This document shows positions 1-6,093 of a stretch of 6,093 bases of DNA, one piece after another (position 1 is the first letter of the stretch; each line of letters opens with the position of its first letter). Made by a program: the position numbers and the translations under genes. The stretch is from the IMG/VR virus record IMGVR_UViG_3300014514_000015, one strand, 5' to 3'. The notes below the pieces were generated by a model that had not been told where the DNA came from, did not search any database, and saw nothing but the letters and a program-made list of their open reading frames with translations. This DNA is from a virus (taxonomy: Duplodnaviria > Heunggongvirae > Uroviricota > Caudoviricetes).

Positions 1-33
1 TTCCATCGGAAACGATGATCTGGCAGCCTGAGT

Positions 34-138
34 TCACAGATAAAACACTCTCCAGGAAACCCGGGGCGGTTCAGTTCCTTCCGGGGCGGAGTTGTTTGAA
101 ATAACGGTTGAGGTATTTCCCTGAATTGTGACAGACAT
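34..138 (-). CDS. flxA: Short ORF of 34 codons whose first 22 residues (MSVTIQGNTSTVISNNSAPEGT) match my recollection of the FlxA N-terminus; appears truncated or divergent relative to the ~110-aa FlxA
   Basis: ATG at 138-136 (minus) preceded by AAGGAG Shine-Dalgarno (151-146, 7-nt spacer) and a sigma-28-type promoter; in-frame TGA at 36-34. Not in the ORF track because it is under 60 aa. Confidence 0.4.
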   Translation of the reverse strand: MSVTIQGNTSTVISNNSAPEGTEPPRVSWRVFYL

Positions 139-161
139 AGATTTCTCCTTTTAAAAAAGCA

Positions 162-188
162 CTATCGGCATGCACAAAAAAATCTTTA
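162..188 (-). promoter_or_regulatory. Sigma-28 (FliA) class promoter upstream of the flxA-like start
   Basis: Minus strand reads TAAAGATT-N11-GCCGATAG against consensus TAAAGTTT-N11-GCCGATAA (7/8 in each element, exact 11-bp spacing), about 25 bp upstream of the SD. Confidence 0.55.
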
Positions 189-340
189 ATCGTATTTCTT
201 GTGTCATTAATTGTTTGATGTTCAGATTGTTTTCCTCGCGGGCTGGCGCGCCTCAGAAAGTAAAGCTTGTTGACAGGGGTAAACGTTCGGCAATAATTTT
301 CTGCCGCATGCGGGTGTTGCATAAAACGTGTTACGTTCCT

Positions 341-646
341 TTATCGACAGGTCAGGTCACCGCTCACCCGCCGACGAGAAAGCAACACTGACATGCTAAA
401 GCAAAAAATAGATGAATAAGTTGAGTTGTGCATATGTAGCCTGACCGTCACAAAGTATATGGTGTCTGTACCAGTAAGATGATGGCCGGACTCTTTAAAA
501 ACGAGCTGACCTGCACAATACAGGATGGACTTAGCAATGGCTGCTCCTGGCACAAAGCGGACAGTGATCACCGTTCTTACGACTACTTTCTGACTTCCTT
601 CGTGACTTGCCCTAAGCATGTTGTAGTGCGATACTTGTAATGACAT
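341..646 (-). CDS. Hypothetical 101-aa ORF, possibly YdfV-like; coding status doubtful
   Basis: ORF track only; length matches my recollection of Qin YdfV (101 aa) and the position between flxA and relB fits. No Shine-Dalgarno, and its start overlaps the relBE operator. Confidence 0.2.
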   Translation of the reverse strand: MSLQVSHYNMLRASHEGSQKVVVRTVITVRFVPGAAIAKSILYCAGQLVFKESGHHLTGTDTIYFVTVRLHMHNSTYSSIFCFSMSVLLSRRRVSGDLTCR

Positions 647-660
647 TTGTAATTACAAGA
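607..660 (+). promoter_or_regulatory. relBE promoter with overlapping relO operator
   Basis: -35 TTGCCC (607-612), 17-bp spacer, -10 GATACT (630-635). Operator CTTGTAATGACATTTGTAATTACAAGA (634-660) contains a perfect 12-bp palindrome TTGTAATTACAA (647-658) and 8-bp inverted arms CTTGTAAT/ATTACAAG. SD AAGAGG at 658-663. Confidence 0.6.
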
Positions 661-670
661 GGTGTAAGAC

Positions 671-910
671 ATGGGTAGCATTAACCTGCGTATTGACGAT
701 GAACTTAAAGCGCGTTCTTACGCCGCGCTTGAAAAAATGGGTGTAACTCCTTCTGAAGCGCTTCGTCTCATGCTCGAGTATATCGCTGACAATGAACGCT
801 TGCCGTTCAAACAGACACTCCTGAGTGATGAAGATGCTGAACTTGTGGAGATAGTGAAAGAACGGCTTCGTAATCCTAAGCCAGTACGTGTGACGCTGGA
901 TGAACTCTGA
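671..910 (+). CDS. relB: RelB antitoxin (RelB/DinJ family), 79 aa
   Basis: Translation MGSINLRIDDELKARSYAALEKMGVTPSEALRLMLEYIADNERLPFKQTLLSDEDAELVEIVKERLRNPKPVRVTLDEL is near-identical to E. coli RelB as I recall it; SD upstream; stop overlaps relE start (TGATG). Confidence 0.95.
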   Translation: MGSINLRIDDELKARSYAALEKMGVTPSEALRLMLEYIADNERLPFKQTLLSDEDAELVEIVKERLRNPKPVRVTLDEL

Positions 911-1197
911 TGGCGTATTTTCTGGATTTTGACGAGCGGGCACTAAAGGAATGGCGAAAGCTGGGCTCGACGGTACGTGAACAGTTGAAAAAGAAGCTGG
1001 TTGAAGTACTTGAGTCACCCCGGATTGAAGCAAACAAGCTCCGTGGTATGCCTGATTGTTACAAGATTAAGCTCCGGTCTTCAGGCTATCGCCTTGTATA
1101 CCAGGTTATAGACGAGAAAGTTGTCGTTTTCGTGATTTCTGTTGGGAAAAGAGAACGCTCGGAAGTATATAGCGAGGCGGTCAAACGCATTCTCTGA
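910..1197 (+). CDS. relE: RelE mRNA interferase toxin, 95 aa
   Basis: Translation MAYFLDFDERALKEWRKLGSTVREQLKKKLVEVLESPRIEANKLRGMPDCYKIKLRSSGYRLVYQVIDEKVVVFVISVGKRERSEVYSEAVKRIL matches E. coli RelE; translationally coupled to relB. Confidence 0.95.
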   Translation: MAYFLDFDERALKEWRKLGSTVREQLKKKLVEVLESPRIEANKLRGMPDCYKIKLRSSGYRLVYQVIDEKVVVFVISVGKRERSEVYSEAVKRIL

Positions 1198-1268
1198 ACC
1201 AAAGCATGACATCTCTGTTTCGCACCGAAGGTGACACTTCTGCTTTGCGTTGACAGGAGAAGCAGGCT

Positions 1269-1424
1269 ATGAAGCAGCAAAAGGCGATGTTAATCGCCCT
1301 GATCGTCATCTGTTTAACCGTCATAGTGACGGCACTGGTAACGAGGAAAGACCTCTGCGAGGTACGAATCCGAACCGGCCAGACGGAGGTCGCTGTCTTC
1401 ACAGCTTACGAACCTGAGGAGTAA
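1269..1424 (+). CDS. hokD: Hok-family membrane toxin HokD (RelF), 51 aa
   Basis: Manual translation MKQQKAMLIALIVICLTVIVTALVTRKDLCEVRIRTGQTEVAVFTAYEPEE is a hydrophobic Hok-type peptide; SD AGGAG at 1255-1259. Under 60 aa, so absent from the ORF track. Confidence 0.85.
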   Translation: MKQQKAMLIALIVICLTVIVTALVTRKDLCEVRIRTGQTEVAVFTAYEPEE

Positions 1425-1493
1425 GAGACCTGGCGAGGGAGAAATCCCTCGCCACCTCTGATGAGTCAGGCATCCTCAACGCACCCGCACTTA

Positions 1494-1519
1494 ACCCGCT
1501 TCGGCGGGTTTTGTTTTTT
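1494..1519 (+). terminator. Rho-independent terminator closing the relBE-hokD operon
   Basis: Stem CCCGC/GCGGG with TTCG tetraloop (1495-1508) followed by TTTTGTTTTTT. Confidence 0.7.
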
Positions 1520-1591
1520 CCTGGCATTCTGGTTTACAATTCGCACGTCAGCCTGAACACCTGACACCTGCTGCGCCAGCAGAGAAAACAG

Positions 1592-1864
1592 ATGGCGCAC
1601 AAAACCAAATTTCACAATTCTGATACCGACCTTGCCATCCGGCATGAGCGGCGTTCACACGCATTTAAAACCGACTGGTACCAACACCCACCATGTACTG
1701 AAGAACAGGCCGAATGGCTAATTCATAACTACCGCAGACGCGGATACGAGATTAAGAAAGCCCTCAGCCTCGATTATCGTCACTGGATAATCTATGTCAG
1801 GCTCCCTTATTCCGAACGCCCACCGCGCCCATCCCGCACATACCAGCAACGGATCTGGAGGTAA
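1592..1864 (+). CDS. Hypothetical protein, Rem-like by position (90 aa)
   Basis: ORF directly downstream of hokD, as rem is in Qin; basic and proline-rich C-terminus; stop at 1862-1864 abuts the next gene's start. Confidence 0.4.
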   Translation: MAHKTKFHNSDTDLAIRHERRSHAFKTDWYQHPPCTEEQAEWLIHNYRRRGYEIKKALSLDYRHWIIYVRLPYSERPPRPSRTYQQRIWR

Positions 1865-1865
1865 C

Positions 1866-2915
1866 GTGCGGATATTACTTCGACCTGTTCTGGTACCGGA
1901 ACTCGGGCTTGTGGTCCTTAGGCCGGGCTGTGAATCCATGCAAGTATTTCATAACCCTCGAGTGCTGGTGGAGCCTGAACCGAAAAGCATGCGTAATCTG
2001 CCGTCCGGGGTCGTTCCTGCCGTTCGCCAGCCGCTGGCGGAGGATAAATCATTACTGCCATTTTTCAGCAATGAGCGTGTGATTCGTGCTGCTGGCGGCG
2101 CTGGTGCACTGTCTGACTGGCTGTTGCGCCATATTAAATCCTGCCAGTGGCCACACGGTGATTATCACCACAGTGAAACCGTCATTCACCGTTATGGTAC
2201 CGGCGCAATGGTGTTGTGCTGGCACTGCGACAACCAGTTGCGTGACCAGACATCCGAATCACTCGAGCAACTTGCTCATCAAAACCTGTCAGCATGGATG
2301 ATTGACGTCATCGGTCACGCAATAAGCGGTACGCAGGAGCGTGAATTATCTCTGGCTGAATTATCCTGGTGGGCGGTCCGCAATCAGGTGGCGGACGCGC
2401 TACCGGAAGCGGTATTACGTCGTTCGCTGGGGTTGCGTGCGGAAAAAATCCGCTCAATGTACCGTGAAAGCGACATCGTACCGGGAGAGCAGACCGCCAC
2501 CAGCATACTGAAACAGCGCACAAAAAATCTTGCGCCGCTGCCTCACGCCCACCAGCAACAGAACCCACCACAGGAAAAGACGGTGGTCAGCATTGCCGTT
2601 GATCCTGAGTCTCCGGAATCTTTCATGAAACGACCTAAACGTCGCCGCTGGGTTAACGAGAAATACACACGCTGGGTGAAGACACAGCCGTGTGCGTGTT
2701 GTGGTAAGCCAGCCGACGATCCCCATCACCTGATTGGTCATGGTCAGGGCGGAATGGGGACAAAATCTCACGATATTTTCACGCTACCGCTGTGTCGGGA
2801 GCATCACAACGAGCTTCATGCGGATCCTCTGGCGTTCGAAGAAAAGCATGGTTCTCAGGTTGATTTAATTTTTCGTTTTCTTGATCACGCCTTTGCAACT
2901 GGCGTGCTTGGGTAA
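1866..2915 (+). CDS. DUF968 / YdfU-like prophage protein with a Cys/His-rich C-terminal region (NinG-like position)
   Basis: Long ORF. GTG at 1866 gives 349 aa, with GGAGG at 1857-1861; alternative starts are ATG 1794 and ATG 1938. C-terminus carries QPCACCGKPADDPHHLIGHG...LPLCREHHNELH. Confidence 0.65.
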   Translation: MRILLRPVLVPELGLVVLRPGCESMQVFHNPRVLVEPEPKSMRNLPSGVVPAVRQPLAEDKSLLPFFSNERVIRAAGGAGALSDWLLRHIKSCQWPHGDYHHSETVIHRYGTGAMVLCWHCDNQLRDQTSESLEQLAHQNLSAWMIDVIGHAISGTQERELSLAELSWWAVRNQVADALPEAVLRRSLGLRAEKIRSMYRESDIVPGEQTATSILKQRTKNLAPLPHAHQQQNPPQEKTVVSIAVDPESPESFMKRPKRRRWVNEKYTRWVKTQPCACCGKPADDPHHLIGHGQGGMGTKSHDIFTLPLCREHHNELHADPLAFEEKHGSQVDLIFRFLDHAFATGVLG

Positions 2916-2927
2916 AAGAGGTGACTG

Positions 2928-3287
2928 ATGCTCATAGATTTGGTTTTACCTTACCCGCCGACGGTGAACACTTACTGGCGACGCCGTGGCAGCACATATT
3001 TTATCTCGGAGGAGGGAAAGCGTTATCGCCGGGCTGTGGCGCTTATTGTTCGCCAGCAGCGGCTGAAATTAAGCCTGTCCGGACGGCTGGCAATAAAAAT
3101 TATTGCAGAGCCACCGGATAAGCGCCGTCGTGACCTGGACAATATCCTGAAAGCACCACTGGATGCGCTGACGCATGCCGGACTTCTCATAGACGACGAG
3201 CAGTTTGATGAAATCAATATTGTGCGCGGTCAGCTCGTTCCTGGTGGGCGGCTGGGGATAAAAATCACAGAACTGGAGTGCGCATGA
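2928..3287 (+). CDS. rusA: RusA-family Holliday junction resolvase, 119 aa
   Basis: N-terminal motif LPYPPTVNTYWRRRG and the DKRRRDLDN acidic catalytic motif typical of RusA; SD AAGAGG at 2916-2921; stop overlaps Q start (ATGA). Confidence 0.85.
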   Translation: MLIDLVLPYPPTVNTYWRRRGSTYFISEEGKRYRRAVALIVRQQRLKLSLSGRLAIKIIAEPPDKRRRDLDNILKAPLDALTHAGLLIDDEQFDEINIVRGQLVPGGRLGIKITELECA

Positions 3288-3973
3288 ATAACCAGTATTT
3301 ACAGTTTGTGCGTGAGCAGCTCATTATCGCCACCGCTGATTTGAGTGGGGCAACAAAAGGTCAGCTTGAAGCCTGGCAGGAGAATGCCATGTTCGATACA
3401 GGGCGTTACAGGCGAAAAAAAATCCGGTACCGCGATGAAGTGACTGGAAAAATGATAACGCGGGATAATCCACCAATCCCGGGAAAACAATCACTGGCGA
3501 ATGGCTCATCAATTGCCCTGGTCAGCCCGGTTGAGTTTTCGACATCATCATGGCGGCGGGCTTTGCTGTCTCTTGAAGAGCATCATAAAGCCTGGTTGTT
3601 GTGGTGTTACGGCGAGAGTATTTGTTGGGAATATCAGATCGCGATAACACAGTGGGCGTGGAATGAATTTAATACTCAATCCGGTACCAGAAAAATTGCA
3701 GGGAAAACGCAGGAACGCCTGAAAAAATTAATCTGGCTGGCGGCGCAGGCAGTAAAAGCAGAACTTTTTGGTGGGGAAGGTTATGAATACCAGGAGCTGG
3801 CATTACTGGCGGGAGTGACAACTAAAAACTGGTCCAAAACATTTACTCGTCACTGGGTTGCAATGAAACACATTTTTCAACGACTGGATAGTGAGGCTTT
3901 ATTGTTTGTAATGAGAACACGTTCAAAACAAAAGGCGGCATTTTCAAAGCAAAGTGTTGCAAAAGTAGATTGA
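3284..3973 (+). CDS. Late-gene antitermination protein Q (lambdoid Q family), about 229 aa
   Basis: Position immediately upstream of a late promoter and terminator, translation resembling Qin-type Q proteins; ATG 3284 with GGAG at 3275-3278. The ORF track starts at in-frame GTG 3278. Confidence 0.75.
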   Translation: MNNQYLQFVREQLIIATADLSGATKGQLEAWQENAMFDTGRYRRKKIRYRDEVTGKMITRDNPPIPGKQSLANGSSIALVSPVEFSTSSWRRALLSLEEHHKAWLLWCYGESICWEYQIAITQWAWNEFNTQSGTRKIAGKTQERLKKLIWLAAQAVKAELFGGEGYEYQELALLAGVTTKNWSKTFTRHWVAMKHIFQRLDSEALLFVMRTRSKQKAAFSKQSVAKVD

Positions 3974-3985
3974 AAGGCATATATT
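3957..3985 (+). promoter_or_regulatory. PR'-like late promoter overlapping the end of Q
   Basis: -35 TTGCAA (3957-3962), 17-bp spacer, -10 TATATT (3980-3985). Confidence 0.45.
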
Positions 3986-4036
3986 TCATGCAAATCTGAT
4001 ATTTTGCCGATTTTGTACGTGATGGCAAAAGCAAAC

Positions 4037-4063
4037 AAAACCCGCCCACAAGCGGGTTTTTTT
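4037..4063 (+). terminator. tR'-like rho-independent terminator, the expected target of Q antitermination
   Basis: AAAA-CCCGC-CCACAA-GCGGG-TTTTTTT: 5-bp GC stem with flanking A and T tracts. Confidence 0.7.
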
Positions 4064-4145
4064 GTGCCACTTATCTCGGATAGACATGGTGAATGCGCTG
4101 GTGGAGGAGCTAAGGGTGATTTTTAACCAGGTGATTTTTGAATGC

Positions 4146-4174
4146 TTGCAACATTGATTTCGTAACGTTATTAT
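4146..4174 (+). promoter_or_regulatory. Sigma-70 promoter for the tRNA operon with a GC-rich discriminator
   Basis: -35 TTGCAA (4146-4151), 17-bp spacer, -10 TATTAT (4169-4174), then CCTGCGCC before the first tRNA at 4184. GGTGATTTTT direct repeat at 4115-4124 and 4130-4139 just upstream. Confidence 0.5.
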
Positions 4175-4183
4175 CCTGCGCCC

Positions 4184-4259
4184 GGCCCTTTAGCTCAGAG
4201 GTGAGAGCGAGCGACTCATAATCGCCAGGTCGCTGGTTCAAATCCAGCAAGGGCCACCA
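4184..4259 (+). tRNA. ileZ: tRNA with CAU anticodon, probably Ile2 (lysidine-type, ileZ-like), 76 nt
   Basis: Cloverleaf folded by hand: acceptor GGCCCTT/AAGGGCC, anticodon loop CTCATAA, T-arm GCTGG-TTCAAAT-CCAGC, encoded CCA. Ile versus Met cannot be decided from sequence alone. Confidence 0.85.
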
Positions 4260-4266
4260 TCACATA

Positions 4267-4343
4267 CCGCCATTAGCTCATCAGGATAGAGCACCAGCCT
4301 TCGAAGCTGGTTGCGCGGGGGTCGAGTCCTCGATGGCGGTCCA
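4267..4343 (+). tRNA. argN: tRNA-Arg with UCG anticodon (argN-like), 77 nt
   Basis: Acceptor CCGCCAT/ATGGCGG, D-loop with A20, anticodon loop CTTCGAA (C35 present), encoded CCA. The T-loop GTCGAGT and the C1-G72 pair are atypical. Confidence 0.75.
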
Positions 4344-4356
4344 TTATCTGTACCCT

Positions 4357-4433
4357 GCGTTGTTAGCTCAACCGGACAGAGCAATTGCCTTCTAAGCAAT
4401 CGGTCACTGGTTCGAATCCAGTACAACGCGCCA
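4357..4433 (+). tRNA. argO: tRNA-Arg with UCU anticodon (argO/argU-like), 77 nt
   Basis: Acceptor GCGTTGT/ACAACGC, anticodon loop CTTCTAA, T-arm ACTGG-TTCGAAT-CCAGT, discriminator G, encoded CCA. Confidence 0.85.
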
Positions 4434-4447
4434 GACTTATTTTTCCC

Positions 4448-4473
4448 GGCTCGCTTTTGCGGGCCTTTTTTTT
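4448..4473 (+). terminator. Rho-independent terminator after the tRNA operon
   Basis: 7-bp stem GGCTCGC/GCGGGCC (one G-U pair), TTTT loop, followed by eight T. Confidence 0.75.
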
Positions 4474-4673
4474 AAATGTCTCACAATTCAGACGGTTGAC
4501 AGTTGTCTGTTTTGCGGGGAGTTTGTTAAAAGAAACTGGCATGGTGAATCCCCCTGTGCGGAGGGGCAATCAGCGAGTAGGTATATGGGATAATCGCGGA
4601 TTCAGGTGCTGGTACTGAATTCACCGGGAGGCACCCGGCACCATGCAGTTGACTGAAACCATGTATACTCTCA

Positions 4674-4703
4674 GGCCCCACGCACATGTGTTGGGGCCTT
4701 TTT
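4674..4703 (+). terminator. Rho-independent terminator in the cargo slot
   Basis: Stem GGCCCCA/TGGGGCC with an 11-nt loop, followed by TTTTT. Confidence 0.55.
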
Positions 4704-4709
4704 ACATGC

Positions 4710-4776
4710 AAAAAAAAGCCCGCATATGGATACGGGCGGCAAGGAACAAAAAACGTGAAGTGATCTATTCAGCCAG
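4710..4776 (-). ncRNA. Candidate small RNA of about 65 nt on the minus strand (predicted promoter-to-terminator unit)
   Basis: Minus-strand promoter -35 TTGCGC (4809-4804), 18-bp spacer, -10 TATTAT (4785-4780). Minus-strand terminator hairpin GCCCG-N10-CGGGC (4737-4718) followed by eight U (plus-strand A run 4710-4717). No ORF with a ribosome-binding site. Confidence 0.2.
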
Positions 4777-4874
4777 TGGATAATACCCTGACGTTACCAT
4801 ATTGCGCAATCGCGCATTCTTTCTTTTTCGCTCCCCTTATAACTACGCCATCCGTTCGCTGCGGAGGTGAGGCT

Positions 4875-5090
4875 ATGAAATCCATGGATAAAATTTCAAC
4901 GGGCATTGCCTACGGCACCTCCGCAGGCAGTGCTGGCTACTGGTTTTTACAGTGGCTTGATCAGGTCAGTCCGTCACAGTGGGCTGCGATTGGTGTACTG
5001 GGGAGTCTGGTTCTGGGCTTCCTGACATATCTGACTAACCTGTATTTCAAAATCAGAGAGGACCGTCGTAAGGCTGCACGGGGAGAGTAA
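4875..5090 (+). CDS. Phage 21 S-type pinholin/antiholin with dual start (71-aa form from Met1, 68-aa form from Met4)
   Basis: Translation [71 protein letters not shown] with two transmembrane segments; SD GGAGGTGA at 4864-4870. The ORF track extends it to 4776, but that upstream part has no SD. Confidence 0.9.
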
Positions 5091-5094
5091 TTCA

Positions 5095-5445
5095 ATGACT
5101 CAAAACTATGAACTGATTGTGAAAGGGATCCGCAATTTTGAGAATAAAGTTACGGTAACTTTAGCGTTACGGGACAAAAAACGCTTTGACGGTGAAATTT
5201 TTGACCTGGACATCTCGCTGGACCGTGTTGAAGGTGCCGCGCTGGGGTTTTATGAGGCAGCAGCCAGAAGGAGCATCAGACAGGTCTTCCTGGATGTTGC
5301 TGCCGGGTTATGTGAAGGGGATGAGCAGTCGCCGGAAAAGCGCCCCGTAATTTTAGAGGCGCAGAATGTGTGGATAACCTACAAAGGAAAGCTACCAGGA
5401 AGAATTACTGGTTCTCTGAAGACTCCTCCGGAATCACAACCTTAA
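5095..5445 (+). CDS. DUF1327-type hypothetical protein (YdfR-like) between holin and endolysin, 116 aa
   Basis: ORF with SD GGGAGAG at 5081-5087, 7-nt spacer; N-terminus MTQNYELIVKGIRNFENKVTV resembles my recollection of Qin YdfR; conserved position between S and R. Confidence 0.6.
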   Translation: MTQNYELIVKGIRNFENKVTVTLALRDKKRFDGEIFDLDISLDRVEGAALGFYEAAARRSIRQVFLDVAAGLCEGDEQSPEKRPVILEAQNVWITYKGKLPGRITGSLKTPPESQP

Positions 5446-5508
5446 GTCACTGACCGGAACAGATAAACCTGTCCGTGGGCAGAAACCGATAAATCCTGAT
5501 AAATATCC

Positions 5509-6048
5509 ATGAACGCAAAAATCAGATACGGCCTGTCGGCTGCCGTTCTGGCACTGATTGCCGTCGGTGCGCCCGCGCCTGATATTCTCGACCAGTTTCT
5601 GGATGAAAAAGAAGGTAACCACACAACGGCATACCGCGATGGTTCCGGCATCTGGACCATCTGTCGGGGTGCCACGATGGTGGATGGAAAACCCGTTTTT
5701 CCCGGTATGAAACTGNNNNNNNNNNNNNNNNNNNNNNNNNNNNNNNNNNNNNNNNNNNNNNNNNNNNNNNNNNNNNNNNNNNNNNNNNNNNTAAAGTACC
5801 ACTGACCGAACCACAAAAAGCGGGTATCGCGTCATTTTGTCCCTATAACATTGGCCCCGGTAAGTGTTTTCCATCGACGTTTTATAAGCGGCTGAATGCT
5901 GGTGATCGTAAGGGCGCATGCGAGGCGATTCGCTGGTGGATAAAAGATGGTGGGCGCGATTGCCGCATACGTTCAAATAACTGCTATGGACAGGTTATTC
6001 GTCGTGACCAAGAAAGCGCATTAGCCTGTTGGGGAATAGATCAGTGAG
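5509..6048 (+). CDS. SAR endolysin (T4-lysozyme-like, GH24), interrupted by an assembly gap and with an apparent +1 frameshift near the 3' end
   Basis: N-terminus MNAKIRYGLSAAVLALIAVGA is a signal-anchor-release domain; catalytic pattern E35-x8-D44-x5-T50. After the gap the translation VPLTEPQKAGIASFCPYNIGPGKCFPSTFYKRLNAGDRKGACEAIRWWIKDGGRDCRIRSNNCYGQVI continues the lysozyme fold. That frame stops at 6006-6008; the expected tail RRDQESALACWGIDQ is in the +1 frame and ends at TGA 6046-6048. Confidence 0.75.
5716..5791. other. Assembly gap of 76 N inside the endolysin gene
   Basis: Run of N; reading frames on either side are inconsistent with the gap length, so the length is an estimate (about 71 nt expected from homolog length). 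Confidence 0.95.
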
Positions 6049-6093
6049 CAGAGTCGCCGCGATTATTTATGCTCTGGTTATCTGCATCATCGT
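6045..6093 (+). CDS. Rz-type i-spanin, 5' end only (runs off the window)
   Basis: GTG at 6045 opens VSRVAAIIYALVICII, closely matching the lambda Rz N-terminus MSRVTAIISALVICIIV; overlaps the endolysin's expected stop (GTGA). Confidence 0.6.

What the first reader, a model, noticed from the sequence alone, without database searches (positions are those of the whole stretch)
671..1519. relB-relE-hokD toxin-antitoxin cassette embedded in the prophage early-right region
A type II module (RelBE) plus a Hok-family membrane toxin are co-transcribed between the flxA-like gene and the nin-like recombination genes, as in Qin. Here hokD is intact (51 codons, good SD). I could not find an obvious sok-like antisense promoter or a mok overlapping frame, so its control may depend on coupling to relE. 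The module could act in prophage maintenance or abortive infection.
Basis: partly seen in the sequence, partly recalled or inferred. Interest (0 to 1): 0.45.

Follow-up and report, generated by a model that had tools for sequence, protein, structure and literature searches.

The report
Known relB-relE-hokD prophage toxin operon
This is the well-studied relB-relE-hokD ("relBEF") toxin-antitoxin operon of Qin-type E. coli prophages, base-for-base identical to the K-12 copy, so it is real but ordinary.

Summary
Window 671-910 is relB, 910-1197 is relE and 1269-1424 is hokD, followed by one intrinsic terminator (1493-1519). From 560 to 1430 the DNA is 100% identical to the relBEF operon of E. coli K-12 prophage Qin. 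About 1,160 of 5,426 complete E. coli genomes carry the same cassette.

There is no Sok gene, no Sok-type promoter and no mok start. The Rfam sok/hok-leader model finds nothing here, yet scores 84-118 bits on six complete hok loci used as controls.

Sister prophages that are 100% identical from base 1255 onward carry a full sok/mok leader upstream. This places the relBE/hok junction at 1254|1255, just before the hokD ribosome-binding site. The literature already describes hokD as a hok gene stripped of its leader by relBE integration.

Three hok features survive:
- an intact toxin ORF
- a conserved helix that buries the hokD start region
- the TadA-editable Tyr codon

Direct relE-hokD coupling is unlikely because of a 71-nt gap. 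A 15-codon upstream ORF could relay it, but this is untested.

Verdict: already known, low interest.

The parts
607..635 (+). Probable relBEF promoter: TTGCCC (607-612), 17-nt spacer, TGcGATACT extended -10 (627-635)
   Evidence: My reading of the sequence, identical to K-12. It scores 8 of 12 and so falls below the threshold of the consensus scan, which reported no promoter-like site. The assignment is an inference.
634..659 (.). relO-type operator: inverted repeat CTTGTAATGACA / TGTAATTACAAG overlapping the -10 and transcription start region
   Evidence: Inverted repeat I4, 12-nt arms, 92% complementary. RelB/RelBE binding here is established knowledge for the identical K-12 sequence and was not tested here.
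671..910 (+). relB antitoxin and autorepressor (79 aa)
   Evidence: 100% identical to K-12.
910..1197 (+). relE ribosome-dependent mRNA endonuclease toxin (95 aa). Its ATG overlaps the relB stop (TGATG).
   Evidence: 100% identical to K-12. K52, K54, R61, R81, R83 and Y87 are present by direct reading.
1198..1254 (+). relE-hokD spacer. It has no detectable homology to canonical hok leaders. It is invariant wherever relBE precedes a hok gene.
1206..1253 (+). 15-codon upstream ORF (MTSLFRTEGDTSALR*). Its ATG is 8 nt after the relE stop and its TGA is 15 nt before the hokD ATG, in the same frame as hokD. It is a candidate relay for translational coupling (hypothesis only).
   Evidence: Direct reading. 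The frame is kept open in the 84%-identical short-leader hok loci L014 and L018. It has no SD, no coding-type substitution pattern and is not annotated in K-12.
1250..1417 (+). Remnant of the mok reading frame, open but lacking its native start and SD
   Evidence: The window ORF matches the C-terminal ~52 codons of the 68-codon mok ORF of IncY locus L007.
1255..1259 (+). hokD Shine-Dalgarno (AGGAG). Also the first bases shared with complete hok/sok loci, so the junction is at 1254|1255.
1269..1424 (+). hokD (relF), 51-aa Hok/Gef membrane toxin
   Evidence: Identical to K-12 HokD and to WP_000813254.1. 42% identical to R1 Hok.
1256..1278 (+). 5' arm of a conserved helix that sequesters the hokD SD, AUG and first codons
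   Evidence: RNAalifold on 9 hok loci. 87.9% of cells paired against 36-42% for slid controls, and 11 of 20 pairs have compensatory changes. Also present in the single-sequence MFE.
1392..1415 (+). 3' arm of that helix, inside the end of the hokD coding region
1407..1410 (+). TACG: the Tyr47 codon plus G, the TadA A-to-I editing motif that recodes Tyr to Cys
   Evidence: Direct reading. Editing of hokD at this aligned position was reported in K-12 at about 6% (PMC5630033, PMC12214031).
1426..1459 (+). 3'UTR hairpin conserved among hok mRNAs
   Evidence: Inverted repeat I1, 15-nt arms. Aligned with other hok loci.
1470..1486 (+). Homologue of the hok fbi (fold-back inhibition) element. Its normal 5' partner, tac, is absent.
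   Evidence: It aligns with the IncY and sister-prophage 3'UTR, whose own 5' end GGGTGCTTGAGG is complementary to it. No tac is present in the window.
1493..1519 (+). Intrinsic terminator ending the relB-relE-hokD unit

Best explanation
This is the relBEF operon of a Qin-type lambdoid prophage: a type II RelB/RelE module with a Sok-less hok gene as third cistron.

Shown, or established for the identical K-12 sequence:
- One promoter upstream of relB drives a single relB-relE-hokD transcript that ends at the terminator at 1493-1519.
- RelB and RelB-RelE repress that promoter at the inverted repeat at 634-659.
- When RelB is depleted the operon is derepressed and RelE cleaves mRNA in the ribosomal A site.
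- HokD is a 51-aa inner-membrane toxin that kills when overproduced.

Shown here: hokD is the downstream half of a hokW/sokW-type locus. Everything upstream of its Shine-Dalgarno (tac, mok start, Sok target, Sok gene and promoter) has been replaced at 1254|1255 by relBE plus a 57-nt spacer. No antisense control is therefore possible.

Inferred: HokD output is kept low by three things.
1. RelB-mediated transcriptional repression.
2. A conserved helix that buries the hokD SD and AUG. In complete loci this helix is opened by mok translation, and mok has no functional equivalent here.
3. Dependence of the second cysteine on inefficient TadA editing of Tyr47.

On this reading hokD is a largely silent passenger. 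It would be expressed only on strong derepression or on read-through during prophage induction.
For: - Identity to K-12 relBEF over 560-1430.
- Domain and family matches.
- One terminator, located after hokD, and none between relE and hokD.
- Operator repeat at 634-659.
- Co-transcription and accumulation of the relF part of the mRNA in K-12 (PMC3598666; also PMC5120126).
- No Sok or hok-leader match in the window, against 84-118 bits in six control loci.
- Sister prophages are 100% identical from 1255 to 5715 but carry a full sok leader upstream. IncY hokD-like loci are homologous only from ~1254.
- Conserved start-region-sequestering helix with compensatory changes.
- TACG editing motif retained (PMC5630033, PMC12214031).
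- HokD coding sequence toxic on overexpression (bioRxiv 10.1101/2025.08.07.668861).
- Prior description of relBE integration truncating the hok locus (PMC6379469), and of hokD lacking canonical TA components through rearrangement (PMC12214031, citing Pedersen and Gerdes 1999).
Against: - No experiment on this sequence was possible. Everything about expression comes from the identical K-12 locus.
- The claim that hokD is nearly silent is an inference. Predicted unpaired probability of the SD is only moderately low (0.26-0.41) and changes little between RNA contexts.
- The helix was predicted from the same nine sequences used to count covariation.
- relBE plus spacer is found fused to at least four different intact hok alleles in several genera. 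That argues hok is kept for a reason rather than being a dead passenger.
- The promoter scan missed even the probable relB promoter, so its negative result for a Sok promoter is weak on its own.
Confidence: 0.85

Rival explanations
1. Composite three-gene module. hokD is a selected, functional third component whose translation is relayed from relE. Ribosomes terminating at the relE stop (1195-1197) would reinitiate 8 nt downstream on the 15-codon ORF (1206-1253). That ORF ends 15 nt before the hokD AUG, so its translation would open the start-region helix and allow hokD initiation. In effect it would be a mini-mok driven by relE translation instead of being gated by Sok.
For: - The geometry of the ORF.
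- The same ORF frame is open in 84%-identical short-leader hok loci.
- The hokD start region is buried in a conserved helix that normally needs upstream translation to open.
- relBE plus an almost invariant spacer (98-100% identical) precedes at least four different intact hok alleles (62-66% identical coding sequences) in plasmids and chromosomes of at least eight genera.
- relE itself appears to be translated by coupling to relB (PMC3598666).
Against: - No SD precedes the ORF.
- The nine substitutions between the two ORF versions fall 4/4/1 on codon positions 1/2/3, which is not a coding pattern (my count, 64 sequences).
- Keeping 15 codons open is expected by chance.
- The ORF is not annotated in K-12, although many small proteins in Qin are.
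- The near-identity of the relBE-spacer copies means they add no independent evidence of constraint.
Confidence: 0.2
2. Lysis helper. As shown for hokW-sokW of Stx2 prophage Sp5, the hok gene at this position would be expressed on prophage induction and advance host lysis and phage release. relBE would simply be inserted upstream.
For: - hokD here is 98.5-100% identical to the hok gene that sits at the same place (before the 90-aa ORF, DUF968, rusA and Q) in inducible and Stx phages, where it is annotated MokW or gef.
- HokW promotes Sp5 release (PMC8621323).
- The cassette has the same orientation as the downstream Q and lysis genes.
- A complete phage record (PhiR42_1) carries flxA-ydfV-relB-relE-hok.
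Against: - In Sp5 the trigger is loss of SokW RNA, which cannot apply here.
- No expression data exist for this arrangement during induction.
- Qin in K-12 is defective.
Confidence: 0.15
3. A canonical hok/sok/mok locus that the first reader overlooked.
For: An open mok-frame remnant overlaps hokD, and the 3' fbi-like element is retained.
Against: - There is no sok-model hit even at E<=10 on a 201-nt search space, while all control loci score 84-118 bits.
- The region where Sok would be encoded (about 49-107 nt upstream of the ATG, as annotated for sokC) is the end of relE plus the spacer.
- There are no promoter-like sites on either strand.
- The in-frame TGA at 1251-1253 blocks any N-terminal extension of hokD.
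Confidence: 0.02
4. hokD is an inactivated pseudogene.
For: The literature calls K-12 hokD "inactivated by rearrangement" in the sense that it has lost TA regulation (PMC12214031, PMC5630033).
Against: - The ORF is intact and identical in K-12, Shigella and prophages that still have Sok.
- The coding sequence is toxic on overexpression (bioRxiv 10.1101/2025.08.07.668861).
- It is transcribed and edited in K-12 (PMC5630033).
Confidence: 0.03

Closest known systems
relBEF (relB-relE-hokD/relF) operon of cryptic prophage Qin, E. coli K-12 MG1655 (b1564-b1562)
   Same: 100% nucleotide identity from 111 nt upstream of relB through the hokD stop and 6 nt beyond (560-1430). Same ydfV/flxA left neighbours, same spacer and same terminator.
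   Different: There are four substitutions in the 3'UTR hairpin region. Downstream of the terminator the window continues into a different nin/Q/lysis arm (90-aa ORF, DUF968, RusA, Q, three tRNAs) instead of rem-ydfU-ydfT.
hokW-sokW type I TA of Stx2 prophage Sp5 and related lambdoid prophages (for example E. coli WP5-S17-ESBL-10, locus L015)
   Same: Same Hok protein (WP_000813254.1). 100% DNA identity from 1255 to 5715 in L015, and 98.5% to phage records annotated MokW or gef. Same position ahead of the nin/Q region.
   Different: Those loci have the full 5' leader with tac, mok and Sok (Rfam sok 111.9 bits). Here the leader is replaced by relBE plus spacer.
hok/sok (parB) of plasmid R1
   Same: Hok/Gef toxin family (42% identity). 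Same SD context, the same start-region-sequestering helix, and a 3' hairpin with an fbi-like element.
   Different: No Sok, no functional mok and no tac. It is transcribed as the third cistron of a protein-regulated operon.
relBE-hok cassettes of IncHI2 and other large enterobacterial plasmids
   Same: Identical RelE protein and relE DNA, and identical RelB protein in all but one locus (L021). The spacer is 98-100% identical, the junction at the hok SD is the same, and none has Sok.
   Different: The hok alleles differ (52 aa, 62-66% nucleotide identity), as do the 3'UTRs. The context is a plasmid rather than a prophage.

Membership tests
RelBE type II toxin-antitoxin system | RelB/DinJ-family antitoxin encoded first | tested here: met
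   Pfam RelB 112 bits and NCBIfam equivalog NF008412 133 bits against a cut-off of 96. Identical to K-12 RelB.
RelBE type II toxin-antitoxin system | RelE/ParE-fold mRNA interferase with its catalytic basic residues and Tyr87 | tested here: met
   Pfam ParE_toxin and TIGR02385. Full-length match to solved E. coli RelE chains 4FXE, 4V7J and 2KC8. DNA identical to K-12. K52, K54, R61, R81, R83 and Y87 were read directly from the translation.
RelBE type II toxin-antitoxin system | Overlapping antitoxin-toxin genes behind an autoregulated promoter with a palindromic operator | tested here: met
   The relB stop and relE start overlap (TGATG at 908-912). Inverted repeat at 634-659. Repression itself was not testable.
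RelBE type II toxin-antitoxin system | Toxin activity neutralised by the antitoxin | not testable with these tools
   Established for the identical K-12 proteins.
Hok/Gef type I toxin (protein family) | About 50-aa peptide with an N-terminal transmembrane helix and the conserved Hok core | tested here: met
   Pfam HOK_GEF 82.9 bits against a cut-off of 22, covering the whole 42-position model. 42% identical to R1 Hok. The NCBIfam Hok models match only below their cut-offs.
Hok/Gef type I toxin (protein family) | Conserved cysteines, with the C-terminal one either encoded or supplied by editing of TAC(G) | tested here: met
   Cys15 and Cys30 are encoded. Tyr47 is TAC followed by G at 1407-1410. 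Editing is reported for K-12 hokD (PMC5630033).
Complete hok/sok/mok type I TA locus | Sok antisense RNA gene with its promoter, complementary to the mok start region | tested here: not met
   No RF01794 hit at E<=1 in the window or at E<=10 in 1100-1300. Controls score 84-118 bits. No promoter-like site on either strand. No ncRNA is annotated at K-12 hokD, unlike hokB, hokC and hokE.
Complete hok/sok/mok type I TA locus | mok reading frame with its own SD and start, overlapping hok | tested here: not met
   Only the 3' part of the frame survives (1250-1417, against the 68-codon mok of L007). An in-frame TGA at 1251-1253 precedes hokD.
Complete hok/sok/mok type I TA locus | 5' tac element pairing with the 3' fbi element | tested here: not met
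   The fbi homologue is present at 1470-1486, but no tac is present. An 8-nt complement in the spacer (1246-1253) is near chance (P about 0.04) and is not conserved in the other relBE-hok alleles.
Complete hok/sok/mok type I TA locus | Structured hok translation-initiation region | tested here: met
   Helix 1256-1278 with 1392-1415. 87.9% paired across 9 loci and 11 of 20 pairs compensatory.

The most novel reading that the evidence does not exclude
relBE-hok is not an accident that crippled a hok locus. It would be a recurrent, selected composite module in which a protein antitoxin/repressor (RelB) and a translational relay (relE stop, then the 15-codon ORF, then hokD) replace Sok RNA as the control of a Hok toxin. 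That would explain why the same relBE-spacer unit is found joined, always at the hok ribosome-binding site, to at least four different intact hok alleles in prophages and large plasmids of many enterobacterial genera.
Probability: 0.2. Interest if true: 0.45.

Novelty: already known. Interest (0 to 1): 0.12.

Why it matters
As it stands the finding matters little. It re-identifies a textbook operon, and the absence of Sok/mok at hokD has been in the literature since 1999.

It is useful mainly as a clean annotation. The hok gene here must not be annotated as a complete type I TA system.

The only open question it touches is how, or whether, a Sok-less Hok toxin is translated from a type II TA transcript. 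The fixed relBE-spacer unit joined to several hok alleles makes that question easy to test genetically.

Tried and rejected
1. Fold-back control by pairing of the retained fbi element with the spacer or SD. An 8-nt perfect complement exists (1246-1253 with 1477-1484) and appears in the MFE fold. However:
- A complement at least that long occurs in 4% of shuffles.
- Duplex energies of leader against 3'UTR are not better than shuffles in any of three loci (P = 0.56, 0.22, 0.19).
- Removing the 3' end in silico barely changes SD accessibility.
- The spacer 8-mer is invariant while the fbi region differs in the other relBE-hok alleles.
I rejected this as evidence.

2. The spacer as a decayed mok/Sok-target region. 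Local alignments of 1198-1253 to the R1, IncY, hokB, hokC and hokE leaders are no better than shuffles (P = 0.17-0.92). Only the short-leader hok loci of Klebsiella and Escherichia sp. match (BLAST E = 2e-10). The origin of the spacer is left open.

3. A/T polymorphism in the spacer (CCGAAGG or CCGATGG) as a compensatory change with the 3'UTR. It fits one allele but not the others, so I rejected it.

4. The consensus promoter scan found nothing on either strand of 500-1700. It also misses the probable relB promoter, so it is a weak negative.

5. The weak Rfam isrK-like hit at 1433-1514 (27.8 bits against a gathering score of 50) recurs in the sister prophage. It corresponds to the hok 3'UTR hairpin plus terminator, so I did not treat it as an sRNA gene.

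6. Pedersen and Gerdes 1999 and Gerdes et al. 1986 could not be read. Their content is cited only through later papers.

Full report
**Observation**

The window contains three consecutive plus-strand ORFs at exactly the coordinates given.
- 671-910 (79 aa) matches Pfam RelB (E=1e-32) and the NCBIfam RelB equivalog above its cut-off.
- 910-1197 (95 aa) matches ParE_toxin and RelE_StbE, and aligns full-length to solved E. coli RelE chains.
- 1269-1424 (51 aa) matches HOK_GEF over the whole model.

AGGAG lies 9 nt before the hokD ATG. The only terminator-like site between 500 and 1700 is at 1493-1519, after hokD, and none lies between relE and hokD. An inverted repeat at 634-659 sits where the relBE operator is expected.

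**Identity**

Window 560-1430 is 100% identical to the relB-relE-hokD region of prophage Qin in E. coli K-12 MG1655. Four substitutions follow in the 3'UTR, and similarity to K-12 ends just after the terminator. RefSeq annotates relB, relE and hokD under the match, with ydfV and flxA to the left. 1,162 of 5,426 complete E. coli genomes carry at least 80% of window 560-1620. A complete phage record (PhiR42_1, from ECOR13) has the same flxA-ydfV-relB-relE-hok arrangement.

**Is there a Sok or a mok?**

The Rfam sok model (RF01794, which covers the hok leader from tac to the hok ATG) gives no hit in the whole window at E<=1. It also gives none in 1100-1300 at E<=10. The same model scores 84-118 bits on six control loci:
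- K-12 hokC
- K-12 hokB
- K-12 hokE
- an R1-type hok
- hokD-like loci on IncY (P1-like) plasmids
- a sister prophage

No promoter-like site is found on either strand of 500-1700. That scan also misses the probable relB promoter, so it is a weak negative. K-12 has annotated sokB, sokC and sokE but nothing at hokD.

An in-frame TGA at 1251-1253 rules out an N-terminally extended (MokC-type) product. A different-frame ORF at 1250-1417 matches the last ~52 codons of the 68-codon mok ORF of the IncY locus, but lacks its start and SD.

**Where the hok locus was cut**

Many E. coli prophages (for example locus L015) are 100% identical to the window from 1255 to 5715 but unrelated upstream. They encode the same Hok protein, preceded by a complete leader with a 111.9-bit sok match. 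Phage records with 98.5% identity annotate it as MokW or gef. This corresponds to the hokW-sokW system of Stx2 prophage Sp5 (PMC8621323).

The three-way alignment puts the junction at 1254|1255, immediately before the hokD SD. Because the window equals K-12 Qin up to 1430 and equals L015 from 1255, this prophage looks like a recombinant of a Qin-type left arm and an L015-type right arm that crossed over within hokD.

The literature already states that relBE, acquired from plasmids, integrated into the hok locus and truncated it (PMC6379469). It also states that hokD lacks canonical TA components because of a rearrangement (PMC12214031, citing Pedersen and Gerdes 1999, which I could not read).

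**What survives of the hok regulatory apparatus**

Nine hok loci share a helix that pairs the SD, AUG and first codons with the 3' end of the coding region. In the window these arms are 1256-1278 and 1392-1415. 87.9% of cells are paired against 36-42% when partners are slid. Eleven of 20 pairs show compensatory changes, and covariation is 0.43 against about 0.1. The caveats are that the structure was predicted from the same sequences and that there are only nine of them.

The 3'UTR hairpin (1426-1459) and the fbi homologue (1470-1486) are retained. The tac partner of fbi is gone. The Tyr47 codon sits in a TACG motif (1407-1410). In K-12 it is edited by TadA to a Cys codon at about 6% (PMC5630033, PMC12214031).

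**Mechanism**

For the identical K-12 sequence, relB, relE and relF (hokD) are co-transcribed from the relB promoter. Toxin-induced cleavage leaves the relF portion as the most abundant fragment (PMC3598666; PMC5120126). The HokD coding sequence is toxic on overexpression (bioRxiv 10.1101/2025.08.07.668861).

I infer that HokD output from the native operon is normally low, for three reasons:
1. RelB represses transcription.
2. The start region is buried in a helix that needs upstream translation to open, and mok is absent.
3. The genome encodes Tyr rather than the second Cys.

Predicted SD accessibility is only moderately low and insensitive to context, so this inference is soft.

**The coupling idea**

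The relE stop (1195-1197) is 71 nt from the hokD ATG, so ordinary coupling is implausible. A 15-codon ORF (1206-1253) starts 8 nt after the relE stop. It ends 15 nt before the hokD ATG and could relay ribosomes. Its frame is open in the 84%-identical short-leader hok loci of a Klebsiella plasmid and an Escherichia sp. contig. It has no SD, its substitutions do not look like coding changes, and it is unannotated. I keep it as an untested hypothesis.

**A side result**

The relE DNA is 100% identical, the RelE protein is identical in every locus and the RelB protein in all but one (L021). The spacer (98-100% identical) precedes at least four different intact hok alleles, with 62-66% coding identity and 54-61% 3'UTR identity. 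These occur on IncHI2 and other plasmids and contigs of Salmonella, Enterobacter, Klebsiella, Pseudocitrobacter, Huaxiibacter, Superficieibacter and a Pantoea-labelled isolate, always joined at the hok SD. None of those tested has a sok match. This fits allele swapping by recombination at the conserved SD. It leaves room for the view that the relBE-hok linkage is selected. A recent Hok survey I searched does not mention it.

**Rejected ideas**

Fold-back pairing of fbi with the spacer or SD is not supported. Homology of the spacer to canonical leaders is not significant. The weak isrK-like hit is simply the hok 3'UTR hairpin plus terminator.

**Verdict**

The locus is already known, and interest is low. 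The residual open question is how a Sok-less hok is translated from a type II TA transcript.

Noticed in passing
window 1255-5715, compared with L015 and with K-12 (L001): The window is 100% identical to K-12 Qin up to 1430 and 100% identical to a different prophage type (E. coli WP5-S17-ESBL-10 and others) from 1255 on. This prophage therefore looks like a recombinant whose crossover lies inside hokD.
   Followed up: partly
L008, L017, L019-L022, L028, L029 (plasmids and contigs of several genera): The same relBE plus spacer unit (98-100% identical) is joined at the hok SD to at least four different intact hok alleles (62-66% identical). None of those tested has a sok match.
   Followed up: partly
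window 1206-1253: An unannotated 15-codon ORF lies between relE and hokD, in frame with hokD and stopped by a TGA just before the hokD SD. It is identical in K-12.
   Followed up: partly
L014 about 900-1250 and L018: Stand-alone hok genes carry the same short leader as the relE-hokD spacer (84% identical) and give no sok-model hit (tested for L014). On the Klebsiella plasmid the hok gene is divergent from a GNAT/DUF1778 type II TA pair.
   Followed up: partly
window 4184-4433: Three tRNA genes lie directly after the Q antiterminator gene. ARAGORN calls anticodons CAT, TCG and TCT (Met/Ile2-type, Arg, Arg), and RefSeq calls them Ile, Arg, Arg. This is the ileZ-argN-argO-like cluster typical of Stx-type lambdoid phages, but no stx genes follow.
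   Followed up: no
window 4510-4709: Strong match to the Rfam sRNA family STnc100 (140 bits against a gathering score of 47) between the tRNAs and the holin gene.
   Followed up: no
window 5716-5791: A run of 76 N interrupts the lysozyme gene, so the source is a scaffolded draft assembly.
   Followed up: no
window 1433-1514 and 3990-4062: Weak sub-threshold matches to the Salmonella prophage sRNA families isrK and isrJ. One is on the hokD 3'UTR and the other is just after the Q gene. They are probably hairpin-plus-terminator resemblance.
   Followed up: partly
window 1466-1645 (minus strand) and 1592-1864 (plus strand): Two overlapping small ORFs after the hokD terminator are annotated as hypothetical proteins in RefSeq relatives. 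The 90-aa plus-strand ORF has no Pfam or NCBIfam match.
   Followed up: no

What the first reader, a model, noticed from the sequence alone, without database searches (positions are those of the whole stretch)
4146..4433. Phage-borne tRNA operon with its own promoter, including an Arg tRNA with a UCG anticodon
Three tRNAs sit between Q and the lysis genes, as in Stx phages (ileZ-argN-argO), here without stx downstream. They have a dedicated sigma-70 promoter with GC-rich discriminator, so they could be expressed from the prophage independently of Q. As far as I recall, E. coli does not carry a chromosomal tRNA-Arg(UCG), so this gene would add decoding capacity for CGA/CGG; the Ile-CAU and Arg-UCU genes cover the rare AUA and AGA/AGG codons.
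Basis: partly seen in the sequence, partly recalled or inferred. Interest (0 to 1): 0.5.

Follow-up and report, generated by a model that had tools for sequence, protein, structure and literature searches.

The report
Known prophage tRNA cassette ileZ-argN-argO
This is the well-known three-tRNA cassette (Ile-CAU, Arg-UCG, Arg-UCU) that lambda-like prophages of E. coli, including Shiga-toxin phages, carry between the late-gene regulator Q and the lysis genes; here it is the common toxin-free form, so it is real but ordinary.

Summary
Three tRNA genes lie on the + strand at 4184-4259 (CAU), 4267-4343 (Arg-UCG) and 4357-4433 (Arg-UCU). TTGCAA-17-TATTAT (4146-4174) and a GC-rich discriminator precede them; a hairpin plus U8 terminator follows (4448-4473).

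The window is a Qin-like lambdoid prophage of E. coli, identical over the cassette query (4100-4480) to several complete genomes where NCBI annotates tRNA-Ile, tRNA-Arg, tRNA-Arg. The cassette is 90-93% identical to ileZ-argN-argO of Stx2 phages. About 54% of complete E. coli genomes carry a match.

Homology to other phages starts at the -35 and ends after the terminator, so this is a self-contained promoter-to-terminator unit. In a Stx2a phage, stx2AB sits exactly at window 4474/4477, so the window is the stx-less form, which is the commoner one.

Additions and caveats:
- The cassette probably lies downstream of the late promoter and its terminator (3957-4067), so it is also in the Q-dependent unit.
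- This copy of Arg-UCG carries a minority U54G change in the T-loop.
- Arg-UCG is the least conserved of the three genes.
- In related prophages the same tRNA body carries other anticodon arms.

K-12 has no Arg-UCG gene. Prophage genes are enriched in AUA, AGA, AGG, CGA and CGG. Verdict: already known, low interest.

The parts
3278..3973 (+). Late antiterminator Q, phage-82 type (context, not part of the cassette)
   Evidence: Pfam PF06323 Phage_antiter_Q, E 2.3e-91. RefSeq annotates it 'bacteriophage antitermination protein Q'.
3957..3985 (+). Candidate late promoter pR' (TTGCAA-17-TATATT), overlapping the end of Q. A -10-like GATATT at 3998-4003 follows, a possible sigma-dependent pause element. 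Inferred.
   Evidence: Promoter scan; sequence. The region is found together with the 3' end of the 82-type Q in related loci.
3990..4067 (+). Candidate short pR' leader RNA ending in terminator tR' (hairpin 4037-4060 followed by U7). Inferred.
   Evidence: Fold -26 kcal/mol, z -3.6. Full-length but sub-threshold match to isrK (RF01394): 22.7 bits against a 50-bit gathering score, E 0.005, at 3990-4062. [quoted passage not shown]
4146..4174 (+). Cassette promoter: -35 TTGCAA (4146-4151), 17-nt spacer, -10 TATTAT (4169-4174)
   Evidence: Among 28 distinct upstream variants, the mean frequency of the commonest base is 0.95 in the -10 and 0.87 in the -35, against 0.73-0.79 in flanks and spacer. 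BLAST homology to other loci typically begins here.
4175..4183 (+). GC-rich discriminator CCTGCGCCC; the predicted start site near 4181-4182 leaves a leader of only a few nucleotides
   Evidence: Sequence. Most but not all related alleles are GC-rich here. The start site is an inference from spacing.
4184..4259 (+). tRNA-Ile2-like (anticodon CAU; homologue of ileZ), encoded CCA
   Evidence: 67/76 identical to K-12 ileX against 53/78 to metT. Acceptor pairs C4-G69 and C5-G68 are read directly from the sequence. RefSeq calls it tRNA-Ile. An A27-C43 mismatch is shared by the whole family.
4267..4343 (+). tRNA-Arg(UCG) (homologue of argN), with C1-G72, U73, A20, C35, G36 and encoded CCA. This copy has G at position 54 of the T-loop and A at position 26.
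   Evidence: 51.2 bits. The majority allele has U54 and scores 56.0 bits; other alleles score 43-44. There are no stem mismatches in this copy.
4357..4433 (+). tRNA-Arg(UCU) (homologue of argO), encoded CCA. This copy has A15 where the majority has G15.
   Evidence: (70.1 bits).
4448..4473 (+). Intrinsic terminator of the cassette (GGCUCGC-UUUU-GCGGGCC plus U8)
   Evidence: -14 kcal/mol, z -3.6. Conserved downstream of argO in related loci. BLAST homology to Stx phages ends here, at 4474.
4474..4477 (.). Junction that the 1.33-kb stx2AB operon occupies in Stx2a phage WGPS6; empty here
   Evidence: Window 4119-4474 aligns to L002 3501-3856, and window 4477-4567 aligns to L002 5190-5279, which is after stxB.

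Best explanation
This is a self-contained tRNA 'moron': its own sigma-70 promoter, three tRNA genes and its own terminator, carried in the late-operon leader of a lambdoid (Qin-like) E. coli prophage. It is the stx-less form of the ileZ-argN-argO cassette known from Stx phages such as 933W.

Shown here:
- the three genes, their anticodons and their cloverleaf fits;
- their homology to annotated ileZ, argN and argO;
- cassette borders that coincide with the promoter and the terminator;
- enrichment of the matching codons in prophage genes.

Inferred mechanism: in the lysogen, host RNA polymerase starts at 4146-4174 and stops at the 4448-4473 terminator, giving a tricistronic precursor. RNase P and 3' exonucleases trim it; CCA is encoded in all three genes. 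After induction, Q-modified polymerase coming from pR' (about 3957-3985) reads through tR', the cassette and its terminator, which adds more tRNA just when late proteins are made.

Inferred decoding roles:
- The CAU tRNA would be lysidinylated by TilS and read AUA.
- The UCU tRNA would read AGA/AGG.
- The UCG tRNA would give a Watson-Crick reader for CGA (and CGG), which the host otherwise reads by inosine wobble or with tRNA-Arg(CCG).

Together they would ease translation of AT-rich, rare-codon-rich phage and accessory genes.
For: - tRNA calls and scores.
- The 4100-4480 cassette query is 100% identical to E. coli chromosomes where the genes are annotated tRNA-Ile/Arg/Arg inside a prophage (dicB, hokD, DUF968, rusA, Q, holin, lysozyme, terminase).
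- 289 phage records match, many annotated ileZ/argN/argO.
- Homology in 123 other loci usually begins at window 4140-4150 and ends at 4470-4480.
- The same trio is found in 119 of 124 loci.
- The -10 and -35 are conserved above their surroundings at a fixed distance from the tRNA.
- Terminator folds.
- stx2AB maps as an exact insertion after the terminator.
- Codon use per 1000 codons, prophage against a 15-gene K-12 core sample: AUA 6-9 vs 3.7, AGA 6-10 vs 0.6, AGG 3.5-10 vs 0.6, CGA 4-10 vs 3.7, CGG 8.5-13.6 vs 5.7.
- The seven K-12 Arg tRNA genes fetched are ACG x4, CCG, UCU and CCU, with no UCG among them.
- The CAU tRNA is 88% identical to ileX.
Against: - No expression, processing, charging or modification data exist for this locus; I found no open-access paper that tests the promoter.
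- The promoter match alone is not above chance.
- This copy of Arg-UCG has G54 in place of the near-universal U54 (established tRNA knowledge), and its body is atypical: C1-G72 and U73, whereas 11 cellular Arg-UCG tRNAs all start with G and the 10 that end in an encoded CCA have A or G at position 73.
- Variation in argN and argO is all one-sided. There are no compensatory changes, and 39% of argN loci and 24% of argO loci have a stem mismatch.
- About half of the cassettes sampled through ileZ lack a recognisable Arg-UCG.
- The host already decodes all five codons.
- The host codon baseline is a small 15-gene sample.
Confidence: 0.7

Rival explanations
1. Counter-defence cargo rather than codon supply. 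On this reading the cassette is one allele of a swappable tRNA slot. Its members replace host tRNAs that are destroyed by tRNA-cleaving immune systems or toxins, for example a colicin D-like nuclease acting on tRNA-Arg.
For: - Related prophages carry, behind the same ileZ and even the same promoter allele as the window, a set of Lys(UUU)-like, Thr(UGU) and Gly(UCC) genes.
- P2 OLD depletes Thr(UGU) and Gly(UCC), and a lambdoid phage's Thr(UGU) rescues infection (bioRxiv 10.64898/2026.07.10.737580).
- The argN body carries several different anticodon arms.
- Colicin D is cited as targeting tRNA-Arg.
Against: - Among the defence-system papers I read, none reports Ile2(CAU), Arg(UCG) and Arg(UCU) together as a target set. 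The only overlap is minor Ile(CAU) cleavage by a Schlafen nuclease.
- The anticodon loop of ileZ is identical to that of host ileX, and the stem differs only at the 27:43 pair. It therefore shows no evasion signature.
- All three anticodons correspond to codons that are rare in the host and enriched in the prophage, which codon supply explains directly.
Confidence: 0.12
2. Decaying passenger. The cassette, or at least Arg-UCG in this copy, is a relic in a largely defective Qin-like prophage and is no longer functional.
For: - U54G in this allele, and an Rfam score of 51 bits against about 70 for its two neighbours.
- Many alleles have stem mismatches or have lost CCA, and no compensatory changes are seen.
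- In some loci slot 2 is unrecognisable or fused with argO.
Against: - This copy has no stem mismatch, an intact anticodon loop, A20/C35/G36 and an encoded CCA.
- The exact allele recurs at 100% identity in at least 9 complete genomes.
- Promoter and terminator are intact.
- RefSeq does not flag any of the three as a pseudogene.
- ileZ has few variants: 8 among about 123 loci.
Confidence: 0.15
3. The CAU tRNA is an elongator methionine tRNA, as ARAGORN and several phage records label it, and not an AUA-reading Ile2 tRNA.
For: ARAGORN calls it tRNA-Met. Some phage records annotate the homologue as tRNA-Met.
Against: - It is 88% identical to K-12 ileX against 68% to metT/metU.
- It keeps C4-G69 and C5-G68 and the ileX anticodon loop CUCAUAA. 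That these acceptor pairs are TilS determinants is from memory of Ikeuchi et al. 2005.
- RefSeq calls it tRNA-Ile; that NCBI's pipeline assigns this by isotype-specific scoring is from my own knowledge of it.
- ARAGORN labels every CAU anticodon as Met by default (my knowledge of the program).
Confidence: 0.05

Closest known systems
ileZ-argN-argO tRNA cluster of Stx2 phages (933W, VT2-Sakai, Stx2a_WGPS6 and others)
   Same: Same three anticodons in the same order, and the same 7-nt and 13-nt spacers. It is 90-93% identical from the -35 to the terminator, in the same place between Q/pR'-tR' and the lysis genes.
   Different: No stx2AB follows the terminator here. The Q gene is the phage-82 type (PF06323), whereas WGPS6 has a different 162-aa Q. 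This allele differs from the family majority at single bases: U17A in ileZ, G26A and U54G in argN, G15A in argO.
Escherichia phage PhiR49_2 (PV340570) and identical E. coli prophages (e.g. NZ_AP022105)
   Same: 98-100% identical cassette followed by the same STnc100, holin, YdfR and lysozyme genes, with no stx.
   Different: PhiR49_2 has a different, 126-aa Q and a methylase fragment upstream, which shows that the cassette moves independently of the Q module.
Host rare-codon tRNAs ileX/ileY (Ile2 CAU) and argU (Arg UCU)
   Same: Same anticodons and anticodon loops. ileZ is 88% identical to ileX. A20, C35 and U36/G36 (Arg identity elements, from established knowledge) are present in both Arg genes.
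   Different: argO is only 71% identical to argU. Arg-UCG has no counterpart among the seven K-12 Arg tRNA genes fetched.
Phage 'morons' (promoter-gene-terminator units inserted in lambdoid late operons; Hendrix/Juhala concept, from my own knowledge)
   Same: The cassette is flanked by its own promoter and terminator. Its homology borders coincide with these, and it is found with at least three Q types.
   Different: The cargo is tRNA rather than protein. The tRNA content of the unit itself varies between prophages.

Membership tests
ileZ-argN-argO cassette of lambdoid/Stx phages | Three tRNA genes in the order CAU, UCG, UCU on one strand with short spacers | tested here: met
   Spacers of 7 and 13 nt match the commonest pattern in related loci.
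ileZ-argN-argO cassette of lambdoid/Stx phages | Sequence homology to records annotated ileZ, argN and argO | tested here: met
   92.7% identity over 353 nt to Stx2a_WGPS6, with all three genes under the match; 289 phage records match.
ileZ-argN-argO cassette of lambdoid/Stx phages | Location downstream of Q and upstream of the stx and/or lysis genes | tested here: met
   Q at 3278-3973; holin, DUF1327 protein and lysozyme downstream. stx is absent, but it is not a defining feature: only 5 of about 123 IMG/VR cassette loci have stx within 1.5 kb downstream.
tRNA-Ile2 (lysidine, AUA-reading; ileX type) | CAU anticodon on a body closer to Ile2 than to Met tRNAs, with the C4-G69 and C5-G68 acceptor pairs | tested here: met
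   88% identical to ileX against 68% to metT; the pairs are read from the sequence. RefSeq calls it tRNA-Ile. That these pairs are TilS determinants is from memory of the literature.
tRNA-Ile2 (lysidine, AUA-reading; ileX type) | C34 converted to lysidine by TilS, and charging by IleRS | not testable with these tools
   Needs mass spectrometry or an aminoacylation assay.
Arginine tRNA (E. coli ArgRS substrate) | Identity elements A20, C35 and G36 or U36 (established knowledge) | tested here: met
   Both Arg genes have A20 in the D-loop, and C35 with G36 (4267-4343) or U36 (4357-4433), read. Actual charging was not tested.
Canonical elongator tRNA fold | Cloverleaf with a T-loop carrying U54-U55-C56 | tested here: inconclusive
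   All stems pair, but the T-loop of the 4267-4343 gene reads GUCGAGU, with G54. It still passes Rfam (51.2 bits against a 29-bit threshold) and ARAGORN. The functional effect is unknown.
Moron (autonomous promoter-to-terminator unit) | Own promoter and own terminator, with mobility independent of the flanking modules | tested here: met
   Promoter and terminator motifs are conserved, homology borders coincide with them, and the unit is found with at least three Q types and with or without stx. Promoter activity itself was not tested.
Stringently controlled stable-RNA promoter | GC-rich discriminator and growth-rate/ppGpp control | tested here: inconclusive
   The discriminator CCTGCGCCC is GC-rich, but some alleles have AT-rich discriminators. 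Regulation cannot be tested here.

The most novel reading that the evidence does not exclude
The cassette may be one allele of a modular, promoter-driven tRNA slot in lambdoid prophages, whose content is shaped by conflict with tRNA-cleaving defence systems rather than only by codon usage.

In related prophages, the same ileZ and the same promoter allele drive a Lys(UUU)-like gene built on the argN body, plus Thr(UGU) and Gly(UCC). These match the reported targets of PARIS and of P2 OLD.

The argN body (C1-G72, U73) appears with at least four different anticodon arms. On this reading, the Ile/Arg/Arg trio in the window would protect against an Arg- or Ile-directed tRNase that has not yet been identified.
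Probability: 0.12. Interest if true: 0.55.

Novelty: already known. Interest (0 to 1): 0.15.

Why it matters
For the finding as stated, it matters little. The cassette has been named in Stx phage records for years and is routinely annotated in E. coli genomes, about half of which carry a copy.

Three points have modest value:
- They document that the unit runs from promoter to terminator.
- The stx operon sits exactly at its 3' border in Stx phages, so this window shows the site without stx.
- The Arg-UCG gene is the weakest and most changeable member of the trio.

If the prophage tRNAs are expressed in lysogens, they would relax rare-codon limits for horizontally acquired genes in many E. coli strains.

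The more interesting lead lies outside the window. Sister cassettes carry Lys-like, Thr and Gly tRNAs that match the targets of the PARIS and OLD defence systems.

Tried and rejected
(1) STnc100 (4510-4709) as the pR' leader, which would have put the tRNAs upstream of the late promoter. Rejected. The 5' part of STnc100 accompanies the cassette with at least three unrelated Q types, and it lies after stxB in a Stx2a phage. A promoter, a -10-like element and a terminator sit directly after Q.

(2) Literature searches for ileZ/argN/argO and for experiments on this promoter found nothing usable. Plunkett et al. 1999 is not held, so what I say about that paper is from memory.

(3) A genome-contig scan with the argN anticodon arm, meant to find a chromosomal donor. 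The 16-mer turned out to be unspecific: only 11 of the 120 loci returned held a tRNA-Arg(UCG). Those cellular genes are at most 80% identical to argN; all begin with G1, and the 10 with an encoded CCA have A or G at position 73.

(4) A search for phage 82 or annotated pR'/qut features near this Q returned only unannotated relatives.

(5) A covariation test for the tRNA stems: all variation is one-sided, so it neither supports nor contradicts the fold.

(6) ARAGORN's Met label for the CAU tRNA was considered and rejected.

(7) The first sample of related loci was picked by an exact argN anticodon arm and so could not show variation there. It was repeated with an ileZ pattern, which changed the picture of slot 2.

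Full report
**Observation**

ARAGORN reports three tRNA genes on the + strand: 4184-4259 (anticodon CAT), 4267-4343 (Arg, TCG) and 4357-4433 (Arg, TCT). Rfam's tRNA model matches all three above its 29-bit gathering score, at 70.6, 51.2 and 70.1 bits.

It reads TTGCAA (4146-4151), a 17-nt spacer, TATTAT (4169-4174), then CCTGCGCCC up to the first base of the first tRNA. A GC-rich hairpin followed by eight U lies at 4448-4473.

**Context**

- The window encodes RelB, a RelE/ParE-family toxin, HokD, a DUF968 protein, RusA, and a phage-82-type Q (PF06323, 3278-3973).
- After the tRNAs come a P21-type holin, a DUF1327/YdfR protein and a lysozyme.
- The 4100-4480 cassette query is 100% identical to the chromosomes of several complete E. 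coli genomes.
- In NZ_AP022105 the matching segment sits inside a Qin-like lambdoid prophage (dicB, ydfC, hokD ... terminase, portal, capsid).
- There RefSeq annotates the three genes as tRNA-Ile, tRNA-Arg and tRNA-Arg, with no pseudogene flag.

**Relation to known cassettes**

The segment 4100-4480 matches 289 phage records, mostly Stx2 phages. In these the genes under the match are annotated ileZ, argN and argO, at 90-93% identity. A match is present in 2953 of 5426 complete E. coli genomes, with up to 12 places per genome.

In Stx2a_WGPS6, window 4119-4474 aligns with the tRNA block up to its terminator. Window 4477-4567 aligns with sequence after stxB. The 1.33-kb stx2AB operon is therefore an exact insertion at window 4474/4477.

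Among about 123 IMG/VR prophage loci carrying the cassette, only 5 have stx within 1.5 kb downstream, and the cassette occurs with at least three unrelated Q types. The stx-less form in the window is the common one.

**A self-contained unit**

BLAST homology between the window and the other loci typically starts at window 4140-4150, which is the -35. It ends at 4470-4480, just past the terminator.

The sequences upstream of the first tRNA fall into several divergent families. Even so, TTG...-17-TATTAT is kept at a fixed 9 nt from the tRNA 5' end. Over 28 distinct variants, the mean frequency of the commonest base is 0.95 in the -10 and 0.87 in the -35, against 0.73-0.79 in the spacer and flanks.

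As a single consensus match the site is not significant. Its conservation and its position at the homology border are what support it. The variants are related to one another, so this is supportive rather than decisive. Promoter activity itself remains an inference.

**Where the late promoter is**

I first considered that STnc100 (4510-4709, Rfam 140 bits) might be the pR' leader. That would have put the tRNAs outside the late transcription unit. I reject this for three reasons.

- The 5' part of STnc100 follows the cassette whatever the Q type.
- It is 100% identical in PhiR49_2, which has a different, 126-aa Q.
- It lies after stxB in a Stx2a phage.

Directly after Q there is instead TTGCAA-17-TATATT (3957-3985), a -10-like GATATT (3998-4003), and a strong hairpin followed by U7 (4037-4067; -26 kcal/mol, z -3.6). 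Positions 3990-4062 give a full-length but sub-threshold match to isrK (22.7 bits, E 0.005). [quoted passage not shown] This region is found together with the 82-type Q in related loci.

I therefore infer the order Q, pR'-tR', tRNA cassette, STnc100, lysis genes, the same layout as in Stx phages. The tRNAs would be made from their own promoter in lysogens and also by Q-modified polymerase after induction.

**The individual tRNAs**

*CAU tRNA (4184-4259).* It is 88% identical to K-12 ileX and only 68% identical to metT/metU. It keeps the ileX anticodon loop and the C4-G69 and C5-G68 pairs. It is Ile2-like; ARAGORN's Met label is its default for any CAU anticodon.

*UCU tRNA (4357-4433).* It is 71% identical to argU, with the same anticodon loop.

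*UCG tRNA (4267-4343).*
- It has A20, C35 and G36, but an unusual C1-G72 pair and U73.
- Eleven cellular Arg-UCG tRNAs all start with G; the 10 that end in an encoded CCA have A or G at position 73.
- In this window its T-loop reads GUCGAGU, with G at position 54, where the family majority has U. This allele is in a small minority of loci.
- Rfam scores for argN alleles are 56.0 bits (majority), 51.2 (window) and 43-44 (two other common alleles). The other two tRNAs score about 70.
- This copy has no stem mismatch.

*Variation across loci.* All variation in the stems is one-sided, with no compensatory changes. A stem mismatch is present in 39% of argN loci and 24% of argO loci.

**Host complement and codon use**

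The K-12 arginine tRNA genes I fetched are annotated ACG (x4), CCG, UCU and CCU. That these seven are the complete K-12 set is established knowledge, not something I scanned the genome for. Through this cassette, however, about half of E. coli strains do have one.

Codon frequencies per 1000 codons in prophage genes (L001 and PhiR49_2), against a 15-gene K-12 core sample:

| Codon | Prophage genes | K-12 core sample |
|---|---|---|
| AUA | 6-9 | 3.7 |
| AGA | 6-10 | 0.6 |
| AGG | 3.5-10 | 0.6 |
| CGA | 4-10 | 3.7 |
| CGG | 8.5-13.6 | 5.7 |

This fits the codon-compensation idea, although the host baseline is small. CGA and CGG are already decoded in E. coli by the ICG and CCG tRNAs (established knowledge). 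Arg-UCG would add a Watson-Crick reader for CGA, not a new capacity.

**Variation of the cassette in relatives (outside the window)**

My first sample of related loci was selected by the exact argN anticodon arm, so it could not show variation there. A second scan, selected by the ileZ arm instead, changed the picture of the second gene position ('slot 2').

Only about half of these cassettes have a recognisable Arg-UCG. In the others, slot 2 holds the same tRNA body (CCGCCA... acceptor, D arm, T arm, U73-CCA) with a different anticodon arm:
- UCU;
- an arm that ARAGORN cannot read as a tRNA;
- a 'UUU' arm with loop CCUUUAA, which has C at the near-universal U33 position.

The 'UUU' form is followed by Thr(UGU) and Gly(UCC). 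It uses the same promoter allele as the window, is present in 798 of 5426 complete E. coli genomes, and is annotated tRNA-Lys in RefSeq.

[quoted passage not shown] P2 OLD depletes Thr(UGU) and Gly(UCC), among others (bioRxiv 10.64898/2026.07.10.737580). This suggests a counter-defence role for that sister cassette.

For the Ile/Arg/Arg trio in the window I found no matching target set. The only partial links are colicin D, which is cited as acting on tRNA-Arg, and a minor Ile(CAU) signal for a Schlafen nuclease. The anticodon arm of ileZ is almost the same as that of host ileX. I therefore rate this reading as possible but unlikely for the window.

**Verdict**

It is the long-annotated ileZ-argN-argO cassette in its common stx-less form.

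New details from this check are:
- the promoter-to-terminator borders of the unit;
- the exact stx insertion point at 4474/4477;
- the probable position of the cassette inside the Q-dependent unit;
- the U54G allele of Arg-UCG;
- the plasticity of slot 2 in relatives.

Novelty: already known. Interest: low.

Noticed in passing
Related loci, e.g. L252, L272 (IMG/VR); 798 of 5426 complete E. coli genomes: A gene with the argN body (C1-G72 acceptor, D arm, T arm, U73-CCA) but a different anticodon arm, UCAAC-CCUUUAA-GUUGA. This gives anticodon UUU, with C at the near-universal U33 position. RefSeq annotates it tRNA-Lys. It sits after ileZ, behind the same promoter allele as the window, and is followed by Thr(UGU) and Gly(UCC). 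Lys(UUU) and Thr(UGU) are PARIS targets; Thr(UGU) and Gly(UCC) are P2 OLD targets.
   Followed up: partly
Related loci, e.g. L251 and about 26 others (IMG/VR): Cassettes that ARAGORN reads as ileZ-argO only still hold the argN acceptor, D and T arms in a 100-nt 'spacer', but the anticodon arm is replaced by unrelated sequence (...GAGCAGACGACACGATAACAGGGTTGTTGGTG...). A few loci have an argN 5' half fused to an argO 3' half at the shared CCTTC of the anticodon loop.
   Followed up: partly
window 4510-4709 (+): Strong match to the prophage sRNA family STnc100 (RF02076, 140 bits), ending in a hairpin followed by a U-run at about 4673-4705. Its 5' part follows the tRNA cassette in most related loci and lies just after stxB in a Stx2a phage. 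It is not tied to a particular Q type, so it is not the Q-utilisation site.
   Followed up: partly
window 3957-4067 (+): Candidate late promoter, a -10-like pause element and the terminator tR' directly after Q. This would give a roughly 75-nt leader RNA, which has a full-length but sub-threshold resemblance to isrK and isrJ.
   Followed up: partly
window 671-1424 (+): Three toxin-antitoxin-type genes in a row upstream of the late region: RelB antitoxin (671-910), a RelE/ParE-family toxin (910-1197) and a Hok/Gef toxin (1269-1424; hokD in RefSeq). This is the arrangement seen in the K-12 Qin prophage. No Sok RNA reached Rfam's threshold.
   Followed up: no
window 5716-5791: A run of 76 N interrupts the lysozyme gene (5509 onward). 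This stretch of the window is masked or unresolved.
   Followed up: no
L061 2562-2614 (IMG/VR locus): In one related prophage an AsxR ('anti-stx2 sRNA', RF02703, 88 bits) lies next to STnc100, on the opposite strand.
   Followed up: no

What the first reader, a model, noticed from the sequence alone, without database searches (positions are those of the whole stretch)
4474..4874. Cargo slot between phage tRNAs and holin carries no gene but holds convergent terminators and a candidate minus-strand small RNA
In lambdoid phages the slot between Q/tRNAs and the holin is where cargo sits (stx in Stx phages, cspB/cspF in Qin). Here it is about 400 bp with no credible ORF. It contains a plus-strand terminator (4674-4703) and, 7 bp away, a minus-strand terminator (4710-4737), preceded on the minus strand by a near-consensus promoter (TTGCGC-18-TATTAT, 4809-4780). 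Together these predict a 65-nt antisense-oriented RNA with a U-rich body (GUUUUUUGUUCCUUGCC) ending just upstream of the holin. It could be a regulatory sRNA or a remnant of lost cargo.
Basis: partly seen in the sequence, partly recalled or inferred. Interest (0 to 1): 0.6.

Follow-up and report, generated by a model that had tools for sequence, protein, structure and literature searches.

The report
Convergent small-RNA pair before phage holin
The stretch between the phage tRNAs and the holin gene has no protein gene but holds two small-RNA genes facing each other, an arrangement already described for lambda-like prophages of pathogenic E. coli, so the find is real but largely known.

Summary
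Bases 4510-4709 (+) match the Rfam family STnc100 over its full length (140 bits; threshold 47). The minus-strand unit (promoter 4809..4780, RNA about 4774..4710, terminator 4737..4718 plus U8) is homologous to EcOnc08/21/42 of EHEC and to an Hfq RIL-seq sRNA of EPEC. It sits tail-to-tail with STnc100, at the locus where AsxR and AgvB sit in other prophages.

In all 63 cassettes examined the promoter has TTGCGC (three TTGCAA), exactly 18 bases, then TATTAT or TAAAAT. The spacer sequence diverges (39-67% identity to the window). For AsxR, AgvB and EcOnc03, published 5' RACE places primary starts just after that -10. The promoter matches only 8 of 12 consensus positions, so it is not "near-consensus", and it is supported by conservation rather than by score.

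Tree et al. (2014) described convergent sRNA pairs at this "moron" site. The "lost cargo remnant" idea is not supported. The window carries a new sequence allele of an uncharacterised sRNA group that keeps the seed CCUUGCC. No expression data exist for this allele.

The parts
4448..4473 (+). Intrinsic terminator closing the tRNA trio (Ile/Met-CAT, Arg-TCG, Arg-TCT at 4184-4433). It marks the upstream edge of the slot. In Stx2 phages stx2AB is inserted just after the tRNAs.
   Evidence: Scanner: 7 pairs plus T8. tRNAs. Position of stx2AB in L004 and L006.
4474..4509 (+). Conserved leader of the STnc100 module (TAAATGTCTCACAATTCAG...TTGACA at 4496-4501). It probably holds the STnc100 promoter. 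The true 5' end is not determined.
   Evidence: Homology among STnc100 copies begins here whatever lies upstream. Northern sizes of 222-247 nt for the Sakai copies. RpoD ChIP-exo sites at the Salmonella copies.
4510..4709 (+). STnc100-family small RNA gene (Rfam RF02076). It is the counterpart of EcOnc05 (Sp4) and EcOnc27/sRNA103 (Stx2 phage).
   Evidence: cmscan gives 140.2 bits against a gathering score of 47, E 6.9e-32, model positions 1-206 of 206. Sakai counterparts.
4674..4703 (+). Terminator hairpin plus T5 of STnc100.
   Evidence: It aligns to the 3' helix of the STnc100 model.
4710..4774 (-). Predicted ~65-nt Hfq-type small RNA, an allele of the EcOnc08/21/42 group: GGCUGAAUAGAUCACUUCACGUUUUUUGUUCCUUGCCGCCCGUAUCCAUAUGCGGGCUUUUUUUU.
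   Evidence: Homology to E2348/69 PP6 and Sakai Sp4. Conserved block 4711-4815 in about 870 genomes. Fold -22.7 kcal/mol, z -4.87. The 5' end is inferred from the mapped starts of AsxR/AgvB/EcOnc03, the 6th base after the -10.
4710..4737 (-). Intrinsic terminator of the minus-strand RNA: stem 4737..4718, U8 at 4717..4710.
   Evidence: Scanner. Every allele has its own hairpin plus U-run.
4738..4744 (-). Probable seed CCUUGCC, just 5' of the terminator.
   Evidence: The target motif GGCA[AG]GG of the EPEC homologue is complementary to it. It is present in 38 of 42 alleles of this class. cfa 5'UTR has CGGCAAGGG and pcm has UGGCAAGG.
4780..4809 (-). Sigma-70-type promoter TTGCGC (4809..4804), 18-base spacer, TATTAT (4785..4780).
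   Evidence: Sequence. All 63 of 63 cassettes have TTGC[GA][CA]-18-TA(TT/AA)AT. Column identity is 0.97 for the -35, 0.68 for the spacer and 0.90 for the -10. The AsxR 5' end lies 6 bases after the homologous -10.
4803..4829 (.). Dual-reading element. On the minus strand it is an A-rich tract upstream of the -35, resembling an UP element. On the plus strand it is a hairpin (4803-4816) plus a T-rich run, a terminator-like site ahead of the holin.
   Evidence: Scanner. The A-tract and hairpin are present in all alleles.
4875..5090 (+). Class II (P21-type) holin. It marks the downstream edge of the slot.
   Evidence: Pfam PF04971, 122 bits. RefSeq annotation.

Best explanation
The slot holds the convergent small-RNA pair that lambda-like prophages carry at the 'moron' site downstream of Q.

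The plus strand encodes an STnc100-family sRNA (about 4510-4709) that ends at the hairpin 4674-4703.

The minus strand encodes a ~65-nt sRNA (4774..4710). It is made from its own sigma-70 promoter (TTGCGC-18-TATTAT, 4809..4780, with an A-rich upstream tract) and ends at the hairpin 4737..4718 plus U8. This RNA is a new sequence allele of the EcOnc08/21/42 group. It occupies the same locus, in the same orientation and with the same promoter geometry as the anti-sRNAs AsxR and AgvB.

Shown here:
- the family match for STnc100;
- the homology, position and orientation of the minus-strand unit;
- the conservation pattern of its promoter;
- the terminator structure.

Inferred:
- The RNA is transcribed in the lysogen, binds Hfq through its hairpin and U-tail, and pairs in trans with host mRNAs through CCUUGCC and the adjacent U/G-rich stretch. 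Its EPEC homologue is ligated on Hfq to cfa 5'UTR, dppA 5'UTR and pcm.
- The stacked terminators also keep transcription from the constitutive tRNA and sRNA promoters out of the lysis genes until Q-modified polymerase reads through.
For: - STnc100 match: 140.2 bits against a threshold of 47.
- The same pair is tail-to-tail in other prophages. Sakai Sp5 has STnc100 at 207.7 bits and AsxR at 88.1 bits. Sakai Sp4 has EcOnc05 (+) and EcOnc08 (-). E2348/69 PP6, TW14359 and an Stx2a phage show it too.
- Tree et al. 2014 describe 'convergent sRNA genes' at the moron site of Sp3, 4, 5, 9, 10, 11, 15 and 17, and map primary 5' ends for EcOnc01-03.
- The block conserved against the window is 4711-4815, which runs from the terminator to the -35.
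- All 63 cassettes keep the hexamers and an 18-base spacer. The spacer is only 39-67% identical to the window's.
- The EcOnc08 Hfq-CRAC peak (1179938-1180010) spans the predicted short RNA of Sp4.
- In EPEC RIL-seq the homologue is always RNA2. Chimeras: 767 with cfa 5'UTR, 197 with dppA 5'UTR, 118 with pcm. The target motif is complementary to CCUUGCC.
- The window RNA folds with z = -4.87.
Against: - No expression data exist for this allele.
- The only Northern for the EcOnc08/21/42 group used a probe that lies over the -10 to -35 region and detected about 271 nt. EPEC RNA-seq suggested about 182 nt. So a longer minus-strand RNA that runs through the proposed promoter exists in Sp4, Sp15 and PP6, and the short form has not been shown directly for this class.
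- The -35 hexamer lies inside a hairpin that reads as a plus-strand terminator. Its conservation may therefore owe something to that role.
- The promoter matches only 8 of 12 consensus positions.
- The window allele has a shortened U/G stretch, so dppA pairing may be lost.
Confidence: 0.72

Rival explanations
1. The functional minus-strand product is a longer antisense RNA, or a cis-acting antisense regulator, rather than a 65-nt trans-acting sRNA. It would pair with the Q-dependent late transcript, to which it is perfectly complementary 100-165 bases upstream of the holin start, and so affect lysis-gene expression or late-transcript processing.
For: - The EHEC Northern detected about 271 nt with a probe over the proposed promoter.
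- The EPEC size estimate is 182 nt.
- A minus-strand promoter ATGCCA-17-GATAAT lies upstream in Sp4 and Sp5.
- The sRNA gene is by construction antisense to any late read-through transcript.
Against: - The window lacks that upstream promoter and the sequence around it. Homology ends at 4815, and the scanner finds no minus-strand promoter between 4800 and 5100.
- The alleles studied (AsxR, AgvB) act in trans.
- The EPEC homologue is ligated to host mRNAs on Hfq.
Confidence: 0.15
2. The two hairpins act only as back-to-back insulators that stop stray transcription from either side. The promoter-like hexamers are inactive in this phage, so no stable minus-strand RNA is made.
For: - The promoter matches 8 of 12 positions and is below the scanner threshold.
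- The -35 is embedded in a plus-strand terminator-like hairpin.
- Lysis genes need protection from the upstream constitutive promoters.
Against: - The -10 hexamer and the 18-base spacing are kept in 63 of 63 cassettes while the spacer diverges.
- A minus-strand terminator with no transcript to stop would have no reason to be kept next to a conserved seed and body.
- Homologues are abundant Hfq ligands.
Confidence: 0.09
3. The minus-strand terminator and promoter are debris from a cargo gene that was deleted from the slot.
For: - The slot is short and has no protein gene.
- Related phages carry stx2AB or an esterase gene in this general region.
Against: - In those phages the cargo sits outside the sRNA pair. 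stx2AB lies between the tRNAs and STnc100. The esterase gene lies between the sRNA promoter and the holin. The pair itself is intact.
- The unit's boundaries coincide with a complete promoter-to-terminator cassette.
Confidence: 0.03

Closest known systems
[quoted passage not shown] 2014, Mol Cell; PMC4104026)
   Same: - Downstream of Q and PR', between the moron/tRNA region and the next phage ORF.
- A ~200-nt plus-strand sRNA and a short minus-strand sRNA lie tail-to-tail.
   Different: - Here no protein-coding moron lies upstream and no esterase gene lies downstream.
- The pair abuts the tRNA terminator on one side and the holin ribosome-binding site on the other.
EcOnc08/EcOnc21/EcOnc42 (EHEC Sakai Sp4 and Sp15) and E2348C_1409.E2348C_1408.IGR (EPEC PP6)
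   Same: - Homologous from the terminator through the body to the -35.
- CUUCACGUUUU, UUCCUUGCC and the TTGCGC-18-TATTAT promoter are all retained.
   Different: - Identity is only 72-75%.
- The U/G-rich stretch is shorter, the terminator stem-loop differs, and the 5' 15 nt differ.
- The upstream region that gives the longer (~180-270 nt) RNA in those prophages is absent.
Anti-sRNAs AsxR (RF02703) and AgvB (RF02702), and EcOnc03
   Same: - Same locus and same orientation, convergent with STnc100.
- Same -35 hexamer and 18-base spacer, and the same A-tract and hairpin upstream.
- Short RNA ending in a hairpin plus U-run.
   Different: - The -10 is TAAAAT rather than TATTAT.
- The body and terminator are unrelated in sequence. 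AgvB scores 11.9 bits and AsxR does not hit.
- Those RNAs sponge core sRNAs (GcvB, FnrS). The partners recorded for the window's class are mRNAs.
STnc100 (RF02076), also known as EcOnc05, EcOnc27 and sRNA103; related to PasD1/PasD2
   Same: - Full-length covariance-model match.
- The conserved 5' ~170 nt include the CCCCCUGUGCGGAGGGG hairpin.
   Different: - The 3' ~60 nt (single-stranded stretch and terminator) form a distinct variant.
- The function of the family is still unknown.
Other antisense-oriented sRNAs of the prophage late region: PasA/PasC (EcOnc51/52) and HnrS (EcOnc10-12)
   Same: Short Hfq-dependent sRNAs transcribed against the late operon of lambdoid prophages.
   Different: - They lie at different loci. 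PasA lies between the esterase gene and the holin. HnrS lies after Rz.
- The window shows no sequence similarity to either.

Membership tests
STnc100 (Rfam RF02076) | Covariance-model score at or above the curated gathering score, over the full model | tested here: met
   140.2 bits against 47. Model positions 1-206 of 206 at window 4510-4709 (+).
STnc100 (Rfam RF02076) | Expressed as a stable ~170-250-nt RNA | not testable with these tools
   Shown only for other copies: Northern of EcOnc05 and EcOnc27 and of STnc100_4.
Convergent sRNA pair at the lambdoid moron site (Tree 2014) | Lies downstream of the Q antiterminator, between the moron or tRNA region and the next phage ORF | tested here: met
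   Q (PF06323) at 3278-3973, tRNAs at 4184-4433, holin (PF04971) at 4875.
Convergent sRNA pair at the lambdoid moron site (Tree 2014) | Two sRNA genes tail-to-tail, each with its own intrinsic terminator | tested here: met
   Plus-strand hairpin 4674-4703 and minus-strand hairpin 4737..4718 lie 6-7 bases apart. Sp4 and Sp5 have the same layout.
Convergent sRNA pair at the lambdoid moron site (Tree 2014) | Both RNAs bind Hfq | not testable with these tools
   Known for homologues only.
EcOnc08/21/42 group | Sequence homology to the Hfq-bound region EcOnc08, in the same position and orientation | tested here: met
   72-75% identity over 4711-4815. Alignments A1-A3. Coordinates mapped on Sakai Sp4.
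EcOnc08/21/42 group | Seed CCUUGCC complementary to the RIL-seq target motif GGCA[AG]GG | tested here: met
   Present at 4744..4738.
EcOnc08/21/42 group | Longer (~180-270 nt) transcript that includes the EcOnc21 region | tested here: not met
   The upstream sequence and the ATGCCA-17-GATAAT promoter of Sp4 and Sp5 are absent from the window.
AsxR (RF02703) / AgvB (RF02702) anti-sRNAs | Covariance-model score at or above the gathering score; conserved 3' ~42 nt | tested here: not met
   AgvB scores 11.9 bits against 56. AsxR gives no match at E up to 10.
AsxR (RF02703) / AgvB (RF02702) anti-sRNAs | Same locus and same promoter architecture | tested here: met
   TTGCGC-18-(TAAAAT or TATTAT), convergent with STnc100.
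AsxR (RF02703) / AgvB (RF02702) anti-sRNAs | Acts by sequestering or destabilising a core sRNA | not tested
   No screen against core sRNA sequences was run. The EPEC homologue's recorded partners are mRNAs.
Sigma-70 promoter | Hexamers close to TTGACA and TATAAT at 16-18 bases | tested here: inconclusive
   8 of 12 positions with an 18-base spacer, below the scanner threshold. The hexamers and spacing are invariant across alleles. Activity was not measured.

The most novel reading that the evidence does not exclude
The unit from the -35 to the terminator may be a portable sRNA expression cassette. Its promoter, spacing and terminator are held fixed while the targeting body is swapped between phages, so one locus carries alleles with opposing effects on the same host circuit.

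- AgvB at this locus mimics dppA and sponges GcvB.
- The EcOnc08-type allele carries UUUGUUGUUU. This pairs perfectly with the CA-rich stretch AAACAACAAA just upstream of the dppA ribosome-binding site, which I take from memory to be the GcvB site. It is also ligated to dppA 5'UTR on Hfq.
- The window allele has lost most of that stretch but keeps CCUUGCC, which would retarget it towards cfa and pcm.
Probability: 0.25. Interest if true: 0.55.

Novelty: new member of a known kind. Interest (0 to 1): 0.3.

Why it matters
Routine annotation shows this slot as empty. RefSeq lists only a pseudo-ORF fragment there. In fact it holds two regulatory RNA genes.

At least 97 complete E. coli genomes carry this exact allele, and about 870 more carry relatives. 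Many of the window-type hosts come from sources such as wastewater or extraintestinal infection rather than from EHEC or EPEC. Prophage sRNAs that were first seen in EHEC and EPEC, and that touch host membrane-lipid (cfa) and peptide-uptake (dppA) mRNAs, may therefore be spread more widely than the pathogen-focused literature suggests.

The conserved promoter and terminator frame gives a simple way to find and classify all alleles of this locus.

Tried and rejected
- **HnrS (EcOnc10-12, 66 nt) as the identity of the 65-nt RNA.** Rejected. It lies after Rz in Sp12 and shows no similarity to the window.
- **PasA/PasC (EcOnc51/52), which sit just upstream of holins in EPEC.** Rejected. No similarity.
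- **Membership of Rfam AsxR or AgvB.** Rejected on score.
- **Coding potential of the slot.** Four ORFs have no Pfam hit. The ATG-started reading frame inside STnc100 is 25 codons here and 11 in Sp5, so it is not conserved (read).
- **RNAalifold covariation on 12 alleles.** Only the terminator stem was predicted, with one compensatory pair. MAFFT put the divergent terminators out of register, so this test is weak. The per-allele folds are the better evidence.
- **Unconstrained duplex predictions against cfa, dppA and pcm.** They gave unrealistic full-length duplexes with z-scores near 0. Only the short exact complementarities read from those sequences are used.
- **A minus-strand ncRNA next to STnc100 copies in the EDL933 RNA-seq supplement.** Nothing found.
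- **Literature search for a functional study of EcOnc08/21/42.** None found.
- **The STnc100 promoter and 5' end.** Not resolved. TTGACA at 4496-4501 is conserved but lacks a good -10. The published Northern sizes (222-247 nt) would put the start near 4465-4490.

Full report
**Context.** The window is a mosaic lambda-like (pro)phage segment of E. coli. In order it carries:
- relB, relE and hokD;
- a DUF968 gene, rusA, and a Q antiterminator (Pfam PF06323) at 3278-3973;
- three tRNAs at 4184-4433;
- the slot in question;
- a P21-type holin (PF04971) at 4875-5090, a ydfR-like gene, and a lysozyme gene.

The slot sequence is 100% identical to Escherichia phage PhiR49_2 and to a prophage of strain WP7-S18-ESBL-09.

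**Checking the observation.**
- The scanner finds the minus-strand terminator at 4737..4718 (8 pairs) followed by T8.
- The plus-strand hairpin at 4674-4703 is real, though the scanner misses it because its loop is long.
- TTGCGC (4809..4804) and TATTAT (4785..4780) are separated by 18 bases.
- The slot has no credible protein gene. Its ORFs are 45-77 aa with no Pfam hit, and RefSeq marks only a pseudo-fragment.

Two statements need correction.
- The promoter matches only 8 of 12 consensus positions (3 of 6 in the -35). It is below the scanner's threshold, so it is not "near-consensus".
- The slot does carry a gene. An Rfam scan places a full-length STnc100 sRNA (RF02076) at 4510-4709 on the plus strand, at 140.2 bits against a gathering score of 47 (E 6.9e-32).

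**The plus-strand RNA.** STnc100 is a multicopy prophage sRNA.
- EDL933 has 11 copies. They are expressed, and one was confirmed by Northern.
- The copy 75 bases downstream of stx2B is EcOnc27/sRNA103.
- The Sp4 copy is EcOnc05, about 222 nt.
- PasD1 and PasD2 of EPEC are considered relatives.
- Salmonella copies have their own RpoD-bound promoter regions.

The last ~60 nt vary between copies. I could not fix the promoter or the 5' end. The function of the family is unknown.

**The minus-strand unit: homologues.** E2348/69 prophage PP6 has the same layout: Q, tRNAs, an IS element, STnc100, then a minus-strand terminator, body and promoter that align with window 4710-4815.
- That EPEC RNA was reported from Hfq RIL-seq as E2348C_1409.E2348C_1408.IGR. 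Its 3' end falls at the last U of this terminator.
- The authors equate it with EcOnc08/21/42 of EHEC Sakai.
- On the Sakai genome, EcOnc08 (1179938-1180010, minus strand) runs from the U-tract to just past the predicted start. It lies tail-to-tail with EcOnc05/STnc100.
- A sensitive BLAST of 4700-4874 against 5,426 complete E. coli genomes finds 97 genomes with the window allele. About 870 more match at 72-77% identity, and those matches cover only 4711-4815, which is terminator to -35.

The conserved block is therefore the predicted transcription unit.

**The locus.** In Sakai Sp5 (the Stx2 phage) the order is stx2B, then STnc100 (207.7 bits), then AsxR on the minus strand (88.1 bits) with two bases between them. 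Tree et al. (2014) state that lambdoid prophages Sp3, 4, 5, 9, 10, 11, 15 and 17 carry "convergent sRNA genes" at the moron insertion site downstream of PR'. They mapped primary 5' ends for EcOnc01-03 (AgvB, AsxR, EcOnc03) by RLM-RACE.

Cargo sits outside the pair. stx2AB lies between the tRNAs and STnc100, and an esterase gene lies between the sRNA promoter and the holin. This argues against the "remnant of lost cargo" reading.

**The promoter.** I scanned IMG/VR with a 26-base STnc100 core and pooled the hits with the loci already fetched. This sample is biased, because it includes loci I fetched on purpose and the window itself.
- Of the 121 STnc100 copies with enough downstream sequence, 63 (28 distinct) have a minus-strand cassette.
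- Every one reads TTGCGC (three read TTGCAA), exactly 18 bases, then TATTAT (42 cassettes) or TAAAAT (21 cassettes, the AsxR/AgvB/EcOnc03 class).
- Column identity is 0.97 for the -35, 0.90 for the -10 and 0.68 for the spacer.
- Against the window allele, the other spacers are 39-67% identical while the -35 is identical in 20 of 22.
- The Rfam AsxR model starts at the 6th base after TAAAAT, consistent with the published mapped starts.

By the same rule the window RNA starts at 4774 (or 4773) and is 64-65 nt.

An A-rich tract precedes the -35 in all alleles. The -35 also lies in a hairpin that, read on the plus strand with its following T-run, looks like a further terminator. Part of its conservation could therefore serve that role.

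**Structure and likely action.** The predicted RNA folds at -22.7 kcal/mol (z -4.87) into a 5' stem-loop, a short linker and the terminator, then U8. All 29 alleles examined have their own hairpin and U-run. RNAalifold gave only the terminator with one compensatory pair, because the alignment of divergent stems was poor.

Within the TATTAT class, CUUCACGUUUU and UUCCUUGCC are conserved. CCUUGCC is present in 38 of 42 cassettes.

In EPEC RIL-seq the PP6 homologue always occupies the second position in chimeras. Its partners are:
- cfa 5'UTR: 767 chimeras, odds ratio 54;
- dppA 5'UTR: 197 chimeras;
- pcm: 118 chimeras;
- fewer with perA, tir, espC and emrA.

The shared target motif GGCA[AG]GG is complementary to CCUUGCC. 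The cfa and pcm fragments contain CGGCAAGGG and UGGCAAGG. The PP6 allele also has UUUGUUGUUU, a perfect complement of AAACAACAAA upstream of the dppA ribosome-binding site. The window allele has only GUUUUUUGUU there.

I therefore infer an Hfq-dependent, trans-acting sRNA with a retained CCUUGCC seed. This is inference from homologues. Nothing has been measured for this allele.

**Complication.** The only Northern for EcOnc08/21/42 used the oligo AATAATATCCGACAGTAATCACTCTGCGCAATAGC. That is the plus-strand sequence across the -10 to -35 region, so it detects a minus-strand RNA that runs through the proposed promoter. The band was about 271 nt. EPEC RNA-seq suggested 182 nt. Sp4 and Sp5 have a further minus-strand promoter (ATGCCA-17-GATAAT) over the esterase start codon. 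The window lacks that region. A long form thus exists elsewhere, and the short form of this class rests on homology with the anti-sRNA promoters and on the shape of the EcOnc08 peak.

**Comparison with known families.**
- The plus-strand RNA is a member of STnc100.
- The minus-strand RNA belongs to the EcOnc08/21/42 group by homology, position and seed, but it is a distinct allele.
- It is not a member of Rfam AsxR or AgvB (AgvB 11.9 bits; AsxR no hit), although it shares their locus and promoter frame.
- It is unrelated to HnrS and PasA.
- No Rfam family covers the group.

**Verdict.** But it is an instance of a published architecture, with a new allele of an uncharacterised sRNA group. Interest is modest.

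Noticed in passing
window 3957-4066: A promoter-like site TTGCAA-17-TATATT overlaps the end of Q. About 50 bases further on lies a strong hairpin plus T7 (4037-4066). Weak sub-threshold Rfam hits to isrK and isrJ (22-25 bits) cover it. This may be the PR'-tR' unit making a ~75-nt leader RNA that Q-modified polymerase reads through.
   Followed up: no
window 4146-4473: The three tRNAs have their own promoter-like site (TTGCAA-17-TATTAT, 4146-4174) and terminator (4448-4473), so they look like an independent unit. ARAGORN calls the first one Met (CAT), but RefSeq and Sakai annotate the homologue as tRNA-Ile (ileZ).
   Followed up: partly
window 4803-4829; L006 3206-3229; L005 2534-2549: The hairpin that contains the sRNA's -35, plus the T-rich run after it, reads on the plus strand as another terminator ahead of the holin or esterase gene. 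It is present in every allele. One element may serve both strands.
   Followed up: partly
L005 2637-2665; L006 3313-3341: A minus-strand promoter ATGCCA-17-GATAAT overlaps the start codon of the esterase gene in Sakai Sp4 and Sp5. It is a candidate source of the ~180-270-nt RNA seen by Northern and RNA-seq. That RNA would be antisense to the esterase ribosome-binding site.
   Followed up: partly
window 4647-4709 compared with L005, L006 and the IMG/VR loci: STnc100 copies share the first ~170 nt but fall into several unrelated variants over the last ~60 nt (single-stranded stretch plus terminator). Both RNAs of the pair therefore have a fixed frame and a variable part.
   Followed up: partly
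window 671-1514: relB, relE and hokD lie upstream of the replication and nin-like genes. A sub-threshold isrK match (27.8 bits, gathering score 50) covers the terminator region just after hokD (1433-1514).
   Followed up: no
window 5716-5791: A run of 76 N interrupts the lysozyme gene. It is masked or unresolved sequence, not biology.
   Followed up: no
E2348/69 NC_011601.1 1060613-1060672 (minus strand), table S3 of PMC8550237: A minus-strand RNA end inside 'E2348C_1013' of prophage PP4, about 180 bases beyond PasD1, takes part in a very large number of RIL-seq fragments (about 808,000 total reads listed). It may be the PP4 counterpart of this locus.
   Followed up: no
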